DNA from: a virus
Lineage: Duplodnaviria; Heunggongvirae; Uroviricota; Caudoviricetes
IMG/VR virus record: IMGVR_UViG_2713896792_000001
Location: 1 to 36,662 of that record
Strand: one strand, 5' to 3'
Length of the DNA: 36,662 bases
In this document: positions 1 through 36,662 of the stretch, piece after piece
How positions within the stretch are numbered: position 1 is the first letter of the stretch
How the letters are laid out: each line of letters opens with the position of its first letter
The notes under the pieces: generated by a model
The model's database searches: none
What the model was told of the DNA's origin: nothing
Seen by the model: only the letters and a program-made list of their open reading frames with translations
Position numbers and translations under genes: made by a program

Positions 1-10265: not shown

Positions 10266-10768
10266 CTGCGTCGTCGCTCCGGCTTCAGTGATTTACGTAA
10301 TTCCCGCGCCAGAAAATAGCGTGTCCAGCTGCGGTTCTTTTCAAGCGTTTCCACCATAAAGTTATTACGTGGAGCCAGCCGCCAGCCGCTGCCACCGGAT
10401 GCACCACGATGATGGCTACGACGACGTTTTGCTCCTCCCCGGACACCAAAAAACAGAAACGCCGGATAGAAGTCACCAGAGATCATCCGGTTCCCCTTCC
10501 CGTTGCGCTGGTTAGGGGCAATGCGTGTCATAAAACCGGCTCGCTTTTTACTGGCTCTCGGCACCATGTAACCAATCGAACGAGCCAGACGTCCGGTCTG
10601 ATAACCGGGATTTTCACCCGGTGCCGACCGCGCACGTCGCATCACCAGCCGACGGGCATCACGCATATGACGCTGCCCAATCGTGACAAACGCCCGCCGG
10701 ACACGGGCGCGGTTAAAGCGCATCTCCGCGGGCTGCTGAACATCAACGTGAAAAAAGGGAGTCGCCAT
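10262..10768 (-). CDS. HK97 gp10-like head-tail joining protein
   Basis: 168-aa basic ORF in the head-tail joining cluster; ATG at 10768. Confidence 0.45.
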   Translation of the reverse strand: MATPFFHVDVQQPAEMRFNRARVRRAFVTIGQRHMRDARRLVMRRARSAPGENPGYQTGRLARSIGYMVPRASKKRAGFMTRIAPNQRNGKGNRMISGDFYPAFLFFGVRGGAKRRRSHHRGASGGSGWRLAPRNNFMVETLEKNRSWTRYFLARELRKSLKPERRRR

Positions 10769-11153
10769 TGCTGCCTCCGTGACTCTGCGTAAATTCGCCC
10801 AGTTCCGTACACTCCAGCAGCAGAAAGCGCCGCGCCCCGTTCAGATCGCGCTGACGTTTCACCCGGTACACACTGTCACCGCAGACCACCTCATAATCAG
10901 CGGTGATCCCCCGGCGGTAGCGAATGGTGATGTAATGGGTGATGGCGTCTCCAGTCTGCGCGGTTTCCTGCCAGGTGGTGGCACTGGTCTGGATAACCTT
11001 CGCCCATGCCCGGAACGCAACCGGGTATTGAGGCTCCACGCCAAAGTTATCCGCGGGCATATCCACCCGCTGGCGGATCAGGACGCGTTTATTCAGTTCG
11101 CCGGGGTCCGGCAGAATGTAGGTTGCGCTGGTCTGCGCCTGACGAATTTTCAT
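10743..11153 (-). CDS. head-tail adaptor / head closure protein
   Basis: 136-aa ORF downstream of the gp6-like connector gene. Confidence 0.45.
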   Translation of the reverse strand: MKIRQAQTSATYILPDPGELNKRVLIRQRVDMPADNFGVEPQYPVAFRAWAKVIQTSATTWQETAQTGDAITHYITIRYRRGITADYEVVCGDSVYRVKRQRDLNGARRFLLLECTELGEFTQSHGGSNGDSLFSR

Positions 11154-11473
11154 AGTGGTATAAGGCGATAAGGAACAACCAACCAGTTAAAACTCATTGG
11201 CAACTCCATTTTCTCAACGTCTGTAACCGTTGAGCGGTTTTCGTAGAAATGGCTGACAAGTAGCAGAAGCGCCAGCTTCACATCATCAGATATCACAAGC
11301 CCATCAGGATCATCCGCAGGCCTGTCATCTGCGGTTGCATACAACTTACGGTTAAGGAAGTTTTCCGTACGACTCTGAGCGGCCTTACCAAGCAGTTCAA
11401 GCAACTCATCTTCATCAGAGAAATCATCATCCAGACGGAGCTGAAGCTTAATCTCTTCCATTTTTAACAGCAT
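11150..11473 (-). CDS. head-tail connector protein (gp6-like)
   Basis: Start moved to Met16 of the track ORF (MLLKMEEIK...), preceded by AGGAGG; first gene after the major capsid gene. Confidence 0.5.
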   Translation of the reverse strand: MLLKMEEIKLQLRLDDDFSDEDELLELLGKAAQSRTENFLNRKLYATADDRPADDPDGLVISDDVKLALLLLVSHFYENRSTVTDVEKMELPMSFNWLVVPYRLIPL

Positions 11474-11551
11474 AAAACCTCCTGTGCCCGCCAGAACGCG
11501 GGCACAAAAAAACCGCATTACGCGGCGTGCTGTATTACGTAAAAAGACTAA

Positions 11552-12781
11552 TCAACCACCAACGCTACCTTTCCCCACCAGCGCTTTAATGGCAGAGGTG
11601 TCTTCCAGGATACAGTCAAAACGATGGAAGGCCAGAAAACCGGTCTGATCATATTCCGCGTAACGCTCAACCAGACGTTTAAGAATCATGTATCGCACAC
11701 GACGGATAATGAAGCGATCAAAGTCACCACAGAACATGAATTTTTTACCCGCCCCGATATCATCAATTTCCTGATCAATGACATACGGTACATTCAACAC
11801 TGAAGCAGGTGCCACACCAACAATATCCGGCAACCATAAAGGGCGTCCCTGACCGTCTTCCATCTCACTGATCAGTTTCAGCGTATTATCGTTAAACGCC
11901 AGGCGGAATTTCGGCCCGCGACGATATGCAGGATCAATGCTGTGTTTCAGAGCCAGAATTTCCTGCCACTTCACCGTATTTGCCGCGGCAGTCTGTGTTG
12001 TGCCGGTCACAGATGCGACCAGCCCTTTGGGTTGTTTAGGCGTACCAGCACCAGTTCCCTGAATCAGATAACGGGCTTCACCACGACCAATACGTTCAGC
12101 AATGCGACGGGCAAGATAAGCTTCCATATCGATCGCGCTGTCCTGCAGCAACTCATTAGACACACGAATGATTTTCGATGTCATTTTGAGCGCCCCAAGA
12201 CTTCCCATACCGAAATCGGTGTCTTCTTCACCGGCTTCTTCATTTTCGCCCAGCAGAACACCAACTTCGGAAGTACCATCAGCTGTTGCCCACTCCATAG
12301 TGCGACCGTCAGAAGTGGTCAGAATCTGCGCCACACTGGCGATGCCACCGTAGGATTTCATCTTCTCAACAACTTTCGCCAGGAATGTTTCTGGTACGGT
12401 ATATCCGCCCTTTTCATCCTGAGCTACACCCTGGGCACGAAGTTCACGCAACGCCTTTCGTTCTTCTGATGTCAGCTCACTGGCACCGTGACGCATCCAC
12501 TTATCAAAAACCTGAGCTCGTTTCTCATCCTGTTGCGGATTGTTTTCCGGATCAAGATTCTGACGCTGCTCTTCCTCATTGCTTTCAATGTACGCCTGAT
12601 CCTGACGACGCAGTTCTTCTTCGCGTGCAATTCGTTCATCAAGCGCTTCCAGTTCGGATTTTGCTTTGTTCCACTCAGTGCGCTGCTCTTCCGTCCATGC
12701 GTTATCACCAATTTTTTCATTCAGGGCGCGCATGTCAGTTGCGATAGTATTACGTTTCTGTTTCAGTTCATGCAGTTTCAT
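11552..12781 (-). CDS. major capsid protein, HK97 family
   Basis: 409-aa ORF immediately after the prohead protease, N-terminal coiled-coil-like delta region (MKLHELKQKRNTIATDMRALNEK...) as in HK97-type capsid precursors. Confidence 0.8.
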   Translation of the reverse strand: MKLHELKQKRNTIATDMRALNEKIGDNAWTEEQRTEWNKAKSELEALDERIAREEELRRQDQAYIESNEEEQRQNLDPENNPQQDEKRAQVFDKWMRHGASELTSEERKALRELRAQGVAQDEKGGYTVPETFLAKVVEKMKSYGGIASVAQILTTSDGRTMEWATADGTSEVGVLLGENEEAGEEDTDFGMGSLGALKMTSKIIRVSNELLQDSAIDMEAYLARRIAERIGRGEARYLIQGTGAGTPKQPKGLVASVTGTTQTAAANTVKWQEILALKHSIDPAYRRGPKFRLAFNDNTLKLISEMEDGQGRPLWLPDIVGVAPASVLNVPYVIDQEIDDIGAGKKFMFCGDFDRFIIRRVRYMILKRLVERYAEYDQTGFLAFHRFDCILEDTSAIKALVGKGSVGG

Positions 12782-12791
12782 GATGTTTCCT

Positions 12792-13394
12792 TTACGCGTT
12801 AAGAAGGGTCAGGACGCGTTCACGCGCCATACGTTGATTAATGGCTTTCTGTAGCGCGCCACTGTTGCGCGCCTCCTGCCATGCTTTCATGGAGCGAACA
12901 GCCGAGTCAGCCTCCTGATAGGCAGGATATGTCACAGGACTGACATCCAGCAGACGGGAAAAGCGGGTTATCTCGCGAATAACAACCCCGTCCTCATCCT
13001 GATACCACTCCTCACCGTCACGGGCGACACGGAAAGCGAAAGATGACTGGTTAATATCTCCACGTTGCATCGGGGCCAGCACCAGATCACGAATGGTCTG
13101 TGTCTCCGGAGCCTGGATGTCATAGCGTAATCCGCGCTCATCAACTGAAAGATTCAGCGTGCCTGCTGCACTACGCCCAAGAATAAAATTAGGATCGTGG
13201 TTAAACAGTGCGCGTACATCATCACCAAGCACATCGTCAAAAGCGCCGGGCCGGATGATTTCGCGGAATGAACCGAATATCAGCTCAGAACGACAGTCAA
13301 ACACCGATCCATAACCGATAATGTGCGCCGGGTTATCGTCATGCCGCTCAGCACGCACCTCACCGCTGTAACAACGGATTTCACGGTCATTCAT
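12792..13394 (-). CDS. prohead protease, HK97 family
   Basis: Start at Met20 of the track ORF (MNDREIR...), ATG overlapping the portal stop (ATGAATGA) and preceded by GAGGGA; sits between portal and capsid. Confidence 0.7.
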   Translation of the reverse strand: MNDREIRCYSGEVRAERHDDNPAHIIGYGSVFDCRSELIFGSFREIIRPGAFDDVLGDDVRALFNHDPNFILGRSAAGTLNLSVDERGLRYDIQAPETQTIRDLVLAPMQRGDINQSSFAFRVARDGEEWYQDEDGVVIREITRFSRLLDVSPVTYPAYQEADSAVRSMKAWQEARNSGALQKAINQRMARERVLTLLNA

Positions 13395-14613
13395 TGGTTT
13401 TTCCCTCATCGTTTTTTGGGGGCTTAAAATCTCCTGCCGGGTTAGCAGCATTCACGCTTACCAGCATCTCATCCAGCCCTTCAACCGGATTCATATCCTC
13501 GAATGCGCGGGCCTCATTACGGCTCATCCATCCATCGGTAATAGCGAAGTGATAGAATTGCGCGCGCTCCTGCGGAGTTCCGCGTAAAAGCCCCGTCAGA
13601 TTGAACCTGACGTAATACCCGGCGGCTAACTCAGCGCGGGTAAACAAGCGACGGTTAAGCTCCTGCTCCCAGTTCGTCACCCACGGCATCATCGTGTAGC
13701 GGACAAACTGAATCGCCTGCGCAGAAATATTGGAGAAGGTGGCTTTTTCGAGGTCATTAATCATGTGCGCAGGAATATTGAAAATACCGGCGATCATTGA
13801 ACGGTTCAGCTTCATCATGTCAATGATCTGAGCGTCAACTGGCGACACAGTCAGTGCCTTGTAATCCAGATCGGCTGGCAGCAGCATGGTTTTGTTTTCC
13901 TGGCGGCGTAACGCCTGCGATGCCTTCTGCCACTGATCTTTAAGCCAGCCCCAGCTTTCCTTATTGAGTCCGCTTTTAACGGATACTATCCCCGCCGGAC
14001 GGGCATTACCGCTGAAGAAGCTTTCTGTGTACTTCTGACCGCTCATCCCCATGCCTATTGTTTCGGCATGTTGCATAATCGGACTCAGCCCCATCTTCTG
14101 ATTATTACCCAGCGCACGGATGTGGATCATATCGTCCGGACTGATCGCAAACGCCCCATATTCGTTGTACAAACCGTAGGTATATCGGCCACCAGTATTC
14201 ATCAGCGTCGTTTCCCACGGCATACAGCAATCCAGGGATATGACTTCACCGCGACGATTACGTTTCACCCAGGTATACCCATTCCCCCAGCCAAGGATGT
14301 GACGTTGCTTCAGTTCGCGCCATTTGTAGCTGGTTTGCCAGGTATTGGGCTCATCATGAACCAGATAAAACGCAGGATGATCGCGTGCGGGTTCAACCTT
14401 CCCCTTGTGCCTGCGCATAACATGCAACGGCATCTGGGCAAGGCTGGAAGACAGGACATAGATACAGGAATACACCGCAGCCAGTTTCATCGCAGTCTCA
14501 GGACTGACATAAACGTCTGCCCGGAACAGCCCATCAGTATCAACGGCATCCCCGGTTATCGGGGTGGAAGGATTCTCCAGTGATTTACTTCTGAACAGAG
14601 CATCAAGCAGCAC
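13387..14613 (-). CDS. portal protein, HK97 family
   Basis: Track ORF 13387-14661 (424 aa, GTG start). A GTG at 14613 is preceded by AAGGGGGA and would avoid overlap with the small upstream ORF; true start unresolved between 14613 and 14661. Confidence 0.7.
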   Translation of the reverse strand: MLLDALFRSKSLENPSTPITGDAVDTDGLFRADVYVSPETAMKLAAVYSCIYVLSSSLAQMPLHVMRRHKGKVEPARDHPAFYLVHDEPNTWQTSYKWRELKQRHILGWGNGYTWVKRNRRGEVISLDCCMPWETTLMNTGGRYTYGLYNEYGAFAISPDDMIHIRALGNNQKMGLSPIMQHAETIGMGMSGQKYTESFFSGNARPAGIVSVKSGLNKESWGWLKDQWQKASQALRRQENKTMLLPADLDYKALTVSPVDAQIIDMMKLNRSMIAGIFNIPAHMINDLEKATFSNISAQAIQFVRYTMMPWVTNWEQELNRRLFTRAELAAGYYVRFNLTGLLRGTPQERAQFYHFAITDGWMSRNEARAFEDMNPVEGLDEMLVSVNAANPAGDFKPPKNDEGKTNE

Positions 14614-14764
14614 GCGTCCCCCTTCTGGCCATAGCCAGTGCGCCCACCAGCAGTAAAGCACCGGACAAAATCAGAGCCGGAGCCATACCAAACTGCAGGT
14701 AAACCCCGCACGTAAGCAGGCCAAAACCAGCCAGCCCGATAACATCAGCAATTAGTGATTTCAT
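14603..14764 (-). CDS. small hydrophobic protein (putative, 53 aa)
   Basis: ATG at 14764 overlaps the terminase large subunit stop (ATGA); translation [53 protein letters not shown], two hydrophobic segments; not in ORF track. Confidence 0.25.
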
Positions 14765-16494
14765 AGAATTAAGAGATCATCGTCCGGATCAAGAGATGAG
14801 AGGAAATCGTCAGGTTCTTTGAGCATTGCCCGACCGATCGTCATAATCAGTGCAACCGCACCATCGATTTTGTTTTCCGCCTGCTCCTTGACGGGCTTCA
14901 CTAAATCATCGTTACCTGGCATGTTTTTGCCGACCACATTGCCGATACACCAGGTCATGATGGGATTGCCGTCATGATGAAAGCGTCCCGATTCAATCGC
15001 TGCTTCCAGCTCTTTCATCGGATCGGACATATTGGCGAAGTTCTGGACGATAGTGACGGGATTCAGATCTTCATCAGCAAGGTCATGCGACAGCCCGGTC
15101 GCCCCGAAGGGGTCGATGGGTGACTCACTGACCGGGCTGATTTTGTTCGCCGCTTTGGCCTCCTCGAGGATGTAGCGATAATCCACCTCTGCACCATCGG
15201 TAACGGTCAGAACGCCCATTTCCACCCATTTCTGAAAGCGTTCGGCTGTCCGTCTATCTTCATTTTTCTCGACGCTGTACACCGTGTCATACGGTACCCA
15301 GAAGCGCGGGGCCACACTGTAGTAATGCGTTTTACCGTCAATCTCGCGGGTATAAAGTCGCGCCATGCTGTTCATATCCAGCTTACGCGCCAGGTCAAAG
15401 GCCAGAATGCACGGCTGCCCCTCGAACTGCTCAAGGGTCAGTGATTTATCCTCGCAGCTCTGCCAGCTCACCAGGTTGAAATACGCCGAACGCGCCGACA
15501 CCCAGATATTGAGGTGTTTTGTTTTAAAGACGTTTGCCAGACGGGCGTTATTTTTCGCACGCTGCTGCTGACTTAACAAAAATTCGCGATAAACCGACAC
15601 GCCAATATTTGGATTGGCTTTTTCCAGCACCTGCGGGTCGGTCCAGTCGTCACCTTCATCAACGGTATAGATGATCCCGAACAGTTCATCGTTAGGCACC
15701 GAGCCGTTGAGCATCTCAATGACTTCCCGCCGCTTGTCGTAGCACGGCCCCTCAATGTTGTACCCGGCGGTGGTGATGGCCCACATCAGTGGCTGACGTC
15801 GCGCCCCCATCCCGGTAAGCATTGTGGTATAAAGCGCATCGGTGGCATGCTCGTGATATTCATCAACCACGGCACAGTGGGGTGATGAACCATCACCGGG
15901 GTTACCGATCAGCGGTTCAAACCGCGCGCCATCCTCCGGACGGTTCATGTTTGAAGCGTTAACCTCAATCCCGAACGCTTCCGTCAGCATGGGTGTGCGT
16001 TTACACATCAGTCGCGCCGGGCGAAAGACTTCCCACGCCTGTTTCTCTGTCGTGGCACCGGAATACACTTCCGCGCCAAACTCGTTATCACAGGCAAAAC
16101 AATACAGGGCAACACCAGCAGAGATTGCTGATTTGCCGTTCTTACGGGGGATTTCGGTATACACCTCCCGGAAGCGGCGCAACCGGGTGCCTTTATTGAC
16201 CCAGCCAAACGCACAGCAGATCACAAATAGCTGCCACGGCTCCAGCGTGATGGGCATCCGTTTGAATGCCCACTCACCCTTGGTGTGCGGCAACAGCTGA
16301 ATAAATTTCGCGGCCCGTTCAGCCAGGTCCTTGTCGAAGCGGTAACGAAACGACTTACTTTTTTCCGCCATCAGGTCATCAAGATGGCGCTGGCAGGCCT
16401 GAATCACAAACTGGCAGGCCACAATCTTTCCGCGCACGACATCCCGGGCATACTGATTGGCAGCATTTACGTTGGGGTAAGATTTCCTGCTCAT
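14761..16494 (-). CDS. terminase large subunit
   Basis: 577-aa ORF; start ATG overlaps small-subunit stop (ATGA); position upstream of portal. Confidence 0.85.
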
Positions 16495-16985
16495 GACTCG
16501 ATGATTTTCAGAAACGGGTTAGTGGCTTTCTTCTGCCCCGCCAGGCCAATCAGACGCTGGCGGCTGCTGGGGTCGAGTCCGAGCATTGCCCCCGTGCTGC
16601 TCATCTCGGACTCCTGTTCTTTCTTGGCGGTCAGCTCCGGGTTTTTGACCATACCGCCCATTGCACCTGTAATGGTGTTGCCCTGGCTGGCAATATTTTT
16701 CACGGCACGTCGCCAGAACTCATAGGCCACGCACCACCGCTCAAGCACCGCGAGGTCAGTCACGCACAGCAGGCCCTGACCGCAGAGTTCTTTGGTTGTC
16801 AGTTGCCACATGATCGTGGCGAGAGGGAGATCTTCTTCAGCGAACCACTCCGGTGGCTCAACACCTTTGATGGGCGTAAAAACAGGTTCATCTTTATTCA
16901 GGGCTCGCTTGCCGGGGTTTCCGGCCAGCGCCTTGCGCGCCGTTGGCTTGGGGCGACGCCCGGAACGCCCCGCCGTTCCAGCCAT
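16491..16985 (-). CDS. terminase small subunit
   Basis: Track ORF begins at GTG 16994; first ATG (Met4, 16985) is preceded by CAGGAG; basic N-terminus typical of small terminase. Confidence 0.65.
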
Positions 16986-17029
16986 ATGCGGCACTCCTGG
17001 TTAAATTTCATTTTTCGCGGGTATAAAAA

Positions 17030-17090
17030 AACGATGGGGCGGGCAGTCCGGAAGACGTCAGGTCACAGAGATTTGACCCGCCCCTCCCCT
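17030..17090. other. candidate cos / packaging-site region
   Basis: Non-coding gap between terS and HNH gene with 8-bp inverted repeat GGGGCGGG (17036-17043) / CCCGCCCC (17077-17084). Confidence 0.3.
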
Positions 17091-17110
17091 CAGACAGTTG
17101 AGAGTTATTA

Positions 17111-17461
17111 TCACTTAAGCCGTTCACGGGCCGTCTTCGCCTTATGACACGGCCAGCACAGACTCTGCAGATTACTGTCGGCATCAGTGCCGCCATGTGC
17201 TTTAGGGATGATGTGGTCAACGGTTTTCGCTTCACGCGCCACACCAGCACGCAGACATAACTGACACAGGCCTTTGTCACGTTGCAGCACACGCACACGG
17301 ATAACATCCCACTTAGAACCATAACCGCGTTGATGACGGGATTGTCCTGACTTGTATTGCTTCCAGCCTTCGCTTTTGTGGCTTTCGCAGTAGCCTGACG
17401 GGTCTGTCGTGGTATTACGGCAGCCGCGAACGCGGCAGGATTTTGGAGTTCGAGGGGGCAT
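17111..17461 (-). CDS. HNH endonuclease
   Basis: 116-aa ORF with Cys-rich motifs (CRVRGC, CESH, CQLC, CWPCH) and His residues typical of HNH; adjacent to terminase as in HK97. Confidence 0.75.
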   Translation of the reverse strand: MPPRTPKSCRVRGCRNTTTDPSGYCESHKSEGWKQYKSGQSRHQRGYGSKWDVIRVRVLQRDKGLCQLCLRAGVAREAKTVDHIIPKAHGGTDADSNLQSLCWPCHKAKTARERLK

Positions 17462-17487
17462 AAATATATTCCTGTTCTTTGTCCGAA

Positions 17488-17760
17488 CTATTTGCCTGCT
17501 GCCAGCAAAGCGTTACGGCGCATATCGATACTTCGAATCCCCGCTTTGTCCATATTGCATTGTCCCAACGCCGAAAGCAGGCTCACATTCAGATCCAGAC
17601 TGGCCCCATAGGTCAGCGGCTCGGGAATGACTGGCTGGGGAGTTTCAGTAGTCAGGCTTGCTGGCAACGGTACCGCCGGAATCGGTACGTAAACTGTTCG
17701 CGTACTTCCGCAACCGGTCAGCAGCGGCAGCAGGCACATGACGTGAAGCACAATCATCAT
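17488..17760 (-). CDS. Rz1-like outer-membrane spanin lipoprotein
   Basis: From Met23 of track ORF: MMIVLHVMCLLPLLTGCGS... (signal peptide + lipobox LLTGC), Pro-rich mature region; overlaps the 3' end of the Rz-like gene in another frame. Confidence 0.45.
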   Translation of the reverse strand: MMIVLHVMCLLPLLTGCGSTRTVYVPIPAVPLPASLTTETPQPVIPEPLTYGASLDLNVSLLSALGQCNMDKAGIRSIDMRRNALLAAGK

Positions 17761-18037
17761 CCGCAACAGCCACTTTGATATCTTCCTGGGTTCTCTGTGA
17801 CTCCAGTGCGATCTGCTGTTTTGCATGCTGGTTAGCCTCTATAACTGTATTGATGATTTGCAGTGATTGAAGAACGTTACGGGTAATGGCAGTTGCTGAT
17901 TCAGCATTTCGTACAGCCTCATCAGCACGCTCCTTTTCGTGCTGATATTTGCTGTAGTAATGCCCAGCAGACCAGATGAAGGAACCAATGACGCTAACAA
18001 CGAAGGCAACAATAACCAGCTTATATCTCAGCTTCAT
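17645..18037 (-). CDS. Rz-like inner-membrane spanin
   Basis: 130-aa ORF with N-terminal TM segment (LVIVAFVVSVIGSFIW) followed by charged, probably helical region; directly downstream of endolysin. Confidence 0.5.
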   Translation of the reverse strand: MKLRYKLVIVAFVVSVIGSFIWSAGHYYSKYQHEKERADEAVRNAESATAITRNVLQSLQIINTVIEANQHAKQQIALESQRTQEDIKVAVADDDCASRHVPAAAADRLRKYANSLRTDSGGTVASKPDY

Positions 18038-18497
18038 TTACTACCCCACCAGCTTTTTTAAATCGGGCAATCAGGTCACCGATTTTATGTTCATACTGAC
18101 CGTAACCTGCACCAGGTAACGACGCCCAGATATTGCTGCAACGGTCGATTGCCTGACGAATACTGCCGCGGTCAATCATCGGTAAAGCACCACGCTCTTT
18201 AATCTGCTGCAGAGCTACAGCGTCCTGGCTTTCTGGAGAAAAATCTTTCAGGCCAAGCTGTTTACGGTAAGTATCCCACCAGCGTGAAAGAAGCTGGTAA
18301 CGTCCGGCAGCTGTTGATTTGAGTTTGGGGTTTAGCGTGACAAGTTTGCGAGGGTGATCGGAGTAATCAGTGAACAGTTCGCCACCAACAATAACATCAT
18401 AACCGTGGTTACGTGTCGGCTGTCGCCCGTTATCCGTTCCTTCTGACCATGCCACCATATCCAGGAAAGCTTTACGCTGGGAATTTAGTGCCTGCAT
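18021..18497 (-). CDS. R: endolysin, lambda R-type lytic transglycosylase
   Basis: 158-aa translation aligns along its length with lambda R as I recall it (…QRKAFLDM.AWSEGTDNGRQ.TRNHGYDVIVGGELFTDYSDHPRKLVTLNPKLKST…); strong SD GAAGGAG. Confidence 0.85.
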   Translation of the reverse strand: MQALNSQRKAFLDMVAWSEGTDNGRQPTRNHGYDVIVGGELFTDYSDHPRKLVTLNPKLKSTAAGRYQLLSRWWDTYRKQLGLKDFSPESQDAVALQQIKERGALPMIDRGSIRQAIDRCSNIWASLPGAGYGQYEHKIGDLIARFKKAGGVVNEAEI

Positions 18498-18500
18498 AAA

Positions 18501-18827
18501 TTACTCCTTCGAGCTACCAAATTTGTTACCGATTACTCGCATTGCAGCCCCACGAATAGCATCGACACCGATCAGCCCCACGCCACCACCAATGGCAACA
18601 GAAAGCGATTTAGGCCACCCGACATACTCAAGAGCGGATGCAAAGGTCAGCGTCAGAGCGCCACATAGCAAAATCTCGAGCGTTTTTCGCTTCCAGCCAC
18701 CACCACCGCCAAAATAGGCGATGCGCAAACCAGCCATAACGATCGACATAATCACTGCGCCCAGCGGTGTGTCTCCACGCCACCAGCTCTGGAGCAACTC
18801 CAGCCAGGTATTTGGGTTATGAGGCAT
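18501..18827 (-). CDS. holin (lambda S-like class I)
   Basis: 108-aa ORF immediately upstream of endolysin, three hydrophobic segments and charged C-terminus. Confidence 0.6.
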   Translation of the reverse strand: MPHNPNTWLELLQSWWRGDTPLGAVIMSIVMAGLRIAYFGGGGGWKRKTLEILLCGALTLTFASALEYVGWPKSLSVAIGGGVGLIGVDAIRGAAMRVIGNKFGSSKE

Positions 18828-18978
18828 TTATAGTTATCTCTCACCTTGCTGATACAGCAGGTGCAAATTGAGGGAATATCAGGAACCGCAAATCAGAAGC
18901 GGAAACGTCAAAGAAGCCGAGCAAATGGATAACTGCGGGATAGGCCAAGCCTAGCTAACAGCCGGGCCAGAGACGACA

Positions 18979-19000
18979 AAACCCGCTCATCGGCGGGTTT
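18979..19000 (-). terminator. candidate intrinsic terminator for minus-strand (late) transcription
   Basis: Stem AAACCCGC / GCGGGTTT with 6-nt loop; on the minus strand the hairpin is followed by TTTTGTCGTCT. Confidence 0.3.
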
Positions 19001-19118
19001 AAGCTGCGTGGCGAAGTAACCACTCTTAACACGATACAATACTTTTTGCGTACGCGTTAGTTTTTTATTATTTTGCTTTTTGATATGATTAACGTGGTTA
19101 CAAACAAGGAGAACTGCA

Positions 19119-19382
19119 ATGAGTAACTACCTAGAATTTAAGAAAAAAATTGGTGAATATGCAAATGTTACTCGGTGGGGTTTCCCCTGTACCGAGCGTG
19201 AAATCACTTTGATACAAAATGACATTAACTCCGCGCTTCAAAGTGGTAAAGTTATAAGTCGTAGCATGCTCCAAGGCATTATCAGCCGTCATGTTCCCAA
19301 TACCCAATTCTTAATCACTGAAAGTGTGGACAACTCTGATCTTAACACTGCATTAAGAATGCTGGCACCAAAACAAAAATGA
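19119..19382 (+). CDS. hypothetical protein (moron gene 1)
   Basis: 87-aa ORF, ATG at 19119 with AAGGAG 8 nt upstream; AT-rich by inspection; opposite strand to all flanking phage genes. Confidence 0.5.
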   Translation: MSNYLEFKKKIGEYANVTRWGFPCTEREITLIQNDINSALQSGKVISRSMLQGIISRHVPNTQFLITESVDNSDLNTALRMLAPKQK

Positions 19383-20122
19383 ATAATGATGAGTTTCAGA
19401 TCAGCCCCGACGAAGTAACGTCGGAGCTGACTTCTGCAAAGGAAAGATTTTTACGTGGTATTCAGCCATACGTGCGTAATGGCGGTATATCAAACCTTGC
19501 TGACCTACATGAAGTTCAGCAGCATGCTTCAAAATATTTTAATACCGCTGTTAAGTTAGTTCAAAAAGTAGATTTATGTAAACTGGATGACAATAAGACA
19601 TTCGCCATTTCGTTAGCTGGAGACTGTCGAGCAGTTCTGGAAACTTATTTAGAATACTACGACATGATGGTGGCAAACATTAAACACCTAAAAATTGATC
19701 CAGACAATATTGTATTGTATAGCAAAGATGGTCTATCAAACATTCAAAGAATCATTAAAAAGTACTCATCAAAAGATATTTACACCGCTATTATTGCGGA
19801 ATTTGAGTCTCGAAAATTGCCAATCGATGGATTTACTATAGGTACCCCAATGAATTGGAAATTAATTGTCACTGCTATTATTGGATTTTTAAGTTTTTGT
19901 ATTTTTTTATCAATTACACTGTTAATGCCAGACTTGAATGAGTTTCAAAAGAAAATGATTTCTTCTTTATATTTCATGAGTGCGGCCGTTGGAATATCAC
20001 CATTCATTGCAAATAATATAAAGGTCAATGGGAAGATGGTATTTCGTGGTTCGGAATTTAAAGTATCTGCTATTGGTGGTTTAGCAACATTGATTGTTTC
20101 TTTCATCATCCAAGTAATTTAG
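19379..20122 (+). CDS. hypothetical membrane protein (moron gene 2), soluble N-domain plus three C-terminal TM segments
   Basis: 247-aa ORF, start overlaps gene 1 stop (ATGA); hydrophobic segments WKLIVTAIIGFLSFCIFLSITLLM, SLYFMSAAVGISPFIANNI, VSAIGGLATLIVSFIIQVI. Confidence 0.55.
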   Translation: MNNDEFQISPDEVTSELTSAKERFLRGIQPYVRNGGISNLADLHEVQQHASKYFNTAVKLVQKVDLCKLDDNKTFAISLAGDCRAVLETYLEYYDMMVANIKHLKIDPDNIVLYSKDGLSNIQRIIKKYSSKDIYTAIIAEFESRKLPIDGFTIGTPMNWKLIVTAIIGFLSFCIFLSITLLMPDLNEFQKKMISSLYFMSAAVGISPFIANNIKVNGKMVFRGSEFKVSAIGGLATLIVSFIIQVI

Positions 20123-20124
20123 TA

Positions 20125-20144
20125 AAGAGGCCCTAAGGCCTCTT
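20125..20144. terminator. hairpin between convergent genes (possible weak terminator)
   Basis: AAGAGGCC-CTAA-GGCCTCTT perfect 8-bp stem in the gap between moron gene 2 stop and Q stop; no clean U-tract on either strand. Confidence 0.25.
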
Positions 20145-20148
20145 ATAA

Positions 20149-20490
20149 TCATAGCATTGATAGCACACCACTAACAAAACCTAATGCTGTTTGCATATCT
20201 TTTCTAATTGTCCCATCAGAACACTTACGCTTCTTCGCAATGGCGCGTAATGAAATACCAATAACAAAGTGGGCAATTATTAGCTCATATTCTTCTTGTT
20301 TATATTTACGTAACCGTGCGACACAACCGTCTATCACGATCCCTTCATCATCATCACACTGGAGACGTGTTTTTTTACCATGAGGTAAAAGCCCCTTGAA
20401 GCCTGCTGCTATCGGCTGCCAGTCCACACTACTGTTATCTGCTGCAGCCCATGCTCCCCAGCGGTCCAAAACTTCATACATGTCACGCAT
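20149..20490 (-). CDS. late antiterminator Q (QuuD / phage 82 Q-like)
   Basis: Start at Met7 of track ORF (MRDMYEVLDRWGAWAA...), preceded by GGAGAAAG; N-terminus and AAGFKGL motif match my recollection of E. coli QuuD; upstream of the lysis cassette. Confidence 0.7.
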   Translation of the reverse strand: MRDMYEVLDRWGAWAAADNSSVDWQPIAAGFKGLLPHGKKTRLQCDDDEGIVIDGCVARLRKYKQEEYELIIAHFVIGISLRAIAKKRKCSDGTIRKDMQTALGFVSGVLSML

Positions 20491-20507
20491 CAACTTTCTC
20501 CACAACA

Positions 20508-21503
20508 TCAGCCCAGTACGCCAGTTGCCAGCGCACGATCGATAAAACGAAATATCAGCTCCAGCTGAGAGCCATACTTCTCTTCAAATGCCACGGTATC
20601 CGCATGCAGTTCGTCGTGATGCTTTCTGCACAAAGGCAACACAAAGAGATCATGCGCTTTTGTACCCATTCCCCCCTGACCGTGGCCTATCAGGTGGTGA
20701 GGATCATCAGCAGGCTTTCCACAACATGCGCACGGCTGTGTCTTAACCCAGCGCGTGTACTTTTCATTAACCCAGCGGCGACGTTTTGGGCGTAACATAA
20801 AAGACTCCGGCGACTCCGGATCCACTTTCAGCGCCAGCACCTTTTTCGCCTTATCCTGGATGATGCTGGTGGCAGGAACCGAAGGCACAAGGTCACTTTC
20901 CCGGGTGACAGACGGCACAACAGGATTCGGTAATCTCAGTGCCTTACGGGCTGCGCTTTCCGGTAAGGCATCCGCCAGATCATTACGAACCAGCCACCAG
21001 CACAGTTCCGGCATTGTCACAACGTGACTGTCATCAAAACCGAGATCCCGACGCACAACAGACAACACCCAGCGGGCACAGTTATCCGTTGCCATTGATT
21101 CCAGCCGTTCCGTGAACTGATCGCGCAGCTGGTTATCGCAGTGCCAGCACAGACGGATTGCGCCCGGAGCGTGTCGCATTGTTGTCATGTTCTCGCTGTG
21201 CCAGTCGGAATGAGGCCACTGGCAGCCTTTTTCACGAAGTAACCAGCTTTCAAGACATTCCACGCCACCAGCACGACGGATCACTGCCTCATTGCGGAAC
21301 ACGGCCCGAACAGCAGGATCATCCGCCAGCGGTTGTGATGCCGCCGGAACGGCACCACTGGCAAAAGATGAATAACGTTCTGGCTCAGGCTCCAGCAGGA
21401 CACGCCCCTGCATAAACAGGGGCATCAGCTCTGAACCGGGTCTGAACAATACGATCCCCATACGCGGGGCAATTTCAGGGGTCAGTAATGCTCTCACGGT
21501 CAC
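20508..21503 (-). CDS. DUF968-like protein with C-terminal Cys/His nuclease-like motif
   Basis: 331-aa ORF (GTG start in track; first ATG is Met14); C-terminal PCACCGKPADDPHHLIGHG...CRKHHDELH motif resembles the YdfU/DUF968 family found in nin regions. Confidence 0.45.
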   Translation of the reverse strand: MTVRALLTPEIAPRMGIVLFRPGSELMPLFMQGRVLLEPEPERYSSFASGAVPAASQPLADDPAVRAVFRNEAVIRRAGGVECLESWLLREKGCQWPHSDWHSENMTTMRHAPGAIRLCWHCDNQLRDQFTERLESMATDNCARWVLSVVRRDLGFDDSHVVTMPELCWWLVRNDLADALPESAARKALRLPNPVVPSVTRESDLVPSVPATSIIQDKAKKVLALKVDPESPESFMLRPKRRRWVNEKYTRWVKTQPCACCGKPADDPHHLIGHGQGGMGTKAHDLFVLPLCRKHHDELHADTVAFEEKYGSQLELIFRFIDRALATGVLG

Positions 21504-21504
21504 C

Positions 21505-22302
21505 TCAATGAACGGTATCGAGCAGCTTTAACAGCTCAGGGAATCGGGATTCGAAGAAATGCGGCTGCGTCTCGCGCGGATTTGCGGGACTGGTGATGTT
21601 CTTGCCGAACATGCAGCCTTTCGCTGTCAGCGACCAGAATTTTTTGATGTTGTTAATCGCGGTACGGCTGTATCGTTCGCGTTGTTCAACGATCCCCAGC
21701 TTCGCCATCTGGTGATATGCCTGATTAGCCGTCAGGCAGATACCATACTGTTTCAGCAGTGCACTCAGTGACAGTGTCGGGCGACTTGAGCCATCAGGCG
21801 CGTCAGCAGGAGCATCAATGGCATAGCGCGGTGCCAGATTCGGTAAGCCAACAGCCTCCTGGAGTTTCTGACAGGCCCCAAGCACAGATGAGTTAGACAG
21901 GTTTAACTCCCGACGCATAAAGTCCAGCAGAATCACTCCAGCCTGCATCTTGTCAGCAGCCTGTCCGGATAATTTTTCCGGTGCGCTGGTTACCATGTCG
22001 AAAGTACGGATCACCTTCAGATGGAATGACGGGCTGATCCACATTGCATAGGCATACACCAATTCCTTACAGACATACGTCCCCTGATTATTTCCGCCGC
22101 GAATAACGTTAACTGGCTCTATATTGACCGAGTTGCAAATCTGCAACTCGCTTATTAAACGTTCAGTTTGCTCATTGCGGAGCCAGAATGCAGGCTTATG
22201 CTTATCCAGAGAACCGGCAGCCCTGTGCAGATCGTTCAGGCTGTAACGCCCATAAGCATCACGACGAACGTCAATACCATCAATGACCATCAGATTATTC
22301 AT
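21505..22302 (-). CDS. KilA-N domain protein
   Basis: Start at Met12 of track ORF with AGAGGAGAAA SD; N-terminal NLMVIDGIDVRRDAYGRYSLNDLHRAAG...FWLRNEQTERLISEL matches the KilA-N pattern. Confidence 0.55.
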   Translation of the reverse strand: MNNLMVIDGIDVRRDAYGRYSLNDLHRAAGSLDKHKPAFWLRNEQTERLISELQICNSVNIEPVNVIRGGNNQGTYVCKELVYAYAMWISPSFHLKVIRTFDMVTSAPEKLSGQAADKMQAGVILLDFMRRELNLSNSSVLGACQKLQEAVGLPNLAPRYAIDAPADAPDGSSRPTLSLSALLKQYGICLTANQAYHQMAKLGIVEQRERYSRTAINNIKKFWSLTAKGCMFGKNITSPANPRETQPHFFESRFPELLKLLDTVH

Positions 22303-22321
22303 ACTTCGTTTCTCCTCTTGA

Positions 22322-22711
22322 TCAGGCGGCTGCACCCGCCGTTTTCTCGTACTTACTGATAGTGATCTCGACCTTCCCTTCCGGGATAACCGGTCTCCAC
22401 TCCACCAGCATTCTTTTCACCTGACTGTCGTCTTCCCACACCCCCGCGTGGGTCAGGGCGTCAAACAGCGCCTTGTTATAGTTGTCCAGATCGCGGATCC
22501 GGTTATCCGGAGGAAACAACACGATCTCCACTGAAGCAGGTGCCGACGTTGGTTTCGGCAGACGATGTAACTGCTCAACTATTGCTGCACACGCCGCGCT
22601 CTGGAATTTTCGCCCCGCCTCGCTTATCAGGCTCTTACCTGCAAACGCCCCTTTGTTGGGGTGTCGCCAGTACGTGTTCACGCTGGGCGGAAAAGGCAGT
22701 ATTAGCTTCAT
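22322..22711 (-). CDS. rusA: RusA-family Holliday junction resolvase
   Basis: 129-aa ORF; N-terminal LILPFPPSVNTYWR and central RDLDNYNKALFDALTHAGVWEDD motifs match RusA; ATG overlaps upstream stop. Confidence 0.75.
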   Translation of the reverse strand: MKLILPFPPSVNTYWRHPNKGAFAGKSLISEAGRKFQSAACAAIVEQLHRLPKPTSAPASVEIVLFPPDNRIRDLDNYNKALFDALTHAGVWEDDSQVKRMLVEWRPVIPEGKVEITISKYEKTAGAAA

Positions 22712-23034
22712 ACTTTCAGCTCCCTCTCATGTAACCAGTGGGCTGCACGCAGCCTGGCGTTTTCCTCACCGGCAAGCAGTGCGCGGATAATCCCGACCGC
22801 CTCGCTGTCGTCGTCCTTCACCGCGGTATGAAGAGTGATACCCCGGGCCACGCCACGCTTTATCGTGATTACGCCTTTTTTCTCCAGTGCGCGAAGATGC
22901 TCCACCGCTGCATTCACTGAACGGTATCCCAGCATGGTTGCCACCTCCTGATTGGTTGGCGGGAAGCCACGTTCTTTCTGATAAGAAATCAGCATATCCA
23001 GCACCTGCTGCTGGCATTGAGTTAACGTCGTCAT
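22708..23034 (-). CDS. LexA N-terminal DNA-binding-domain protein lacking a peptidase domain
   Basis: Start at Met12 of track ORF; LTQCQQQVLDMLISYQKERGFPPTNQEVATMLGYRSVNAAVEHLRALEKKGVITIKRGVARGITL resembles the LexA winged-helix domain; only about 40 further residues, no Ser/Lys S24 domain. Confidence 0.5.
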   Translation of the reverse strand: MTTLTQCQQQVLDMLISYQKERGFPPTNQEVATMLGYRSVNAAVEHLRALEKKGVITIKRGVARGITLHTAVKDDDSEAVGIIRALLAGEENARLRAAHWLHERELKV

Positions 23035-23522
23035 TAAGCCCCCACGTAATTCCCTGACAGATACCACTCTTCACCCGATGCAGCGCGCTTGCTGCTTTTC
23101 CGTAAGCACCGCTCACGACGCGCCAGAAAATTGTTTCGTTCTGGCTGGGAGTGGCTTTCACGGAATGCCGCCATCCACACGGTTGCAGCACGACGGTATA
23201 AGCCCCTGGACTCCAGTTCTTCAGCCTGGCGGGTCAGGCACAAAATCACCTGGGGATCGTTAGTGCCGACATAGAAATTGCGCACAGGTCCGGTTTCACG
23301 AACTGGTTGTGGTTCCGGCTCCTGCGCTCTCTCAGTCAGGCGCGGGAAATGTCTGCGTGTATCACCTTCACAACGGTGAGCCACACGCCCACTCTGACGT
23401 AACTTGCTTGCTGACTGCAGAACGCGCTGCCGTGAGTAACCAGCAAAAGCATCTGCAATGTCTCCGGAAGTACACCCCGGATGGGCTTCAATGAATTTCT
23501 GAACGTCATTTAACAGACTCAT
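23034..23522 (-). CDS. PerC-like transcriptional regulator (candidate)
   Basis: Start at Met3 (ATG, SD GGGGGTGA); C-terminal AEELESRGLYRRAATVWMAAF...RRERCL resembles the PerC/Pch motif as I recall it. Confidence 0.4.
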   Translation of the reverse strand: MSLLNDVQKFIEAHPGCTSGDIADAFAGYSRQRVLQSASKLRQSGRVAHRCEGDTRRHFPRLTERAQEPEPQPVRETGPVRNFYVGTNDPQVILCLTRQAEELESRGLYRRAATVWMAAFRESHSQPERNNFLARRERCLRKSSKRAASGEEWYLSGNYVGA

Positions 23523-23524
23523 GA

Positions 23525-24466
23525 TCACCCCCTGAATCCTGCCGGGATCTGGCTGTAGTCCACGTTGTCGTAACTGGATTTGAAGTACGGGTCTTCGCGT
23601 TTTTCGGTGTACGTGCTGACGGACGGCGATAAGCGCAGGGAAAGCTCATCCCATTTTTCCCGCAGCTTCGACGGGCTGAGCACGTTACGGCACCAGAACG
23701 GATCGCGGCTGACGCGGCTGTACATCTCGCAGATTTGTTTGTGAGTACGACCATCCTGCACACACATCAGGCGAATTTCGTTTGCCCAGGCTGTCCAGTT
23801 CGGTTCTTTGGGACGAACCACCTCGCCGTCACATTCGGCAGCCTGCTCGTACAGGGCGATGATTTTTTTCCAGAGCCACTGTGCGCAGGTCAAATCATCC
23901 TGCGTCCCCCACTGGCGCTTTTTAGGGCTGAATACAACCGCATCAGGATGGCGAGTTAAAAAATCCTGTTCATCCGTCTGCGTGTCCGGTTGCGAAGCGT
24001 CCGGACGAGAAGTTTTTTTATCTGACGGATCATGTTTTGATTTTACTGACGGATCCCCGCCAGATTCTGACGGGTGAAAACCCGCTTTTTTGCCAGATTT
24101 CGACGCATCAAATTTTGACGGGTCAGATTTTGATGCGTCAGATTTTGACGGGTCAGAATCTGACAGTTGAGAAAATGCCGCTGCCTGAAGCTTCGCAACG
24201 TTAAGCTGATAAACATTCGACGCATTGCGGTTACCCTGGCGACGCGCCTTACGCGTTAACCAGCCTTCTGCTTCCAGCCGTGCGATAGCCGTTCTGACGG
24301 TACTCATCCCCGCGCCAATCTGGCGGGCAATGGTTTCAATTGATGGCCAGCACACACCTTCGTCATTACTGAAATCAGCCAGGCGGGCCATAATTGCCAC
24401 GCTGGATAATTTCATGCCTGATGCAGCGCAACCATCCCATACATAGCCGGTTAATTTAGTGCTCAT
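23525..24466 (-). CDS. phage replication initiation protein (O-like, N-terminal wHTH)
   Basis: 313-aa ORF; N-terminal helix-turn-helix-like region, low-complexity Asp/Ser/Lys linker encoded by the iteron array, distinct C-terminal domain. Confidence 0.6.
   Translation of the reverse strand: MSTKLTGYVWDGCAASGMKLSSVAIMARLADFSNDEGVCWPSIETIARQIGAGMSTVRTAIARLEAEGWLTRKARRQGNRNASNVYQLNVAKLQAAAFSQLSDSDPSKSDASKSDPSKFDASKSGKKAGFHPSESGGDPSVKSKHDPSDKKTSRPDASQPDTQTDEQDFLTRHPDAVVFSPKKRQWGTQDDLTCAQWLWKKIIALYEQAAECDGEVVRPKEPNWTAWANEIRLMCVQDGRTHKQICEMYSRVSRDPFWCRNVLSPSKLREKWDELSLRLSPSVSTYTEKREDPYFKSSYDNVDYSQIPAGFRG
24020..24166. repeat. iteron array (candidate origin of replication) inside the initiator gene
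   Basis: Tandem approx 15-bp repeats CAGATTTTGACGGGT / CAGATTTTGATGCGT / CAAATTTTGACGGGT / CAGATTTCGACGCAT / CAGATTCTGACGGGT plus TCTGACGG half-sites. Confidence 0.55.
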
Positions 24467-24475
24467 GACCGACCT

Positions 24476-24814
24476 CTATTTCCCTGAATTTACGACGAAA
24501 CTGTTCGAGCGGGCTGAAGCACTCATGCTCATAGCCTTCGCGGAGGTAGATAACCCGTTGTGTTTCCGGCTCCCAACGAATGACTCTGACGGGCACTCCG
24601 TAGTGATCTTTGAACCAGCGGTTAACTTGTCGCAAAGGACTGTCTCCTTCTGCCGGTTGAAATCACCCACAGCCCACTCTGCAAAGCTGTGGGTTACAAT
24701 TTCCCTGTCACCTGGTACATTTACTGCATAGCAATACTCCACCTTCGCTTTTCCACCCGGTACAGGAAGCGCAATCAGTTGCGAGCGACGGTAGTGTGTT
24801 GTTAAACTGTTCAT
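24476..24814 (-). CDS. hypothetical protein (frame uncertain; see findings)
   Basis: 112-aa ORF whose ATG overlaps the CII-like stop (ATGA); its C-terminal half is low-complexity, while an alternative frame (24456-24635, TTG start, AAGGAG SD) encodes a more protein-like 59-aa sequence. Confidence 0.3.
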
Positions 24815-25407
24815 GCGTTAGTTTCTCCACAGTCACGACACGCCACGGCGCCCGGAGCTGCACACTCGCGGGCGTCATTACTTTCTGAAATGCAAAAAAT
24901 TTTGTAGACCAGTGCTGCATGCTCCTGCAGCTTCGAAATTGAGAGGTACAGCTCGTCGTTAATTGCTGTCTTCTCATGCGGTTCCACTACACCGTCTTCA
25001 ATTGCTGAACGAATCTGTTTTGAATAACTGCCGATCTGTTCAATGACTTCCAGCAGGCGCTGGTTAATATCGGCGTTGTCCACATCCTCGACGTCAGGAA
25101 GAGACACAAAGACGCCATTTGCAGACTGCGCCACAGCGTCAGCAATGAAGTGAGTTCCACCAGCACGTTGCAAAATCATTGCCCATCCCAGCGGGAAAAT
25201 CTGATCGCCATCGGCACGAAGGCGGTTAAATAATGCGTTCTCTGTTACATCCAGCCAGTCAGCTGCTTCAGCGTAACCACCCGGCAACTTTGCGATAGTT
25301 TTTCTGACAGCTTTCACGTACCACTCAGGCTGTTTTTCTACTTTCCAGTGATGCTTACCCACGGTTAGCCTCATCGTTCTGTGGTTTCTGTTAATCGATT
25401 TATCCAT
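24811..25407 (-). CDS. CII-like regulatory protein (CP76/YdaT-like, candidate)
   Basis: Track ORF starts at GTG 25476 inside cro; first plausible ATG (Met24, 25407) overlaps cro stop (ATGGATAA); position immediately downstream of cro. Confidence 0.4.
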
Positions 25408-25600
25408 TAGATTTTTCATAAAGCTCAGGTTTAAATGGCAACCGTCCGCAAGTTCTATATGCAGCTTCTGCTGCACGTCCTTTTGGAATTAACTGGCCCG
25501 GACGGTTTCGCCACTGATAAACGGCTTCAGTTGTTATGCCGAAAAAAGCAGCAACTTTCTCAATACTGCCGAAGTAGCTTTCGATATCGTCAGTTGTCAT
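25400..25600 (-). CDS. Cro-like HTH repressor (YdaS family-like)
   Basis: 66-aa ORF divergent from cI, SD GGAGGG; HTH-like segment IEKVAAFFGITTEAVYQWRNR. Confidence 0.6.
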   Translation of the reverse strand: MTTDDIESYFGSIEKVAAFFGITTEAVYQWRNRPGQLIPKGRAAEAAYRTCGRLPFKPELYEKSNG

Positions 25601-25697
25601 ACGCCCTCCAAACTAAGTTTTATTAGATGCTAATTACAAATCTATCTTTGGTCAATAAAAACTAAGATTACTTAGTAATTAAAGAAATGGTGCTCCT
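25601..25697. promoter_or_regulatory. OR-like divergent promoter/operator region between cro and cI
   Basis: 97-bp AT-rich intergenic region containing ACTAAG (25612-25617) and inverted repeat CTAAG-ATTA-CTTAG (25662-25675). Confidence 0.5.
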
Positions 25698-26324
25698 ATG
25701 GAAACGGTTGGTCAGCGTATAAAAGCTCTGAGAAGAGTTACCAGAACGTCCCAGAAAGAATTGGGTAAATTTTGTGGAGTAAGCGACGTTGCTGTGGGGT
25801 ACTGGGAGAAAGACATCAATACCCCTGGTGGGGAGGCACTTTCGAAATTAGCGAAGTTCTTCAATACGTCAATAGATTACATTCTTTATGGTGCTGAGTT
25901 TGAAGGCAAACTCGTCACAAACATGCGCAGAGTTCCTGTAATATCGTGGGTTCAGGCTGGGCAGTTTACTGAGTGCAGGGCAGCAGAAGTGTTTAGTGAA
26001 GTGGACAAGTGGGTAGATACATCATTAAAGATTGGTGATAACTCATTTGCATTAGAGGTTAAAGGTGACTCCATGACTAACCCTAATGGCCTCCCAACAA
26101 TACCAGAAGGCGCAACAGTGATTGTAGATCCAGATGCAGAACCTCGTCATGGAAAAATAGTCATCGCTCGACTTGATGGAACAAACGAAGCTACAGTAAA
26201 AAAATTAGTCATCGATGGCCCTCAAAAGTTTTTAGTGCCATTAAATCCTCGGTATCCCAACATCCCTATCAATGGTAATTGCCTTATCATTGGTGTAGTC
26301 AAAGGAGTTCAATACGAACTCTAA
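25698..26324 (+). CDS. CI-type prophage repressor (HTH_XRE + S24 LexA-like peptidase)
   Basis: 208 aa; N-terminal HTH (QKELGKFCGVSDVAVGYWE), C-terminal S24 motifs EVKGDSMTNP (Ser) and ATVKKLV (Lys). Confidence 0.85.
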   Translation: METVGQRIKALRRVTRTSQKELGKFCGVSDVAVGYWEKDINTPGGEALSKLAKFFNTSIDYILYGAEFEGKLVTNMRRVPVISWVQAGQFTECRAAEVFSEVDKWVDTSLKIGDNSFALEVKGDSMTNPNGLPTIPEGATVIVDPDAEPRHGKIVIARLDGTNEATVKKLVIDGPQKFLVPLNPRYPNIPINGNCLIIGVVKGVQYEL

Positions 26325-26334
26325 GACCTCTCTT

Positions 26335-26410
26335 CTCTAACTAAGGCACCGAACTAAGAAAAGTTTGGTGTTTTCTCTTGCCATAATAACTAAGTTAAGT
26401 TAGATTTTAT
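26335..26410 (+). promoter_or_regulatory. OL/PL-like region: operator repeats and candidate early-left promoter
   Basis: Three copies of AACTAAG (26339-26345, 26352-26358, 26388-26394); -35 TTGCCA (26378-26383), 17-bp spacer, -10 TAGATT (26401-26406). Confidence 0.4.
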
Positions 26411-26493
26411 GTCAAAGATAACGAACAGGCAGGACGCCCACGAAGTAGCCGCCTGGGGCATATGAAGTCCAGGATGATTCGTTAGCAACAAAA

Positions 26494-26527
26494 AAGCGCC
26501 CTACAGGACGCTTAGCTCTTTAACAAT
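26494..26527 (+). promoter_or_regulatory. nut-like site: short hairpin followed by rrn-type boxA
   Basis: AAGCG-N10-CGCTT hairpin (26494-26513) then GCTCTTTAACAAT (26515-26527), which matches the rrn boxA consensus GCTCTTTAACAA. Confidence 0.35.
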
Positions 26528-26571
26528 CTGGTCCCCATCAACAAGTAACTGATAACTTGAGGAGATGTGAA

Positions 26572-26778
26572 ATGCACAAAACAGAACCCAAAATCGTCGC
26601 GCCTGGCTACACAGATGAGGAAATTTATGAGTGGATGACAAAGAAGCTGGCAGCTATAAACCAGCTTCGTGAAGTGCTGTCTTATCGACAGGAAACAATA
26701 GACTCCTTAAAAAAACTGGATCAGGAAATCACGGTTTTATCACAGGATGTTACTTTAGATATTGTGCAGACAAATTAG
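26572..26778 (+). CDS. small hypothetical protein (first early-left ORF)
   Basis: 68 aa from ATG 26572 with GAGGAG SD 7 nt upstream; not Arg-rich, so not an obvious N homolog. Confidence 0.35.
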   Translation: MHKTEPKIVAPGYTDEEIYEWMTKKLAAINQLREVLSYRQETIDSLKKLDQEITVLSQDVTLDIVQTN

Positions 26779-27184
26779 GATCCCATTCATTTTCGTCAAA
26801 ATCATCAAAGTGATGAATTTGTGATCTCCAGTCTCGATAATCTAAAAATTTCTGGGCGGTTACGCTTATTTTATCAAGTGTGAGTTCATCCTGAATTGAA
26901 AGAAGAAGTTCATCAAATTTCATCTCATTAATCTGTTTTGGCATCCAGTGATGCTTCATCAGAATAAGGTGAACCAGAGCCTTTTTCCCATTCAACTGAT
27001 TATAGGGAGTGCCGAATTTCTTCCGGTGCTCATGTAAGACAAGGTCCAAAAGAGTAAGTAATGTTGCCCTTGATTCAACTTTGCTTATTTCGACTGATGA
27101 CACTACCCCACTGATTTCAATGCCCCGATACTTTCCAACATTTTCACAGTGGGATTTGTACAGCGTATAGATATTACCGGACAT
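26750..27184 (-). CDS. hypothetical protein (immunity-region orphan, 144 aa)
   Basis: ATG at 27184 with AAAGGAAAAG upstream; AT-rich by inspection; convergent with and overlapping the 3' end of 26572-26778; no TM segments. Confidence 0.5.
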   Translation of the reverse strand: MSGNIYTLYKSHCENVGKYRGIEISGVVSSVEISKVESRATLLTLLDLVLHEHRKKFGTPYNQLNGKKALVHLILMKHHWMPKQINEMKFDELLLSIQDELTLDKISVTAQKFLDYRDWRSQIHHFDDFDENEWDPNLSAQYLK

Positions 27185-27471
27185 TTCTTTTCCTTTTGCG
27201 TTGTTGGGGATAACCAGATTAACCGAATCCTTGTTGTTGGGGAATAACTAGGTCCACCTCGCCTGATGTGGCTAAAAGCAGGCACATAACAGCTAAGTAT
27301 TTTCAACCAGAGAGAATCCTTAGCGTTGTGGTGAATGCGGCTCAGCGCACGCGGGTTAAGGTTGAGGCTGACAGTCGACCTTCTGTGGATACCCACCCGC
27401 CTGGTGTGCAACCTTCGCCAGGCACCGGGAGGCACCCGGCACCACAACTTTATGCTGTGTGTAGTCTTGGC

Positions 27472-27515
27472 GGTACCAGCTTGTACCCTTGCTTCCGGCT
27501 GGTACCGTCCTTTTT
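27472..27515 (+). terminator. intrinsic terminator-like hairpin in early-left leader
   Basis: GGTACCAGC (27472-27480) / GCTGGTACC (27498-27506) 9-bp stem, followed by GTCCTTTTTA. Confidence 0.4.
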
Positions 27516-27652
27516 ACAAAACAGAGAAGAGCATCACCGGACGACGGGCTCATAACCCAATCCATCCGGGCGGCAGTCACCGCAGGTGTTCTTCTCTGTT
27601 TTGTGGAGAAACTAACCGACCTTGCAGGGTCGATATGATGAGGAGCAGCAAA

Positions 27653-28015
27653 ATGGCTAGCGAACGCAGTACTGATGTGCAGGCATTTATCGGGGAGCTG
27701 GACGGCGGCGTATTTGAAACCAAAATCGGCGCAGTTCTCAGTGAAGTCGCTTCCGGTGTGATGAACACGAAAACCAAAGGTAAGGTCTCGCTCAACCTGG
27801 AAATCGAACCGTTTGATGAGAACCGAGTGAAAATCAAACACAAACTCTCATATGTTCGCCCGACTAACCGCGGGAAAATTTCCGAAGAAGACACCACCGA
27901 AACGCCGATGTATGTCAATCGCGGTGGTCGCCTGACTATTCTGCAGGAAGACCAGGGACAGTTACTGACTCTTGCCGGTGAACCTGACGGAAAACTCCGC
28001 GCAGCAGGTCGTTAA
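27653..28015 (+). CDS. yfdP: YfdP-like hypothetical protein
   Basis: 120 aa from Met107 of the track ORF (ATG 27653, SD GAGGAG); first of a 120/274/178/120-aa gene run matching the sizes and order I recall for CPS-53 yfdPQRS. Confidence 0.45.
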   Translation: MASERSTDVQAFIGELDGGVFETKIGAVLSEVASGVMNTKTKGKVSLNLEIEPFDENRVKIKHKLSYVRPTNRGKISEEDTTETPMYVNRGGRLTILQEDQGQLLTLAGEPDGKLRAAGR

Positions 28016-28080
28016 TATCGTTCTTAATAAACTGATTATTTATCTCATCACTGAATATCTTTATATAGTGAGGACTTATT

Positions 28081-28905
28081 ATGTCTCAGAACTTAGACGC
28101 AACCGCAATTAATCAAATCCATGCCCTTATTTCTGCTCAGGGTGTTAATGAAATTATCAGTAAGATTGGTGCCGATGCTGTGGCATTGCCTGAGAATTAC
28201 CGCATTCATGATCTGGAAAAATTTAATTTAAATCGTTTCCGTTTCCGTGGTGCGCTTTCCACTGCCAGCATCGATGACTTTACCCGTTATTCTAAAGATC
28301 TTGCAGATGAAGGCACCCGCTGCTTTATCGATGCCGATAATATGCGTGCCGTCAGTGTGCTTAACCTGGGTACTATTGATGAGCCAGGTCACGCAGATAA
28401 CACTGCCACTCTCAAACTGAAAAAGACAGCACCGTTCTCTGCTCTGTTGTCTGTTAACGGCGAGCGTAACTCCCAGAAGTCACTGGCAGAATGGATCGAA
28501 GACTGGGCCGACTACCTTGTGGGCTTTGATGCTAATGGTGATGCCATTCAGGCAACAAAAGCGGCTGCGGCAGTCCGTAAAATCACGATTGAAGCAAACC
28601 AGACCGCTGATTTTGAAGACAATGACTTCAGCGGCAAACGCTCCCTGATGGAGTCTGTCGAAGCGAAGACCAAAGATATTATGCCTGTGGCATTTGAATT
28701 TAAATGCGTTCCGTTTGAAGGCCTGAAAGAACGTCCGTTTAAATTACGCCTCAGCATTATCACTGGCGATCGTCCTGTACTGGTTCTGCGCATTATTCAG
28801 CTGGAAGCAGTACAGGAAGAAATGGCTAACGAATTTCGTGATCTGCTTGTTGAGAAATTCAAGGACAGCAAAGTAGAAACCTTTATTGGTACTTTCACCG
28901 CCTGA
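28081..28905 (+). CDS. yfdQ: YfdQ-like protein (DUF2303)
   Basis: 274-aa ORF, SD GTGAGGA; size and synteny match CPS-53 YfdQ (recollection). Confidence 0.55.
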
Positions 28906-28917
28906 TTTCATTACTGC

Positions 28918-28939
28918 AAATGCCCCTGCGGGGGCATTT
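28918..28939 (+). terminator. hairpin downstream of yfdQ-like gene (weak terminator or attenuator)
   Basis: AAATGCCCC-TGCG-GGGGCATTT perfect 9-bp stem; only a short T run follows. Confidence 0.3.
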
Positions 28940-29032
28940 ATGGAAACGTAATTGACTCAATAATCGCCGGATGGTGAGGGCTTCCTTTTACCAGAATTCA
29001 GCGCGGTGCAGCGCATATACGTGGAGAACAAA

Positions 29033-29569
29033 ATGTCATTTATTAAAACTTTTTCCGGGAAGCATTTTTATTATGACAGGATAAATAAAGACGACATCGT
29101 TATTAACGATATCGCGGTTTCTCTTTCAAATATCTGTCGCTTTGCAGGACATCTTTCACATTTCTACAGCGTCGCCCAACATGCGGTGCTTTGCAGCCAG
29201 CTGGTACCGCAGGAATTTGCTTTTGAAGCGTTAATGCATGATGCAACAGAAGCATATTGCCAGGACATCCCCGCACCACTGAAACGCCTTCTTCCTGACT
29301 ATAAACGGATGGAAGAAAAAATAGACGCCGTAATCCGTGAGAAATACGGGTTACCCCCGGTTATTAGCACGCCTGTGAAATATGCCGATCTCATCATGCT
29401 GGCAACCGAACGCCGCGATCTCGGGCTTGATGATGGCTCTTTCTGGCCTGTACTGGAAGGTATCCCGGCAACAGAGATGTTCAAAGTTATTCCACTGTCG
29501 CCAGGCCATGCCTATGGGATGTTTATGGAACGTTTTAACGAGTTATCGGAGTTACGCAAATGCGCATGA
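29033..29569 (+). CDS. yfdR: HD-domain 5'-deoxynucleotidase, YfdR-like
   Basis: 178 aa from Met10 of track ORF (SD GGAGAA); H...HD motif visible (AQHAV ... ALMHDATEAY). Confidence 0.6.
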   Translation: MSFIKTFSGKHFYYDRINKDDIVINDIAVSLSNICRFAGHLSHFYSVAQHAVLCSQLVPQEFAFEALMHDATEAYCQDIPAPLKRLLPDYKRMEEKIDAVIREKYGLPPVISTPVKYADLIMLATERRDLGLDDGSFWPVLEGIPATEMFKVIPLSPGHAYGMFMERFNELSELRKCA

Positions 29570-29922
29570 ATGTTTTCGAAATGGAAGGGGTTCTTCGCGG
29601 GAAATGTGTACCGCGAGATCTGAAAGTGAATGAAACAAATGCTGAGTATCTGGTACGTAAATTCGATGCGCTTGAAGCTAAATGTGCGGCTCTGGAAAAC
29701 AAAGTAATACCAGTGTCAGCTGAACTGCCGCCAGCAAATGAAAGTGTTCTGTTATTTGATGCTAATGGAGAAGGCTGGCTGATTGGCTGGCGTTCTCTCT
29801 GGTACACATGGGGGCAAAAAGAAACCGGAGAATGGCAGTGGACATTTAAGGTCGGGGACCTTGAAAACGTCAATATCACTCACTGGGCAGTAATGCCGAA
29901 AGCACCAGAGACTAAGAAATGA
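29560..29922 (+). CDS. yfdS: YfdS-like protein (DUF551-like)
   Basis: 120-aa ORF overlapping yfdR-like stop (alternative ATG at 29566 in an ATGA overlap); Trp-rich C-terminal region. Confidence 0.5.
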   Translation: MRMNVFEMEGVLRGKCVPRDLKVNETNAEYLVRKFDALEAKCAALENKVIPVSAELPPANESVLLFDANGEGWLIGWRSLWYTWGQKETGEWQWTFKVGDLENVNITHWAVMPKAPETKK

Positions 29923-30134
29923 GCGTGATAAAAACTCATACAGGAATTGTTATCACCCGAGACGGTGAAAAGCGGATGAAATTACATTCCACTGAAACGT
30001 CCTGGGTTGCCGGACGTTGTGAATCCTACGACAAAAAGACTGGTTACCGTTGGGGTGCGCCAAACATGCGTCGCCGTCTGCTCCTGGACAGCATCAGGCC
30101 AATAAAACAGGTAGCAACCAGAGAACAAAATTAA
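29919..30134 (+). CDS. small hypothetical protein
   Basis: 71-aa ORF whose ATG overlaps the upstream stop (ATGA). Confidence 0.4.
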   Translation: MSVIKTHTGIVITRDGEKRMKLHSTETSWVAGRCESYDKKTGYRWGAPNMRRRLLLDSIRPIKQVATREQN

Positions 30135-30193
30135 TTATCAGGACTGGAATTTGATATTACTGCCCGTGTGCAGCGGGCTAAGTGGAGAAACAT

Positions 30194-30400
30194 ATGCTGA
30201 ACCTCGATTGCGTTCCTATCTCAACTTATTGCAAAGAAACTGGCGAAACTCCTGAAGCAATAAACAAACGTGTACAGCGCGGTGTTTGGCGTGAAGGTGT
30301 TCAGGTTTTAAAGGTTGAAGGCGTTAAGGAGAGGTGGATTGATCTTAGTGAGGTTGCAAAATGGGCCAGACAAAATTGCTCAAACTACCGCGCGGCGTAA
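30194..30400 (+). CDS. excisionase (Xis-like)
   Basis: 68 aa from Met5 of track ORF (SD GGAGAA); winged-helix-like pattern and position immediately upstream of and overlapping int. Confidence 0.5.
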   Translation: MLNLDCVPISTYCKETGETPEAINKRVQRGVWREGVQVLKVEGVKERWIDLSEVAKWARQNCSNYRAA

Positions 30401-31557
30401 CAATCAGAAAACACCGTCAGGGAGAAACGATCAATATAACTTTCACCTACAAAGGAGTTAAATGTCGTGAGCCACTTTCCAATCTGGAAGTAACACCAAA
30501 GAACATTAAATACGCCGAGCGCACACTCGGCGAAATTCATAATAAGATCGAAAGGGGAACATTCATTTATGCGGAATATTTTCCCCGTTCTGCTCGTTTG
30601 AAAATTTTTGGTAATGCTGCTGCAGGCAAAACGGTAAAAATGTACCTGGACGAATACCTTGAAATCTGCGAAACGAGAAAACTTTCACCATCTACGATTG
30701 GTGGTTATAAAAAATGCCGTAGTGCGTTAGCCTCACTCCACATTTGCCCTGCAAGTGAATTAACACCAGCAATCCTGAAAGCGTGGATTCAAAGCCAGAA
30801 AACGACCTTAAAAACAATTCGCAACCAGTTATCTTTCCTGCGGTCAGCACTTGATGAAGCCGTAACCGATGGGGTACTTCAAATTAACCCCGTATCGTTG
30901 GTAACTGCTTCGCGCTACCAAAGTGATAAGTCAGAAGCAGAAAGCAGCTACGTGGTTGATCCGCTATCACCAACAGAAGTTGATGCATTACTAGCAGCAG
31001 CCGGAAACAAACAATGGGAGAATCTGTTCCGGTTCGCTATACATACAGGCCTGCGTAGTTCTGAATTATGTGCCCTTCGATGGCGTGATATCGACTTTGT
31101 TGGAAAAACTGCCCATGTCCAGAGCGCAAGTGTTGTCGGTGTTATCAAAGGGACAAAGACAAAAGCAGGTACTCGTAAAGTTGAACTGACAGAAGAGGCA
31201 ATGTTGGCGCTGATAAATCAGAAGCCATTTACATTCATGAAGGATGCTACTGTCTTTGAAGACCCAAAGACCAATAAGCCTTGGGCAAGTGCTGATGCAA
31301 TCAGGAAAAAAGCATGGGTGCCAACATTACGGAAAGCAGGTATTCGATACAGAAATCCATATCAAACTAGGCATACATTCGCCACCAGCCATATCAGCCG
31401 AGGAGCAAATCTGTTTTGGCTTGCAGCTCAAATGGGGCATAAAGGGCCGGAAATGCTTTTCAGGCATTATGGTTCGTATCTCGTAGACTATGATGGCAAG
31501 ACAGCTTGTAAGGACCAAGTATCAAAAAATCCGGAGAACATGAAAATTGAGAAGTAA
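30361..31557 (+). CDS. tyrosine integrase (lambda-type, with arm-binding N-domain)
   Basis: 398-aa ORF; C-terminal catalytic region RHTFATSHISRGANLFWLAAQMGHKGPEMLFRHYGSY (R, H-x-x-R, Y); overlaps xis 3' end. Confidence 0.8.
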   Translation: MGQTKLLKLPRGVTIRKHRQGETINITFTYKGVKCREPLSNLEVTPKNIKYAERTLGEIHNKIERGTFIYAEYFPRSARLKIFGNAAAGKTVKMYLDEYLEICETRKLSPSTIGGYKKCRSALASLHICPASELTPAILKAWIQSQKTTLKTIRNQLSFLRSALDEAVTDGVLQINPVSLVTASRYQSDKSEAESSYVVDPLSPTEVDALLAAAGNKQWENLFRFAIHTGLRSSELCALRWRDIDFVGKTAHVQSASVVGVIKGTKTKAGTRKVELTEEAMLALINQKPFTFMKDATVFEDPKTNKPWASADAIRKKAWVPTLRKAGIRYRNPYQTRHTFATSHISRGANLFWLAAQMGHKGPEMLFRHYGSYLVDYDGKTACKDQVSKNPENMKIEK

Positions 31558-31665
31558 AACGCCCGATAGCACTAGCCCCCCTTCGCAAAACAGTAAAGCT
31601 TACAAGAATGTTAGCAGGATGATGAGGATAGTGTACAATGGTTTTAGTGTGCATTAAATGCAAAG

Positions 31666-31700
31666 ATTTGACGTTTTTTGTCAAATTTGTGCTATAAAAT
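31666..31700 (+). promoter_or_regulatory. candidate promoter/operator of the AbiL-like operon
   Basis: Palindrome ATTTGAC-N7-GTCAAAT (31666-31686) and extended -10-like TGcTATAAA (31690-31698) about 50 bp upstream of the ATPase ATG. Confidence 0.3.
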
Positions 31701-31747
31701 CACTTTTAGTGGTTTTTAAGCTATGGGAAGTTAAAAGGGTATAAATT

Positions 31748-33013
31748 ATGTTGATTGAGTTTACAGTACAAAACTATAAATCTATTTCAGAGAAACAAAC
31801 ACTGAGTTTAGTTGCATCAAAACTTAACGATTTGCCTAATAATCTGTTCAGTATTGATGAACCTAAATCTCTTGAATTGCTTAAAAGTGCTGTGATTTAT
31901 GGCCCTAATGCTGCCGGAAAATCAAACATTATTAACGCTATTACAACTATGGCTGAACTTATTGTCCGGTCTGCTACAGGTTATAAAAGTGGTGATAAAC
32001 TTGATATCACGCCTTTTAGACTAGACTCAAAGAAGATTAATCAACCATCTGAATTTGAAATTAACTTTATTTCCGAAGGCATCAGATACCAGTATGGTTT
32101 TTCTGCAACAGAAGATTTTATTCACGACGAATGGTTATTTGCATTCCCCAAAGGCAGACCACAAAAATGGTTTTTACGTCTATGGGATGAAGAAAAACAA
32201 ACCCATGAATGGGAGTTGGGGCCATCGTTGACAGGAGAAAAACAAACATGGTTGAAATCAACCAGGCCTAATGCGCTCTTTCTTTCTACAGCGGTACAAT
32301 TAAACAGTGTACAACTAAAACCTGTATACGATTGGTTTTATTACAAAGTTAAATTTACTGAATTAACAGGTTGGGATAGTGATTACAGTGCAAAGCAATG
32401 CTTAAATGATAAGAAAGATGAGATTCTCAATTTTTTAAAAGCTGCCGATGTAGGTATTGATGACATTCATGTAACAAAAGAAAAATTCAATCCCAATGCT
32501 CTTCCTGATGATATGCCTGCAGCCATCAAGGAACTAGTGATTAAGAATATGCAAGGCAAGGAAGAATATGTCATTAAAACACTTCATAATAATGAGGATG
32601 GAGAGCCAATTCCATTCGATTTAAAAGATGAATCGCATGGAACTAGAAAAATCTTTAGTTTCGCGGGTCCCTTATCACATTCACTCGAGACAGGAAACAT
32701 CCTGTTTATTGATGAATTAAATGATAACTTACACCCCAAATTAGTTGAGTTTATTGTAGGTTTATTTCACGATAAAAATATCAATAAGAATGGTGCCCAG
32801 TTAATCTTTACAACTCATGAGACGTCTATTTTAAATCAAGATGTTTTCAGACGAGATCAGATTTGGTTTGTAGAAAAAGACAATTCAAAGCAAACAAATC
32901 TTTTCCCACTTACGGATTTTAGTCCAAGAAAAGGAAGGGAGAATTTAGAAGCTTCTTATCTTGACGGTAGATATGGGGCTTTACCACTCATTGGGAAATG
33001 GGAGAGATATTAA
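31748..33013 (+). CDS. AAA_21/ABC-type ATPase, AbiLi-like
   Basis: 421 aa; Walker A GPNAAGKSN, Walker B ILFIDELNDN, H-loop FTTHE; AT-rich gene; SD AAGGG. Confidence 0.7.
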   Translation: MLIEFTVQNYKSISEKQTLSLVASKLNDLPNNLFSIDEPKSLELLKSAVIYGPNAAGKSNIINAITTMAELIVRSATGYKSGDKLDITPFRLDSKKINQPSEFEINFISEGIRYQYGFSATEDFIHDEWLFAFPKGRPQKWFLRLWDEEKQTHEWELGPSLTGEKQTWLKSTRPNALFLSTAVQLNSVQLKPVYDWFYYKVKFTELTGWDSDYSAKQCLNDKKDEILNFLKAADVGIDDIHVTKEKFNPNALPDDMPAAIKELVIKNMQGKEEYVIKTLHNNEDGEPIPFDLKDESHGTRKIFSFAGPLSHSLETGNILFIDELNDNLHPKLVEFIVGLFHDKNINKNGAQLIFTTHETSILNQDVFRRDQIWFVEKDNSKQTNLFPLTDFSPRKGRENLEASYLDGRYGALPLIGKWERY

Positions 33014-33699
33014 TGGGAAGCGAAGATCTGTTCAAAAAAAGAAAGGCTCGGCGTAATAATGAATTCAAACGAGTTAGTAAAGCACGAGCTCAAATGAAGA
33101 AAATTCTTATCGTCTGTGAGGGAGAGAAGACTGAGCCCGCATATTTTACAGATTTTATAAAACATTGCCGTATAAGCACGGCAAGCATAGTTGAGATTTC
33201 TGGAGAGTGCGGCTCAAGCCCTATGAATGTGGTATCTTGGGCAAAAGAAAAATATAATACGGAAAAAAAAAGGAGCGACCCTTATGATAAGGTTTATTGT
33301 GTCTTTGATAGAGACGCTCACCCTAACTATGATGAAGCTCTTAGCAGGATTAATTCCTTAAATCCAAAAGGGATTTTTGTTGCTATAACTTCCATACCAT
33401 GTTTCGAGTACTGGCTGATACTACATTTTGGATACACCCGAAAATCATTTTCACCTCAGAAAGGCAAAAGTGAAGGCGCACAAATGCTAGCTGAGTTAAA
33501 AAAATACATGCCAGATTATGAGAAAAAGGCATCAGGTGTATTTAATAAATTGCAAGATCGGCTCGATACGGCATTAATCAATGCTAAAAGAGTCGAAGAT
33601 GCCGCCAAAAAAGACGGTTCGATAAATCCTTCAACTAAAGTTGGCGCTTTGATTACAGATCTAATTAACATTCGTGATGACTTTGAAAATGAGAAGTAA
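33013..33699 (+). CDS. RloB-like (TOPRIM-like) protein, AbiLii-like
   Basis: Start at Met6 of track ORF (TAATG overlap, SD GGGAGAG); N-terminal ILIVCEGEKTEPAYF motif characteristic of RloB-family proteins (recollection). Confidence 0.6.
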   Translation: MGSEDLFKKRKARRNNEFKRVSKARAQMKKILIVCEGEKTEPAYFTDFIKHCRISTASIVEISGECGSSPMNVVSWAKEKYNTEKKRSDPYDKVYCVFDRDAHPNYDEALSRINSLNPKGIFVAITSIPCFEYWLILHFGYTRKSFSPQKGKSEGAQMLAELKKYMPDYEKKASGVFNKLQDRLDTALINAKRVEDAAKKDGSINPSTKVGALITDLINIRDDFENEK

Positions 33700-33824
33700 A
33701 AATAACATGTCATGATGTAGCGACGGCAGCATGTTTAAGTTCAAATGGCAAAGTGTACGCGAAGTATACGCGGATCAAAAACAATAGAAAAAACGTATAT
33801 TTTACAAAAGATTATATAAATTTT

Positions 33825-33855
33825 GACGCGGGTTCAACTCCCGCCAGCTCCACCA
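33825..33855 (+). other. ssrA: attachment-site core: 3'-terminal 31 nt of the tmRNA gene ssrA (fragment only)
   Basis: GACGCGGGTTCAACTCCCGCCAGCTCCACCA is identical to the 3' end of E. coli ssrA as I recall it; the upstream sequence is not ssrA. Confidence 0.6.
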
Positions 33856-33901
33856 AAATTCTCCATCGGTGATTACCAGAGTCATCCGATGAAGTCCTAA
33901 G

Positions 33902-33935
33902 AGCCCGCACGGCGCAAGCCCTGCGGGCTTTTTTG
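33902..33935 (+). terminator. rho-independent terminator (native ssrA terminator)
   Basis: AGCCCGCA ... TGCGGGCT stem followed by TTTTTT. Confidence 0.55.
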
Positions 33936-33986
33936 TGCCCTCAATTTGTCCCGCGAAGTCCGAAGAAAACTAATTAAATCCGATCC

Positions 33987-34044
33987 TTTTAGGCACCTTG
34001 TTAGGCACCTCATAAAGCTTTATTGTTTTTTGAGGTGCCTAAAA
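33987..34044. repeat. TAGGCACC repeat cluster upstream of intA-like gene (candidate protein-binding sites)
   Basis: Direct repeats TTTTAGGCACCT / TTGTTAGGCACCTCA and inverted copy TGAGGTGCCTAAAA. Confidence 0.35.
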
Positions 34045-34060
34045 CTATGGAAACCCGGCA

Positions 34061-35302
34061 ATGGCAAGACAAACCAAACCTCTATCCGTTAAAGAAATAG
34101 AATCAGCCAAACCCAAGGAGGCGGACTACGTTCTCTATGATGGCGATGGCCTTGAGCTACTCATTAAATCCAGCGGGAGTAAAATCTGGCAGTTTCGCTA
34201 CATTCGCCCTGTCACCAAGAAACGAGCAAAGAAGAGCATAGGCTCCTACCCGTCAGTTACCCTTGCCGATGCCAGAAACTACCGTGCAGAGTCCCGCTCA
34301 CTACTGGCTAAACAGATCGATCCGCAGGAACATCAGCAAGAACAATTGCGCAGTTCGCTGGAAGCCAAAACCAACACTTTCCAACTCGTAGCTGAACGTT
34401 GGTGGAATGTGAAGAAAGCCAGTGTGACAGAGGACTATGCGGAAGATATCTGGCGCTCTCTTGAAAGAGACGTCTTTCCTGCGATTGGCGACGTTAGCGT
34501 TACAGATATTAAAGCTCATACACTGGTTCAGGCCGTACAACCGGTTCAGGCCAGAGGAGCACTGGAAACTGTTCGTCGCCTGTGCCAACGTATTAATGAG
34601 GTCATGATCTATGCCCAGAACACAGGGCTGATTGATGCTGTTCCCAGCGTTAATATCGGTAAAGCCTTCGAGAAGCCTCAGAAAAAGAACATGCCCAGCA
34701 TTCGACCGGATCAGCTACCTCAGTTAATGCAGACGATGCGAACAGCCAGCATTAGCCTTTCCACACGCTGCCTGTTCATGTGGCAACTTCTTACTATTAC
34801 CCGCCCTGCCGAAGCGGCTGAAGCTCTCTGGGAAGAGGTAGACATAGAAGCGCGAGAGTGGAAGATTCCTGCAGCACGCATGAAAATGAACCGCGACCAT
34901 ACTGTTCCATTGTCAGATGAAGCAATTGCGATACTAGAGATGATGAAGCCGTTAAGTGGAAATCGAGAATTTATCTTTCCCAGCCGCATCAAGCCAAACC
35001 AGCCGATGAACAGTCAGACCGTAAACGCATCGCTAAAACGCGCAGGTTTTGGTGGGGTGCTCGTTTCACACGGCCTGCGATCTATCGCCAGTACAGCCCT
35101 TAATGAGCAGGGATTTCCACCTGATGTTATTGAGGCTGCACTTGCTCATGTGGATAAGAATGAGGTTCGTCGTGCGTATAACCGTAGTGATTATCTTGAG
35201 CAGCGACGGCCTATGATGCAGTGGTGGGCTGATTTTGTGATGGCTGCAGATCACGGTAGTATGATTGAAGGAGGGATAAAGGCAATGCGGTTAGTTGGAT
35301 GA
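34061..35302 (+). CDS. intA: P4-family tyrosine integrase, CP4-57 IntA-like
   Basis: 413-aa ORF directly downstream of the ssrA 3' end, as intA is in E. coli K-12; N-terminus MARQTKPL..YDGDGLELLIKSSGSK.WQFRY and C-terminus VSHGLRSIASTALNEQGFPPDVIEAALAH match IntA as recalled. Confidence 0.8.
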   Translation: MARQTKPLSVKEIESAKPKEADYVLYDGDGLELLIKSSGSKIWQFRYIRPVTKKRAKKSIGSYPSVTLADARNYRAESRSLLAKQIDPQEHQQEQLRSSLEAKTNTFQLVAERWWNVKKASVTEDYAEDIWRSLERDVFPAIGDVSVTDIKAHTLVQAVQPVQARGALETVRRLCQRINEVMIYAQNTGLIDAVPSVNIGKAFEKPQKKNMPSIRPDQLPQLMQTMRTASISLSTRCLFMWQLLTITRPAEAAEALWEEVDIEAREWKIPAARMKMNRDHTVPLSDEAIAILEMMKPLSGNREFIFPSRIKPNQPMNSQTVNASLKRAGFGGVLVSHGLRSIASTALNEQGFPPDVIEAALAHVDKNEVRRAYNRSDYLEQRRPMMQWWADFVMAADHGSMIEGGIKAMRLVG

Positions 35303-35382
35303 CATGTCGTAGCTAAAACCCGTTCTGTTTTTGGGTAGATTAACCTGAAGGTCTGCAATTTTAAATGACGCTGAAAGAAGTT

Positions 35383-35410
35383 AAACCCTGCTCTTAAGCA
35401 GGGTTTTTAT
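35383..35410 (+). terminator. rho-independent terminator downstream of intA-like gene
   Basis: AAACCCTGCT-CTTA-AGCAGGGTTT 10-bp stem followed by TTAT. Confidence 0.45.
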
Positions 35411-35512
35411 GATTTATTCTAATTTTGGTTTTGAATCTTTCTGACCTGCTCCCCGTTGATTAGTACACCCCGATGTTAGTAATGTCTTCATAAGCCACAT
35501 GAGGACATCCCC

Positions 35513-35776
35513 ATGAAGAAGCGTTTTTCCGACGAACAGATCATCAGTATTCTCCGCGAAGCCGAAGCTGGGGTACCCGCCCGTGAACTCTGCCGCAAGC
35601 ATGCCATTTCCGATGCCACGTTTTACACCTGGCGTAAGAAGTATGGCGGTATGGAGGTGCCTGAAGTTAAGCGCCTGAAGTCGCTTGAGGAAGAGAACGC
35701 CAGACTCAAGAAGCTGCTTGCCGAAGCCATGCTGGATAAAGAGGCGCTTCAGGTGGCTCTTGGGCGAAAGTACTGA
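35513..35776 (+). CDS. IS3-family transposase OrfA (HTH)
   Basis: 87 aa; HTH plus leucine-zipper-like C-terminus ([26 protein letters not shown]). Confidence 0.8.
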
Positions 35777-35799
35777 CGACAGACCAGAAGCGGGAAGCC

Positions 35800-36633
35800 G
35801 TGATGTTGATGTGTGATGCGACCGGTCTGTCGCAACGTCGTGCCTGCAGGCTTACAGGTTTATCCCTGTCGACCTGCCGCTATGAGGCTCACCGTCCGGC
35901 TGCTGATGCGCATTTATCAGGGCGCATCACTGAGCTGGCACTGGAGCGCAGGCGTTTTGGCTACCGTCGTATTTGGCAGTTGCTGCGCCGTGAAGGGCTT
36001 CATGTTAATCATAAGCGCGTGTACCGGCTTTATCACCTCAGTGGCCTGGGCGTAAAACGCAGAAGACGTCGTAAAGGGCTGGCAACAGAACGTCTGCCGC
36101 TGCTCCGTCCGGCGGCGCCCAATCTGACCTGGTCGATGGATTTCGTCATGGACGCACTTTCCACCGGTCGCAGGATCAAGTGTCTTACCTGCGTCGATGA
36201 TTTCACAAAGGAATGCCTGACGGTCACTGTTGCCTTTGGGATTTCAGGCGTTCAGGTCACGCGTATTCTGGACAGCATTGCACTGTTTCGAGGCTATCCG
36301 GCGACGATAAGAACTGACCAGGGGCCGGAGTTCACTTGCCGTGCACTGGATCAATGGGCCTTTGAGCATGGTGTTGAGTTGCGCTTAATCCAGCCGGGCA
36401 AGCCAACGCAGAACGGATTTATTGAGAGCTTTAACGGACGATTTCGCGATGAATGTTTGAATGAGCACTGGTTCAGCGATATCGTTCATGCCAGGAAAAT
36501 TATTAATGACTGGCGGCAGGATTATAACGAATGCCGCCCGCACTCCACGCTGAATTATCAGACACCGTCTGAATTTGCAGCGGGCTGGAGAAAGGGTCAT
36601 TCTGAGAATGAAGATTCCGACGTTACTAACTGA
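35800..36633 (+). CDS. IS3-family transposase OrfB (DDE/rve catalytic domain)
   Basis: 277 aa in the -1 frame relative to orfA; that frame is open from 35740, so an OrfAB fusion by -1 frameshifting is possible; DDE-type motifs ([23 protein letters not shown]). Confidence 0.8.
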
Positions 36634-36662
36634 GTGTTGTATCTAATCGTGGGGGCAGGTCA

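Follow-up and report, generated by a model that had tools for sequence, protein, structure and literature searches.

A two-gene cassette between Q and the holin gene of a lambdoid prophage, probably an undescribed phage-defence or exclusion module

The DNA analysed here (the window) is the whole 36,662-nucleotide stretch of the IMG/VR virus record IMGVR_UViG_2713896792_000001, a member of the Caudoviricetes, and it contains two open reading frames, genes A and B, on the + strand between the antiterminator gene Q and a lambda-family holin gene (Table 1). The same two CDS are present in RefSeq, where they are labelled as hypothetical proteins (WP_052906754.1 and WP_052906755.1). The neighbouring genes on both sides, which code for Q, a DUF968 protein, the holin, and a GH24 lysozyme, are all on the − strand, confirming the original prediction of a gene pair placed at this position and oriented oppositely to its flanks. 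The ATGA overlap by which the two genes were proposed to be coupled lies at 19379–19382, and the Shine-Dalgarno sequence noted for gene A lies 7 nt upstream of its ATG. The pair was also said to be richer in AT than the prophage backbone, and this holds, the cassette having a GC content of 35.8% as against 50.4% for the whole window; in 300-nt windows the GC fraction is 0.30–0.41 over the cassette and 0.51–0.58 in the flanks.

Table 1. Features of the cassette and of the borders of the slot that it occupies.
Feature	Coordinates	Strand	Description
Holin gene	18501..18827	-	Lambda family; first of the late genes beyond the conserved block; PF05106 3.2e-25, phrog_126 4.6e-37
Conserved block	18975..19062	-	85–90 bp, bordering the variable slot; putative Q-dependent late promoter unit
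Terminator hairpin in block	19000-18979	-	Putative; followed by a T-run
Pause-element-like sequence in block	19028-19022	-	TAAGAGT; putative
-10 in block	19041-19036	-	TATTGT; putative
QBE in block	19057-19048	-	Candidate, ACGCGTACGC
Cassette promoter	19081..19089	+	Putative extended -10, TGaTATGAT, read from the sequence
Shine-Dalgarno of gene A	19106..19111	+	AAGGAG, 7 nt before the ATG
Gene A	19119..19382	+	87-aa soluble four-helix protein; invariant C-terminal motif SVDNSDLNTALR
Gene B	19379..20122	+	247 aa; N-domain helical (residues ~1-155), three TM helices at the C-terminus; coupled to A via ATGA
Hairpin	20125..20144	.	AAGAGGCC-CUAA-GGCCUCUU, between the B and Q stop codons; probable terminator
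Q gene	20149..20490	-	Antiterminator, Q21/Q933W family; right slot border; PF06530 1.6e-45; RefSeq start at 20490

The putative extended -10 of the cassette has counterparts in its relatives, and a TGnTAnnnT sequence has the same spacing to the ATG in each of the four A+B loci that were compared (the window, L002, Klebsiella L015, and Citrobacter L019). At the other end, the hairpin folds with an energy of -13.4 kcal/mol (z = -3.3; none of 200 shuffled sequences folds equally well) and is probably both the terminator of the cassette and an insulator against convergent transcription from Q; most of the other cargo types compared have a hairpin of their own at the corresponding position. Both genes are under purifying selection, with dN/dS values of 0.45 (A) and 0.24 (B) computed against a 94% variant, and these ratios, together with conservation of the pair down to about 20% identity, argue that it is a genuine gene pair and not a chance arrangement.

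Q is 27% identical to Q21 (E = 9e-9), and its PF06530 match, which concerns the flank and not A or B, is that expected for the Q of a late regulatory cassette of the Q21 family as defined by Yin et al. (10.1101/651190). At the opposite border the conserved block is present in ten out of ten loci compared, regardless of the cargo or the downstream genes, and it is found in 363 phage records and in 453 of 5426 E. coli genomes. Its layout and size match the annotated pR'/QBE/SDPE/terminator region of phage 21; it has a -10 of the form TAnnnT, and TAAGAGT sits where phage 21 has TAAGCTG, although there is no good -35 and the block is 1.1 kb from Q rather than adjacent to it. The hairpin sequence differs in the Klebsiella and Citrobacter blocks, with the stem and the − strand T-run being kept, and a single split is the basis for the covariation of the block with Q subtype. 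We tentatively infer from these features that the block corresponds to pR'-tR' of Q. A promoter-like site on the − strand at the 3' end of Q (20177-20148) is less likely to be pR', because the left block is invariant and the right border changes from one cargo to another. StxS provides only an analogy, as it goes with the 144-aa type of Q and a pR'-tR' unit of 258 nt.

Protein A is soluble as predicted, in that its 87 residues include no hydrophobic segment, and the predicted fold is one of four short helices. Residues 7-80 match phrog_31842 (1.8e-7), a PHROG of unknown function, and the A family contains 196 clusters, every one of them unnamed. The A+B family is characterised by a small protein, encoded directly upstream of B on the same strand, whose C-terminus carries the motif [S/G]xDN[S/T]DLxT(L/A)L; the motif is invariant across 8 enterobacterial clusters and is found in all of the small ORFs upstream of remote B homologues. 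Comparison of the A and B families by hhalign revealed no relationship between them.

The description of B as a protein with a cytoplasmic domain of roughly 160 aa and three C-terminal transmembrane helices is likewise sustained, as Kyte-Doolittle analysis (hydrophobic segments at 162-180, 193-211, and 229-247) and AlphaFold2 (a confident helical N-domain, then helices at 160-182, 188-210, and 232-246) both give three, with the AlphaFold2 confidence being low from residue 211 to the C-terminus, i.e. including TM3. Three hydrophobic segments are present in 48 of 53 family members, and in alignment A3, which is too divergent for pattern scans, a helical N-domain of ~155 aa followed by three hydrophobic helices is the shared plan. 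Conserved residues of the N-domain include K21, F54, N55, C83, L87, Q123, R124, F142, L147, P148, G151, and F152. Charges of +4/-1 in the TM2-TM3 loop fit an N-in topology, and B is thus predicted to be an inner-membrane protein with a cytoplasmic N-domain and an external C-terminus, such that nearly all of its mass is cytoplasmic and only a loop of ~10 residues and the C-terminus would be periplasmic. B has no pore-forming or enzymatic signature. In one family member the N-domain and a single TM segment are fused to an alpha/beta-hydrolase, so that the N-domain looks like a modular regulatory part.

Searches of Pfam, NCBIfam, and PADLOC with A and B gave nothing usable, and the only two matches for the pair are to PHROGs of unknown function (phrog_31842, and for residues 12-221 of B, phrog_5814 at 5.2e-15). 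There was no match to PDB sequences with a 53-member profile, none to BFVD with Foldseek at E <= 0.001, none to Rfam across 18700-20300, and no related locus with the cassette was detected among GTDB species representatives. The homology to a characterised structural, lysis, or metabolic protein that would have spoken against the original prediction was therefore sought and not found. The component models of PADLOC-DB v2.0.0, which cover the PD- systems of Vassallo, the P2/P4 systems of Rousset, and the PDC candidates (all represented among the hits obtained for other loci), do not match A or B, the only hit being a DndH fragment at the level of noise (E = 0.0071, 11.6 bits). Neither protein has a Kwa match in PADLOC at E <= 10, whereas the Kiwa positive control in L031 scored 1.9e-83 (KwaA) and 2.3e-150 (KwaB). 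Homology to JukB with a JukA sensor in the operon was not seen, and four WP accessions examined occur in none of the full texts searched.

The A+B pair adjoins a PF06530 Q gene in E. coli prophages with two different late regions, and does so also in Klebsiella and Citrobacter together with different replication and lysis modules, showing that other lambdoid prophages have kept the two genes together at this position. Divergence of A is paralleled by that of B, their identities to the window pair being 91/92% in L002, 53/52% in Citrobacter, and 46/55% in Klebsiella. Conservation extends far beyond these phages, with remote B homologues (80 representatives, 17-25% identity) distributed across the Proteobacteria, and one or two small ORFs with the same motif precede B in all nine distinct remote modules examined (L021-L030, L038); the sole exception is a plasmid copy of B that is abutted by an IS30 element. 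Two-gene phage forms, three-gene chromosomal forms, and the hydrolase fusion are seen, and the modules, which in most taxa exceed their hosts in AT content, also occur on chromosomal islands, satellites, and a plasmid-like contig. Those on chromosomal islands, on a plasmid, and in the P2 tail region lie where there is neither Q nor holin. Additional genes beside the remote modules (210, 219, 235, and 286 aa, and others) were rejected as core components as they are mutually non-homologous.

Eight types of cargo occupy the slot in the phages compared and four of these are recognised by PADLOC, a composition that befits a defence hotspot. In L031, a sister E. coli prophage, the slot contains Kiwa, also on the opposite strand; sister phages have a TIR-TM protein (1.7e-57), PDC-M53A/B, or a PDC-M68A-like DUF6650 protein, and a validated role in defence has been reported for the DUF6650 domain (PMC13092281). 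The slot also holds at least two other gene pairs that lack any annotation. Slot occupancy is not proof of a defence role, since in phage 434 the occupant is the non-defence NmpC/Lc porin. The proposal that lambdoid phages carry Stx and other conversion genes at this site stands in part: the slot does hold conversion cargo (the position of the lc/nmpC porin), but it is not strictly the Stx site, as stx is in the late transcript. In Stx2a phage 1447, stx2 is downstream of the block and a different gene pair fills the slot. Our literature searches found no description of the lambdoid Q-to-late-promoter slot as a defence hotspot.

Several of the remote modules also have defence neighbours. The Pseudomonas syringae module has a full Gabija system immediately downstream and gop-beta-cII upstream, L027 has a GajB fragment upstream, L024 has a PDC-M68A-like protein nearby, and a P. 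aeruginosa plasmid module is followed by genes annotated as HamA and as a DEAD/DEAH helicase (Hachiman). In a P2-like phage the pair (phrog_31842 1.8e-59, phrog_5814 1.2e-111) lies in the opposite orientation between the gene for tail-fibre assembly and FI, the tail sheath gene. This is the position of the fun locus, described by Vassallo et al. 2022 as enriched in defence genes (PMC9519451), and it counts towards a role in defence. Modules in Marinomonas (L028) and Aeromonas (L030) have no defence neighbours recognised by Pfam. These contexts, along with the Kiwa, TIR-TM, and PADLOC candidates in the slot, give strong backing to the suggestion that the cassette is horizontally acquired cargo and a candidate for defence or exclusion.

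A conserved, self-contained pair in a slot where related phages carry anti-phage systems is probably an undescribed phage-defence or exclusion module. This was the view of the original prediction, and the slot cargo and the remote Gabija, Hachiman, gop-beta-cII, and P2 Z/fun contexts lend it support, although as no PADLOC v2 model matches, the argument is one of guilt by association only. On balance we favour a lysogen-expressed, two-component, membrane-acting system that would protect the lysogen against other phages. As cargo of the prophage, A and B would make up a module that is autonomous, moves horizontally, and is apparently equipped with its own extended -10 promoter, Shine-Dalgarno sequence, translational coupling, and terminator hairpin. 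Because the slot is between Q and what is presumably its cognate late promoter block, the cassette points away from the late operon and would be outside it. A, as a small partner in the cytosol, may use its invariant DNSDL helix to bind and control B, and infection would trigger the pair either to collapse membrane integrity or potential, as in abortive infection, or to block an envelope step of the incoming phage.

An unlikely alternative to abortive infection is superinfection exclusion, in which B, in the inner membrane, would act with A to keep out the genome of an incoming phage or to stop it at an early envelope step without killing the cell, in the manner of T4 Imm, P22 SieA, or HK97 gp15. 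The location of B in the membrane would suit such a role, as would expression from a moron slot that in phage 434 holds a surface-altering porin, but a largely cytoplasmic B presents little surface to an injecting tail, and copies of the module are also found on chromosomal islands and next to systems of Abi type. We regard it as decidedly unlikely that A and B serve to stabilise the mobile element as a toxin-antitoxin or addiction pair, with A a small labile antitoxin, B a membrane toxin, and any effect on phages secondary. A small upstream gene with an ATGA overlap to a larger downstream gene is the classical type II layout, the pair is present on prophages, satellites, and a plasmid-like contig, and a VapB antitoxin gene adjoins one module; however, A matches nothing in Pfam and shows no recognisable antitoxin fold of the DNA-binding kind, the pair lacks the type II combination of an RHH, HTH, or AbrB antitoxin upstream of a toxin of known family, and the two paralogous small proteins of many modules are unusual for toxin-antitoxin pairs. 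Addiction and defence are in any event not mutually exclusive functions.

That the pair is a lysogenic-conversion membrane factor unrelated to phages (for stress tolerance, transport, or colonisation), comparable to lc/nmpC or bor, is improbable: the porin of phage 434 provides a precedent in the same slot, but no transporter, adhesin, or enzyme signature was found, the remote copies are repeatedly beside Gabija or Hachiman genes and in P2/P4 hotspots, and a strictly co-inherited small cytosolic partner would be required. That the pair regulates lysis timing or the late genes of its own phage, as an antiholin-like or Q-modulating factor, would account for its close linkage to Q and the holin, but this is very improbable and is largely refuted by the distribution of the module, which, for all that it is always directly beside a PF06530 Q in the Enterobacteriaceae, is on the opposite strand and presumably outside the late transcript, is replaced by unrelated cargo in sister phages keeping the same Q and holin, has no Pfam or PHROG match to a holin, antiholin, spanin, or other lysis protein, and occurs away from lysis cassettes in the P2 tail region, chromosomal islands, and a plasmid.

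The membrane-acting defence system that we favour would, if confirmed, extend the phage-defence systems that act at the membrane by a new pair of protein families for which neither sequence nor fold relatives are detectable, and the series of two-gene phage, three-gene chromosomal, and hydrolase-fusion forms would be useful for separating sensor from effector. It would also define a cargo slot in Q21-type lambdoid prophages, present in some 8% of complete E. coli genomes as well as in Stx-converting phages, that could be mined systematically. There is perhaps an even chance that A+B represents, in a two-gene form carried by prophages, a defence family that is widespread in Proteobacteria and as yet unnamed, and that the gap between Q and the late promoter is a general defence hotspot. 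Such a family would combine one or two small DNSDL-motif proteins with a three-TM effector having a new cytosolic sensor or regulatory domain, and would have spread through three independent hotspots of phages or satellites, namely the lambdoid Q-to-late-promoter slot, the P2 Z/fun locus, and the neighbourhood of P4-like gop-beta-cII. The slot itself would be a feature of Q21-type lambdoid phages including Stx2a phages, and may contain other systems still to be recognised.

Among known systems, RexAB of lambda and the RexAB-like gp30/31 of mycobacteriophage Sbash consist of a lysogen-expressed cytosolic partner encoded upstream of a polytopic inner-membrane protein. The A+B pair resembles these in being prophage-encoded and two-component, with membrane failure or exclusion as the presumed output, but the sizes are reversed relative to RexA/RexB, the membrane protein here being the large one (with its 155-aa cytosolic domain) and the soluble partner having only 87 aa; many A+B relatives moreover have two small partners. 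Kiwa is similarly a two-gene system with a membrane component and in L031 has the same slot and strand, although its membrane protein KwaA, with about four TM segments, is small and encoded upstream, and its soluble DUF4868 protein KwaB is large. The lc/nmpC porin moron of PA-2, 434, and DLP12 has the same position relative to the block and the holin, is on the opposite strand, and is lysogen-expressed, but its product is an outer-membrane beta-barrel porin unrelated to an inner-membrane three-TM protein with a partner.

DS-13 (TMO1), reported in the DefensePredictor study (PMC13092281), is a validated E. coli system of two genes whose hypothetical proteins have TM segments and a comparable combined size, but it is not the same pair, having proteins of 183 and 233 aa with N-terminal hydrophobic stretches and Table S8 sequences that are unrelated by eye; the WP accessions, family motifs, and signature strings of the A+B family are absent from the tables of that study that were searched. 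In the main texts of Rousset et al. 2022 (PMC9122126) and Vassallo et al. 2022 (PMC9519451), the pair was not found among the systems named or tested. The P2 Z/fun and P4 psu-int sites that these papers describe resemble the slot in that variable cargo occupies a fixed position flanked by conserved phage genes, and members of phrog_31842 and phrog_5814 are themselves present in the P2 tail-fibre/FI slot and beside gop-beta-cII of P. syringae.

The two genes of the cassette, A (a soluble protein) and B (a protein with three transmembrane segments), were found by ORF calling exactly where the original prediction placed them, overlapping in an ATGA and preceded by a Shine-Dalgarno sequence (SD), and the claim that they lie opposite to every flanking phage gene is borne out, as all neighbouring genes are on the minus strand. 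RefSeq labels the same two CDS as hypothetical proteins in the chromosome of E. coli CFSAN061769, which is identical. The cassette is also more AT-rich than the prophage backbone, as predicted, with a GC content of 0.358 vs 0.504 for the window (0.30–0.41 locally inside vs 0.51–0.58 outside).

Features of the cassette, the adjoining conserved block, and alternative cargo at the same site
Feature	Position	Strand	Remarks
Holin	18501-18827	-	PF05106
Terminator hairpin, then T-run	19000-18979	-	block
Small hairpin	between TAAGAGT and terminator hairpin	-	block
TAAGAGT	19028-19022	-	block
TAnnnT hexamer TATTGT	19041-19036	-	block; TATTAT in two loci
ACGCGTACGC	in block	-	
Extended -10 TGATATGAT	19081-19089	+	putative, read from sequence
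AAGGAG	19106-19111	+	5' of A
Gene A	19119-19382	+	87 aa, ORF calling
ATGA	19379-19382	+	A stop/B start overlap
Gene B	19379-20122	+	247 aa, ORF calling
Q	20149-20490	-	PF06530, 1.6e-45
GH24 lysozyme, DUF968 protein		-	further neighbours
DUF6650 protein			slot cargo
TIR protein			slot cargo
KwaA+KwaB			slot cargo
308+182-aa pair	L005 2642-4103		slot cargo; no PADLOC match
340+194-aa pair			slot cargo; Shigella phage SfII
343+179-aa pair	L035 4130-5693		slot cargo; Stx2a phage 1447; no PADLOC match
NmpC/Lc porin			slot cargo; phage 434

The other three loci with A+B each have a TGnTAnnnT counterpart of the putative extended -10, equally far from the ATG. B overlaps A and has no SD of its own, which implies that it is translationally coupled to A. 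A stable hairpin (20125-20144; -13.4 kcal/mol, z = -3.3) occupies the 26 bp between the B and Q stop codons, and most other cargo types have their own hairpin at this position. The predicted extended -10, coupling, and hairpin together make the cassette look self-sufficient and free for expression in a lysogen.

The cassette is carried by 21 of 5426 complete E. coli genomes, six at ≥99% identity and 15 at about 94%. A locus of the latter group (L002) has a differing late region downstream (a small ORF, a DNA methyltransferase, essD/rrrD, and a lambda-type terminase), yet the cassette still adjoins a Q of the same type. In Klebsiella and Citrobacter prophages, whose replication and lysis modules differ from those of the window, an 86-87-aa gene and one of 247-249 aa overlap, and the pair converges on a PF06530 Q. 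The identities of A and B fall in parallel (91/92%, 53/52%, and 46/55%), and dN/dS is 0.45 for A and 0.24 for B, with 0.18 for Q for comparison. Both genes are under purifying selection, and A+B is a real, co-inherited unit.

A is predicted to be a soluble protein of four helices. B has a helical N-domain (residues 10-145, AlphaFold2 pLDDT mostly 80-90), and the three C-terminal transmembrane helices originally proposed are seen both as Kyte-Doolittle hydrophobic segments (162-180, 193-211, and 229-247) and as AlphaFold2 helices (160-182, 188-210, and 232-246), with the final 35 residues poorly modelled. The loop charges (TM2-TM3 +4/-1, TM1-TM2 neutral) would fit an N-in topology, with nearly the whole protein cytoplasmic. 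Conserved N-domain residues are K21, F54, N55, C83, L87, Q123, R124, F142, L147, P148, G151, and F152, among which no catalytic motif is apparent by eye.

An exhaustive profile search yielded 80 B representatives, mostly 245-270 aa and matching end to end, with no Pfam domain in their core. Every remote homologue with a readable contig has one or two ORFs of 80-90 aa immediately upstream on the same strand, and all of these contain a motif invariant in A (SVDNSDLNTAL in the window; GLDNSDL, GIDNTDL, or GADNSDL elsewhere). Most commonly the module consists of three genes, B and two for small proteins that are paralogues, whereas the two-gene form of phages and some chromosomal copies keeps only the B-adjacent small gene; by inspection of the alignment by eye ("PNTxF...SVDNSDL"), A is of this B-adjacent type. 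The small proteins form at least 196 clusters, none named, from Comamonas, Pseudomonas, Aeromonas, Vibrio, Shewanella, Marinomonas, Burkholderia, and Desulfobulbus; a Comamonas member (P0104, 158 aa) has about twice the usual length and may be a tandem fusion. Profile-profile alignment revealed no relationship between the A and B families. Two variants, one of 562 aa (P0091) in which the B N-domain and one TM segment are fused to a PGAP1/DUF676-type alpha/beta-hydrolase, and a B homologue of 469 aa (P0069) with DUF3298 at its C-terminus, suggest a modular, regulatory N-domain, with the output in the portion downstream of it.

The remote modules are AT-rich relative to their hosts (e.g. GC 0.378 vs 0.600 in Aeromonas), and their other flanking genes are not conserved from locus to locus. 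In P. syringae a module of three genes has gop-beta-cII (beta 9.6e-22, cII 7.9e-37) on one side and a complete Gabija system (GajA 4e-202, GajB 1e-138) on the other, with a PDC-S32 gene nearby; elsewhere a GajB fragment (1.5e-92) precedes the module (L027), and Pseudomonas sp. FP1740 encodes a PDC-M68A-like HNH protein 4 kb from its module. One Marinomonas and one Aeromonas locus have no recognised defence neighbours. P. aeruginosa plasmid CP137918 (L039 3709-4857) has a defence islet in decay next to a class 1 integron: a B homologue is upstream of annotated Hachiman HamA and DEAD/DEAH helicase genes, an IS30-family element fills the expected position of the small genes and ends about 100-130 bp upstream of the B homologue, and a second copy interrupts the adjacent Hachiman locus. 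P2-like phage OU784750 encodes an 85-aa SVDNSDLN protein and a B homologue of 233 aa, both on the opposite strand, between its genes for tail-fibre assembly and for the tail sheath (FI), where P2 has fun. Vassallo et al. describe fun as a second hotspot of P2 that is enriched in defence genes (PMC9519451).

Sister prophages that share the Q family and the holin contain unrelated genes at the place of A+B, on the same opposite strand, and the variable DNA is bounded by the Q stop codon and a point at about 19062. Sequence comparison thus identifies this slot as a hotspot for variable cargo. PADLOC matches among the cargo are Kiwa, TIR-TM, PDC-M53A/B, and a PDC-M68A-like effector, and the DUF6650 domain is reported to be newly validated in defence (PMC13092281); the 308+182-aa and 343+179-aa pairs are further unannotated candidates. 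In the literature searched, this lambdoid slot was not found described as a hotspot for defence genes. The original prediction equated the site with that where lambdoid phages carry Stx genes, which does not hold for Stx2a phage 1447: the conserved block bordering the slot on its left lies upstream of a methylase, tRNAs, and stx2AB, and an unrelated pair fills the slot, so that the A+B site is of the lc/nmpC type rather than the stx site. This 343+179-aa pair of an O157 Stx2a phage is just upstream of the late block preceding stx2AB.

The block, of 85-90 bp, is near-invariant in 10 of 10 loci compared, whatever the cargo or downstream genes; 363 phage records contain it, as do 453 of 5426 E. 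coli genomes. The Klebsiella and Citrobacter terminators differ in sequence but keep the stem and minus-strand T-run. In two loci with Q at 48–60% identity ACGCGGTCCGC replaces ACGCGTACGC, a covariation with Q subtype that is based on one split. The annotated phage 21 record has the same order at similar size (-35, QBE, -10, start, pause element TAAGCTG at +2, terminator), and Yin et al. describe such a unit as the canonical Q cassette of the PF06530 family (10.1101/651190). Because of these matches we lean towards reading the block as pR'-QBE-SDPE-tR', with cargo inserted between Q and its own promoter. Cargo transcription would then be divergent from pR' and outside the late transcript. The block has no good -35, and a rival minus-strand promoter-like site, TTGTTA-18-TATGAT (20177-20148), lies within the 3' end of Q, at a border that varies with cargo. 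The cassette extended -10 (TGATATGATTA; +, 19081-19091) is nearly exactly repeated, inverted, at the Q stop codon (TGCTATGATTA; -, 20146-20156), and is promoter-like there, TTGTTA lying 18 nt upstream. If the block is pR'-tR', a lysogen should constantly make an RNA of ~50 nt (18975-19030, -) ending at the 18979-19000 hairpin, arising like the short StxS RNA of Stx phages; it has no Rfam family.

Elsewhere in the window, two minus-strand genes at the prophage end, for a Panacea-domain protein (33382-33954) and the hypothetical protein beside it (32966-33352), may form a toxin-antitoxin or defence pair of the PanA type at the end with the attachment site; they adjoin a truncated tRNA-dihydrouridine synthase gene (34208-34312), and the prophage looks to be integrated at dusA. 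An intact 130-aa Rz-like ORF (17645-18037, -) is annotated by RefSeq at 17768-18037 as a DUF2570 pseudogene, 'missing C-terminus', next to Rz1-like lysC, probably an annotation artefact of the embedded spanin pair. In the early region opposite the repressor (29671-31075), a frameshifted yfdR (5'-deoxynucleotidase) is followed by a phosphoadenosine-phosphosulfate-reductase domain protein, and these could be DNA-modification or nucleotide-metabolism accessory genes.

The strict co-occurrence of the genes, the invariant acidic helix-capping motif, and the hydrolase fusion suggest that the small protein or proteins would bind the B N-domain and set the state of the membrane output. On the model of RexAB, Kiwa, and the membrane-spanning effectors of CBASS, Pycsar, and retrons, this output on infection would likely be loss of membrane integrity or potential. 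The main alternative is exclusion at the envelope in place of membrane loss; toxin-antitoxin behaviour, a conversion function unrelated to phage, and lysis regulation are each less likely. The proposal of a defence or exclusion module therefore stands as a hypothesis, with its placement at the Stx site corrected, and A+B is a strong, testable defence candidate rather than a demonstrated system.

As to novelty, the suggested PADLOC comparison (v2, including Vassallo PD- systems, Rousset P2/P4 systems, and PDC candidates) gave no match to A or B. No description of them was found: their accessions are absent from the full texts searched, and accessions and family signature strings are absent from the DefensePredictor tables. 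DS-13 is a different pair. The general kind, a two-component membrane-acting defence carried by a prophage, is already known, and it is the A and B proteins that appear to be new.

Follow-up and report, generated by a model that had tools for sequence, protein, structure and literature searches.

Two adjacent genes of the window, which is the whole stretch of 36,662 nucleotides of viral DNA that was analysed, encode a protein with a LexA-type DNA-binding domain and a PerC-family protein, YfdN. They are best explained as conserved delayed-early (nin-region) genes of a lambdoid prophage of the SfV/SfII/mEp460 type, transcribed from PR with replication and recombination genes. As for their function, the explanation that we prefer is that the LexA-like protein would be a RecA-insensitive binder of host SOS boxes and that YfdN would be a Pch-like anti-silencer acting against H-NS; a single joint confidence, falling a little short of an even chance, covers this explanation for both genes.

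Results

Organization of the gene pair

Both open reading frames were found where the first-pass annotation had placed them, and both are on the minus strand, which it had not stated (Table 1). They belong to the PR operon, with the O-like initiator gene on one side and the antiterminator gene Q on the other, and this position makes the earlier description of the locus as the nin region, or delayed-early operon, a fair one. The stop codon of yfdN and the start codon of the LexA-like gene have base 23034 in common (TAATG), and the start of rusA overlaps the stop of the LexA-like gene (ATGA, 22708-22711). From 22.7 to 24.5 kb the minus strand showed no internal promoter for expression in a lysogen, and promoter-like sequences were overall as numerous as chance would give. 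Judging from its place in the PR operon, the LexA-like gene is probably expressed early in lytic growth.

Table 1. Positions of the gene pair, of the domains of its products and of the surrounding features in the window
Feature	Position	Strand	Evidence
Antiterminator Q	20149-20508	-	Pfam Phage_antitermQ
DUF968/HNH protein	20508-21503	-	Pfam DUF968
KilA-N protein	21505-22335	-	Pfam KilA-N
RusA Holliday-junction resolvase, downstream gene	22322-22711	-	Pfam RusA, E=5.2e-15
LexA-like gene, 108 aa from ATG	22708-23034	-	Pfam, PHROG, NCBIfam, PDB alignments
Conserved C-terminal two-helix hairpin, LexA-like residues 74-103 (predicted)	22726-22815	-	AF2, homologue alignment
Winged helix-turn-helix, three helices and beta wing, LexA-like residues 1-68 (predicted)	22831-23034	-	AF2, Foldseek
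yfdN-like gene, 162-aa PerC-family protein	23034-23522	-	Pfam PerC, PHROG
PerC-like three-helix domain, YfdN residues 90-148 (predicted)	23079-23255	-	AF2, Pfam
N-terminal winged helix-turn-helix, YfdN residues 1-60 (predicted)	23343-23522	-	AF2, Foldseek
O-like replication initiator, upstream gene	23525-24466	-	Pfam HTH_36 wHTH; phrog_391 'replication initiation O-like', E=1.3e-135
15-bp iterons, ori-like, inside the O-like initiator gene	24094-24157		Tandem repeat, 4.3 copies

Domains of the LexA-like protein

The LexA-like protein matched the Pfam family LexA_DNA_bind (PF01726) over the full length of the model (positions 1-65 of 65, E=2.9e-19, 69 bits for a cut-off of 23.7). It also matched phrog_362 'transcriptional repressor' (E=6.8e-59) and aligned with LexA chains of the PDB with E values of about 1e-15; its score against the NCBIfam lexA equivalog TIGR00498 was 70.6 bits, under the cut-off of 110.95. 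The AF2 model of residues 1-68 contains three helices (6-22, 28-35 and 40-52) and two strands (56-58 and 66-68), with a pLDDT of about 80-86, and its top Foldseek matches were the N-domain of LexA (1lea and 3jso, rmsd 1.0-1.2 Å, 51% identity). The likeness to the winged helix of E. coli LexA amounts to 50% identity over residues 1-70. The full-length Pfam match and the Foldseek matches bear out the claim, already made in the first-pass annotation, that this is a LexA DNA-binding domain.

The same annotation had reported that the S24 autopeptidase domain was absent, and our searches agree with it. No match to Peptidase_S24 was found by Pfam search of the 108-residue protein, and no remnant of a LexA C-terminal domain was found near the gene, the tblastn alignment of E. 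coli LexA to the whole window being limited to residues 1-86. Unlike E. coli LexA, the window protein ends at residue 108 and has neither the S24 peptidase/dimerisation domain, with its Ser119/Lys156 dyad, nor the conserved Ala-Gly cleavage site. Because the autopeptidase domain is absent, the protein should be incapable of self-cleavage, and RecA* should therefore be unable to inactivate it by that route.

In the place of the C-terminal domain of LexA, the AF2 model of the window protein shows a hairpin of two helices (74-87 and 93-103, pLDDT 86-88), which follows a low-confidence linker (69-74). The motif I-x-R-x-L-L ... A-R-x-x-A-x-x-W/F-L of this hairpin is kept in the homologues of mEp390 and of Klebsiella phages, which are 37-47% identical. 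From the model, the hairpin that replaces the S24 domain is a candidate dimerisation or partner-binding element. Residues A88-G89 align with A84-G85 of LexA, but a vestigial cleavage site was rejected: the homologues have A-N, A-K, V-G or T-G at these positions, and AF2 predicts a helix for this segment. A frameshifted full-length LexA or cI was also rejected, given that there is no S24 remnant and that rusA overlaps the stop codon. The dN/dS ratio of the LexA-like gene was 0.07-0.14 and that of yfdN 0.17-0.23, with similar values for rusA; both genes are thus under purifying selection.

Architecture of YfdN

The window yfdN is 95.9% identical in nucleotides to the yfdN of E. coli K-12. Its product matched Pfam PerC (PF06069) at residues 98-149 (E=7.7e-09, 36.1 bits for a cut-off of 22.6), a segment which spans the motif quoted in the first-pass annotation and which upholds the PerC/Pch-like C-terminus claimed there, and it matched phrog_1324 'transcriptional activator' (E=1.4e-78). 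The C-terminal domain was modelled as helices 90-105, 109-122 and 126-148 (pLDDT 88-94), and the N-terminal domain as helices 3-13, 19-25 and 31-44 followed by a beta hairpin at 47-60 (pLDDT 82-92). Foldseek related the latter to winged helix-turn-helix domains of the ArsR/MarR/Fur type, with an rmsd of about 2 Å over about 60 residues and with no match at E<=0.001. There was also a weak resemblance of residues 96-142 to the ANR family (NCBIfam NF033650, ANR_neg_reg; 23.6 bits, under the cut-off of 32).

YfdN has the PerC domain in common with PerC of EPEC and PchA-E of EHEC, and this domain is 40% identical to that of PchE of O157 over 52 residues. The PerC/Pch proteins are, however, single-domain proteins of about 90-105 residues, whereas YfdN, with 162, adds the N-terminal winged helix-turn-helix and a disordered linker. 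It also has a conserved WYLSGNYVG tail, in contrast to PchE, the only Pch protein checked for it. Identity of YfdN with PchE was ruled out, since the latter is a 90-residue, single-domain protein; its genomic context also differs, pchE being carried by the untypable prophage Sp7. The two-domain form of YfdN is common to about 25 clusters at 50% identity (counted by eye).

DNA-contact residues and search for target sites

The residues of LexA that contact DNA are S39, N41, A42, E44 and E45 (PMC3091678). The corresponding residues of the window protein are S39, N41, A42, V44 and E45, so that four of the five LexA residues are kept and only E44 is replaced. Helix 3 is 69% identical to that of LexA while the remainder of the domain is 44% identical. 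Position 44 is substituted in all members of the LexA-like family. In the mEp390 homologue, whose identity to the window protein is only 47%, the contact positions are S, N, A, A and E, and altered reading heads were found in a Citrobacter homologue (S, N, T, A, G) and in a Klebsiella phage homologue (S, K, A, L, L). With four of five contact residues kept, occupancy of SOS boxes by the window protein is plausible.

The highest score that a weight matrix of 19 E. coli SOS boxes reached over the whole window was 12.6, no better than chance, since the maxima of shuffled sequences averaged 12.1 +/- 2.4. No exact CTGT-N8-ACAG was present in the window. Sites with one mismatch numbered 20, for 11.8 +/- 3.2 expected; those in the annotated prophage region (17-31.6 kb) were all within coding sequence and none had an AT-rich, SOS-like spacer. 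CTGT/ACAG palindromes with spacers of 0 to 14 nucleotides were not enriched in the whole window (four for about eight expected), and the sole one in the regulatory half (26677-26691) is within a small ORF. None of the short inverted repeats between 18.8 and 27.4 kb resembled an operator for the LexA-like protein.

Prevalence, synteny and previous annotation

The LexA-like gene was found in 2223 of 5426 complete E. coli genomes (41%) and yfdN in 2547 of them (47%), in both cases with 95-100% nucleotide identity, and the two genes are identical in nucleotides to those of E. coli YF-1. They are also present in SfII, SfIV, SfV, mEp460 and Stx2c-converting phages. The SfII orthologues, SfII_44 ('LexA DNA binding domain protein') and SfII_42 ('PerC transcriptional activator family protein'), have 94-98% protein identity, and those of SfV, orf42 and orf40, have 95.4-95.7%; in both phages the operon position is that seen in the window. 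Gene order is kept in SfII and in prophages of Citrobacter and Salmonella. The genes abut in the window, whereas a dam methyltransferase gene separates them in SfII, SfV and most E. coli prophages. They are separable: ST64B has YfdN and lacks the LexA-like gene, while mEp390 has the LexA-like gene and lacks YfdN.

The first-pass annotation had called the pair unusual cargo. This view is not supported, since the two genes make up a standard syntenic block in lambdoid prophages of a very common family and public annotation already gives both genes these names, those of RefSeq being 'LexA family transcriptional regulator' and 'yfdN: PerC family transcriptional regulator'. RefSeq, GenBank phage records and PHROGs already contain the genes, with the names of their domains and their position, and little is added here as discovery. 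In the literature searched, we found neither the phage LexA-like protein nor yfdN as the subject of a functional study, only incidental mentions (in a glycogen overexpression screen, in an NO transcriptome and in the making of a reporter strain by deletion). The value of the observation is that it points to an extremely common and little-studied pair of prophage regulators.

Discussion

Possible targets of the LexA-like protein

The data show which domains the two proteins contain and how these are arranged, and how conserved, syntenic and widespread the genes are; we infer how the proteins may dimerise, which DNA they may bind and what their physiological role may be. The N-domain of LexA binds DNA weakly by itself. 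When joined to a heterologous dimerisation element, as in the LexA(1-87)-Jun zipper fusion, the LexA DNA-binding domain gives a working, non-cleavable repressor at SOS operators, and such artificial leucine-zipper fusions serve in bacterial two-hybrid systems as RecA-insensitive operator binders. The window protein resembles them in combining a LexA DNA-binding domain with a helical element; in it, dimerisation would be supplied naturally, by the hairpin that stands in the place of the S24 domain. Since the protein keeps most of the LexA reading head and no CTGT-type site was found in the phage, it may bind CTGT-type palindromes elsewhere, and host SOS boxes would therefore be its most likely targets. 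By this means the phage could re-impose repression on SOS genes after the host LexA has been destroyed during induction. The specific proposal that the 108-residue protein is a natural RecA-proof LexA, dimerised by its hairpin and silencing the host SOS regulon after prophage induction while host LexA is still being destroyed, is a possible reading that we nevertheless consider doubtful. A precedent for a phage regulator reduced to the LexA N-domain is gp6 of GIL01, a tectivirus of Bacillus thuringiensis, which binds DNA (PMC6182141). Several points count against SOS boxes as targets: E44 is replaced throughout the family; the N-domain by itself is a weak binder; the geometry of the hairpin could set a half-site spacing unlike that of LexA; the varied reading heads of the Citrobacter and Klebsiella homologues would be unexpected in a family kept for binding the invariant enterobacterial SOS box; and gp6 has come to use a different site, its target being a phage promoter that it activates (PMC6182141).

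The example of gp6 suggests that the LexA-like protein could instead be a transcription factor directed at the phage itself, with its own operator and a phage promoter as its target rather than host SOS genes, for example in the control of morons, of the KilA-N gene or of the timing of late functions. Gp6 is, like the window protein, a phage-encoded LexA N-domain without a cleavage domain; it is made early in the lytic cycle, a timing which for the window protein is deduced from gene position, and it binds at a distinct palindrome and is an activator of the late promoter P3 (PMC6182141). Variation of the reading heads would fit phage sites that co-evolve with the protein, and the LexA-like gene is always accompanied by the RusA/KilA-N/DUF968/Q block. 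However, no convincing palindrome, of the CTGT type or any other, was found in the intergenic DNA of the window, the nin genes lie so close together, their stops and starts overlapping, that almost no room is left for regulatory DNA, and late genes are already served by the Q antiterminator. Moreover, the E. coli-type and mEp390-type proteins keep LexA contact residues despite an overall identity of 47%. The parallel also has its limits, since the phage type and host of gp6 are unrelated to those of the window, gp6 has a palindrome of its own and works as a transcriptional activator (PMC6182141), it stops at the wing and has no C-terminal hairpin, and the gammaproteobacterial LexA-type recognition helix of the window protein sets it apart from gp6 as described. 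We consider it unlikely that the protein is directed at the phage.

It is improbable that one or both proteins are not transcription regulators but accessory factors of replication or recombination, in which case YfdN would be a positional analogue of lambda P that works with the O-like initiator and the LexA-like winged helix would act with RusA and DUF968 on DNA structures. The gene yfdN always directly follows the initiator gene, even when the initiator is of a different type (ST64B sb42), no gene for a loader of the P, DnaC or DnaB type was found in the operon by Pfam search, translation of the LexA-like gene is coupled to that of rusA, and the LexA-like winged helix has weak matches among the PHROG 'O-like' families (phrog_678, E=0.0087). 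YfdN is, however, without similarity to helicase loaders and has PerC as its only family match; neither its sequence nor its fold supports a lambda P analogue. In addition, mEp390 replicates without YfdN, and the LexA-like domain is nearest to true LexA, not to initiators. The initiators also have a DnaT-like C-terminal tail in common (SQIPAGFRG for SQIPPGFRG in DnaT), which points to recruitment of the host primosome independently of a loader and would therefore make a P analogue unnecessary.

If SOS-box binding without cleavage is the correct reading, many E. coli strains carry a phage override of the DNA-damage response during induction, and about 40% of complete E. coli genomes would have a phage-encoded SOS brake. 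The genes silenced by a RecA-proof LexA would include SOS toxins, sulA, colicins and the LexA-controlled antirepressors of rival prophages, and such a brake would bear on mutagenesis, on antibiotic-induced prophage and toxin induction, on Stx phage induction and on rivalry between prophages.

Possible role of YfdN

The predicted succession of a winged-helix DNA-binding domain, a disordered linker and a PerC-like three-helix domain suggests that YfdN may be a DNA-targeted anti-silencer or activator that opposes H-NS-type repression, by analogy with the Pch proteins, which relieve H-NS silencing (PMC4764244). The strength of the PerC match is modest (36 bits), which counts against an anti-silencer, as does the finding that PchD and PchE activate ler little or not at all (PMC5931665). 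Overexpression of PchE alters csgD and flagellar expression (PMC6265319, PMC7369912).

The first-pass annotation had suggested that YfdN might be a virulence regulator of the Pch type that turns on the LEE of the host through ler. PchA, PchB and PchC do activate LEE1/ler by relieving H-NS silencing (PMC4764244, PMC5931665), the PerC domain of YfdN scores above the Pfam threshold and has the identity to PchE given above, and yfdN was removed as a precaution from a ler reporter strain (PMC5931665), so that cross-talk is considered possible in the field. The distribution of the gene argues otherwise, since 47% of complete E. coli genomes carry yfdN, K-12 included, as do Shigella phages, Salmonella ST64B and prophages of Citrobacter freundii. 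The LEE is not known from these E. coli K-12, Shigella, Salmonella and Citrobacter freundii hosts, and because such hosts carry yfdN, control of the LEE should not be its general role. The weak effect on ler of the divergent PchD and PchE and the extra winged helix-turn-helix of YfdN, which Pch proteins lack, argue in the same direction, and we regard activation of the LEE by YfdN as very improbable. As a DNA-targeted, Pch-like anti-silencer, YfdN would be a widespread, prophage-borne form of a family so far studied only for its control of LEE virulence.

Identity and organization of the two genes

In our Pfam search the 108-aa LexA-like protein covered the entire LexA_DNA_bind model (E=2.9e-19), and its alignment to PDB chains of E. 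coli LexA gave E about 1e-15, which confirmed the LexA-type N-domain proposed in the first-pass annotation. Its score on the NCBIfam lexA equivalog was 70.6 bits, below the cut-off of 110.95. The absence of an S24 autopeptidase domain was likewise borne out: the protein gave no Peptidase_S24 match in Pfam, and in a tblastn search of full-length LexA against the window only residues 1-86 aligned at the locus, with no remnant of the C-terminal domain after it. The A88-G89 dipeptide lines up with the cleavage site of LexA, but it varies among homologues (A-N, A-K, V-G, T-G) and is therefore not a LexA-type cleavage site.

The adjoining 162-aa protein, YfdN, matched Pfam PerC at residues 98-149 (36.1 bits, threshold 22.6) and over 52 residues shared 40% identity with PchE from E. 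coli O157 Sakai, in agreement with the PerC/Pch-like C-terminus first described from the sequence. The domain interpretation was thus correct, and it matches existing public annotation. RefSeq names the genes "LexA family transcriptional regulator" or "lexA DNA-binding domain protein" and "yfdN: PerC family transcriptional regulator", GenBank names them "LexA DNA binding domain protein" and "PerC transcriptional activator family protein" in SfII, and PHROGs places them in phrog_362 ("transcriptional repressor") and phrog_1324 ("transcriptional activator"). In K-12 the PerC-family gene is represented by yfdN of the CPS-53 prophage.

The window holds a lambdoid prophage with its early-right operon on the minus strand. 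The interval 22708-23522 encloses exactly the two ORFs; base 23034 is common to the yfdN stop and the lexA-like start (TAATG), and the next junction is an ATGA overlap between the stop of the lexA-like gene and the start of RusA. No promoter-like site was found on the minus strand of the stretch carrying both genes and, given this and the packed gene order, their placement in the nin region of a delayed-early operon is a fair description.

Features of the window
Feature	Coordinates	Strand	Remarks
ORF, 247 aa	19379-20122	+	between Q and lysis genes
Antiterminator Q	20149-20508	-	operon gene
DUF968/HNH protein	20508-21503	-	operon gene
KilA-N protein	21505-22335	-	operon gene
Inverted repeat	22111-22168		27-nt arms, 70% complementary, 4-nt loop; 5' part of KilA-N gene
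RusA	22322-22711	-	operon gene
LexA-like protein, 108 aa	22708-23034	-	Pfam LexA_DNA_bind
Hairpin	22739-22756	+	inside LexA-like gene
YfdN, 162 aa	23034-23522	-	Pfam PerC
Hairpin	23080-23095	+	inside yfdN
O-like replication initiator	23525-24466	-	HTH_36; phrog_391
Initiator tail, last 24 codons	23525-23596	-	REDPYFKSSYDNVDYSQIPAGFRG
Tandem repeat, 15 bp	24094-24157		CAGATTTTGACGGGT, 4.3 copies, 81% matches; inside O-like gene
DUF4222 gene, 59 aa	24456-24635	-	TTG start; Pfam DUF4222 E=8.6e-19; RefSeq-annotated
ORF, 112 aa	24476-24814	-	phrog_1170 E=1.7e-70; annotated in SfII
cII (Phage_CP76)	24811-25476	-	operon gene
cro-like	25400-25600	-	operon gene
cI repressor, S24-type	25698-26324	+	divergent from early-right operon
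Small ORF, ~68 aa	26573-26778	+	from ATG 26573; GAGGAG ribosome-binding site; downstream of cI
CTGT-N7-ACAG palindrome	26677-26691		inside small ORF
ORF, 144 aa	26750-27184	-	phrog_5286 (unknown function); convergent with small ORF
Prophage integrase	30361-31557		
AbiL pair	31748-33699	+	AbiLi, PADLOC E=4e-101, Pfam AAA_21; AbiLii (RloB), E=3e-29
Second integrase, P4-type	34061-35302		
IS3-family transposase	35800-36633		

Prevalence, synteny and selection

Of 5426 complete E. coli genomes, 2745 gave megablast matches to the 2.4-kb segment that extends from RusA into the O-like gene. At a coverage of at least 80%, the LexA-like gene was found in 2223 of the 5426 genomes, almost always at 95-99% nucleotide identity, and the yfdN-like gene in 2547, mostly at 95-99%, each in up to four copies per genome; in E. 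coli YF-1 both are 100% identical to those of the window. The pair also occurs in isolated phages, including SfII, SfIV, SfV, mEp460, cdtI (where yfdN is truncated), 2H10, Ayreon and Stx2c-converting phages. The view of the two genes as unusual, host-directed cargo was not supported at these frequencies and with annotations already in place; both are ordinary genes, widely distributed and present in existing catalogues, though unstudied. Our literature search found no functional study of YfdN or of an enterobacterial phage LexA-like protein.

The order O-like, YfdN, (dam), LexA-like, RusA, KilA-N, DUF968, Q recurs outside E. coli, in a Salmonella salamae prophage and in one of Citrobacter freundii, where identity of the LexA-like protein falls to 65%. 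The two genes are separable: Salmonella phage ST64B lacks the LexA-like gene and has a methyltransferase and then RusA after YfdN; mEp390 lacks YfdN, and its initiator is immediately followed by a LexA-like gene with 47% identity; a Klebsiella phage has a 37%-identical one beside dinI and DUF968; and a dam gene lies between them in most E. coli copies. Their adjacency in the window is thus one mosaic variant and not a functional pairing. Both are under purifying selection, with dN/dS of 0.07-0.14 for the LexA-like gene and 0.17-0.23 for yfdN (RusA, 0.07-0.13).

Structure and possible target of the LexA-like protein

In the AlphaFold2 model (mean pLDDT 79.6), residues 1-68 form a winged helix, which a linker of low confidence (69-74) joins to helices at 74-87 and 93-103. 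Foldseek superposed the N-domain on that of LexA (1lea, 3jso) at 1.0-1.2 Å rmsd and 51% identity. The helical hairpin motif I-x-R-x-L-L ... A-R-x-x-A-x-x-W/F-L is kept in the window, mEp390, Citrobacter and Klebsiella homologues, and because of this conservation the hairpin is predicted to be a functional element. Identity of the window protein to LexA is 69% in helix 3 and 44% in the remaining domain. The helix III residues of LexA that contact DNA are Ser39, Asn41, Ala42, Glu44 and Glu45 (PMC3091678); these positions read S-N-A-V-E in the window protein, S-N-A-A-E in mEp390, S-N-T-A-G in Citrobacter and S-K-A-L-L in the Klebsiella phage.

For both proteins our data concern architecture, conservation and context, and from these we infer mechanism. 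The most economical reading of the LexA-like protein is a RecA-insensitive, sequence-specific DNA binder in which the hairpin would take over the dimerisation role of the LexA C-terminal domain. Artificial constructs that join the LexA DNA-binding domain with a leucine zipper are exactly such RecA-insensitive binders, dimerised by a helical element.

The best SOS-box PWM score in the window was 12.6, against a mean shuffle maximum of 12.1; no exact CTGT-N8-ACAG was present, and CTGT/ACAG palindromes at other spacings were not enriched. The palindrome at 26677-26691 is the only CTGT-N7-ACAG of the regulatory region. With a LexA-like reading head and no SOS-type site in the phage, host SOS boxes would be the most likely targets, and an induced phage would re-repress SOS genes while host LexA undergoes cleavage, a tentative scenario to which we give rather less than an even chance. 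Its main rival is a phage-directed regulator with a site of its own, favored by the variable reading heads of the Citrobacter and Klebsiella homologues and by the precedent of GIL01 gp6, a truncated LexA homologue that activates a phage late promoter (PMC6182141). What remains of interest is a hypothesis open to experiment: over 40% of complete E. coli genomes would encode a LexA-head protein that is not cleavable and could overrule the SOS response. A distant homologue with the hairpin is encoded by Klebsiella phage ST846-OXA48phi9.1, two genes downstream from a phage dinI, whose product also modulates the RecA/SOS pathway.

Architecture and proposed role of YfdN

AlphaFold2 predicted two confident domains, an N-terminal winged helix (residues 1-60, pLDDT 82-92) and a bundle of three helices (90-148) corresponding to the PerC match. 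The linker between them (63-84) is disordered, variable in sequence and rich in Pro and Glu, and a disordered tail bears a conserved WYLSGNYVG motif. The N-domain has a generic likeness to wHTH domains of the ArsR/MarR/Fur type, and no significant relative was found for it in the PDB. When 1.84 billion representative proteins were searched with a profile, only 160 clusters reached E<=0.001; about 25 (counted manually from the table) are two-domain proteins of 140-165 aa, and the short matches (55-100 aa) cover the PerC part alone. YfdN is thus a distinct wHTH-plus-PerC subfamily of a small family.

LEE control cannot be the general role of YfdN, because the gene sits in hosts without LEE: its carriers include K-12, Shigella phages, Salmonella ST64B and C. 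freundii, all of which, to our knowledge, lack it. PchD and PchE, both divergent, have little effect on ler (PMC5931665). Pch proteins relieve H-NS/StpA/Hha silencing (PMC4764244), and PchE overexpression lowers csgD and raises flagellar expression (PMC6265319, PMC7369912). Given this anti-silencing and a PerC domain tethered to a wHTH, YfdN would most simply be a DNA-targeted anti-silencer or activator. The three literature mentions of yfdN are incidental: a glycogen overexpression screen, NO stress (12.6-fold induction in CFT073), and a reporter-strain deletion, its only appearance in PMC5931665.

A role like that of P in replication deserves consideration since the initiator always directly precedes YfdN and no P/DnaC/DnaB-type gene is present; it is unlikely, as it has neither sequence nor fold support and mEp390 lacks YfdN. 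The C-terminal tail of the initiator, REDPYFKSSYDNVDYSQIPAGFRG, is common to otherwise dissimilar initiators of ST64B (87.5% over 24 aa), mEp390 (71%) and Citrobacter and Salmonella prophages, and at its end eight of nine residues are identical to those that terminate E. coli DnaT (SQIPAGFRG vs SQIPPGFRG). This likeness suggests direct recruitment of the host primosome; if the tail is such a peptide, it may explain the absence of a P/DnaC-type loader gene. The shared tail may also account for the homology with Stx2a phages that takes in roughly the last 75 bp of the initiator gene.

Other features of the window

The 15-bp repeats in the O-like gene encode a repeated DPSKSDASKS peptide and are probably ori iterons. 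Between cII and the initiator (24456-24814, minus strand), the DUF4222 gene and the 112-aa ORF are candidate genes that overlap in different frames; Citrobacter prophages have there only the DUF4222 gene and a 164-bp gap. Terminator-like hairpins numbered 19 in 19000-26500, compared with 7.2 +/- 3.4 in shuffles (~2.6x), and 12, including the two tabulated, are on the plus strand, antisense to the PR operon; the excess could be compositional or reflect selection against antisense transcription. The 247-aa ORF, moron-like in position, matched only phrog_5814 (unknown function) and nothing in Pfam or PADLOC; SfII has two other plus-strand genes there. Just outside the prophage integrase is the AbiL anti-phage defence pair, followed by the P4-type integrase and then the transposase, and this region looks like a defence islet adjoining the prophage attachment site.

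Follow-up and report, generated by a model that had tools for sequence, protein, structure and literature searches.

The replication module of this temperate phage encodes a lambda-O-family initiator that ends in a peptide shared with E. coli DnaT, and neither the module nor the rest of the window (the whole 36,662-nucleotide stretch analysed) carries a recognisable helicase loader gene. We propose, with about an even chance of being right, that the initiator acts at an origin inside its own gene and that its DnaT-like tail docks the host DnaB-DnaC complex, replacing a phage loader. The anatomy of the gene and protein, their homologies, the absence of a loader gene and the statistics that link tail type to neighbouring genes are direct observations. 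They bear on the question of how a lambdoid phage replicates with an O-like initiator but without a P, DnaC or DnaB gene, and the tail suggests how loader-less phages borrow the host helicase. The nine-residue peptide common to DnaT and the phage initiators is swapped among unrelated domains; it was found beside every phage DnaC paralogue sampled and never beside P. If the proposal is correct, loader-less phage replication would be explained, the DnaT tail would be given a function, and a prophage origin of the dnaT-dnaC operon would gain support. If it is wrong, what is left is an ordinary ori-inside-O module in a prophage family that is already well annotated.

The module is the replication module of SfII/CPS-53-type temperate phages. 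It shares 97.5% DNA identity with SfII over 3.4 kb, and SfII_41 is the 942-nt counterpart of the initiator gene. E. coli K-12 YfdO corresponds to residues 192-313 of the initiator at 99.2% identity, and the window gene is the intact form of CPS-53 yfdO. The module was found in 2724 of the 5426 complete E. coli genomes searched (about half), and also in Shigella serotype-converting phages and some Stx phages. Records deposited as phage isolates, among them SfII, SfIV, vB_EcoS-569R4 and Kati, contain related modules of 94-98% DNA identity, and SfV and PhiR63_1 match over only ~55% of the module. Scanning IMG/VR with an initiator alignment gave only 98-100% identical copies, so wider diversity was sampled from the loader side. 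The module has already been annotated, in SfII and SfIV, as the Eru6 type of Stx phages and as yfdO of K-12 CPS-53; our literature search found no experiment on this initiator family. Recognition of the DnaT-shared tail on the initiator is new here. The same search found no paper tying the DnaT tail to phage initiators and no use of the term 'initiator-solo', though an earlier description may exist and older reviews may already describe the loader-less arrangement or the DnaT-like end.

A preliminary description had called the ORF, with its ATG start and 313 residues, an O-like initiator, and both the limits and the assignment hold. The protein matches phrog_391 ('replication initiation O-like') over its full length (E 1e-135) and is genuinely related to lambda O (BLASTP E 4e-26, 31% identity), with residues 70-277 aligned to lambda O 78-270. 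Lambda-like O genes were recovered by tblastn in the phage collection. In a Pfam scan the N-terminal domain is HTH_36 (PF13730), and the initiator has no match to Phage_rep_O (PF04492), which lambda O and P22 gp18 do match in the same kind of scan. An NCBIfam search of the initiator returned nothing above cut-off. A whole-protein sequence search against PDB chains gave only MarR-type HTH matches, all to the N-terminal domain, and no DnaT match. Linker residues 103-161 are predicted by AlphaFold2 to be disordered. The C-terminal domain of lambda O binds P, and the difference from lambda had been placed in the whole corresponding region of the window protein (residues ~170-313). This was only partly right: the globular part is of the ordinary lambda-O type, and it is the last ~10-30 residues that differ.

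Table. Features of the replication module and its surroundings (positions in the window)
Feature	Position	Strand	Details
Replication initiator gene	23525..24466	-	ORF, 313 aa, ATG start
N-terminal winged-helix DNA-binding domain, presumed iteron reader	24170..24466	-	aa 1-99
Five contiguous 15-bp iterons	24094..24168		+ strand: CAGATTTCGACGCAT, CAAATTTTGACGGGT, CAGATTTTGATGCGT, CAGATTTTGACGGGT, CAGAATCTGACAGTT
Sixth iteron, CAGATTCTGACGGGT	24061..24075		1 mismatch to consensus
Candidate DNA-unwinding region	24008..24057		lowest-GC stretch of initiator gene; unwinding inferred
GC-rich segment	23966..24007		64% GC, 6-bp inverted repeat
Globular helical C-terminal domain, homologous to lambda O C-terminal domain	23627..23971	-	aa 166-280
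Flexible C-terminal tail	23528..23626	-	aa 281-313; low pLDDT
YfdN-like gene, next downstream	23034..23528	-	N-terminal HTH + PerC domain (Pfam E 8e-9); phrog_1324 'transcriptional activator'
pR-like promoter upstream of cro	25627..25655	-	consensus match only: TTGACC, 17 nt, TAGCAT
YfdQ/YfdR/YfdS homologues, leftward early operon	28081..29922	+	97-99% identical to K-12 YfdQ, YfdR, YfdS

The last nine residues of the initiator (SQIPAGFRG, encoded at 23528-23554) are identical at eight of nine positions to residues 171-179 of E. coli DnaT (SQIPPGFRG), and both peptides form the extreme C terminus. P308, G310, F311 and R312 are invariant in 70 homologues, and the preceding ~25 residues are hypervariable. 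The complete ending, D-x-x-IP-x-GFRG, does not vary among the 70 initiator homologues or among about 116 full-length homologues of DnaT, and in both proteins it sits on a flexible tail. When the two families were compared with hhalign, the tail alone aligned (the last 16 columns). The globular domains of the initiator and DnaT showed no detectable kinship in this comparison, and the public annotation 'primosomal protein I' was rejected as a family assignment. The window initiator differs from DnaT in having neither PF17948 (no Pfam match) nor the DnaT N-terminal domain; it is a phage-encoded, presumed sequence-specific origin binder, and no dnaC-like gene follows it. The GFRG tail is found on three unrelated types of C-terminal domain (lambda-O, Phg_2220_C and mEp460/SfV). 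Relatives of the Phg_2220_C type align with DnaT 101-179 (E down to 6e-7).

Tail type was compared with the neighbouring loader gene in two samples. In the forward sample, which comprised 79 unique initiators from different genera with a loader sought within 4 kb, 50 have a GFR tail; 48 of these lack a loader within that distance, two have a DnaC-like gene and none has P. All seven initiators with a HWNSPEAWENTL-type tail, one of them on a Phg_2220_C domain, are followed immediately by a P homologue. Other non-GFR tails are also without a nearby loader in 20 of 22 initiators, so the GFR tail is not the sole solution for a loader-less module. Two Vibrio phages, whose hosts use DciA and are not known to use DnaC and DnaT, join a lambda-O-type C-terminal domain to other tails. 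In the reverse sample, every unique protein just upstream of a phage DnaC-like gene ends in IPPGF(R/S/K)G (54/54), and every one upstream of lambda P ends in DWIYGV(D/E)L (52/52). None of the 60 P-linked initiators has the GFRG tail. These counts overstate the number of independent events because the sampled phages are related (DnaC-like loaders are 76-95% and P proteins 97-100% identical among themselves). In E. coli, dnaC directly follows dnaT, and its product shares 48% identity with the phage DnaC-like protein. The dnaT-dnaC and ydaU-ydaV-type modules could share ancestry, giving synteny without direct contact.

The closest relatives place the window module among several known arrangements. 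The Rac-type module consists of YdaS-YdaT, a YdaU-like initiator and a YdaV-like DnaC paralogue. Its initiator belongs to the same family as that of the window (57% identity) and has the same build, from HTH_36 through an iteron-coded linker and a lambda-O-type C-terminal domain to a GFRG tail, and, like dnaT, it lies directly upstream of the gene for a DnaC protein. However, its iterons are TCAA-N3-TTGA and it has its own DnaC-like loader, whereas the window module is the loader-less form. The Eru6 region of Stx2a_WGPS2 (Fagerlund et al. 2022) and the SfV orf39 / mEp460_043 region have the same context and downstream genes as the window. This group shows 94% DNA identity over part of the module and 79% identity in the last 33 residues, GFRG tail included, but its N-terminal domain, linker repeats and C-terminal domain are of other types. 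In Eru6 the HTH_36 protein is the only replication-like gene, and nothing is known of the replication of Eru phages according to the same authors (PMC8951638). DopC of Cellvibrionales and Oceanospirillales (Brezellec et al. 2017; PMC5509034) similarly has an N-terminal domain of the O-like HTH_36 kind and a DnaT motif in its C-terminal part. Unlike the window initiator, which retains the lambda-O C-terminal domain, contains iterons and has no P-like partner, DopC is a domesticated chromosomal gene without iterons, has the P-like DopE as its partner and contains the globular C-terminal domain of DnaT. DnaD and the phage 'replisome organizer' proteins (B. subtilis DnaD, SPP1 G38P/G39P) are also counted among the closest known systems.

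A helicase loader or DnaB homologue had been reported missing after the initiator, and we found none elsewhere in the window, nor in the complete genome of its close relative SfII. A tblastn search over the whole window with E. coli DnaB, E. coli DnaC, the Rac-type DnaC-like protein and lambda P gave a best E of about 1.6, and these four queries plus P22 gp12 gave no window match at E <= 1e-4. The SfII genome (58 CDS) encodes a single replication protein and no homologue of DnaB, DnaC, P or gp12. Without a helicase, loader or primase gene, the phage must use host DnaB, DnaC and DnaG.

In the proposed mechanism, the N-terminal winged-helix domain would bind the six 15-bp dyad iterons (24061-24168), and the AT-rich segment at 24008-24057, with its two GATC boxes, would melt. 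The D-x-x-IP-x-GFRG tail would then dock host DnaB6-DnaC6 onto the initiator-origin complex, most likely via DnaC, and host DnaB, DnaC and DnaG would be used. The initiator would thus act as its own DnaT, with a tail that replaces the lambda-type tail pairing with the P loader; Rac-type relatives have kept this tail alongside a DnaC paralogue of their own. Counting against melting at this site, the AT-rich stretch spans only about 43 bp (30% GC). Counting against contact between tail and DnaC, an interaction of DnaT with DnaC has never been documented (PMC5778457, PMC11087952), and a 2026 cryo-EM paper points to the N-terminal domain of DnaT, rather than to the tail, as a possible recruiter of DnaB/DnaC (PMC13377028). 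DnaT that lacks residues 154-179 binds ssDNA with less affinity and less cooperativity (PMC4132743); DNA or oligomerisation may therefore be what the tail acts on instead.

In a rival reading, origin and initiator are as described, but the tail would boost cooperative ssDNA binding or self-assembly of the initiator and so stabilise the melted origin, with no recruitment of the loader by the tail. Host DnaB-DnaC would arrive otherwise, for example via the globular C-terminal domain, like plasmid Rep proteins. DnaT 84-153 binds dT30 ~3x more weakly and less cooperatively than DnaT 84-179 (PMC4132743), DnaT 1-161 dimerises instead of forming a trimer (PMC5778457), and the Arg and Phe of the tail are typical ssDNA-contact residues. 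Such a tail should be equally useful with P, yet it is linked to P in 0/60 cases and to DnaC-like genes in 54/54. Its presence on three unrelated C-terminal domains also fits a self-contained docking peptide better, and we consider an ssDNA or assembly role in place of docking unlikely.

The tail could also join PriA-PriB restart, with the initiator replacing DnaT at a PriA-bound R-loop or D-loop of the transcribed origin. Some replicons, including ColE1 and Mu, load DnaB through PriA; the putative origin lies within a transcribed gene; and 'primosomal protein I' is the name given to the initiator in public annotations. The known partners of DnaT are PriA and PriB, but the cryo-EM structures assign the PriA contact to the globular DnaT C-terminal domain and the PriB contact to the acidic linker, and the sections covered give the tail no role (PMC13377028). 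The initiator lacks the DNA-binding domain of DnaT, and PriA-PriB restart would leave the tight linkage of the tail to phage DnaC-like genes unexplained. We regard this route as quite improbable.

Docking of host DnaB-DnaC by the tail, our preferred reading, may extend beyond this family, a suggestion that we offer tentatively and with considerable doubt. IP-x-GFRG would be a portable dock for DnaC-type loaders (DnaB6-DnaC6) that also serves DnaT and has been put on unrelated phage initiators, and DnaT-DnaC would come from a Rac-type prophage pair. The DnaT tail would then supply the missing step in which the PriA-PriB-DnaT preprimosome brings in the helicase. By attaching the peptide to otherwise unrelated origin-binding initiators, temperate phages would dispense with a loader gene, and DnaT would be the domesticated C-terminal half of a phage initiator from a ydaU-ydaV-like pair.

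The genes after the initiator are PerC/YfdN-like, LexA-DBD, RusA, KilA-N, DUF968/HNH and Q. The YfdN-like protein is 97% identical to K-12 YfdN and, judged by its domains, appears to be regulator-like rather than a loader. It is very unlikely that this HTH+PerC protein, an upstream phrog_1170 or DUF4222 ORF, or the LexA-DBD protein does the job of P as an unrecognised phage loader. An overlap of the YfdN-like gene with the stop codon of the initiator (23525-23528) suggests translational coupling like that of lambda O-P, and this gene travels with the initiator in SfII, SfIV, CPS-53 and L029; loaders are also notoriously diverse (PMC11087808). However, the candidate proteins match regulator families only (PerC/ANR, LexA_DNA_bind), and many initiators with a GFR tail have a methyltransferase or ParB-like gene directly after them and lack a YfdN homologue, so that no neighbour is constant.

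Within the linker codons, the tandem ~15-bp repeats of the preliminary description resolve into six 15-bp dyad-symmetric units. Tandem Repeats Finder reported 24094-24157 (period 15, 4.3 copies, 81% matches, consensus CAGATTTTGACGGGT), and a second repeat search carried the array on to 24168 and also reported 24046-24075 and 24023-24041. Allowing <=3 mismatches, the consensus has 10 matches in the 36.7-kb window against 2.22 +/- 1.55 in shuffles, with 10 reached in none of 100 shuffles; seven of the 10 cluster in 24061-24162. Every unit contains an 11-bp near-palindrome, TCAGA-W-TCTGA. Between the array and the sixth iteron, whose counterpart CCAGAATCTGG occurs in nearly all relatives, lies an 18-bp spacer with T6 on the + strand, which reads A6 on the coding strand. 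A terminator-like hairpin in the spacer (24071-24084) was dropped, as it is not conserved in relatives. DnaA boxes beside the iterons, which would mark a DnaA-dependent plasmid-type iteron replicon, were not found; the sole TTWTNCACA match of the window, at 35149, is distant from the putative origin.

In translation the repeats give SDSDPSKSDASKSDPSKFDASKS..PSESGGDPSVKSKHDPSDKK, which is the Asp/Ser/Lys-rich linker. About 60 relatives keep the 15-bp period and the dyad, with copy number ranging from 3 to 9. Across 71 related genes, 81% of Ser codons are TCA/TCT within the array versus 40% elsewhere in the same genes, and the corresponding values for the Lys codon AAA are 95% and 67%. Repeat type tracks the N-terminal domain, whichever C-terminal domain or tail is joined to it. 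The type is TCA(A/G)AWTCTGA at N-terminal identities >=72%, TCAA-N3-TTGA at 59-65%, CCAGAWWCTGA or TCAGRWTCTGA at 56-63%, and TCAC-N3-GTGA at 29%. Together, the skewed codon use and the co-inheritance with the N-terminal domain point to selection on DNA.

The lowest-GC stretch of the gene adjoins the array directly after the sixth iteron, on the promoter-distal side. Its lowest-GC 40-mers begin at 24008 and 24010 (27.5% GC), positions 24008-24050 are 30% GC, and the candidate unwinding region has T7 on the + strand, which reads A7 on the coding strand. Its two GATC boxes are diverged half-units CTGACGGATC at 24022-24031 and 24046-24055 (2 found, 0.10 expected). GATCCGTCAGTA is identical in 56 of the 71 genes, its Asp codon is GAT in all 71, and the motif is retained in all four iteron-specificity groups. 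The GC-rich segment lies where the N-terminal/iteron module meets the C-terminal domain module. It contains GTCCGG at 23984-23989 and CCGGAC at 24001-24006 as an inverted repeat, and its GTCCGGACGCTKCGCAACCGGAC recurs in relatives having different iterons.

In its layout this is the ori-inside-O arrangement of lambda, as had been suggested: the repeats have the same relative position in the gene (starting at nt 349 of lambda O and nt 299 of the window initiator gene), and the AT-rich flank is on the same side. In lambda, an AT-rich stretch lies promoter-distal to the iterons; the lambda record annotates only the four iterons. The order of iterons, AT-rich and GC-rich segments is the same as in the lambda ori. 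Both initiators have homologous C-terminal domains, dyad iterons in the linker codons and a gene in the rightward early operon after cro and cII. The window has HTH_36, six 15-bp iterons, no P gene and the tail ...SQIPAGFRG, whereas lambda has Phage_rep_O, four iterons of about 18 bp, a P gene and the tail ...TDWIYGVDL.

That the repeats are merely a low-complexity coding linker, with the true origin elsewhere or the prophage defective, is scarcely credible: every repeat spacing is a multiple of 3, a repeated peptide would give the same DNA periodicity and the K-12 copy in CPS-53 is a cryptic remnant, but the Ser, Lys and Asp codon skew is restricted to the array, the units have dyad symmetry and an AT-rich flank, the encoded peptides vary by specificity group (SKSDP, PSTVD, RPETE) while period and dyad stay constant, the repeats are co-inherited with the N-terminal domain, and the related modules noted above are in records of isolated phages.

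Other early genes may also contribute. The pR-like promoter would drive an operon of cro, cII/YmfL and the initiator gene, and thus transcription through the origin; by analogy with lambda, we infer that this transcription may have a role in origin activation. YfdR binds DnaA Phe46 and competes with DnaB-DnaC at oriC (PMC4776307). The YfdQ/YfdR/YfdS homologues of the leftward operon may serve as an accessory that releases host DnaB-DnaC for use by the phage.

The replication initiator gene belongs to a temperate phage and lies in its rightward early operon (see table). Shigella phages SfII and SfIV, and several E. coli phages as well, carry the whole module at 97-98% DNA identity. Of 5426 complete E. 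coli genomes, 2724 contain the initiator gene; as a prophage replication module it is very common and in itself ordinary. K-12 YfdO, from the cryptic prophage CPS-53, is a C-terminal remnant of the same protein (residues 192-313, 99.2% identity), and the window also encodes homologues of YfdN, YfdP, YfdQ, YfdR, and YfdS, each 97-99% identical to its K-12 counterpart. The point of interest in the module is the DnaT-like tail of the initiator.

Features of the replication module and its surroundings
Feature	Position	Strand	Remarks
cI-like repressor	25698-26324	+	divergent to cro operon
Cro	25400-25600	-	early operon
CII/YmfL	24811-25476	-	early operon; then small unknown ORF, then initiator
ORF, phrog_1170	24476-24814	-	SfII_40; strong PHROG match
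ORF, phrog_1343	24456-24635	-	DUF4222 in RefSeq E. coli; strong PHROG match
Initiator	23525-24466	-	313 aa
Period-15 array	24094-24157		Tandem Repeats Finder
Further repeats	24046-24075, 24023-24041		second repeat search
CTGACGGATC, two copies	24022-24031, 24046-24055		downstream of iterons in gene direction
YfdN-like HTH+PerC protein	23034-23528	-	first gene after initiator
LexA-DBD protein, RusA, KilA-N, DUF968/HNH, antiterminator Q		-	after YfdN-like gene, in that order
YfdP/YfdQ/YfdR/YfdS homologues	27653-29922	+	97-99% identity to K-12 CPS-53
YfdR homologue	29006-29569	+	97% identity to K-12 YfdR
Prophage integrase	30361-31557		31748-36633 lies beyond
Two ORFs of unknown function			phrog_5836, phrog_16255; within 31748-36633
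Second integrase	34061-35302		within 31748-36633
Transposase fragment	35800-36633		within 31748-36633

The preliminary description held that no helicase-loader gene accompanies the initiator, and our searches agree. E. coli DnaB, E. coli DnaC, a phage DnaC-like protein, lambda P, and P22 gp12 gave no significant tblastn match in the window, PHROG scans identified no loader among the leftward early genes, and this initiator is the only replication gene in the complete SfII genome (58 CDS).

AlphaFold2 predicts a winged-helix domain (residues 1-99), a disordered linker encoded by the repeats (103-161), a helical domain with pLDDT 85-97 (166-280), and a tail of low confidence. Pfam assigns the N-terminal domain to HTH_36, whereas the same scan places lambda O and P22 gp18 in Phage_rep_O. 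No Pfam family matched the C-terminal domain, but BLASTP identifies it as that of lambda O (E 4e-26, 31% identity), which gives a plain answer for residues 170-313, the part that the preliminary description proposed to check: on homology, this is clearly a lambda O C-terminal domain. In lambda, that domain binds P.

The initiator ends SQIPAGFRG and E. coli DnaT ends SQIPPGFRG. P308, G310, F311, and R312 are invariant in 70 initiator homologues, while the ~25 residues before them are hypervariable; ~116 full-length DnaT homologues always end D-x-x-IP-x-GFRG, in some cases followed by AK. Public records name the initiator family "replication protein O", "primosomal protein", or "helix-turn-helix domain-containing protein". 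Annotation of the window protein as DnaT ("primosomal protein I") can be ruled out, because only the last 16 columns align in a profile-profile comparison of the two families.

By sequence comparison, the tail is a mobile module. GFR tails are borne by lambda-O-type C-terminal domains, by Phg_2220_C domains (PF09524), and by a third type present in mEp460_043 and Stx-phage proteins related to it; these have only their last 33 residues in common with the window protein. Some Phg_2220_C-type initiators align to DnaT residues 101-179, with E values as low as 6e-7. For domesticated DopC, Brezellec et al. (2017; PMC5509034) noted a DnaT C-terminal motif fused to an O-like HTH_36 protein. In the literature searched, which did not extend to Weigel & Seitz 2006 (possibly covering loader-less modules), we found no description of a terminal peptide common to DnaT and initiators, of its exchange from one domain to another, or of its occurring only with loaders of the DnaC type and not the P type.

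The tail types were compared with the neighboring genes. Among 79 unique initiators from genome loci, counts that overstate independence because this and the following samples contain many closely related phages, 50 end in GFR; within 4 kb, 48 of these have no loader, two have a DnaC-like gene, and none has a lambda-P homologue. All seven HWNSPEAWENTL-type initiators, one with a Phg_2220_C domain, have a lambda-P homologue immediately downstream and no DnaC-like gene. The other 22 tails include 20 with no loader within 4 kb, one with a DnaC-like gene, and one with a lambda-P homologue. IMG/VR was also sampled in reverse: of 54 unique proteins encoded just upstream of phage DnaC-like loaders, 52 have the ending IPPGFRG and the remaining two GFSG or GFKG, and those upstream of lambda P end in DWIYGV(D/E)L in 52/52. 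Likewise, E. coli dnaT lies directly upstream of dnaC, whose product shares 48% identity with the phage DnaC-like protein. The pattern recurs across different C-terminal domains and genera. Two Vibrio phages with the lambda-O-type C-terminal domain have different tails; to our knowledge, their hosts use DciA and lack DnaC and DnaT.

Other tails were also observed. P-linked initiators (loci L014-L017, L019, L059, L064, L073) share a tail of the form (H/E)WN(S/T)..(A/G)W(E/D)..L, on lambda-O-type and Phg_2220_C domains alike, a possible P-docking equivalent of the GFRG tail. Another class of initiators, with N-terminal domain and iterons as in the window, carries a ~50-aa C-terminal extension (loci L042, L051, L058, L067, L072, L075, L077-L079, L083, L086, and L018-L027). 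The extension ends RWNAIWKEQAQRGNQGEAA, and in Providencia/Proteus QAAEQAAREVAA; none of these initiators has a loader gene nearby, and the extension may be a further recruitment module. At locus L074 (3777-4679), the initiator gene directly precedes that of a DnaC homologue; the initiator contains IPEGF internally, and its end, GGTDDDFI, is similar to the acidic tip at the C terminus of SSB (DDDIPF).

An origin inside an O gene is a classic arrangement. The ~15-bp repeats proposed earlier are confirmed: a second repeat search extends the array to 24168, and the iteron consensus (≤3 mismatches) has 10 matches in the window versus 2.2 expected, seven of them in 24061-24162. Every unit contains the 11-bp near-palindrome TCAGA-W-TCTGA. 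The CTGACGGATC copies, together with a run of seven T (seven A on the coding strand) also downstream in the gene direction, form the lowest-GC stretch of the gene (lowest 40-mers starting at 24008 and 24010, 27.5% GC). Next comes a segment of 64% GC that contains an inverted repeat of 6 bp. These positions give the order iterons, AT-rich, GC-rich, the same as in lambda ori, although the lambda record itself annotates only the iterons. The array starts at nucleotide 299 of the gene, compared with 349 in lambda O.

We compared 80 related loci, taken from one genome per species, and a few further loci, with 71 distinct genes for codon counts. Ser codons TCA/TCT make up 81% within the array versus 40% elsewhere in these genes, AGC/AGT falls from 38% outside to 7% inside, and Lys AAA rises from 67% to 95%. 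The encoded peptide varies by group (SKSDP, PSTVD, RPETE), while the 15-bp period and dyad are constant. Copy number ranges from ~3 to 9 among close relatives, so their proteins vary from 274 to 338 aa. Repeat type tracks the N-terminal domain, not the remainder of the protein: with N-terminal identity to the window of at least 72% the repeat is TCA(A/G)AWTCTGA, whatever C-terminal domain or tail is attached; at 59-65% it is TCAA-N3-TTGA; at 56-63%, CCAGAWWCTGA (L006) or TCAGRWTCTGA (L024); and at 29%, TCAC-N3-GTGA. Unlike the iterons, both GATC boxes, like the A run, are shared by all four repeat groups; GATCCGTCAGTA is identical in 56/71 genes, and its Asp codon is GAT in 71/71. The same pattern is seen in lambdoid origins, where iterons set specificity and travel with the N-terminal domain, and the unwinding part is common. 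By this comparison, the ori-inside-O reading, with the array and its AT-rich flank as a putative replication origin, is well supported.

From this anatomy and these homologies and associations, we infer that the N-terminal domain would bind the iterons and the adjoining AT-rich, GATC-containing stretch would open, after which the flexible tail would dock host DnaB6-DnaC6, most likely via DnaC. The tail would do what P does for lambda, a role that we also propose for the DnaT tail in restart. This refines the earlier idea that the C-terminal domain may recruit host DnaC/DnaB to a specific, testable peptide. The main rival is that the tail acts in ssDNA binding or self-assembly, because removal of the DnaT tail lowers ssDNA affinity and cooperativity (PMC4132743) and no DnaT-DnaC contact is documented (PMC5778457, PMC11087952). 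These papers and PMC13377028 describe the 20 residues of the DnaT tail as flexible and assign them no partner; PMC13377028 gives the route of DnaB-DnaC recruitment by the preprimosome as unknown. A second rival is that the tail links the initiator to PriA or PriB. Under the DnaC-docking reading, the YfdR homologue may be relevant: K-12 YfdR has been shown to bind Phe46 of DnaA and to compete at oriC with DnaB-DnaC, and yfdQRST overexpression inhibits chromosomal initiation (PMC4776307). Blocking DnaB-DnaC use at oriC would make sense for a phage that must borrow them; such a block could divert host helicase to the origin of a loader-less phage.

The Stx-phage version of the region is Eru6, on whose replication nothing is known (PMC8951638). 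Upstream of the initiator (24456-24814, minus strand), two overlapping ORFs in different frames are annotated differently in public records. The ~650-bp dam methyltransferase gene of SfII, mEp460, and others (6732-7385 in locus L001) is absent from the window; its place there is between the yfdN-like and LexA-DBD genes, ORFs that here overlap by 34 bp (23034-23067), and in K-12 CPS-53 that place is taken by a truncated yfdM methyltransferase. DNA adenine or cytosine methyltransferase genes very often directly follow initiators of this kind, in Vibrio phages too (loci L018, L029, L035, L042, L044, L063, and L067, and L091 and L092); some are fused to a PAPS-reductase-like domain. With the conserved GATC pair in the AT-rich part, these adjacent genes hint at methylation control of the origin. 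Beyond the prophage integrase, 31748-36633 is probably a separate island, and the single DnaA-box consensus in the window (35149) falls inside it.

Follow-up and report, generated by a model that had tools for sequence, protein, structure and literature searches.

Organization of the locus

The genes considered here lie on the minus strand of IMG/VR record IMGVR_UViG_2713896792_000001, where they belong to the early-right operon of a lambdoid E. coli prophage of the e14/SfII type; by the window we mean the whole 36,662-nt stretch of that record that was analyzed. The first of these genes encodes the CII-like regulator YmfL (24811..25362; Pfam PF06892 Phage_CP76, E=1.7e-13). We use for it the start equivalent to that chosen by PGAP, which in an identical E. 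coli record reports a ‘protein YmfL’ of 552 nt; the longest possible ORF reaches a GTG at 25476. The TGA stop of ymfL and the ATG of the next ORF share the tetranucleotide ATGA (offset +1), as had been pointed out when the window was read from its letters alone (hereafter, the sequence-only reading). This next ORF, which we call frame A, is taken from the ORF list, extends from 24814 to 24476 (24476..24814, including the TAG stop codon at its end), encodes 112 amino acids of the ymfM type and matches phrog_1170 (E=1.7e-70). It is identical at 110 of 112 residues to YmfM of the K-12 e14 element (b1148; our locus L006, MG1655 translation), and the flanking genes are the same in both.

A second ORF, frame B, is embedded in the distal half of the first and extends past its end. 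It runs from 24635 to 24456 (24456..24635), in the -1 frame relative to frame A, starts with TTG and encodes 59 amino acids assigned to Pfam PF13973; PGAP calls a gene at the identical position (WP_001250269.1). Its start lies 8 nt downstream of a perfect AAGGAG Shine-Dalgarno (SD) sequence (24644..24649), read directly from the letters. The two frames thereby divide ymfM into a non-overlapped N-terminal part of about codons 1-60 (24636..24814), which is the amino-acid-constrained portion of YmfM, and a dual-coding segment of 160 nt (24476..24635), in which codons 61-112 and the stop of frame A cover codons 1-53 of frame B. The TAG stop of frame A (24476..24478) is formed where codon 53 of frame B (ATA) meets the first base of codon 54; it is located 9 nt 5' of the ATG (24466-24464) of a gene for a replication-initiator-like protein of the HTH_36, O/primosomal type (23525..24466; 313 aa; Pfam PF13730, E=4.3e-11), whose homologues in phages SfII and SfIV are annotated as ‘O protein family’ or ‘primosomal protein’. 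The initiator gene and frame A share a reading frame and are separated by one stop and three codons, and the last 11 nt of frame B lie within the initiator gene. The coordinates, sequences and frames given by the sequence-only reading were correct, including the translation of frame B and its termination inside the start of the initiator, with all of these genes on the minus strand.

The module is present in 2,701 of the 5,426 complete E. coli genomes searched, or about half. A scan of viral contigs with the N-terminus of frame A returned 80 identical copies and no divergence; the diversity on which the following comparisons are based came from a genome scan with frame B.

The embedded DUF4222 gene

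The product of frame B passes the gathering threshold of Pfam PF13973 (DUF4222) across the whole domain (67.3 bits where 27 are required; E=8.6e-19), with residues 2-53 aligned to positions 3-52 of the 53-position profile. It also matches phrog_1343 (E=2e-34), and PF13973 is carried by all but one of the 120 homologues listed. Such matches set frame B well apart from an ORF that is open by chance. Searches of NCBIfam, PADLOC and PDB sequences gave no match for the product of either frame. The gene is under strong purifying selection, with a pN/pS of 0.157 (pS.671, pN.111), and its synonymous divergence equals that of the initiator gene (pS.657), an equality that holds in unsaturated pairs as well. 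AlphaFold2 models the protein at a pLDDT of 83.6 as a small beta-barrel and a helix, and we take the predicted product to be a small SH3/Tudor-like beta-barrel.

The start of frame B falls at one aligned position in all lineages, as ATG in 22 cases, TTG in 3 and GTG in 2, and an SD-like purine run precedes it in nearly all loci (duplex dG of -6 to -12 kcal/mol, with a single outlier at -3.1). As judged in silico, the embedded gene has translation-initiation signals of its own. Moreover, stand-alone homologues of DUF4222 precede initiators in phages of Serratia, Yersinia and Citrobacter, and in two of the overlapping loci (L034 and L018) a stop sits 0-3 nt 5' of the ATG of frame B. As far as sequence can tell, frame B is a bona fide, independently initiated DUF4222 gene with a conserved SD and start.

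Selection on frame A

The first ~57 codons of frame A evolve as a protein-coding sequence, with a pN/pS of 0.33 over 59 same-length pairs and most of the variation in the third codon position. AlphaFold2 predicts for this part a strand-strand-strand-helix-helix arrangement (pLDDT 55-72). By recombination, no fewer than three or four diverged N-terminal types have come to be joined to the same tail. Within the overlap, purifying selection on amino acids is seen in frame B (0.157) but not in the tail of frame A, which has a pN/pS of 1.85 on the very nucleotides where frame B is constrained. It is this ratio, together with a pS of frame B no lower than that of the initiator gene, that leads us to regard the tail as free of amino-acid constraint. 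The C-terminal half of frame A is also of low complexity, as had been noted from the sequence, and is modeled at a pLDDT of 31-45 without secondary structure. The last 52 codons of frame A, which run across gene B, are best described as an unconstrained and probably disordered tail.

The tail is nonetheless kept open. Frame A is open in all homologous loci examined, including 30 of 30 distinct sequences, for which resampling of codons synonymous in frame B predicts about 2 stops and a probability of remaining open of about 0.07. When lineages are counted separately only at a mutual pS of at least 0.48 (n=14), synonymous sites are saturated and yet all 14 are open in both frames, against 1.2 expected to be open in frame A; the product of the maximum per-lineage probabilities is 10^-15.5 for these 14 lineages, a figure that treats saturated-site lineages as independent, whereas mosaic recombination blurs the limits between them. 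Codon usage within frame B bears the same mark. Valine, leucine and isoleucine codons that would make a stop in frame A were used at none of 140 sites in risk contexts, compared with 177 of 813 in the initiator gene (p=3e-14), and within the same gene A/G-ending codons occupy 47 of 132 non-risk contexts against the same 0 of 140 (p=1e-17). At sites 14, 16 and 19 of frame B, GTG and ATA occur only if the following codon begins with C. Among five alternative frames compared, the anomaly is found in the +1 frame only. DUF4222 genes that lack the ymfM N-terminus provide a natural control, and their +1 frame is broken by 1-5 stops in 11 of 15 lineages, as opposed to 0 of 15 ymfM-bearing ones (p=5e-5). 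The remaining 4 of the 15 ymfM-less lineages are open, above a null of roughly 9%, and given these lineages part of the openness of frame A may be inherited or otherwise caused.

The position of the frame A stop is likewise conserved. Codon 53 of frame B is ATA, TTA or CTA, all of them rare codons, in 27 of 27 distinct sequences, and it always yields TAA or TAG in frame A; rare codons that hold this stop in place would be purposeless unless ribosomes get there. The stop lies 9 nt from the initiator ATG in main-group loci, which combine the pair with initiators of four or more unrelated families, and 6 nt from it in one locus with an indel (L028). In the distant group the offset is -11, -8 or +3, for an overall range of -11 to +9 in ymfM-bearing loci. 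Even in locus L193, which has lost most of B by deletion, a frame A of 78 aa still stops on the initiator ATG. The tail of frame A is selected only to stay stop-free and to end within 11 nt of the initiator ATG. One sequence, that of phage SfV, has a frame A without this stop, which runs on as a 279-aa ORF.

It could be argued that the tail is a mere passenger, accidentally open since its ancestor and limited in its changes by the conserved codons of B, that frame B and a small peptide from the N-terminus of ymfM are all that counts, and that the 112-aa call is over-extended. The lack of amino-acid constraint (pN/pS 1.85) and the predicted disorder of the tail would both fit such an account, as would the four open ymfM-less lineages and a conservative permutation null under which a sequence remains open with a probability of about 0.35. 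So would L193, in which the 78-aa frame A functions with little of its tail left. We consider this account improbable, given that 14 lineages have reached synonymous saturation with zero stops gained, for which even the conservative null gives 0.35^14, or about 4e-7. Furthermore, the avoidance of stops depends on context within single sites, the rare codons of frame B preserve the stop of frame A in 27 of 27 sequences, and the ymfM-less controls do gather stops. The sequence-only reading had offered, as one of its two options, two genes with an over-extended call; the two genes stand, with B as a bona fide DUF4222 gene, and the over-extension does not, since the openness of A is kept in 14 of 14 lineages and its stop is fixed.

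Frameshifting and other readings of the locus

The other option raised by that reading was a single frameshifted gene, whether degraded or programmed. In this scenario, one ancestral ymfM-DUF4222 gene was split by a frameshift, and what remains is either a pseudogene or a site of programmed -1 frameshifting that would produce a fusion of about 119 aa. The relative placement of the frames is compatible with this idea, as B lies in the -1 frame with respect to A and is open for 18-117 nt 5' of its start in most loci; in addition, a few database proteins of 102-119 aa (P0030, P0053, P0060 and P0065) do join the N-terminus of A to DUF4222. These fusions, however, have four different junctions although the E. 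coli-type sequence around them is otherwise nearly identical, which identifies them as sporadic indels or sequencing errors, and a single uninterrupted ORF, the outcome that had been proposed as informative in a comparison of homologues, was seen only in such rare variants with differing junctions. The two-frame layout, on the other hand, is found in all of the lineages, at least 14 in number and spread over about ten genera. Programmed -1 frameshifting was rejected on the grounds that the X XXY YYZ slippery heptamer is absent from the window and from 23 of 29 loci and is conserved at no position in any of them. The stops 0-3 nt upstream of the ATG of B in L034 and L018 also stand against this scenario, and B has a conserved SD and start of its own and stands alone elsewhere. 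We regard a split gene as very improbable.

A still less credible reading, in which frame A alone is real and B is a spurious ORF matching a Pfam family built from mis-calls, can invoke the K-12 reference and the inspected phage records, which annotate frame A alone, and the published phenotype of YmfM, but it is already contradicted by the selection data, with a substitution pattern that fits a gene in B (0.157) and not in A (1.85) on the same nucleotides, and it must further contend with DUF4222 homologues that occur without a ymfM overlap, with the confidently predicted fold of B and with the genetic evidence of function for the DUF4222 protein RgdR (PMC10877973).

Two further candidates were rejected. 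Some Klebsiella phage records annotate a third, antisense gene on the plus strand (24459..24731). Its frame mirrors the codons of B as their complement, would be open under the null with a probability of about 0.45, and is interrupted in 2 of 14 lineages. The possibility that phrog_20047 (63 aa) represents frame A cut at codon 64 was also discarded, the 63-aa database proteins inspected (P0063, P0068 and P0077) being indel variants that enter the third frame.

Discussion

We suggest that ymfM and the DUF4222 gene form a conserved out-of-frame overlapping pair in which the openness of the ymfM tail is itself under selection, and we assign to this reading, tail included, a probability of roughly 0.78. 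The two-frame layout is maintained in at least 14 lineages across about ten genera, and both frames are open across diverged homologues beyond chance. The sequence-only reading had opposed a full-length, conserved frame A to a frame B that is not conserved; the first of these is what we observe, and B is conserved even more strongly. In the overlapping pair as we envisage it, ymfM would start at the ATG that shares bases with the ymfL stop and contribute a selected, folded part of ~60 residues, whereas the DUF4222 gene would be initiated independently within the region of the ymfM tail.

What the tail might be for is a more tentative matter. From the geometry of the locus, it may act as a translational bridge that delivers ribosomes to the start of the initiator, a proposal that we hold to be somewhat less than an even bet. 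Ribosomes entering at the ymfL/ymfM junction would pass over the embedded DUF4222 gene and be released at the ribosome-binding site of the initiator, in a form of termination-reinitiation coupling, and the fixed stop of A would also block an in-frame fusion of YmfM with the initiator. In the distant group, an ATGA joins the end of frame B, too, to the start of the initiator, and hence B could supply the coupling there. An alternative that we find possible, but rather doubtful, is that YmfM needs a disordered C-terminal extension of no particular sequence.

Coupling by termination and reinitiation is familiar from trpE-trpD, trpB-trpA and many phage operons. Here, too, a stop is found a few nt from the next start (9 nt in the window; -11 to +9 across ymfM-bearing loci), and ATGA junctions occur along the operon. 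The resemblance has its limits, however. The usual form of coupling needs only adjacent genes, whereas in this locus it would involve about 52 otherwise functionless codons laid across another gene. The initiator, moreover, has a moderate SD of its own (duplex dG of -3 to -8 kcal/mol) and no sequestering RNA structure, as no stable or conserved structure was detected over its ribosome-binding site (z of 0 to 1.5).

The pair can also be placed among the overprinted genes of phages, such as Rz/Rz1 of lambda, D/E and A/B/K of phiX174 and L of MS2. It shares with them an out-of-frame overlap in which selection keeps both frames open, one being highly constrained and the other compositionally odd and only loosely constrained. 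Yet the textbook overprinted frames encode a functional peptide, while the tail of ymfM shows no amino-acid constraint, and conservation extends only to its openness and the position of its stop, a pattern suggesting that it is the act of translation, and not the peptide, that has a role. An open frame devoid of amino-acid constraint and ending in a pinned stop is a clean natural case in which to ask whether translation itself can be what selection maintains in an overlapping frame.

The existing annotations obscure this arrangement. PGAP reports frame B alone, so that the selected N-terminus of ymfM falls in a 175-nt gap, and the records for K-12 MG1655, SfII and vB_EcoM-720R4 carry only frame A. 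None of the annotations inspected lists the two frames together, and neither version is complete. In K-12 itself, NC_000913.3 1,204,001-1,204,180 is an intact DUF4222 gene, unannotated, inside ymfM. In the literature searched, we found neither ribosome profiling of ymfM nor a mention of the DUF4222/ymfM overlap.

These observations bear on the identity of SfiC. Frame A is the gene of YmfM/SfiC of e14 (b1148, ‘cell division inhibitor YmfM’), which likewise sits between ymfL and an initiator remnant and has the ATGA junction. When the ymfM ORF is expressed from pBAD24, Z-rings fail to form and cells filament; the published inserts and deletion spanned both frames together (bioRxiv 10.1101/2020.11.19.390815). 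That work presents YmfM/SfiC as one 112-aa protein, whereas we see selection on amino acids in no more than its first ~60 residues. The SfiC activity may accordingly belong to either product, and ymfM bears the name ‘cell division inhibitor’ from experiments that do not separate the two frames. It is conceivable, if on balance unlikely, that SfiC, the SOS-associated division inhibitor now assigned to the 112-aa YmfM, is or requires the 59-aa DUF4222 protein, or that the 52-codon tail of ymfM is only a ribosome bridge.

A DUF4222 protein with a known phenotype offers a second point of comparison. Genetic evidence shows RgdR (ECs1581), encoded in the O-island 51 prophage of EHEC O157:H7, to be an activator of Ler/LEE type III secretion with an effect on motility, and its activation of the secretion system requires an RGD tripeptide (PMC10877973). 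Like frame B, RgdR is small, prophage-encoded and assigned to the same Pfam family, and it was at first missed by annotation in EDL933. The RGD tripeptide is absent from the 59 amino acids of frame B, and we hence class frame B with RgdR at the level of the Pfam family only, and not as its orthologue. The invariant genomic partner of frame B is a replication initiator, and not a virulence locus.

Organization and annotation of the locus

Frames A and B lie in the early-right operon of an e14/SfII-like lambdoid prophage, encoded on the minus strand, in a region 100% identical to many E. coli chromosomes and 99% identical to phages SfII and SfIV. The gene order runs from a cI-like repressor (plus strand) through a cro-like gene, the CII-like ymfL (Pfam Phage_CP76), frames A and B, and an HTH_36 replication-initiator-like gene (23525-24466, minus; 'the initiator' below) to PerC-like, LexA-like and RusA genes. 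Frame A, a ymfM-type ORF of 112 aa (24814..24476, minus), starts with an ATG overlapping the ymfL TGA; frame B, a DUF4222 ORF of 59 aa (24635..24456, minus), starts with a TTG 8 nt after its Shine-Dalgarno (SD) sequence, AAGGAG (24649-24644, minus). Relative to A, B is in frame -1; the two share 160 nt, and the final 11 nt of B lie within the initiator gene, whose ATG is at 24466 (minus). Checked on the sequence, the coordinates, TTG start, AAGGAG spacing and overlap reported in the sequence-only reading are accurate in every particular. Frame B matches Pfam PF13973 (E=8.6e-19); a Pfam search with frame A gave no family match.

None of the annotations we inspected carries both genes together. 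On identical E. coli sequence, PGAP calls frame B only ('DUF4222 domain-containing protein', WP_001250269.1) and leaves blank the 175 nt between ymfL and B (window 24636-24810) that code for the selected N-terminus of YmfM. The K-12 MG1655 annotation has frame A only, as ymfM, 'cell division inhibitor YmfM', and an intact 59-aa frame B ORF at NC_000913.3 1,204,001-1,204,180 bears no annotated feature. The SfII and vB_EcoM-720R4 records likewise annotate only frame A, and in some Klebsiella phage records an antisense ORF takes the place of either. This 90-aa ORF (window 24459-24731, plus; 1709-1996, minus, in the homologous loci L004/L005), called a 'hypothetical protein' in phage records from Klebsiella and Escherichia, is read in the exact complement of the DUF4222 codons, would be expected open in ~45% of cases and is broken in 2/14 lineages; it is most likely a mis-annotated shadow ORF. 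The pair matters on three counts: roughly half of the complete E. coli genomes that were searched carry the module, a K-12 gene with a name and an assigned function is concerned, and the overprinted frame has been kept for its openness and stop position rather than its sequence.

A genome scan with frame B recovered 28 loci (B identity 70-98%) from Escherichia, Shigella, Atlantibacter, Citrobacter, Enterobacter, Kosakonia, Kluyvera, Raoultella, Buttiauxella, Silvania and Phytobacter, and distant frame A homologues (46-56% identity) led to 4 further loci, where B is only ~50% identical. At every one of these loci (28 + 4) the overlap is open in both A and B, and the third frame is riddled with stops. 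Enterobacterial-type lambdoid modules also occur under the names of a Gram-positive genus (L012, NZ_JBQPOM010000057.1, 'Vagococcus sp. WN89Y'), a deltaproteobacterial MAG (L022, DAINBV010000046.1, 'Geobacteraceae bacterium') and a Bacteroidota phage (L124, 'Elizabethkingia phage EKP1'), attributions that probably reflect contamination, mis-binning or host mis-assignment. Among database proteins P0024, P0071, P0076 and P0089, differing ymfM N-terminal types occur on one tail and one N-terminal type on differing tails, a pattern that suggests a hot spot for recombination around the conserved 'LC.NLT.GS' segment, the DUF4222 SD/start region.

Selection on the two frames

Nei-Gojobori proportions over 135 locus pairs with matching initiator type gave pS 0.671, pN 0.111 and a median pN/pS of 0.157 for frame B in the overlap; the corresponding values were 0.657, 0.071 and 0.109 for the initiator HTH domain, 0.145, 0.259 and 1.85 for frame A on B's nucleotides, and 0.279, 0.126 and 0.33 for the N-terminal, non-overlapped codons of frame A. 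Synonymous divergence of B is no lower than that of the initiator gene, likewise in unsaturated close pairs (0.27 vs 0.28; 0.17 vs 0.21). This pattern indicates that frame B and the N-terminus of frame A are protein-coding and under purifying selection, and over the 135 pairs pN/pS detected no amino-acid constraint on the frame A tail, the part running across B. AlphaFold2 models agree, predicting for B a confident fold of four or five strands and a helix (pLDDT 83.6), and for A modest confidence at residues ~10-66 and none at 67-112. The sequence-only reading had named, as what would refute it, homologues in which frame A is conserved at full length and frame B is not: A is indeed open at full length in all loci, but B is conserved even more strongly. 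The substitution pattern, together with stand-alone DUF4222 genes, rejects the view that only frame A is real.

The suggestion of one frameshifted gene, degraded or programmed, fails too. Homologous loci, whose alignment had been proposed as a search for a single uninterrupted ORF, have two open frames; the rare fused proteins are joined at varying points in near-identical sequence and, like 63-aa forms that shift into the third frame, are sporadic indels; the window contains no slippery heptamer, and none sits at a conserved position across loci; and some lineages have a stop immediately upstream of B's ATG.

Openness of frame A

On four lines of sequence evidence, the openness of frame A exceeds chance. 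When the B protein was held fixed and synonymous codons were redrawn from the neighbouring gene's usage, ~2 stops were expected in frame A (P(open) ~0.07), and all 30 of 30 distinct sequences are open. Fourteen lineages were defined by a mutual pS >= 0.48 (mean 0.73), so that synonymous sites are re-randomised between them; frame A is open in 14/14, with a product of per-lineage maximum probabilities of 10^-15.5, and an over-conservative permutation null (~0.35) still gives ~4e-7 for the 14. Where a third-position A or G in B would create a frame A stop, Val/Leu/Ile codons make that stop in 0/140 cases in the overlap vs 177/813 in the initiator genes of those loci; in harmless contexts inside the overlap, A or G is the last base of 47/132 such codons. 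B codons 14, 16 and 19 are GTG or ATA solely where the following codon starts with C, and codons 4, 18 and 28 alternate only between T and C. Among five alternative frames tested, +1 (that of frame A relative to B) alone departs from the null, with 14/14 open vs 1.2 expected.

Natural controls were provided by DUF4222 genes lacking an upstream ymfM-type N-terminus, from Serratia, Citrobacter phiNP-like, 'Elizabethkingia' EKP1 and Yersinia phages and viral contigs. In 11/15 of their lineages the +1 frame contains 1-5 stops, whereas it is open in 15/15 ymfM-bearing lineages (Fisher p=5e-5); the DUF4222 protein sequence alone thus does not force an open +1 frame. One of the four open control lineages, a DUF4222 subgroup in IMG/VR contigs (L148-L164, locus ~465-962), has another long upstream ORF (140-165 codons) that crosses the entire DUF4222 gene and 79 nt of the initiator gene, and may be either another, independent instance of such architecture or chance in one lineage. 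Unannotated DUF4222 genes also lie out of frame inside orf37 of phage SfV (NC_003444.1; L120, locus 752-1588, 279 aa) and 'Ant' of an Stx1a phage (LC567823.1; L121, locus 884-1906, 340 aa), where the stop-free +1 frame continues through a ~270-nt stretch, similar in both ('HIDSAIPGRYTVQAPYKAGAG...'), into a Rha/Ant-like gene whose true start is likely the internal MAT(I/V)P.

The junction with the initiator gene

In all 27 of 27 distinct sequences, codon 53 of B is one of the rare codons ATA, TTA and CTA, each of which gives TAA/TAG in A. The frame A stop ends 9 nt before the initiator ATG in main-group loci (6 nt in L028, through an indel) and at -11, -8 or +3 relative to it in the distant group; in one isolate (L193) B is mostly deleted, and A, now 78 aa, still ends on the initiator ATG. 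Stop avoidance and this pinned stop reject the reading that only B is real and A over-called. They also contradict the over-extended call that the sequence-only reading had attached to its idea of two genes; the two genes themselves stand, as the comparison shows two maintained ORFs, with B having its own SD and start codon at a conserved position.

The 9-nt spacing is retained before at least four unrelated initiator families, and since all begin ATGAG ('MS'), mosaic recombination appears to have its joint at the initiator start codon or just past it. Initiators following the module (L007-L034, from ~2166; window 24466) begin MSTKLTGYVWD..., MSLLMPSRPIVINPD..., MNTLIQLLDRP... and MSRIFDIVQS.../MSQIFEIVQS.... 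The part of B inside the initiator gene is 11-92 nt long, and the C-terminus of B, an other-frame reading of the initiator's 5' end, varies with initiator type, giving DUF4222 lengths of 59, 61, 64, 70 or 86 aa.

The placement of the frame A stop gives a geometry typical of termination-reinitiation coupling, and we infer such coupling from it. Ribosomes translating ymfL/ymfM would continue across the embedded DUF4222 gene and be freed at the initiator's ribosome-binding site, where a short AGG/GGA element abuts the frame A stop; as frame A and the initiator share a reading frame, with one stop and three codons between them, the stop would also block an in-frame YmfM-initiator fusion. We put the probability of this role for the tail at roughly 0.4. 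The initiator possesses a moderate SD of its own, and a search for RNA structure making it dependent on upstream translation found none. The main alternative, that YmfM itself needs a disordered C-terminal extension of any sequence, we regard as somewhat less probable.

Products of the pair

Phage genomes are known to contain genes embedded out of frame in others, and the pair is therefore a further instance of this; our literature search found no paper describing ymfM and DUF4222 together. YmfM has been reported as SfiC, the SOS-associated e14 factor that blocks Z-ring formation, and was expressed from pBAD24 carrying ymfM as 'the open reading frame' (bioRxiv 10.1101/2020.11.19.390815). If that insert runs exactly from ATG to stop, it holds B's SD, start and ~53/59 codons, and the text of that paper mentions no frame-specific mutant. 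The original library clone, ymfL(142-185) with the whole of ymfM and ymfN(1-92), hence included all of B, the UPEC screen resolved only the ymfN-ymfK region, and a ymfM deletion takes out most of B too. Since the published clones and deletion span both frames, either product may be the division inhibitor. The one characterised DUF4222 member, the prophage-encoded RgdR, activates Ler/LEE in EHEC (PMC10877973); RgdR needs an RGD motif, whereas the DUF4222 protein of the window has none.

Within the initiator gene, a 15-nt unit (CAGATTTTGACGGGT) occurs in 4.3 tandem copies (window 24094-24157, minus), coding for the protein stretch SDPSKSDASKSD.... These repeats look like candidate origin iterons embedded in the initiator gene, much as the lambda ori lies inside gene O.

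Follow-up and report, generated by a model that had tools for sequence, protein, structure and literature searches.

Introduction

Textbook accounts of lambdoid development include a step of early antitermination, for which, to our knowledge, the only established solutions are the N/nut system and the put RNA of phage HK022, the latter binding the zinc-binding domain of the RNA polymerase beta-prime subunit and antiterminating without protein factors. Many sequenced lambdoid phages and prophages have no N. In the host, boxA elements in rrn operons and CRISPR-array leaders recruit NusB-NusE(S10), NusA, NusG and SuhB; complexes of the rrn type are best established as acting against Rho, less so against strong intrinsic terminators, and in the suhB leader boxA acts negatively. 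The recognition target of NusB-NusE is an 8-nt boxA core (PMC3177189), and boxA alone shields long untranslated transcripts from Rho (PMC7665894). For the lambdoid phages lacking N, antitermination has been openly speculated to be put-like (PMC12315714).

The sequence analysed here, referred to as the window, is the complete 36,662-nt viral record IMGVR_UViG_2713896792_000001. An initial annotation, made from its letters and open reading frames, had proposed that its early-left operon uses host NusB/NusE-dependent, or some uncharacterised, antitermination. From the sequence comparisons below, the host Nus/boxA idea is reasonable, and is strengthened by conservation, but is only part of the picture; the leader also carries a structured RNA of 64 nt that is widespread at this position in temperate phages of the Enterobacterales.

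Results

The prophage and its early-left operon

The window is an SfV/SfIV/ST64B-type lambdoid prophage without an N gene (Table 1). Over 2.1 kb around the early-left leader it is 99.9% identical to Escherichia phage vB_EcoS-569R4, and rightwards from 26420 it matches Shigella phages SfIV, SfV and SfII and Salmonella ST64B, the immunity regions of which differ from its own. The cI gene is transcribed towards the early-left promoter; leftwards, past the cro-like gene, lie cII-like, O-like, PerC-like and RusA genes and then a Q-like late antiterminator. The early-left operon to the right of cI comprises the 68-aa ORF, the opposite-strand 144-aa ORF (annotated on the same strand in 569R4), the sRNA-like region, and a conserved block headed by the yfdP-like gene, i.e. 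yfdP, yfdQ, yfdR, small genes, xis and int.

Table 1. Positions of the features of the early-left region and its surroundings in the window
Feature	Position	Strand	Basis or remark
Q-like late antiterminator	20149-20508		
cro-like gene, divergent from cI	25600-25400	-	
Early-right sigma-70-like site, TTGACC-17-TAGCAT	25655-25627		mirror of the early-left promoter across cI
Early-right-side AACTAAG copies	25611, 25660	+	
cI-type repressor gene (HTH + S24 peptidase)	25698-26324	+	phrog_4 transcriptional repressor, E 1e-55
Early-left operator region	26339-26394	+	AACTAAG at 26339, 26352, 26388
cI intrinsic terminator	26346-26379	+	hairpin 26346-26371 + T-run, dG -12.6
Early-left promoter, TTGCCA-17-TAGATT	26378-26406	+	TTGCCA 26378-26383, TAGATT 26401-26406
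Conserved leader RNA, 64 nt	26420-26483	+	covariation, covariance model
Leader RNA, closing helix P1	26420-26425 with 26478-26483		
Leader RNA, invariant core	26428-26450		
Leader RNA, H-type pseudoknot	26448-26450 with 26457-26459		nested inside P1
Leader RNA, internal helix P3	26452-26456 with 26469-26473		
Leader RNA, junction AUGA	26474-26477		
Hairpin AAGCGCCCTACAGGACGCTT (as RNA AAGCGCCCUACAGGACGCUU), preceded by an A-tract	26494-26513		stem, A-tract conserved
rrn-type boxA GCTCTTTAACAAT (as RNA GCUCUUUAACAAU)	26515-26527	+	13/13 identical to E. coli K-12 rrnB boxA
First early-left ORF, 68 aa, acidic, function not assigned	26572-26778	+	phrog_1744
144-aa ORF inserted in the early-left operon	26750-27184	-	phrog_5286, E 1.5e-90
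STnc100-like sRNA region ending in a strong intrinsic terminator	27295-27518	+	Rfam RF02076
Stem of the sRNA terminator	27471-27480/27498-27507		dG about -22
yfdP-like gene	27653-28015	+	phrog_204; annotation of relatives

The promoter downstream of cI and the AACTAAG repeats overlapping it, as initially annotated, are both present within a few bases of where they had been placed, and their assignment as the early-left promoter/operator is borne out. AACTAAG occurs exactly five times in 36.6 kb, always on the plus strand and always in one of the two control regions flanking cI; the total is not unusual (17 of 100 shuffles reach five), the clustering is. The copy at 26388 lies inside the promoter spacer, and that at 26352 in the loop of the cI terminator hairpin. 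Equivalent cI terminators lie before the promoter in SfV, ST64B, ZF40, YeP1 and AH07. Among 292 distinct related flanks, 49% have a sigma-70-like site, compared with 6% of random 70-mers, and these sites end mostly 12-16 nt before helix P1 of the leader RNA (~14 nt in the window). The distances suggest that the 64-nt RNA begins ~5-10 nt into the transcript; in the window, we infer a start site near 26413-26414, i.e. ~7 nt before the RNA.

Neither PHROG and Pfam scans covering the 20 main early ORFs nor a search of all ORFs of at least 45 aa for Arg-rich motifs detected an N-like protein in the window, in agreement with the initial annotation, which had also described the first downstream ORF, correctly, as not Arg-rich; this 68-aa ORF gives no Pfam match. 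As a positive control for the scans, an ORF of a Xenorhabdus prophage locus, L322, matches N-like families.

No credible plus-strand coding region lies between the stop codon of the first ORF (26778) and the start of yfdP (27653), the minus-strand insert leaving ~875 nt of the plus-strand transcript untranslated. The sRNA-like region scores 43.4 bits with RF02076, just below the gathering score of 47 (E 9e-8). The terminator-like hairpin that had been noticed at 27472-27515 is real, but its identity is corrected here to the terminator of this STnc100-like sRNA. The arrangement of untranslated stretch and sRNA terminator is conserved in SfV, SfIV, SfII and ST64B. Expression of yfdP to xis/int from the early-left promoter would require both escape from Rho and read-through of the terminator, unless yfdP has a promoter. 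A GC-skew scan for Rho-loading regions found only moderate C-over-G stretches, at 26480-26600 and 27040-27200. A home-made terminator census downstream of the 64-nt RNA in 230 loci, which was too permissive, gave ~3 same-strand and 5.7 opposite-strand matches per 2 kb.

A 64-nt structured RNA at the start of the early-left transcript

The initial list of promoter, hairpin and boxA had missed the element of the leader that is most conserved and has the best support. When 143 distinct sequences are aligned, pairing is seen in 93.6% of the cells at the proposed pairs of the 64-nt RNA, compared with 70.3% on shuffling, and 490 cells are double changes; none of 500 shuffles reaches the observed pairing, slid registers are also far lower, and mutual information, likewise computed for the pairs, lends support alongside the covariation. 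Variants of P1 include ACGAA/UUCGU, GCGAA/UUCGC, CCACC/GGUGG and CAUC/GAUG, those of P3 CCUGG/CCAGG, CCGGU/ACCGG, CCGAC/GUCGG, CCCGA/UCGGG and CUACC/GGUAG. For the pseudoknot, sequences in which the final base of the invariant core differs were searched for specifically. The proposed partner, the base that opens the P3 loop, changes along with it (C-G 64, U-G 53, U-A 12, G-C 7, unpaired 7), which supports an H-type pseudoknot. Compensatory changes in the aligned sequences thus support helices P1 and P3 together with the pseudoknot pair.

About 30 other positions of the RNA are unpaired and invariant or nearly so, the invariance of the 23-mer core arising in part from its use as a search query; in T5-like and Aeromonas copies the core varies and all helices are kept. 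A covariance model built from the alignment (R1) scores 88 bits at the leader RNA of the window and detects no second copy in it. Rfam 15 gives no match over 26414-26490 at gathering score, nor any at E up to 5. The wobble cells leave the strand of the RNA ambiguous (79 G-U against 60 A-C), with 49 cells at the loop-proximal P3 pair 39-53, mostly C-A, stemming from a single subfamily; the strand is therefore assigned from the position of the promoter and the orientation of boxA.

Several other descriptions of the conserved segment were considered and set aside. Thermodynamic folding gives the leader an unremarkable score (z -0.54) and a structure in conflict with the covarying helices. CsrA-type GGA sites are ruled out, since the GG of GGAUGA covaries with CC within P3. 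A short peptide is ruled out by the compensatory changes and by the lack of a conserved start codon; the probable transcription start site also lies downstream of the only ATG. A resemblance to the RfaH ops element (GTAGC) is weak, and covariation at the RNA level speaks against it.

Distribution of the 64-nt RNA

The stretch shared by SfV and the window starts directly after the promoter, runs for ~60 identical bases and then breaks, SfV being without boxA. By sensitive BLAST of the leader, this ~60-nt stretch is found in some 50 phage records, only a subset of which have the boxA part, from hosts comprising Escherichia, Shigella, Salmonella, Klebsiella, Citrobacter, Yersinia, Pantoea, Pectobacterium and Aeromonas, together with T5-like Providencia phages. 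The 23-mer core GGCAGGACGCCCACGAAGTAGCC occurs in at least 120 stretches in IMG/VR. A 20-mer query finds 95 places in species-representative genomes, nearly all of Enterobacterales, with several copies per Xenorhabdus genome.

In 352 fetched viral and genome loci (~3.25 Mb in total, nearly all Enterobacterales) there is one copy per locus, and no copy is present on the early-right side in the window or in these loci. In every annotated case examined, the RNA lies just 3' of the repressor gene and 5' of the early-left genes. The E. coli K-12 prophage e14 has one copy between ymfK and ymfJ, in a spacer without annotation at 1202109-1202178 of NC_000913.3, and in a T5-like phage the RNA precedes A2 and A1 in the pre-early region of the terminal repeat. 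The first ORFs 3' of the RNA fall into 115 unrelated clusters, almost none of them N-like as judged by clustering with family scans of examples, which replaced a noisy Arg-rich heuristic. No description of this RNA, or of the use of boxA by lambdoid phages without N, was found in the literature. As far as could be found, the 64-nt RNA represents a large, undescribed family at the early-left start of temperate phages of the Enterobacterales.

The hairpin and boxA module

The short hairpin and boxA-like sequence that had been recognised downstream of the promoter are present, and the claim that the latter is closer to the ribosomal-operon consensus proves to be exact, in that all 13 bases are those of the rrnB boxA. 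They include the 8-nt NusB-NusE core GCUCUUUA, within UGCUCUUUAACAA. The window has one exact copy of GCTCTTTAACAAT, a 13-mer for which, by our own arithmetic, ~0.001 occurrences would be expected by chance in the window. The fetched E. coli K-12 rrnB leader reads GCCGCTGAGAAAAAGCGAAGCGGC-AC-TGCTCTTTAACAAT, hence the order of hairpin before boxA is, as had been pointed out, that of rrn, with a gap of 1 nt in the window and 2 nt in rrnB. A GU-rich, UGUGUGGG-like boxC is absent 3' of boxA in the window and in relatives with the module, in which only AUCUGG is conserved at this place.

Comparison with related prophages shows that the hairpin and boxA recur together in a subset of early-left leaders. 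In its commonest form the module consists of an A-tract, the hairpin GCGCCC-loop-GGACGC, UU(A/C), GCUCUUUAA(C/A)A and AUCUGG; its variants differ freely in the loop but share the stem, A-tract and boxA, and the sequence downstream is unrelated between loci, the 13 bases of boxA being the most conserved part. As the hairpin and boxA are kept as a unit before unrelated genes, the module is under selection and is no chance match. Klebsiella phage Kp4882-1 has the module in an early-left leader without the 64-nt RNA.

A boxA motif lies within 200 nt 3' of the RNA in 34 of 256 loci (~13%), where ~0.05 would be expected by chance on our own estimate; ~87% of the leaders with the RNA have no recognisable boxA. 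There are at least five architectures linking the two, always with the RNA first: the hairpin module directly, as in the window; a Gifsy-type spacer followed by the hairpin module; and, with no hairpin, linkers of 3 nt (Xenorhabdus L322), 16 nt (Kluyvera locus L304) and 9 nt (T5-like phage PR1). In the T5-like phage the pre-early region has three boxA copies. These patterns of conservation indicate selection for a boxA placed after the RNA, in several independent arrangements. The 64-nt RNA and boxA are not obligate partners, and the occurrence of boxA in only ~13% of the leaders implies that it is not the whole of the antitermination story in this group of phages.

In the minus-strand reading, the hairpin and TTTTTTGTT together form a textbook intrinsic terminator, which faces the opposite-strand 144-aa ORF. 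A long opposite-strand ORF occurs in the next kilobase in 26 of 30 boxA-positive loci and in 118 of 219 others, a comparison that is suggestive at most, as it uses mechanical ORFs and related loci. The hairpin is thus an rrn-style element in its order, as had been claimed, but not simply an analogue of boxB, given its variable loop, its A-tract and its terminator form on the minus strand. The observations fit a two-way insulator, in which leftwards the hairpin would stop transcription from the inverted insert and rightwards boxA would protect the early-left transcript.

Comparison with described systems

The E. coli rrn leader, with boxB, boxA and boxC, is closest to the module of the window in its boxA, identical over 13 nt, and in the hairpin lying directly 5' of it. 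As in rrn and in leaders with boxA only (CRISPR arrays, suhB), the element is promoter-proximal and heads a long untranslated transcript, and a phage protein is in principle not needed. By contrast with the rrn leader, the window has no boxC-like element, is in a phage early-operon context, has a hairpin that, with its conserved A-tract, is at the same time a terminator for the minus strand, and carries the separate structured RNA before the hairpin and boxA.

HK022 putL is similar to the 64-nt RNA in being a structured RNA of ~65-70 nt that starts within ~10 nt of the early-left start in a lambdoid phage without N, and in its strong conservation, as would be expected if the partner is as conserved as RNA polymerase. 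However, covariation here supports a pseudoknot closed by P1, whereas put has two adjacent stem-loops; the 64-nt RNA is not repeated after the early-right promoter, and can coexist with N/nut. Neither putL nor putR, as read from the HK022 genome, is detected by R1. Homology with put was rejected: by eye only CGAAC and CAGGAUGA are shared; CGAAC belongs to P1, which varies, and no more than AUGA is kept across the family.

With lambda nutL/N the window has in common a boxA in the early-left leader, but it lacks N, a boxB with conserved loop and a right-hand site, has a single boxA, and has its hairpin before the boxA. Five Xenorhabdus prophage loci have a boxA after the RNA and, past the repressor gene, another boxA on the opposite strand. 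In the one examined in detail (L322), the RNA stands 3 nt upstream of a boxA, boxB-like hairpin and N arrangement, the last being a 103-aa ORF with an Arg-rich N-terminus (phrog_271, E 3e-6; Pfam N_peptide, E 2e-4, below the Pfam cut-off); the other boxA of this locus comes after cro, across the repressor gene, and has a similar hairpin. The coexistence of the RNA with N/nut in Xenorhabdus implies that it is not simply a substitute for N. In lambda itself, the first 33 nt of the early-left transcript (AUCAGCAGGACGCACUGACCACCAUGAAGGUGA, directly before boxA) share by eye GCAGGACGC, AUGAAG and GGUGA with the RNA; the covariance model gives no match in the lambda early-left leader. It may be that the lambda early-left 5' end is a degenerate relative of the 64-nt RNA.

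Discussion

What the leader does is inferred throughout from its anatomy, position and conservation. The single most likely mechanism, which we put forward tentatively and at somewhat short of even chances, is an N-independent boxA/Nus anti-Rho leader with the 64-nt RNA acting in cis on the elongation complex. When the polymerase moves off from the promoter, the nascent boxA would recruit host NusB-NusE(S10) together with NusA, NusG and SuhB, and the Nus-modified elongation complex would resist Rho over ~1.1 kb of mostly untranslated RNA, antisense first to the minus-strand insert and then running through the sRNA-like structured region. Read on the minus strand, the hairpin would end transcription of the insert before it reaches the promoter and cI. 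The 64-nt RNA would most likely also act in cis on the elongation complex, at the position of HK022 putL though unrelated to it, and could aid read-through of the strong terminator at 27471-27515, such that yfdP to xis/int would be expressed without N. The yfdP block could have its own promoter, a point that counts against this mechanism. The same holds for the ~87% of RNA-bearing leaders without a recognisable boxA, the lack of an early-right copy of the RNA, its occurrence beside N/nut in Xenorhabdus, the missing boxC, the less well established action of rrn-type complexes on strong intrinsic terminators, and the unremarkable thermodynamic fold.

The main rival proposal, to which we attach perhaps one chance for every three against, is that the 64-nt RNA is an immediate-early RNA for its own sake, with boxA independent of it. 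The RNA could be a stable 5'-derived species binding a conserved host component (in host takeover, as an anti-defence decoy or as a trans-acting regulator) or a 5' element protecting the mRNA. Its restriction to the early-left operon and the T5-like pre-early operon, where host-takeover and anti-defence functions cluster, is consistent with this proposal, as are its coexistence with a full N/nut system in Xenorhabdus prophages and the lack of boxA at most loci; the near-invariance of its loops across distant hosts points to a very conserved binding partner. Against it, the pairing of the RNA with boxA recurs independently at several loci, with the RNA first each time. Further, no consistent terminator or processing site lies 3' of the RNA to free a discrete small RNA, and the overhang of ~5-10 nt 5' of P1, estimated from the -10-to-P1 distances, is long for a 5'-end protector.

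With regard to the module, the hairpin with GCTCTTTAACAAT might be a mere terminator for the opposite-strand insert, or a bidirectional one, with a boxA match that has no Nus function. The conserved A-tract, the variable loop, the run of six T on the minus strand and the enrichment of the module beside opposite-strand ORFs would all be expected of a terminator. A minus-strand terminator, however, has no need of the 13 bases upstream of it, yet these are the part of the module most strictly kept and equal the rrn boxA exactly, and in Xenorhabdus, L304 and the T5-like phage boxA follows the RNA with no hairpin at all, so that this explanation is considered improbable.

A negative role for boxA, in which bound Nus factors would dampen the first early-left gene or promote early termination and so keep the operon quiet, has a precedent in the suhB leader. 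The boxA is ~45 nt upstream of the start of the first ORF (26572), and pausing or weak termination of plus-strand transcription could occur at the hairpin and the UUAGCUCUUU that comes after it. A long untranslated transcript is, however, the setting in which boxA protects (PMC7665894), and the genes downstream, and their distances, vary widely, unlike those of a translation-linked repressor; we regard a negative role as distinctly improbable.

Only slightly less probable again is a riboswitch-like sensor, with P1 closing an aptamer that tunes early-left transcription to host physiology. The closing helix, the pseudoknot and the many invariant unpaired bases are indeed aptamer-like, and by eye the 3' strand of P1 in SfV can alternatively pair with the next segment. 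By contrast, no expression platform recurs among the at least five unrelated downstream modules, and the associated genes have no common metabolic theme. Finally, an unrecognised N-like protein, e.g. the first ORF, which in the SfIV-type subset is kept along with the module, acting with the hairpin as boxB, is very improbable, as the 68-aa protein is acidic with neither an Arg-rich motif nor a functional family annotation, the hairpin loop varies freely where boxB loops are conserved when N is real, the hairpin precedes boxA, and the module precedes many other first genes.

Returning to the preferred reading, in which the leader acts on the elongation complex, the window offers a concrete alternative to N/nut and put, i.e. 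an exact rrn boxA heading the early-left operon, together with a widespread structured RNA at the extreme 5' end of the transcript. There is some chance, though rather under one in two, and smaller than that of the mechanism proposed above, that the 64-nt RNA represents a new class of RNA acting in cis to reprogram host RNA polymerase, alone or with boxA-bound Nus factors, at the starts of immediate-early operons. If so, it would account for early-left or pre-early expression in lambdoid phages without N, including SfV, SfII, SfIV, ST64B, Gifsy-like phages, ZF40 and E. coli K-12 e14, and in some T5-like phages, and, after HK022 put, would be the second phage RNA known to antiterminate independently of protein. 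The presence of the RNA in E. coli K-12 (e14), Salmonella ST64B, Gifsy-like phages and the Shigella serotype-converting phages makes it readily tractable. If it acts on RNA polymerase or Nus factors, it would be a new class of regulatory nascent RNA; if it instead serves anti-defence or host takeover, it would still be a conserved immediate-early RNA of phages.

The early-left operon between leader and yfdP

The 64-nt leader RNA stands at the head of an operon that includes an ORF of 144 residues on the opposite strand (phrog_5286, function unknown; see table). Two hairpins lie on the strand of this ORF, i.e. its own terminator-like hairpin and that at 26513-26494, and its transcript would be antisense to the 68-aa ORF.

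The 3' end of the STnc100-like sRNA region is DicF-like, and the match to its Rfam family scores 43.4 bits (E 9e-8), below the gathering score of 47. The hairpin at 27472-27515, described simply as terminator-like in the initial annotation, can now be assigned as the terminator of this region, which is kept between the early-left promoter and yfdP in SfV, SfIV, SfII, and ST64B. An inverted repeat with 25-nt arms begins right where the U-tract of the terminator ends; it could gate either the sRNA terminator or yfdP translation. The sequence from 27290 to 27660 folds much better than its shuffles (z -6.3). The right end of the window holds an IS3-family insertion sequence, as implied by a match to the IS1222 ribosomal frameshift element over its full length.

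Features of the window and of the loci compared with it
Feature	Source	Position	Strand	Remark
144-aa ORF	window	26750-27184	-	inside early-left operon
Terminator-like hairpin of 144-aa ORF	window	26668-26643	-	
STnc100-like sRNA region	window	27295-27518	+	RF02076
Inverted repeat	window	27516-27540 / 27580-27604 (whole 27516-27604)	+	25-nt arms
IS1222 ribosomal frameshift element	window	35743-35860	+	full length, 156.6 bits
Early-left leader	lambda (L355)	35518-35582	-	compared with 64-nt element
Leader RNA copy	E. coli K-12 prophage e14 (L357)	6110-6179 (NC_000913.3 1202109-1202178)	- (in L357)	
Leader RNA	Providencia phage PR1, T5-like (L130)	2001-2071		

The leader RNA and a possible relative in other phages

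In lambda, the initial 33 nt of the early-left transcript, 5' of the nutL boxA, have GCAGGACGC, AUGAAG, and GGUGA in common with the 64-nt element and may be a reduced relative; a search of the lambda leader with the covariance model of the element gave no match. The e14 copy (70.7 bits) lies in the spacer that separates ymfJ from the repressor gene ymfK, where RefSeq has no annotation, and its pseudoknot partner is UAC in place of GGC.

Gifsy/mEp237-type leaders (L005, L007, and many other loci) carry a further conserved module, A(A/U)(C/U)GCGCAG(C/U)AGG followed by CGUUCCGCCAGCCUGGCG, 10-60 nt past the leader RNA, in some cases with the hairpin and boxA module after it.

In five Xenorhabdus prophage loci (L322, L321, L314, L273, and L325) the leader RNA precedes a boxA, and a second boxA is present on the opposite strand ~1.1-1.3 kb away, past the repressor. 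In L322 (3501-5100), the one examined among the five, the boxA of the left operon has a boxB-like hairpin and then an N-like gene downstream of it; the second boxA comes after cro and is accompanied by a similar hairpin, both boxB-like loops being GGCAYUC.

The leader RNA of PR1 is located in the terminal-repeat pre-early region, 5' of A2/A1. Three boxA copies occur on the same strand (L130 2078, 2526, and 2936) with a spacing of ~430 nt, an arrangement suggestive of boxA use on the pre-early transcripts of this lytic phage.

What the first reader, a model, noticed from the sequence alone, without database searches (positions are those of the whole stretch)
26572..27184. Orphan AT-rich gene next to the repressor, convergent with the first early-left ORF
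Immediately right of cI, where lambda carries rexAB and other phages carry exclusion genes, a 144-aa AT-rich ORF is encoded on the minus strand with its own SD. It converges on, and overlaps by about 29 nt, a small plus-strand ORF (68 aa) that follows the nut-like site. Early-left transcription would therefore run antisense through the 144-aa gene. Neither protein is recognisable to me. The arrangement suggests a lysogen-expressed moron, perhaps with antisense control.
Basis: partly seen in the sequence, partly recalled or inferred. Interest (0 to 1): 0.6.

Follow-up and report, generated by a model that had tools for sequence, protein, structure and literature searches.

The report
Conserved convergent prophage gene pair
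The "orphan" gene next to the phage repressor is one half of a two-gene cassette, in which a 144-residue protein of unknown fold always overlaps tail-to-tail with a small YdfC-type protein of the lytic operon; this looks like a lysogen-expressed accessory function with a built-in off-switch, but no function has been tested.

Summary
A 144-aa minus-strand ORF (26750-27184, 37.9% GC) overlaps by 29 nt the 3' end of a 68-aa plus-strand ORF (26572-26778) that follows a PL-like promoter and a boxA-type nut-like site.

Neither gene is an orphan. The 144-aa protein is a member of the NCBIfam "ECs1072 family" (phrog_5286). The 68-aa protein is a YdfC-family protein (phrog_1744), as in the Qin dicBF operon.

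The main result is that the pairing is conserved. In 17 of 19 sequence clusters of ECs1072-like genes (down to about 20% identity), the gene converges on and overlaps a YdfC-like ORF. This occurs in three operon contexts: after cI (PL), after cro/cII (PR, including Sakai Sp4), and between Q and holin (ST64B, Klebsiella phages).

YdfC-like genes occur alone; ECs1072-like genes almost never do. Most family members carry their own extended -10 promoter and a terminator embedded in the partner gene. The window cassette (26484-27253) sits in a cargo-exchange slot.

The AlphaFold model is confident (pLDDT 94) and has no structural relative.

Best reading (about 0.4): a lysogen-expressed effector that is silenced or neutralised by its lytic-operon partner, analogous to Tha/Ith. 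The function remains untested.

The parts
26378..26406 (+). PL-like early-left promoter, TTGCCA-17-TAGATT, overlapped by the operator-like half-site ACTAAG at 26389. Further half-sites lie at 26340 and 26353.
   Evidence: Promoter scan. Half-site search: the same ACTAAG/CTTAGT half-sites occur between cro and cI at 25612, 25661 and 25671.
26420..26483 (+). Conserved PL leader, shared at 98% identity with SfV. It marks the left edge of the variable slot.
   Evidence: BLASTN of the window against SfV. The mosaic pattern of the phage hits agrees.
26484..27253 (.). Exchangeable cassette. It holds a minus-strand terminator, the boxA, the YdfC-like gene, the ECs1072-like gene and its upstream block. 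It is present in 408 of 5426 complete E. coli genomes.
   Evidence: Boundaries from the SfV comparison. Genome count. Other cargos with the same flanks are shown.
26494..26513 (-). Intrinsic terminator for minus-strand transcription: AAGCGTCCTGTAGGGCGCTT followed by TTTTTGTTG, dG -11.5. On the plus strand the same hairpin precedes the boxA, which gives a nut-like arrangement.
   Evidence: The same hairpin plus boxA is conserved next to a different 171-aa cargo in L139.
26515..26526 (+). rrn-type boxA-like element, GCTCTTTAACAA (the nut-like site).
   Evidence: This is the only exact copy in the window. The same 12-mer lies upstream of YdfC-like genes in L101-L105, L110-L111 and L131.
26572..26778 (+). 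YdfC-family small protein (68 aa), the first gene of the early-left operon. It is predicted to form one long alpha-helix (residues 15-67) after an extended N-terminal motif, PxIxAxGxTDEEIYEW.
   Evidence: phrog_1744 at E 6e-35. 41% identity to annotated YdfC proteins of Qin-like phages. Pairwise network of partner ORFs. AF2 model with pLDDT 85.
26643..26668 (-). Terminator-like hairpin plus T-run for the 144-aa gene's transcript, embedded in the coding sequence of the YdfC-like gene, 105 nt past the stop codon.
   Evidence: Equivalent hairpins 39-106 nt past the stop, inside the partner ORF, occur in L003, L004, L114, L097, L107, L011, L013, L131 and L133.
26750..26778 (.). 29-nt overlap of the two convergent coding sequences (3' end to 3' end).
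   Evidence: In other family members the overlap ranges from 35 to 317 nt.
26750..27184 (-). ECs1072-family protein (144 aa): all-alpha, 7 helices, with no detectable structural or sequence relative of known function.
27185..27275 (-). Conserved upstream block (leader and presumed promoter region) of the 144-aa gene, with the direct repeat TATyCCCCAAC x2. It has no good sigma-70 consensus; the best candidates are TGGACC-18-AAGGAT and TTCCCC-17-TAATCT.
   Evidence: The block is nearly identical upstream of the 72% and 53% identical homologues (L131, L133) and upstream of an unrelated 171-aa cargo (L139).
27295..27518 (+). Neighbouring STnc100/PasD-type prophage sRNA element with a DicF-like terminator hairpin (27456-27515). 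It lies on the early-left transcript and is not part of the cassette.
   Evidence: Rfam RF02076 at 43.4 bits (gathering score 47), E 9.4e-8. DicF at 19.4 bits. Background on the family: bioRxiv 10.64898/2026.05.13.724894.

Best explanation
The two ORFs form one functional, mobile two-gene cassette.

The 144-aa ECs1072-family protein is the cargo. It is transcribed on its own, against the direction of the phage operon that hosts it, from a promoter/leader block on its 5' side. Transcription ends at an intrinsic terminator that lies inside (and, here, also just beyond) the partner gene. On this reading the protein is made in the lysogen (inferred).

The partner is a small single-helix YdfC-family protein that belongs to the lytic operon (PL in this window; PR or the Q-dependent late operon in other phages). 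It is therefore made only when that operon fires.

When the lytic promoter fires, two things happen:
(i) Transcription runs head-on through the whole 144-aa gene and yields RNA complementary to its mRNA, which shuts the gene down by transcriptional interference and antisense pairing. This follows from the anatomy.
(ii) The YdfC-like protein is produced and neutralises the ECs1072-like protein already present. This step is inferred, not shown.

The most likely job of the 144-aa protein is a lysogen-benefit function that would harm the phage's own lytic growth, such as superinfection exclusion or abortive infection. The partner would then serve as cognate self-immunity. YdfC-like genes found alone in other phages, including Qin ydfC, would be escape or anti-exclusion genes.
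For: 1. Conserved pairing.
- HMM survey of 127 loci plus four more. In 17 of 19 clusters (60% identity) of ECs1072-like genes, a YdfC-like ORF is convergent and overlapping (E 1e-39 to 6e-8; one weak at 2e-3).
- Six of these clusters were not used to build the HMM.

2. The pair moves as a unit between three operon contexts.
- After cI: window, L006, L010, L131, L134.
- After cro/cII: L008 and Sakai Sp4.
- Between Q and holin: ST64B, KPP5665-2, L011.

3. Co-divergence. The distance matrices of the two proteins correlate (r 0.63, Mantel p 2e-4; r 0.44 among distant pairs).

4. Asymmetry, as expected for an effector plus immunity gene.
- Of 36 phage records with a YdfC-like gene, 14 carry a full ECs1072-like gene.
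- All 14 phage records with a full ECs1072-like gene carry the partner.

5. Independent transcription unit.
- An extended -10 promoter-like element, TTCACC-N16/17-TGnTATCTT, ends 27-37 nt before the start codon in 13 of 17 representative loci.
- ECs-sense terminators lie 39-106 nt past the stop codon, inside the partner ORF.
- There are no consistent partner-sense terminators inside the ECs ORF.

6. Cargo slot. Different minus-strand genes share the same promoter/leader and terminator flanks.

7. Expression. ECs1072 gave a signal in uninduced Sakai cultures and fell 4-fold at entry to stationary phase (PMC2241611).

8. Experimental precedent for the architecture. In S. aureus prophages the lysogen-expressed defence gene tha is switched off by a small overlapping antisense gene, ith (PMC11087260). 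BstA sits next to cI and has cognate self-immunity (PMC8585504).

9. Real proteins. The 144-aa model has pLDDT 94. The partner is predicted to be a single long helix, plausible as a binder.
Against: - No function, interaction or expression has been measured for this phage.
- There is no hit to any PADLOC defence model, Pfam family or solved structure, so 'exclusion/defence' rests on position and architecture only.
- In this window's subfamily the canonical extended -10 promoter is degenerate, and no good sigma-70 promoter was found.
- Physical overlap by itself hinders separation of the two genes, which could inflate the apparent linkage and the co-divergence.
- Two clusters lack a recognisable YdfC-like partner: L007, and L013 (whose partner is a coiled-coil ORF that the YdfC HMM does not recognise).
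- The Sakai microarray signal may not be strand-specific.
- A protein-protein interaction could not be modelled with the tools available.
Confidence: 0.4

Rival explanations
1. Reverse polarity, a 'safety catch'. The YdfC-like protein is the active lytic-phase factor, for example a host-takeover or growth-inhibiting early protein like others in the dicBF/kil regions. The ECs1072-like protein is made in the lysogen to neutralise leaky YdfC-like expression, and its antisense transcription damps read-through from PL, PR or PR'. Induction overwhelms it.
For: - YdfC-like genes occur alone in lytic operons, whereas ECs1072-like genes almost never occur without them. That is the pattern expected if the 144-aa protein exists only to serve the small one.
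- The Qin dicBF operon that holds ydfC encodes toxic products (PMC5069750).
- The ECs-sense transcript covers at least 130 nt of the YdfC-like mRNA, and in this window may cover all of it, up to the backstop terminator at 26494-26513.
Against: - None of the papers read reports toxicity of YdfC. PMC5069750 lists ydfA, ydfB and ydfC only as small proteins of unknown function.
- A 144-aa folded domain with eight invariant or nearly invariant residues is large for a mere antidote to a 68-aa helix.
- Many phages tolerate the YdfC-like gene without any guard.
Confidence: 0.2
2. Linkage without protein-level partnership. The 144-aa gene is an ordinary autonomous moron whose 3' end and terminator happen to be nested in a YdfC-like gene. 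The pair persists only because overlapping genes are inherited as a block. Any interplay is purely transcriptional (interference or antisense), and the two proteins have unrelated functions.
For: - The overlap and the embedded terminator physically tie the genes together.
- The same slot carries other minus-strand cargos without a YdfC-like partner (SfII, L139, PhiR29_1). This shows that the slot and its promoter work independently of YdfC.
- SfV's alternative cargo also overlaps an unrelated plus-strand ORF, orf33. Convergent overlap may therefore be a general habit of this slot.
Against: - The pairing survives down to about 20% identity, in three different operon contexts.
- The overlap length ranges from 29 to 317 nt. 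The junction has therefore been remodelled repeatedly without the genes separating.
- Remnants exist where the 144-aa gene decayed but the YdfC-like gene stayed (118970_sal3, SKA5). The reverse case was not seen among the phage records.
Confidence: 0.25
3. Phage-internal regulator. The ECs1072-like protein acts on the phage's own development, for example by modulating antitermination at the adjacent boxA/nut-like site, the stability of the neighbouring sRNA, or the lysis-lysogeny decision. It would not act on other phages or on the host.
For: - It always sits inside regulated lytic operons, close to control elements: boxA at 26515-26526, the STnc100/DicF-like RNA at 27295-27518, and Q-proximal sites in ST64B-type phages.
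Against: - Presence/absence polymorphism among otherwise near-identical phages (SfIV vs SfV vs SfII) shows it is dispensable for the life cycle.
- It has no DNA- or RNA-binding domain signature.
- The STnc100 element adjoins it only in the window and L010.
Confidence: 0.1
4. The 144-aa ORF is an ordinary early-operon gene or a non-coding antisense ORF artefact.
For: - It is unannotated in ST64B.
- PGAP gives it only a placeholder family name.
Against: - It lies on the strand opposite to the operon in every context examined.
- Family-wide conservation of length (about 144-155 aa) and of specific residues: L50, R54, L64, G66, A69, H72, W80, W134.
- It has a Shine-Dalgarno sequence.
- The AF2 model has pLDDT 94 and pTM 0.88.
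Confidence: 0.03

Closest known systems
Tha-Ith of Staphylococcus aureus prophages (Rostol et al. 2024, PMC11087260)
   Same: - Both are prophage accessory genes placed next to the lysogeny switch.
- Both are paired with a small, overlapping gene on the opposite strand.
- In both, the two transcription states are mutually exclusive between lysogeny and lytic growth.
- In Tha-Ith the small gene's product inhibits the large one, so the prophage can still be induced. That is the role proposed here for the YdfC-like protein.
   Different: - There is no sequence or fold relationship. Tha is a HEPN RNase, and no HEPN signature or HEPN structural match was found here.
- The polarity is swapped. Tha rides the cI operon and ith has its own antisense promoter. 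Here the large gene has its own promoter and the small gene rides the lytic operon.
- Defence activity and inhibition are experimentally shown for Tha-Ith and are untested here.
BstA/aba of BTP1-like prophages (Owen et al. 2021, PMC8585504)
   Same: - Both are lysogen-expressed cargo encoded just downstream of the cI repressor locus in lambdoid or P22-like enterobacterial prophages.
- BstA provides the concept of cognate self-immunity that lets the carrier prophage replicate.
   Different: - BstA is a larger two-domain protein, and its immunity element, aba, is a 63-bp DNA element rather than a protein.
- No PADLOC hit of any kind was found for either protein of this window.
Classical phage morons (as in the HK97/HK022 comparisons; from my own knowledge) and lambda rexAB / P22 sieB
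   Same: - An AT-rich insert between conserved phage genes, with its own expression signals.
- Present in some close relatives and absent from others.
- The position beside the immunity region matches that of rexAB and sieB.
   Different: - rexAB is co-transcribed with cI from PRM in the same orientation. This gene is opposite to both cI and PL.
- There is no homology to Rex or SieB.
- Unlike a simple moron, the cargo here is a conserved two-gene convergent unit that also occurs in the PR and late operons.
ydfC of the E. coli K-12 Qin prophage dicBF operon (ydfA-ydfB-ydfC-dicF-dicB; PMC5069750)
   Same: - The 68-aa protein is about 41% identical to proteins annotated as YdfC.
- It is likewise a promoter-proximal small gene of the repressor-controlled early-left operon, followed by a DicF-like RNA element.
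   Different: - In the Qin-like phage examined (L005) no ECs1072-like gene converges on ydfC.
- YdfC itself has no known function.

Membership tests
ECs1072 family phage-associated protein (NCBIfam NF033230) / phrog_5286 | Whole-protein HMM score above the curated cutoff, with a full-length match. | tested here: met
   157.8 bits against a cutoff of 70, residues 4-144 on profile positions 2-142. phrog_5286 at E 1.5e-90 over residues 1-144.
YdfC family / phrog_1744 (68-aa ORF) | Sequence similarity to YdfC over the full length, and a place in the repressor-controlled early operon. | tested here: met
   phrog_1744 at E 6e-35. 41% identity over 66 of 68 residues to annotated YdfC proteins. The gene lies downstream of cI and PL.
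Moron (autonomous cargo unit in a phage genome) | Own promoter. | tested here: inconclusive
   An extended -10 promoter-like element is found in 13 of 17 representative family loci. In the window subfamily only a conserved upstream block without a good consensus was found. No transcript data are available.
Moron (autonomous cargo unit in a phage genome) | Own terminator. | tested here: met
   Minus-strand hairpin plus T-run at 26668..26643 and at 26513..26494. The second is conserved with a different cargo in L139. This is sequence-level evidence only.
Moron (autonomous cargo unit in a phage genome) | Present or absent between the same flanking genes in close relatives, with deviant base composition. 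| tested here: met
   SfIV and Kati carry it. SfV, SfII, PhiR29_1, mEp460_4F5 and vB_EcoM-720R4 carry other cargos between the same flanks. Cassette GC is 39.9% against 50.4% for the window.
Tha-Ith type defence with antisense self-immunity | A small overlapping gene on the opposite strand, tied to the lysis-lysogeny switch. | tested here: met
   29-nt convergent overlap in the window. The arrangement is conserved in 17 of 19 clusters.
Tha-Ith type defence with antisense self-immunity | HEPN-domain effector. | tested here: not met
Tha-Ith type defence with antisense self-immunity | Anti-phage activity of the large protein and its inhibition by the small protein. | not testable with these tools
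   This needs phage plating and co-expression assays.
lambda RexAB-type exclusion | Homology to RexA/RexB and co-transcription with cI. | tested here: not met
   No Pfam, PHROG-function or PADLOC match. The gene is on the strand opposite to cI.
Known anti-phage defence systems (PADLOC-DB v2) | HMM match to any catalogued defence protein. | tested here: not met
   Zero families at E<=0.1 for both proteins.
Type II toxin-antitoxin | Two adjacent co-transcribed genes in one operon, with a recognisable toxin or antitoxin fold. | tested here: not met
   The genes are convergent, not co-transcribed. No toxin or antitoxin family or fold match was found.
STnc100 (RF02076), the neighbouring element at 27295-27518 | Covariance-model score at or above the gathering threshold. 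| tested here: inconclusive
   43.4 bits against a gathering score of 47, E 9.4e-8, with a full-length model match of positions 1-206.

The most novel reading that the evidence does not exclude
ECs1072-like plus YdfC-like is a previously unrecognised, widespread two-gene prophage system of Enterobacteriaceae. The effector would be a lysogen-expressed protein with a new all-alpha fold that blocks phage development. Small single-helix YdfC-family proteins, expressed from lytic operons, would be its cognate inhibitors. On this reading the long-unexplained ydfC genes that stand alone in Qin-like phages would be anti-exclusion (counter-defence) genes. The convergent overlap would be the switch that couples the system to the prophage life cycle.
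Probability: 0.3. Interest if true: 0.75.

Novelty: new variant of a known kind. Interest (0 to 1): 0.62.

Why it matters
- If the pair works as proposed, it adds an unrelated, Gram-negative example to the very recent principle that prophage-borne immunity is kept compatible with prophage induction by a small antisense-encoded inhibitor. The effector would have a fold with no known relative.
- It would give a first functional hypothesis for two 'y-ome' or hypothetical families. One is YdfC of E. coli K-12. The other is the ECs1072 family, which occurs in about 7.5% of complete E. coli genomes, in EHEC Sakai Sp4, in Shigella serotype-converting phage SfIV, and (unannotated) in Salmonella phage ST64B.
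- It also defines a cargo-exchange slot with portable promoter/leader and terminator flanks beside the repressor of SfV-like phages. That slot is a practical place to look for further lysogen-expressed genes.
- Even if the two proteins do not interact, the strict conservation of a convergent, overlapping pair with a terminator embedded in the partner's coding sequence is a clean natural case for studying transcriptional interference.

Tried and rejected
- Pfam, PADLOC and NCBIfam function calls for both proteins gave nothing informative beyond the family names.
- I first thought the module had three parts (YdfC-like, ECs1072-like, STnc100 RNA), because translated fragments of the RNA recur in several loci. 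Rfam scans of 10 loci found STnc100 beside the pair only in L010; L006 has a tRNA there. I dropped the idea.
- I looked for a plus-strand terminator inside the 144-aa gene that would spare its 5' half from antisense transcription. Only weak, non-conserved hairpins were found.
- I looked for a consensus sigma-70 promoter for the window's gene. None was convincing.
- Word-index homology searches gave only close relatives. Scans of viral contigs with two divergent members found nothing. A diverse alignment could not be used for locus scanning.
- A complex prediction of the two proteins was not possible, because only exact window sequences can be submitted.
- A literature search by accession numbers and family ids found nothing. 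The only paper naming ECs1072 is a microarray table.
- The rexAB analogy is rejected on orientation and lack of homology. Type II TA is rejected on gene arrangement.
Full report
**What the window is**

The window is an SfV/SfIV-like temperate phage of E. coli. The stretch 26330-27660 is 99.9% identical to Escherichia phage Kati and 98% identical to Shigella phage SfIV. The immunity region reads as follows:
- cII-like/YmfL, 24811-25476 (-)
- cro, 25400-25600 (-)
- a LexA-like cI, 25698-26324 (+)
- on the plus strand, the early-left operon (yfdP, yfdQ, yfdR ... xis, int)

**The observation**

- A 144-aa ORF lies at 26750-27184 (-), and a 68-aa ORF at 26572-26778 (+). Their 3' ends overlap by 29 nt, and both have Shine-Dalgarno sequences.
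- GC is 37.9% for the 144-aa ORF against 50.4% for the window. The whole immunity region is AT-rich, though; cI is 43.1%.
- A PL-like promoter, TTGCCA-17-TAGATT (26378-26406), carries the same ACTAAG half-sites as the cro-cI intergenic region.
- The nut-like site is real. GCTCTTTAACAA (26515-26526) matches the rrn boxA core as I recall it, it follows a hairpin, and the same 12-mer recurs upstream of YdfC-like genes in other phages.
- No conserved plus-strand terminator lies inside the 144-aa ORF, so PL transcription would cross it antisense.

**Neither gene is an orphan**

The 144-aa protein scores 157.8 bits (cutoff 70) on NCBIfam NF033230, 'ECs1072 family phage-associated protein', and E 1.5e-90 on phrog_5286. 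PGAP already names it so in E. coli genomes.

An exhaustive profile search of 1.84 billion representatives found 76 clusters. All are single-domain proteins of about 145-155 aa. The nearly invariant residues are L50, R54, L64, G66, A69, H72, W80 and W134.

The 68-aa protein is phrog_1744 and is about 41% identical to proteins annotated as YdfC in Qin-like phages. In those phages it lies in the repressor-controlled operon ydfA-ydfB-ydfC-dicF-dicB.

The parallel with Qin goes further. In the window, 27295-27518 (+) is a near-threshold match to the prophage sRNA family STnc100 (43.4 bits against a gathering score of 47, E 9e-8), and its 3' hairpin resembles DicF. STnc100 and PasD are described prophage sRNAs. 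So the 68-aa gene is an ordinary early-left gene by position, and the 144-aa gene is inserted antisense between it and the RNA element.

**The main finding: a conserved convergent pair**

A tblastn search with the 144-aa protein hit ST64B and five Klebsiella phages at about 30% identity. These hits were not near cI. They lay between the Q antiterminator and the holin, on the strand opposite to the late genes.
- In ST64B the homologue is an unannotated 144-aa ORF. It converges on and overlaps sb50.
- In KPP5665-2 a 148-aa ORF (157 aa from the upstream ATG listed) overlaps a 118-aa ORF.
- Those partner ORFs carry the same N-terminal motif as the window's 68-aa protein (PxxxxxGxT/SxEELxxWL, followed by a coiled-coil segment) and are homologous to it and to YdfC.

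I then fetched contexts for divergent family members and ran HMMs for both families over all loci.
- Among 127 loci (16 clusters at 60% identity), 14 clusters have a convergent, overlapping YdfC-like ORF. Six of these clusters had not contributed to the HMM.
- Three further members (L131, L133, L134) and the family prototype itself add to this.
- In EHEC Sakai prophage Sp4, ECs1072 (now ECs_5703) lies antisense between the cII-like gene ECs1071 and the replication gene ECs1073. It overlaps by about 317 nt an unannotated YdfC-like ORF (E 6e-8).
- In total, 17 of 19 clusters show the pair.
- The exceptions are L007 (no partner) and L013 (an overlapping coiled-coil partner that the YdfC HMM does not recognise).

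The pair occurs in three operon contexts:
- after cI in the PL operon (window, L006, L010, L131, L134)
- after cro/cII in the PR operon (L008, Sakai)
- after Q in the late operon (ST64B type, L011)

Overlap lengths range from 29 to about 317 nt, so the junction has been remodelled many times while the pairing was kept. The distance matrices of the two proteins are correlated (r 0.63, Mantel p 2e-4).

The relation is asymmetric. Of 36 phage records with a YdfC-like gene, 14 carry a full ECs1072-like gene. All 14 records with a full ECs1072-like gene carry the partner. Two records keep only a remnant of the large gene.

**Expression signals**

In 13 of 17 representative loci an extended -10 promoter-like element (consensus TTCACC-N16/17-TGnTATCTT) ends 27-37 nt before the start codon. 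It is often followed by a CTTGG...CCAAGAAGG leader hairpin that abuts the Shine-Dalgarno sequence.

ECs-sense hairpin plus T-run terminators lie 39-106 nt past the stop codon, inside the partner's coding sequence, in the window (26668..26643) and at least nine other loci. In the window, L101 and L006 a second, stronger terminator lies between the partner's start and cI. In the window this is 26513..26494, with dG -11.5.

The window's subfamily is an exception for the promoter. The canonical -10 is degenerate. A block of about 100 nt with a TATyCCCCAAC direct repeat is conserved instead, and no convincing sigma-70 consensus is present.

**A cargo slot**

Comparison with SfV places the cassette at 26484-27253, between a conserved PL leader (26420-26483) and the STnc100 side. 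In that slot other phages carry different cargo:
- SfV: a different, unannotated 85-aa minus-strand ORF that overlaps orf33
- SfII: a 63-aa minus-strand gene
- vB_EcoM-720R4: an 81-aa minus-strand gene
- PhiR29_1: a 242-aa minus-strand gene
- mEp460_4F5: a plus-strand HTH gene

The three small minus-strand ORFs (SfV, SfII, vB_EcoM-720R4) sit behind the same promoter-like element; PhiR29_1 does not.

E. coli 2003-3014 has an unrelated 171-aa minus-strand gene flanked by exactly the window's upstream block and by the window's terminator/boxA end. The flanks are therefore portable expression and recombination signals, and the cargo is exchangeable. This is what one expects for lysogen-expressed accessory genes. 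The window's cassette is present in 408 of 5426 complete E. coli genomes.

**The proteins**

**Mechanism**

Shown by sequence and comparison:
- There are two real genes.
- Their convergent overlap is conserved.
- The large gene has independent expression signals.
- The small gene belongs to lytic operons.
- The site is a cargo slot.

Inferred:
- The large protein is made in the lysogen. The only direct hint is the growth-phase-dependent ECs1072 microarray signal in uninduced Sakai.
- Firing of the lytic promoter silences the large gene by head-on transcription and antisense RNA.
- The small protein neutralises the large one.

The closest experimentally established system is Tha-Ith of S. aureus prophages. 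There a lysogen-expressed defence gene is turned off on induction by a small overlapping antisense gene, and the architecture itself is required to balance immunity and autoimmunity. BstA/aba is a second precedent for cI-adjacent defence with cognate self-immunity. The present pair shares that logic but not the proteins, and the polarity of which gene rides the regulated operon is reversed.

Rivals that the data do not exclude:
- a reverse 'safety catch', in which the large protein guards against leaky YdfC-like expression
- linkage by overlap alone, without any protein partnership
- a phage-internal regulatory role

**Verdict**

The interpretation as a lysogen-expressed moron with antisense control is partly supported. 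The gene is not an orphan, and the key point was missed: the two ORFs are a conserved, mobile, co-diverging pair. The function is untested. I rate the finding a new variant of a known kind (prophage accessory gene with an antisense-encoded switch). It has moderate to high interest, because it yields a sharp, cheap experimental test and a first hypothesis for the YdfC and ECs1072 families.

Noticed in passing
window 27295-27518 (+): GC-rich, structured stretch that PGAP annotates as a 'frameshifted hypothetical protein'. It is a near-threshold match to the prophage sRNA family STnc100 (43.4 bits against a gathering score of 47, E 9e-8). Its terminal hairpin (27456-27515) weakly resembles DicF. 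This gives the Qin-like order ydfC-like gene, then sRNA, then downstream genes.
   Followed up: partly
window 26515-26526 (+); also L101-L105, L110-L111, L131: Exact rrn-type boxA 12-mer, GCTCTTTAACAA, directly after a hairpin in the PL leader. It recurs upstream of YdfC-like genes in other phages. No N-like protein and no second (nutR) copy was found in the window.
   Followed up: partly
window 26484-27253 compared with L002 (SfV), L135, L136, L137, L138, L139: The slot between the PL leader and the sRNA element carries different, mostly minus-strand cargos in related phages. The SfV, SfII and vB_EcoM-720R4 cargos share a promoter-like element, TTCACC-N16/17-TGGTATCTT. E. coli 2003-3014 carries a 171-aa coiled-coil/CxxC protein between exactly the window's flanks. 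SfV has an unannotated 85-aa ORF (L002 3305-3562, minus strand) overlapping orf33.
   Followed up: partly
window 19119-20122 (+), next to Q at 20149-20508 (-): A second AT-rich (33-39% GC) cargo lies antisense to the late operon, just downstream of the Q antiterminator. It consists of two ORFs of 87 and 247 aa with no Pfam or PADLOC match. This is the same slot where ST64B-type phages carry the ECs1072-like/YdfC-like pair.
   Followed up: partly
window 31748-33699 (+): An AbiL-type defence pair: AbiLi (AAA_21 ATPase, PADLOC E 4e-101) and AbiLii (RloB-like, E 3e-29). It lies in an AT-rich island immediately after the phage integrase (30361-31557). A second integrase follows at 34061-35302.
   Followed up: partly
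window 35743-36633 (+): An IS3-family element: an IS1222-type ribosomal frameshift element (Rfam, 156.6 bits) followed by an rve-domain transposase ORF at the right end of the window.
   Followed up: no
L003 (ST64B, AY055382) 3281-3715; L130 (Sakai) 29114-29677: There are gaps in the public annotation. The ECs1072-like 144-aa ORF of ST64B is not annotated, and neither is the YdfC-like ORF that overlaps ECs_5703 (old ECs1072) in Sakai Sp4.
   Followed up: yes
L006 3759-3832 (-); L011 2608-2680 (-): tRNA genes lie directly beside the gene pair on the operon-sense strand in two other phages. In L006 the tRNA takes the place that the STnc100-like RNA occupies in the window.
   Followed up: no

Follow-up and report, generated by a model that had tools for sequence, protein, structure and literature searches.

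Strain EDL933 has 11 STnc100 copies that are transcribed, one of which was confirmed by Northern blotting (PMC5331693), and in Salmonella LT2, RpoD was found to bind at STnc100 promoters (PMC10794520). PasD1 and PasD2 of EPEC are Hfq-dependent small RNAs (sRNAs) that were detected by Northern blotting and for which targets were obtained by RIL-seq (PMC8550237). According to a preprint from the Storz laboratory (10.64898/2026.05.13.724894), PasD and STnc100 are structurally homologous and probably share a common origin. DicF of the Qin prophage is found as a 190-nt RNase III product and as a 53-nt RNase E product, both of which end at the DicF terminator (10.1101/2023.04.14.536235). Finally, the putL RNA starts right after its promoter (PMC9378689).

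Here, we analyzed the interval 27185-27652 of a 36,662-nt stretch of viral DNA (IMG/VR record IMGVR_UViG_2713896792_000001), referred to below as the window. We conclude that the center of this interval is a divergent, unannotated STnc100/PasD variant that probably doubles as an early-left leader/attenuator, and not a categorically new system. Of note are a covariation-supported pseudoknot in the core of this RNA and the occurrence of the same core in the dicBF operon of E. coli K-12 and the ban operon of phage P1.

Results

The interval lies in the early-left operon of a lambdoid prophage

The window is an E. coli lambdoid prophage resembling SfV and SfIV. It carries a cro gene of the P22_Cro type (25400-25600, minus strand; domain P22_Cro) and a LexA-like cI gene with helix-turn-helix and Peptidase_S24 domains (25698-26324, plus strand). 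Directly downstream of cI, we found a pL-like promoter (TTGCCA-17-TAGATT, 26378-26406, plus strand), which is overlapped by the operator-like motif ACTAAGTT; this motif occurs two more times between cI and cro. Judged by these motifs, to which we assign putative promoter and operator roles, 26378-26406 would be a cI-controlled early-left promoter, from which any transcripts that enter 27185-27652 are likely to originate.

The next gene in the early-left operon is located on the plus strand and encodes a 68-amino-acid (aa) protein (phrog_1744). This protein occupies the position of N and showed no Pfam match and no Arg-rich N terminus. No N-like protein was recognized in the window, where the only antiterminator found was the late Q (PF06530, 20149-20508), and no lambda-type nut site (boxA/boxB) with a cognate N was found just downstream of pL. 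Upstream of the interval lies an orphan gene of the ECs1072 family (phrog_5286; annotated "ECs1072 family" in RefSeq), which is encoded on the minus strand (26750-27184). Its antisense insertion in the early-left operon, together with a minus-strand terminator of its own (26668-26643) inside the 68-aa gene, makes it look like a moron. Our literature searches returned nothing useful on ECs1072 or on sRNAs of ST64B. The first gene after the interval is yfdP (27653-28015, plus strand), followed by yfdQ, yfdR, and further genes up to int. The start codon of yfdP is at 27653, which corrects the earlier position of 27654.

Two features were observed elsewhere in the window. Positions 33522-33934 contain a partial match to transfer-messenger RNA (tmRNA; 31 bits) and, after it, an IsrM-like fragment. 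ARAGORN did not detect an intact tmRNA, and the prophage is probably attached here, at ssrA. At 35743-35860, a programmed frameshift element of the IS1222/IS3 family (156.6 bits) marks an insertion sequence at the right end of the window.

The interval is noncoding and composite

Folding of 27185-27660 gave a minimum free energy of -190.6 kcal/mol, compared to -154.8 ± 6.5 kcal/mol for shuffled sequences (z = -5.5). When subintervals were compared to shuffles, the z scores were -3.7 for 27290-27520 and -5.8 for 27510-27660. The GC content was 52.6% in the interval and 63% in the core described below, compared to 38% in the orphan gene, 43% in cI, and 50.4% in the whole window. This is in agreement with the initial annotation, which had described the region as structured and comparatively GC rich.

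The same annotation had seen no convincing open reading frame (ORF) in 27185-27652, and our comparison with relatives confirmed this. Indeed, substitutions relative to ST64B, locus L042 of our collection, and phiES15 were evenly spread over the codon positions in all four overlapping ORFs (e.g., 24/26/25), indels in relatives measured 1 and 20 nt and were thus no multiples of 3, and the only RefSeq annotation over 27328-27638 is a "frameshifted hypothetical protein." The ORFs present on both strands, together with the "hypothetical protein" entries in phage records and in RefSeq, could be taken to mean that the interval encodes either a 95-aa protein (27268-27555) or a YfdP with an N-terminal extension that begins at 27335. 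However, the absence of codon-position bias and the nontriplet indels led us to reject both coding readings. Additionally, the RefSeq ORF is itself flagged as frameshifted, and the changes are compensatory in RNA helices, so that we give a coding function hardly any credence.

BLAST searches against phage genomes divided the interval into three modules with separate distributions. Query positions 1 to 69 were confined to phages carrying the orphan gene, positions 70 to 282 were found in SfV, SfII, SfIV, ST64B, and others, and positions 283 to 468, which comprise the terminator, the long hairpin, and the yfdP leader, were also present in mEp460, cdtI, and Stx2c phages. Among complete E. coli genomes, 2782/5426 contained the whole or part of the 468-bp interval, and 1626/5426 contained at least 80% of it. 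CPS-53 of K-12 lacks the element and has only the yfdP ribosome-binding site in common with the interval. Existing annotations either leave this abundant locus blank or give it as a broken ORF.

The left 70 nt belong to the divergent orphan gene. This region upstream of the gene (27185-27254, minus strand) forms a separate mosaic module that is missing from SfV, SfII, and ST64B, whose homology starts at query position 70 or later. The direct repeats reported in the initial annotation are present, GTTGTTGGGGATAAC at 27200-27214 and GTTGTTGGGGAATAAC at 27233-27248, with a 1-nt indel between them, and the only other match to them in the window has 3 mismatches. We note that the repeats (27200-27248) flank a likely promoter of the orphan gene. 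The initial annotation had also considered that the interval could be the promoter and operator of this gene. Direct repeats of 15 and 16 nt, 33 bp apart and just upstream of the start codon, would suit such a role, as would a weak promoter candidate (TTATTC-18-GTTAAT) recognized between them by inspection only. However, the repeats cover only 27200-27248, and the other ~400 nt are kept in phages without the orphan gene (SfV, ST64B) and show covariation of a plus-strand RNA. For the interval as a whole, this reading is thus very improbable. It is possible for the leftmost ~70 nt, in which no convincing sigma-70 consensus promoter was found.

The core is a pseudoknotted fold of the STnc100 type

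An Rfam search, which the initial annotation had proposed, gave a divided answer. No family reached its gathering score within the interval, but the STnc100 model (RF02076) matched 27295-27518 over its whole length with 43.4 bits, below the gathering cutoff of 47 (E values of 6.7e-8 in a 1-kb search and 2.4e-6 for the whole window). All core features of STnc100, namely, the closing helix, the GGUGAAU junction, helices P2, P4, and P5, and CACCGGGAGGCACCCGGCACC, are present on the plus strand at 27325-27448. This conserved 124-nt pseudoknotted core was delimited by comparing more than 100 related prophage loci, with the STnc100 model and a custom covariance model; the window contains it once, and the pR operon does not contain it.

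The custom model, R1, was based on relatives gathered by a pattern scan of IMG/VR (85 distinct cores) and from phage records. The pattern behind this collection fixed GGTGAAT and P5. R1, the training alignment of which included the window sequence, finds 131 core copies in 100 sources, some of them beyond the reach of the pattern.

The closing helix P1 pairs 27325-27333 with 27440-27448, and its 5' strand is followed by the junction AAU. P2 (27337-27352) has the loop CUCAGCG and a bulged A, and P4 pairs 27399-27406 with 27416-27423. P5 (CCGGG-AGGCA-CCCGG, 27425-27439) is nearly invariant, in part because the collection pattern required it. Finally, AAGGUUG (27358-27364) and CAACCUU (27409-27415) form an H-type pseudoknot. 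Two hairpins precede the core on the plus strand. The first, H0 (GCCUG, a 13-nt loop, and CAGGC; 27261-27283), was recognized by alignment. Both H0 and the ACAYAACA that comes after it are kept in SfV and also in phiES15, which is divergent elsewhere. The second, P0 (GCUAAG...CUUAGC; 27292-27324), was predicted by folding and lies directly 5' of the core; its position is taken by other hairpins in phage P1 and phiES15.

In the core alignment, which was fitted to the model, 96.4% of the cells were standard pairs, compared to 41 to 46% when the partners were slid (98 distinct sequences). Double-sided changes occurred at 19 of the 25 core pairs, and the covariation score was 0.477, compared to at most 0.125 in controls. 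Helices P1, P2, and P4 are supported by this covariation. Further compensatory changes were found in P5 of Qin (CCUGG/CCAGG) and in helix P1 of array units (GAUG/CAUC).

The pseudoknot was assessed by permutation. In almost every copy, 6 to 9 nt starting 3 to 5 nt after P2 are complementary to the P4 loop, in 61 sequence versions. The summed complementarity was 659, compared to 460 ± 11 when loops were permuted among sequences, and none of 300 permutations reached 659. The difference between phiES15 (AAGGCUG/CAGCCUU) and the window (AAGGUUG/CAACCUU) is likewise compensatory. The folding and covariation analysis across homologous prophages that had been suggested for this region thus supports both the helices and the pseudoknot. 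We found no description of this pseudoknot in the literature consulted.

The loops and junctions of the core (GGUGAAU, CUNNGCG, and AGGCA) are very strongly conserved. This conservation exceeds what a simple sRNA scaffold would need and suggests a specific partner. Directly before the window copy, we found no convincing promoter; a weak -10-like GAGAAT is located 12 nt before GGUGAAU, has no -35 element, and is not kept in ST64B.

A conserved unpaired stretch and a terminator follow the core

P1 is followed on the plus strand by a conserved single-stranded stretch, UUUAUGCUGUGUGUAGUCUUG (27449-27469), which has the character of a seed and is similar to the 5' portion of DicF. In a five-way alignment of the window, SfV, ST64B, L042, and phiES15, these 21 nt (UUAUUGCUGUGUGUAGUCUU) were nearly invariant, while the terminator hairpins following them were unrelated in sequence. 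This is the pattern expected of a functional single-stranded stretch combined with a generic terminator.

The clean terminator-like hairpin pointed out in the initial annotation proved to be an intrinsic terminator (27469-27515, plus strand) with a 13-bp GC-rich stem and a 15-nt loop. Its arms, 27469-27481 and 27497-27509, are followed by a C and then by a U5 tail at 27511-27515. ST64B and phiES15 have terminators of other sequence in the same position. The motif UGCUGUGU and a terminator are also found 3' of other GCGG-type cores (the window core is of this type), at times after an inserted hairpin. In locus L085, the terminator after UGCUGUGU is closer to DicF, yet it reaches only 25.8 bits with the DicF model, which matches the window at 27456-27510 with 19.4 bits (E value of 0.19).

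A search of the window for targets of the seed-like stretch found none when up to 3 mismatches over 18 nt were allowed, and perfect complements of at least 11 nt were also not found. When evaluated with RNAduplex, the stretch paired with the ftsZ leader no better than shuffled seeds did (a fraction of 0.57 to 0.59 of the shuffles was at or below the observed energy); this test is crude, as RNAduplex ignores intramolecular structure.

The 5' arm of a long hairpin (27511-27609, plus strand) begins with the U tract of the terminator. This hairpin, which has a 25-bp stem and a branched tip, lies within the segment folding with z = -5.8 and shows compensatory changes in ST64B and L042 (G-C to A-U; C-G/G-U to U-G/G-C). 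It stays with the unit upstream of differing first genes and might be processed by RNase III in transcripts that pass the terminator. A small hairpin predicted by folding (27617-27632, plus strand) and the Shine-Dalgarno sequence of yfdP (GAGGAG, 27640-27645) complete the leader.

Related cores occur as standalone units and within early operons

Relatives of the interval are found in SfV-, SfII-, SfIV-, and ST64B-type phages, and phage records extend their range to Escherichia, Shigella, Salmonella, Klebsiella, Cronobacter, Citrobacter, and Hafnia. This taxonomic breadth rests on the phage records, since the pattern used for scanning genome contigs was too narrow (3 Escherichia/Shigella loci).

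Copies of the CCCC type are located between the DUF968/Q region and the holin gene or before nanS-p-like esterases. Many of them have a promoter, TTGACx-17-TAAATT, that ends ~8 nt before P1/GGUGAAU, and ~72% have a terminator 30 to 90 nt after the core. The linker between core and terminator is 25 to 70 nt long, variable, and unstructured. A promoter of its own, a variable linker, and a terminator are the anatomy of an sRNA gene. Some loci contain tandem arrays of 3 to 5 promoter-core-linker-terminator units with a period of ~250 nt, in which the linkers differ between units (L073, 4376-5462; L025, 369-991; L014, 2323-3354; L037, 1722-2344). The STnc100/PasD family appears to be a modular scaffold-plus-seed system.

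GCGG-type copies sit inside repressor-controlled early operons. The core precedes yfdP in the window, SfV, and ST64B, and in phiES15 the core and its terminator precede kil. In the ban operon of phage P1 (L002, 2499-2627) and of SJ46 (L003), the core is located directly before tciA. The phage P1 core is preceded by a boxA-like UGCUCUUUC and ends 31 nt before the tciA ATG, with no terminator in between. In the Qin prophage of K-12 MG1655 (L125, 1952-2084, corresponding to about 1649451-1649583 of NC_000913.3), the core fills the spacer from the dicF terminator to dicB and ends ~25 nt before the dicB ATG. It scores 34 bits with the Rfam STnc100 model and 77 bits with R1. We found no description of a core in the dicF-dicB spacer in the literature consulted. 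A promoter upstream of dicB has reportedly been described in older work and may relate to this core. A second core upstream of dicF, as a candidate for part of the 190-nt DicF precursor, was considered and rejected, the best R1 match there being 5 bits.

The phage P1 and Qin cores run straight into a gene start without a terminator and thus look like 5' untranslated region (5'-UTR) elements rather than sRNAs. Because of these copies, a serious rival to the sRNA reading is that the core acts in cis in the 5' UTR of yfdP, kil, dicB, or tciA and that no trans-acting RNA is made. It could then stabilize the transcript or direct its processing, form a tRNA-like four-way junction to which RNA-processing enzymes bind, or sense a ligand or a protein. 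The position of the GCGG-type copies directly before gene starts and the invariant loop nucleotides, with the specific partner they suggest, speak for this reading. Additionally, P5 abuts the 3' strand of helix P1, so that the two could stack like a T arm on an acceptor stem. However, ARAGORN found nothing tRNA-like, and no alternative pairing between core and terminator, as a riboswitch would have, was seen by inspection. The terminator linker is variable and unstructured, and standalone copies start at P1 and so have no 5' leader to remove. Moreover, the genes downstream of core copies (yfdP, kil, dicB, tciA, and nanS-p) are mutually unrelated and form no coherent regulon. We thus regard a purely cis-acting role as unlikely.

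A different cis role would be that of a put-like RNA that modifies RNA polymerase, so that pL transcripts pass the terminator at 27469-27515 and later ones without N. This is attractive because the terminator stands between pL and yfdP...int and no N was recognizable, which puts in question the route by which the early-left genes, xis and int included, would be expressed. The element is located early in the operon and just before an intrinsic terminator, as it is in ST64B and phiES15, and only the late Q was found as antiterminator. Its fold is elaborate and highly conserved, and in standalone copies P1 forms the 5' end of the RNA, directly behind the promoter, which is also how putL starts. 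However, neither sequence nor model similarity to the early region of HK022 was detected, in which we found no core motif and no R1 match (L004). The window has a single copy of the core, with none in the pR operon, and the Qin core is placed after the dicF terminator and not before it. Furthermore, each standalone unit has one or two strong terminators behind it, and arrays repeat the succession of promoter, core, and terminator, which would be senseless for a constitutive antiterminator. Members of the STnc100/PasD family also accumulate as discrete terminated RNAs. Taken together, a put-like function is improbable.

Apart from these copies, we noticed more distant similarities. In the late leader of phage lambda, between tR' and S, P1-like GUUGUGCUG/CAGCACAAC occur with GAAU and UAAGCG; at L130, 1046-1143 (about 44845-44942 of lambda), GUGCUCUUUCCGUUGUGCUGAAUUAAGCG...CAGCACAAC is kept, with a P1-like helix and junction. 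Neither the Rfam STnc100 model nor R1 scores this leader, which may be a decayed relative of the core. In mEp460 (L127, 2353-2492), a weak core-like match (26.5 bits) lies just upstream of the terminator and long-hairpin module, which suggests that a degenerate core is present in phages thought to share only the yfdP leader. In ST64B (L128, 21-97, minus strand), an isrK match above threshold (64 bits) is found next to a c4-a1b1-like match and near the antirepressor-like sb41.

Discussion

Our data are best explained if the segment from ~27322 to 27515 encodes a terminator-ended sRNA of the STnc100/PasD type that combines a scaffold and a seed, and if its terminator also attenuates early-left transcription. 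We assign this reading a probability of roughly 0.55, and it is the best fit both to the anatomy of the locus and to the experimental record of the family. The initial annotation had proposed either an sRNA or a regulated leader/attenuator. Both roles are supported by the homology to STnc100/PasD, the covariation, the seed-like stretch, and the terminator between the pL-like promoter and yfdP, and we infer that the window copy is expressed.

The locus would then operate as follows. As polymerase arrives from pL, the core would fold, and the terminator would stop most transcripts, releasing a stable RNA of ~195 nt. Cleavage by RNase E in the AU-rich linker after P1 might yield a shorter, DicF-like form of ~65 nt. 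The 190-nt and 53-nt products of DicF provide a precedent for such processing. The conserved unpaired stretch could serve as a base-pairing seed for targets in trans, with the core as its scaffold, and Hfq would bind at the terminator with its U tail. The same terminator would attenuate transcription into yfdP...int, and transcripts that read through would form the 25-bp hairpin, a probable RNase III site separating the sRNA from the downstream mRNA.

By its assignment to the STnc100/PasD family, an abundant prophage element acquires an identity that can be tested. In addition, the fold, with its pseudoknot and its very conserved loops, shows that the same domain is present in the dicBF operon of K-12, in the ban operon of phage P1, and in arrays before lysis genes. 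We tentatively propose, as a less likely extension, that the core is a functional RNA domain of its own. Its partner could be RNA polymerase, a protein of the host or of the phage, or a small molecule; alternatively, it could mimic the L shape of tRNA. Such a domain would be portable among temperate enterobacterial phages. It would be used either with interchangeable seeds, as promoter-core-seed-terminator units that are in some cases arrayed in groups of 3 to 5, or before the host-manipulating genes dicB, kil, and tciA. If this were true, the dicF-dicB spacer of K-12 and part of the phage P1 ban operon would belong to one unrecognized class of structured RNA.

We finally compared the terminator-ended RNA proposed here with the known systems. 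As in the lambda N leader, which comprises nutL and an RNase III hairpin, the ribosome-binding site of the first gene is separated from an early-left RNA signal by a long hairpin. However, no boxB/N pair was identified in the window, and the boxA-like UGCUCUUUC, present in the phage P1 and lambda relatives, is degenerate in the window. With HK022 put, the locus shares a structured RNA near the start of an early operon, before terminators, in a phage without a recognized N. Unlike the window element, put measures ~70 nt and has two stems, and STnc100/PasD members terminate rather than antiterminate.

The locus also resembles DicF (RF00039) and the dicBF operon. Each of the two lies behind a cI-like repressor gene, in an operon with a pL-like promoter. 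In each RNA, a short unpaired stretch rich in U and G leads into a GGCGG...CCGCC-type terminator, and both RNAs are part of a longer structured precursor. Moreover, the pseudoknotted core adjoins dicF in K-12. However, the scores with the DicF model (19.4 bits for the window and 25.8 bits for the L085 relative) are far from its cutoff of 48, the ftsZ-pairing loop is missing in the window RNA, and its ftsZ pairing is at chance level. The order also differs, since dicF precedes the core in Qin, whereas in the window the core precedes the DicF-like tail, and the Qin region upstream of dicF is not a recognizable core.

From described STnc100/PasD RNAs, the window copy differs in scoring 43.4 bits against a cutoff of 47 and in having the GCGG variant of P2 instead of CCCCC. 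Standalone relatives have clear promoters, whereas no own promoter was found for the window copy. It is located in the early-left operon and not in the Q-lysis or nanS-p region, and it carries a DicF-like tail and an extra long hairpin. Nevertheless, its match spans the whole model, from the closing helix with GGUGAAU through the P2 hairpin and CACCGGGAGGCACCCGGCACC to the 3' terminator, and it shares with this family a length of ~200 nt and a residence in enterobacterial lambdoid prophages.

Follow-up and report, generated by a model that had tools for sequence, protein, structure and literature searches.

AbiL, described in 1999 and carried by the Lactococcus lactis plasmid pND861, is a two-gene operon in which an AAA_21 ABC ATPase of ~420–450 amino acids (AbiLi) is followed by an RloB-family protein of ~200–230 amino acids (AbiLii). 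One source (PMC13064643) presents it as a proven Abi system that depends on both of its genes and acts at a stage that follows phage transcription, and lists its trigger, substrate and structure as unsolved. When the F. nucleatum AbiLii was expressed in E. coli it was toxic, and AbiLi supplied in trans did not neutralise it (PMC3985639); because of this failure in trans, a simple picture of the ATPase as antitoxin may be wrong. Pairs of an AAA ATPase and a TOPRIM_OLD protein have behaved as toxin–antitoxin (TA) pairs in NetFlax assays (PMC10440598), and AbiL has been grouped, together with PARIS, among the systems that combine an ABC ATPase with a TOPRIM protein (PMC11464382). Two members of this wider circle, PARIS AriB and P2 Old, are tRNases (PMC11464382; bioRxiv 10.64898/2026.07.10.737580).

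Here we describe an AbiL-type gene pair in a window of 36,662 nt (positions 1 to 36,662 of IMG/VR record IMGVR_UViG_2713896792_000001), which belongs to a yfdPQR-type lambdoid prophage, 45 kb long, that has ssrA as its integration site. AbiL is detected by current defence-finding tools, and a specialist would be surprised neither by this cassette nor by its location. What the locus adds is a tractable E. coli example, a promoter palindrome found across the family and a junction at which prophage cargo is swapped.

An ABC ATPase gene coupled to an RloB gene

An earlier note on this DNA, made from the sequence alone, had proposed an AbiL-like ATPase and RloB pair between the prophage integrase and its attachment site. 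The contents of the cassette and its coordinates are all present in the sequence as first described, and its two genes are as follows.

31748..33013, + strand: ORF A, 421 aa, abiLi/rloA-like ABC ATPase with AAA_21 and AbiLi matches
33013..33699, + strand: ORF B, 228 aa, abiLii/rloB-like protein, putative TOPRIM-type nuclease

The AAA_21/ABC-type assignment of ORF A had been read from two motifs, and Pfam searches had been suggested as a check on both domains. ORF A matches Pfam AAA_21 at 1.3e-38, far over the curated cut-off, with the Walker A motif GPNAAGKSN at residues 52–60 and the Walker B motif FIDELNDN at residues 320–327. Across 41 homologues, G52–K58 (Walker A), a signature-like S296xG298T299, D322–E323 (Walker B) and the H-loop histidine H357 are all invariant, giving ORF A the Walker A, signature-like, Walker B and H-loop elements by which the ABC ATPase of OLD-like systems is recognised. 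The best structural matches of its AF2 model (pLDDT 87.7) are Rad50/SMC heads, the retron I-A ATPase and the Septu protein PtuA (E values of 1e-10 to 1e-12). Among PADLOC profiles, AbiLi stands at the top of 74 matches (4.2e-101, 336 bits), as the AbiLi component of an AbiL system should. The family is large and strongly conserved, with more than 7,500 proteins at E ≤ 0.001 and an identity in Gammaproteobacteria that is typically 56–60%.

The RloB assignment of ORF B proved equally sound, with a Pfam match at 1e-39 that spans the full model (1–195 of 195) and lies far over the curated cut-off. The RloB-type motif CEGEKTEPAYF occupies residues 35–45, and the best PADLOC match is AbiLii at 4.9e-29, which places ORF B as the AbiLii component. 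The true start is the ATG at 33013, inside the TAATG overlap: homologues open there with MGSEDLF, which is invariant, and align along the whole 228-aa form (100% coverage). An in-frame ATG further upstream, at 32998, was put forward by the ORF tool and was rejected, as homologues do not start there. Neither gene has a specific NCBIfam model, and in PHROGs both fall into families of 'unknown function'.

Among 48 homologues of ORF B with 33–66% identity, E36, G37, E41, Y44, P70, D99, D101, H103, E132, L137, H138, Y169 and K171 are invariant. The structural model (pLDDT 83.1) puts E36 at the end of strand 1, and D99-x-D101 at the end of strand 3, of a four-stranded alpha/beta core, an arrangement that we take to be the layout of a TOPRIM domain. 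Against PDB sequences, neither phmmer nor two profile searches revealed a sequence link between RloB and TOPRIM/OLD proteins; Pfam gave no signal at E ≤ 10 with 41 members, and there was none when hhalign was used to compare two RloB alignments with P2 Old and with the PD-Lambda-5 ATPase–TOPRIM protein. RloB searches also returned designed helical proteins, spurious matches that arise from the C-terminal helices. Foldseek comparison of the RloB model with the PDB gave nothing better than 2.5e-3, all of it generic alpha/beta folds, and in sequence searches of the PDB no RloB-family structure came up.

Assignment to AbiL and comparison with related systems

The two genes are adjacent, co-oriented and overlap by the TAATG that had been pointed out at their junction (33011–33015), as genes of the single AbiL operon would. 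The order is widely kept, with an RloB gene directly after the ATPase gene in 83 of the 88 loci examined, from many phyla; loci of the ATPase family number at least 596 in species-representative genomes, again across many phyla. The cassette is also AT-rich, as had been remarked, with a GC content of 0.32–0.385 (31400–33800) against 0.44–0.50 on the flanks. By the operational definition of PADLOC, whose best profiles for the two proteins are AbiLi and AbiLii, ORF A and ORF B are an AbiL system, and the AbiL pairing first suggested from motifs stands on these matches. Because RefSeq already labels the pair 'AAA family ATPase | RloB family protein', and because AbiL was already counted among E. 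coli genomes in a study of defence-system co-occurrence (bioRxiv 10.1101/2022.08.21.504612), the pair belongs to a known family.

In gene order, protein sizes and protein families the pair resembles lactococcal AbiL. It differs in having a Gram-negative host and a prophage rather than a plasmid as its carrier, and the likeness is one assessed through PADLOC profiles; identity between ORF B and the RloB proteins of Firmicutes is probably only ~30%. The same two Pfam families make up RloA and RloB of the type I restriction–modification (R-M) loci of Campylobacter jejuni, whereas the E. coli pair lies outside any hsd locus, alone in a prophage. A weaker resemblance is to the PADLOC candidate PDC-M12 (A + B): ORF A matches PDC-M12A at 2.3e-21 and the N-terminal Glu/DxD region of ORF B matches PDC-M12B at ~1e-4, both much weaker than the AbiL matches, and PDC-M12 is itself an uncharacterised candidate.

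PARIS shares with this pair a separate ABC ATPase (AriA), a small nuclease of the TOPRIM class (the DUF4435 tRNase AriB there, a putative nuclease here) and residence in phage and satellite hotspots. ORF A matches AriA at 2e-37, far below its AbiLi match, and the AriA match adds nothing specific because it covers the same residues, with the same profile length and score, as the match to Pfam AAA_21. ORF B, unlike AriB, matches neither the AriB models of PADLOC nor DUF4435 in Pfam, even at E ≤ 10, and for this reason we reject an identity with PARIS. P2 Old, a class 1 OLD protein in which ABC ATPase and TOPRIM are fused, differs in that the activities are here split over two proteins, and the hhalign comparison with the RloB alignments detected no sequence similarity to it.

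A cassette between integrase and attachment site

The cassette had been placed between an integrase and an attachment site, and both could be located.

30361..31557, + strand: tyrosine integrase of the yfdPQR-type lambdoid prophage, adjoining the cassette on its left (PHROG integrase, 2.6e-61)
33825..33856, + strand: attR core, 32 nt, displaced copy of the ssrA (tmRNA) 3' end, identical to the intact ssrA 3' end

Because the 3' end of ssrA is repeated exactly at 33825–33856, the order along the prophage is integrase, cassette, attR. In E. coli strain 1506D011, where the cassette is 100% identical, the intact ssrA, with smpB beside it, marks the opposite end of the 45-kb prophage, and attL and attR have a common core of 32 nt. 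An Rfam scan of the window returned a partial tmRNA match ending at 33855 and otherwise sub-threshold noise. The pair thus sits inside an excisable element, between the integrase gene and the att core, at a place that varies among related prophages, which is the situation of a prophage moron.

Homologous cassettes occupy other mobile elements and other positions within them. Lambdoid prophages of Enterobacter and Cronobacter, though different in other respects, carry pairs with 84–85% identical ATPases at the same int–ssrA junction. A pair whose ATPase is 61% identical is found between GpA/DinI and the portal gene in P2-like prophages of Klebsiella and in phage ST13-OXA48phi12.1, the position at which P2 itself carries old and tin; this old/tin position is a validated defence hotspot (PMC9122126, PMC13586616). 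An Edwardsiella prophage has the pair near its lysis genes, and Providencia prophages have it among tail genes. Outside these prophages, the pair is flanked in Cellvibrio, a genus in which a 57% identical homologue of ORF A is named 'RloA protein', by Wadjet on one side and a type III R-M system on the other; in Methylomarinum it adjoins BREX, and AbiL-like pairs are annotated as cargo on plasmids of 3.7–5.3 kb. Judged from these genomic positions, the distribution is that to be expected of a self-contained defence cassette.

A palindrome conserved in the promoter region

The earlier note had also reported a palindrome in a promoter-like region upstream of ORF A, and the region has three recognisable features.

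31611..31639, + strand: promoter-like site TTAGCA-17-TACAAT (consensus scan)
31666..31686, no strand: operator-like palindrome ATTTGAC-N7-GTCAAAT, with the core TGAC-N7-GTCA at 31669–31683; the sole such site in the window
31690..31698, + strand: extended -10-like TGcTATAAA, directly 3' of the palindrome (read from the sequence)

In the window, the palindrome therefore lies downstream of the promoter-like site at 31611–31639 and just upstream of TGcTATAAA. Both candidate promoter elements have some conservation behind them: a block TAGCAG...GGTGTACAATGGT is kept in the Enterobacter and Cronobacter cassettes and absent from the Klebsiella cassette, and, among 80 homologous operons, 13 have TGCTAT in their upstream region, against an expected fraction of 0.022 (~2 loci).

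The palindrome proved to be conserved upstream of homologous operons across genera, and its presence is not due to chance. The cassettes of E. coli, Enterobacter, Cronobacter and Klebsiella, from four genera and two phage types, are all preceded by TTTGAC-N4-TTTGTCA without variation, and the sequence is kept in Klebsiella even though the flank of that cassette is otherwise unrelated. An initial count, over 81 loci and positions -150 to -1, found 25 loci with the palindrome against 3.8 predicted from the within-locus background. We then generalised the palindrome to a perfect 15-bp site of the form TGxy-N7-y'x'CA and scanned positions -110 to -16 from the start codon of 85 non-redundant loci. 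The N7 form occurs in 25 of the 85 loci, whereas each of the other spacers within N3–N11 occurs in 0–5; with one mismatch allowed, the counts are 60 loci for N7 and 20–34 for other spacers. The half-sites are of several types (TGAC at 10 sites, TGCA at 7, TGAA at 4, TGCG at 2 and TGCT at 2), with the two halves changing in concert in every case. In the more distant loci, a -10 element directly follows the 3' half-site (TGCA|ATAAT) and a TTGAct -35 lies a short way upstream, the arrangement being found ~50 nt ahead of the ATG. To our knowledge, a family-wide AbiL promoter palindrome has had no earlier mention.

The palindrome might act as an RNA hairpin or as a site on DNA. A fold of the leader RNA (31646–31760) was not clearly more stable than those of shuffled sequences (z = -1.7), and in most homologues the palindrome lies within the promoter spacer and is hence untranscribed; for these two reasons we set the hairpin reading aside. 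Control by the prophage repressor is also unlikely, because no second copy of the palindrome, such as one in an immunity region, is found within the window. The simplest reading, suggested by the conservation of the site, is that a dimeric protein moving with the cassette binds it as an operator, so that the cassette would regulate itself. A host factor could not have moved along in this way, which would leave ORF A, ORF B or a complex of both as the autorepressor. Neither ORF A nor ORF B has a DNA-binding domain recognisable by Pfam, a point against this reading. We regard as rather doubtful the stronger proposal that one protein, or the complex of both, is a sequence-specific autorepressor acting on a cassette-borne operator whose half-sites co-change across phyla, with nuclease expression tied to the state in which the sensor complex is assembled, in the manner of type II toxin–antitoxin systems. 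The conserved palindrome offers a concrete and testable handle on how toxic modules are restrained.

Possible mechanism and alternative explanations

We start from features that are observed, among them the domain identities, the intact catalytic motifs, the gene pairing, the behaviour as a mobile cassette, the residence in defence hotspots and the conserved palindrome, and we propose a model that we consider, as a whole, probably correct. In this model an AbiL/RloAB-type anti-phage cassette is carried as a moron, or non-essential cargo, by a lambdoid prophage in ssrA and would be transcribed in the lysogen from its own promoter, with the palindrome most likely an operator that limits the expression of the cassette. 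Translation of ORF B is coupled to that of ORF A, and the two proteins are expected to associate in a complex, in which the Rad50/SMC-like ATPase would act as both sensor and switch, holding the small TOPRIM-like nuclease inactive. Infection by another phage would then change the state of the ATPase and free or activate the nuclease, which would cut an essential nucleic acid, so that the infected cell stops growing and the infection is aborted. Host tRNA is our tentative suggestion for the specific target, by analogy with PARIS AriB and P2 Old. A compact and intact AbiL cassette, with a promoter of its own, in an E. coli lambdoid prophage would bring the family within reach of the best genetic system, including phage panels, escape mutants and tRNA assays.

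The choice of substrate is where a neighbouring explanation departs from this model, and in that respect alone: the effector might cut DNA, of the phage or of the host, rather than tRNA. TOPRIM domains classically act on DNA, DNA cleavage was long assumed for OLD and Gabija nucleases, and OLD and GajA are the closest structural matches. OLD-family and GajA nucleases cut DNA in vitro, as stated in one preprint (bioRxiv 10.64898/2026.07.10.737580). The two relatives whose mechanism is solved, their ABC and TOPRIM parts being either separate or fused, nevertheless act on tRNA in vivo (PMC11464382; bioRxiv 10.64898/2026.07.10.737580), and lactococcal AbiL acts after phage transcription (PMC13064643). 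We hold a DNA target to be possible and only slightly less likely than tRNA.

Two further explanations would give the pair a different role altogether. One is that it is mainly a TA-type addiction module, with RloB as toxin and the ATPase as antitoxin, which stabilises the prophage or the array of islands at ssrA and has little anti-phage role. Its bicistronic, overlapping operon and a palindromic promoter operator typical of autoregulated TA modules would suit such a role, as would the toxicity of F. nucleatum AbiLii (PMC3985639), the TA activity of AAA ATPase and TOPRIM_OLD pairs in NetFlax (PMC10440598) and the annotation of AbiL-like pairs as cargo of plasmids of 3.7–5.3 kb. We consider it improbable, given that the cassette is found repeatedly in known defence hotspots and islands, that the prototype AbiL confers phage resistance (PMC13064643) and that AbiLi in trans did not neutralise AbiLii (PMC3985639); TA behaviour and defence are, moreover, not mutually exclusive. 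The other would make the pair an R-M accessory (Rlo stands for restriction-linked ORF) that backs up or regulates type I R-M and does not stand alone. RloA and RloB were first described inside Campylobacter hsd loci (as cited in PMC10440598 and PMC13064643), one homologue adjoins type III R-M genes, and hsd genes are present past the att site of one Enterobacter locus. Those Enterobacter genes lie outside the prophage, however, the window has no R-M genes beside the pair, and the two genes stand alone at four different prophage insertion positions; we consider an accessory role very improbable.

Cargo swapping at the int–attR junction

The cassette itself is rare, being present in 15 of 5,426 complete E. 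coli genomes (≥98% query coverage, 99.8–100% identity), and the integrase occurs in ~396 E. coli genomes at 92–99% identity. Homology between the integrase genes ends at nt 1112–1152 of 1197, and the last 45–85 nt before the stop codon differ between prophages with different cargo. In four sampled strains with the same integrase, we found four other types of cargo, in agreement with the earlier suggestion that the int–att junction is a hotspot. The first comprises a 577-aa ABC ATPase and a Dam-like methylase, with a PD-Lambda-5_B match at 5.8e-124, and is a PD-Lambda-5-like system; the second, in S6, is a single 259-aa protein in the int–att interval; the third, in CFT073, is two reverse-strand genes; and the fourth, in S88, is three reverse-strand genes, one of which encodes a STAS-like protein. 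The int–attR junction of this ssrA-integrating prophage family thus behaves as a cargo-swapping site. PADLOC gave zero matches for three of these cargoes (the 259-aa protein, the CFT073 set and the S88 set), which makes them cheap candidates for new defence systems.

Two smaller observations concern the surroundings of the att core. A direct repeat separates it from the cassette, and similar repeats lie at the equivalent place in Enterobacter and Cronobacter.

33753..33772, + strand: direct repeat GTGTACGCG / GTATACGCG (read from the sequence)

The repeat possibly represents integrase arm sites. Beyond attR lies a second integrase, of the CP4-57 IntA type (34061–35302), and then an IS3-family element, so that the region is a tandem array of islands at ssrA.

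Exchangeable cargo at the integrase–attR junction

The interval between the prophage integrase and the attR core, where our window carries the AbiL/RloAB pair, is occupied by other genes in other E. coli strains.

Junction cargo in other E. coli strains (coordinates are those of each extracted locus, L002 to L005)
2014C-3655, L002:6226-8938: 577-aa ABC ATPase and Dam-like methylase
S6, L003:6215-6994: single 259-aa protein
CFT073, L004:6187-7375, minus strand: 127-aa and 271-aa proteins
S88, L005:6165-8035, minus strand: 199-aa protein, STAS-like 108-aa protein and 303-aa protein

Because the Dam-like methylase of strain 2014C-3655 matches PD-Lambda-5_B (5.8e-124), AbiL alternates at this junction with a validated defence system; the accompanying ABC ATPase carries TOPRIM-type matches. 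None of the six junction-cargo proteins of S6, CFT073 and S88 was matched by a PADLOC model, and we regard them as candidate defence proteins or as candidates for some other moron role.

The exchange seems to reach into the integrase gene itself. DNA homology to other alleles ends at nucleotides 1112-1152 of 1,197, within the 3' end of the gene (window 31473-31557), so that the last 15–28 integrase codons seem to have been swapped together with the cargo.

Sequences around the attachment site

A direct repeat lies downstream of the RloB stop codon, ahead of the att core, and beyond attR the window continues into further mobile elements.

Features flanking the att core (window coordinates)
33753-33772: direct repeat, GTGTACGCG / GTATACGCG
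34061-36633: region directly after attR, beginning with a second integrase (413 aa), CP4-57 IntA type
35513-35776: IS3-family orfA, after the second integrase
35800-36633: IS3-family orfB

Repeats resembling TGCACGTAAAGTGCAC occupy the same position in Enterobacter and Cronobacter, and the direct repeats in this interval are probably integrase arm-binding sites. One Rfam hit, to the IsrM sRNA of Salmonella (window 33846-33934), is weak: it scores 32 bits, far below the gathering score of 376. This hit spans the region of the ssrA terminator and is unlikely to be meaningful. At the ssrA locus, mobile elements are arranged in tandem, and downstream of the CP4-57 IntA-type integrase the window differs from E. 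coli strain 1506D011, which carries the same prophage.

At the other end of that prophage, outside the window, the attL side adjoining intact ssrA encodes a GIY-YIG protein, an HTH and ImmA/IrrE pair and a BRO-N protein (locus L093:19418-22864), a set that has the appearance of another cluster of accessory genes, sited at the opposite att junction.

RloB relatives elsewhere

An 'RloB family protein' is also annotated beside an 'ATP-binding protein' on small mobilizable plasmids of 3.7–5.3 kb from E. coli, Klebsiella and Salmonella (for example, NZ_AP027671.1 and NZ_CP024043.1). These RloB proteins share 31–34% identity with that of the window, and an AbiL-like pair appears to be the plasmids' main cargo. 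In four of the RloB homologues (loci L023, L033, L055 and L059), which come from metagenome-assembled or draft genomes, the tblastn match is interrupted by an in-frame stop; these four may be pseudogenes or assembly errors.
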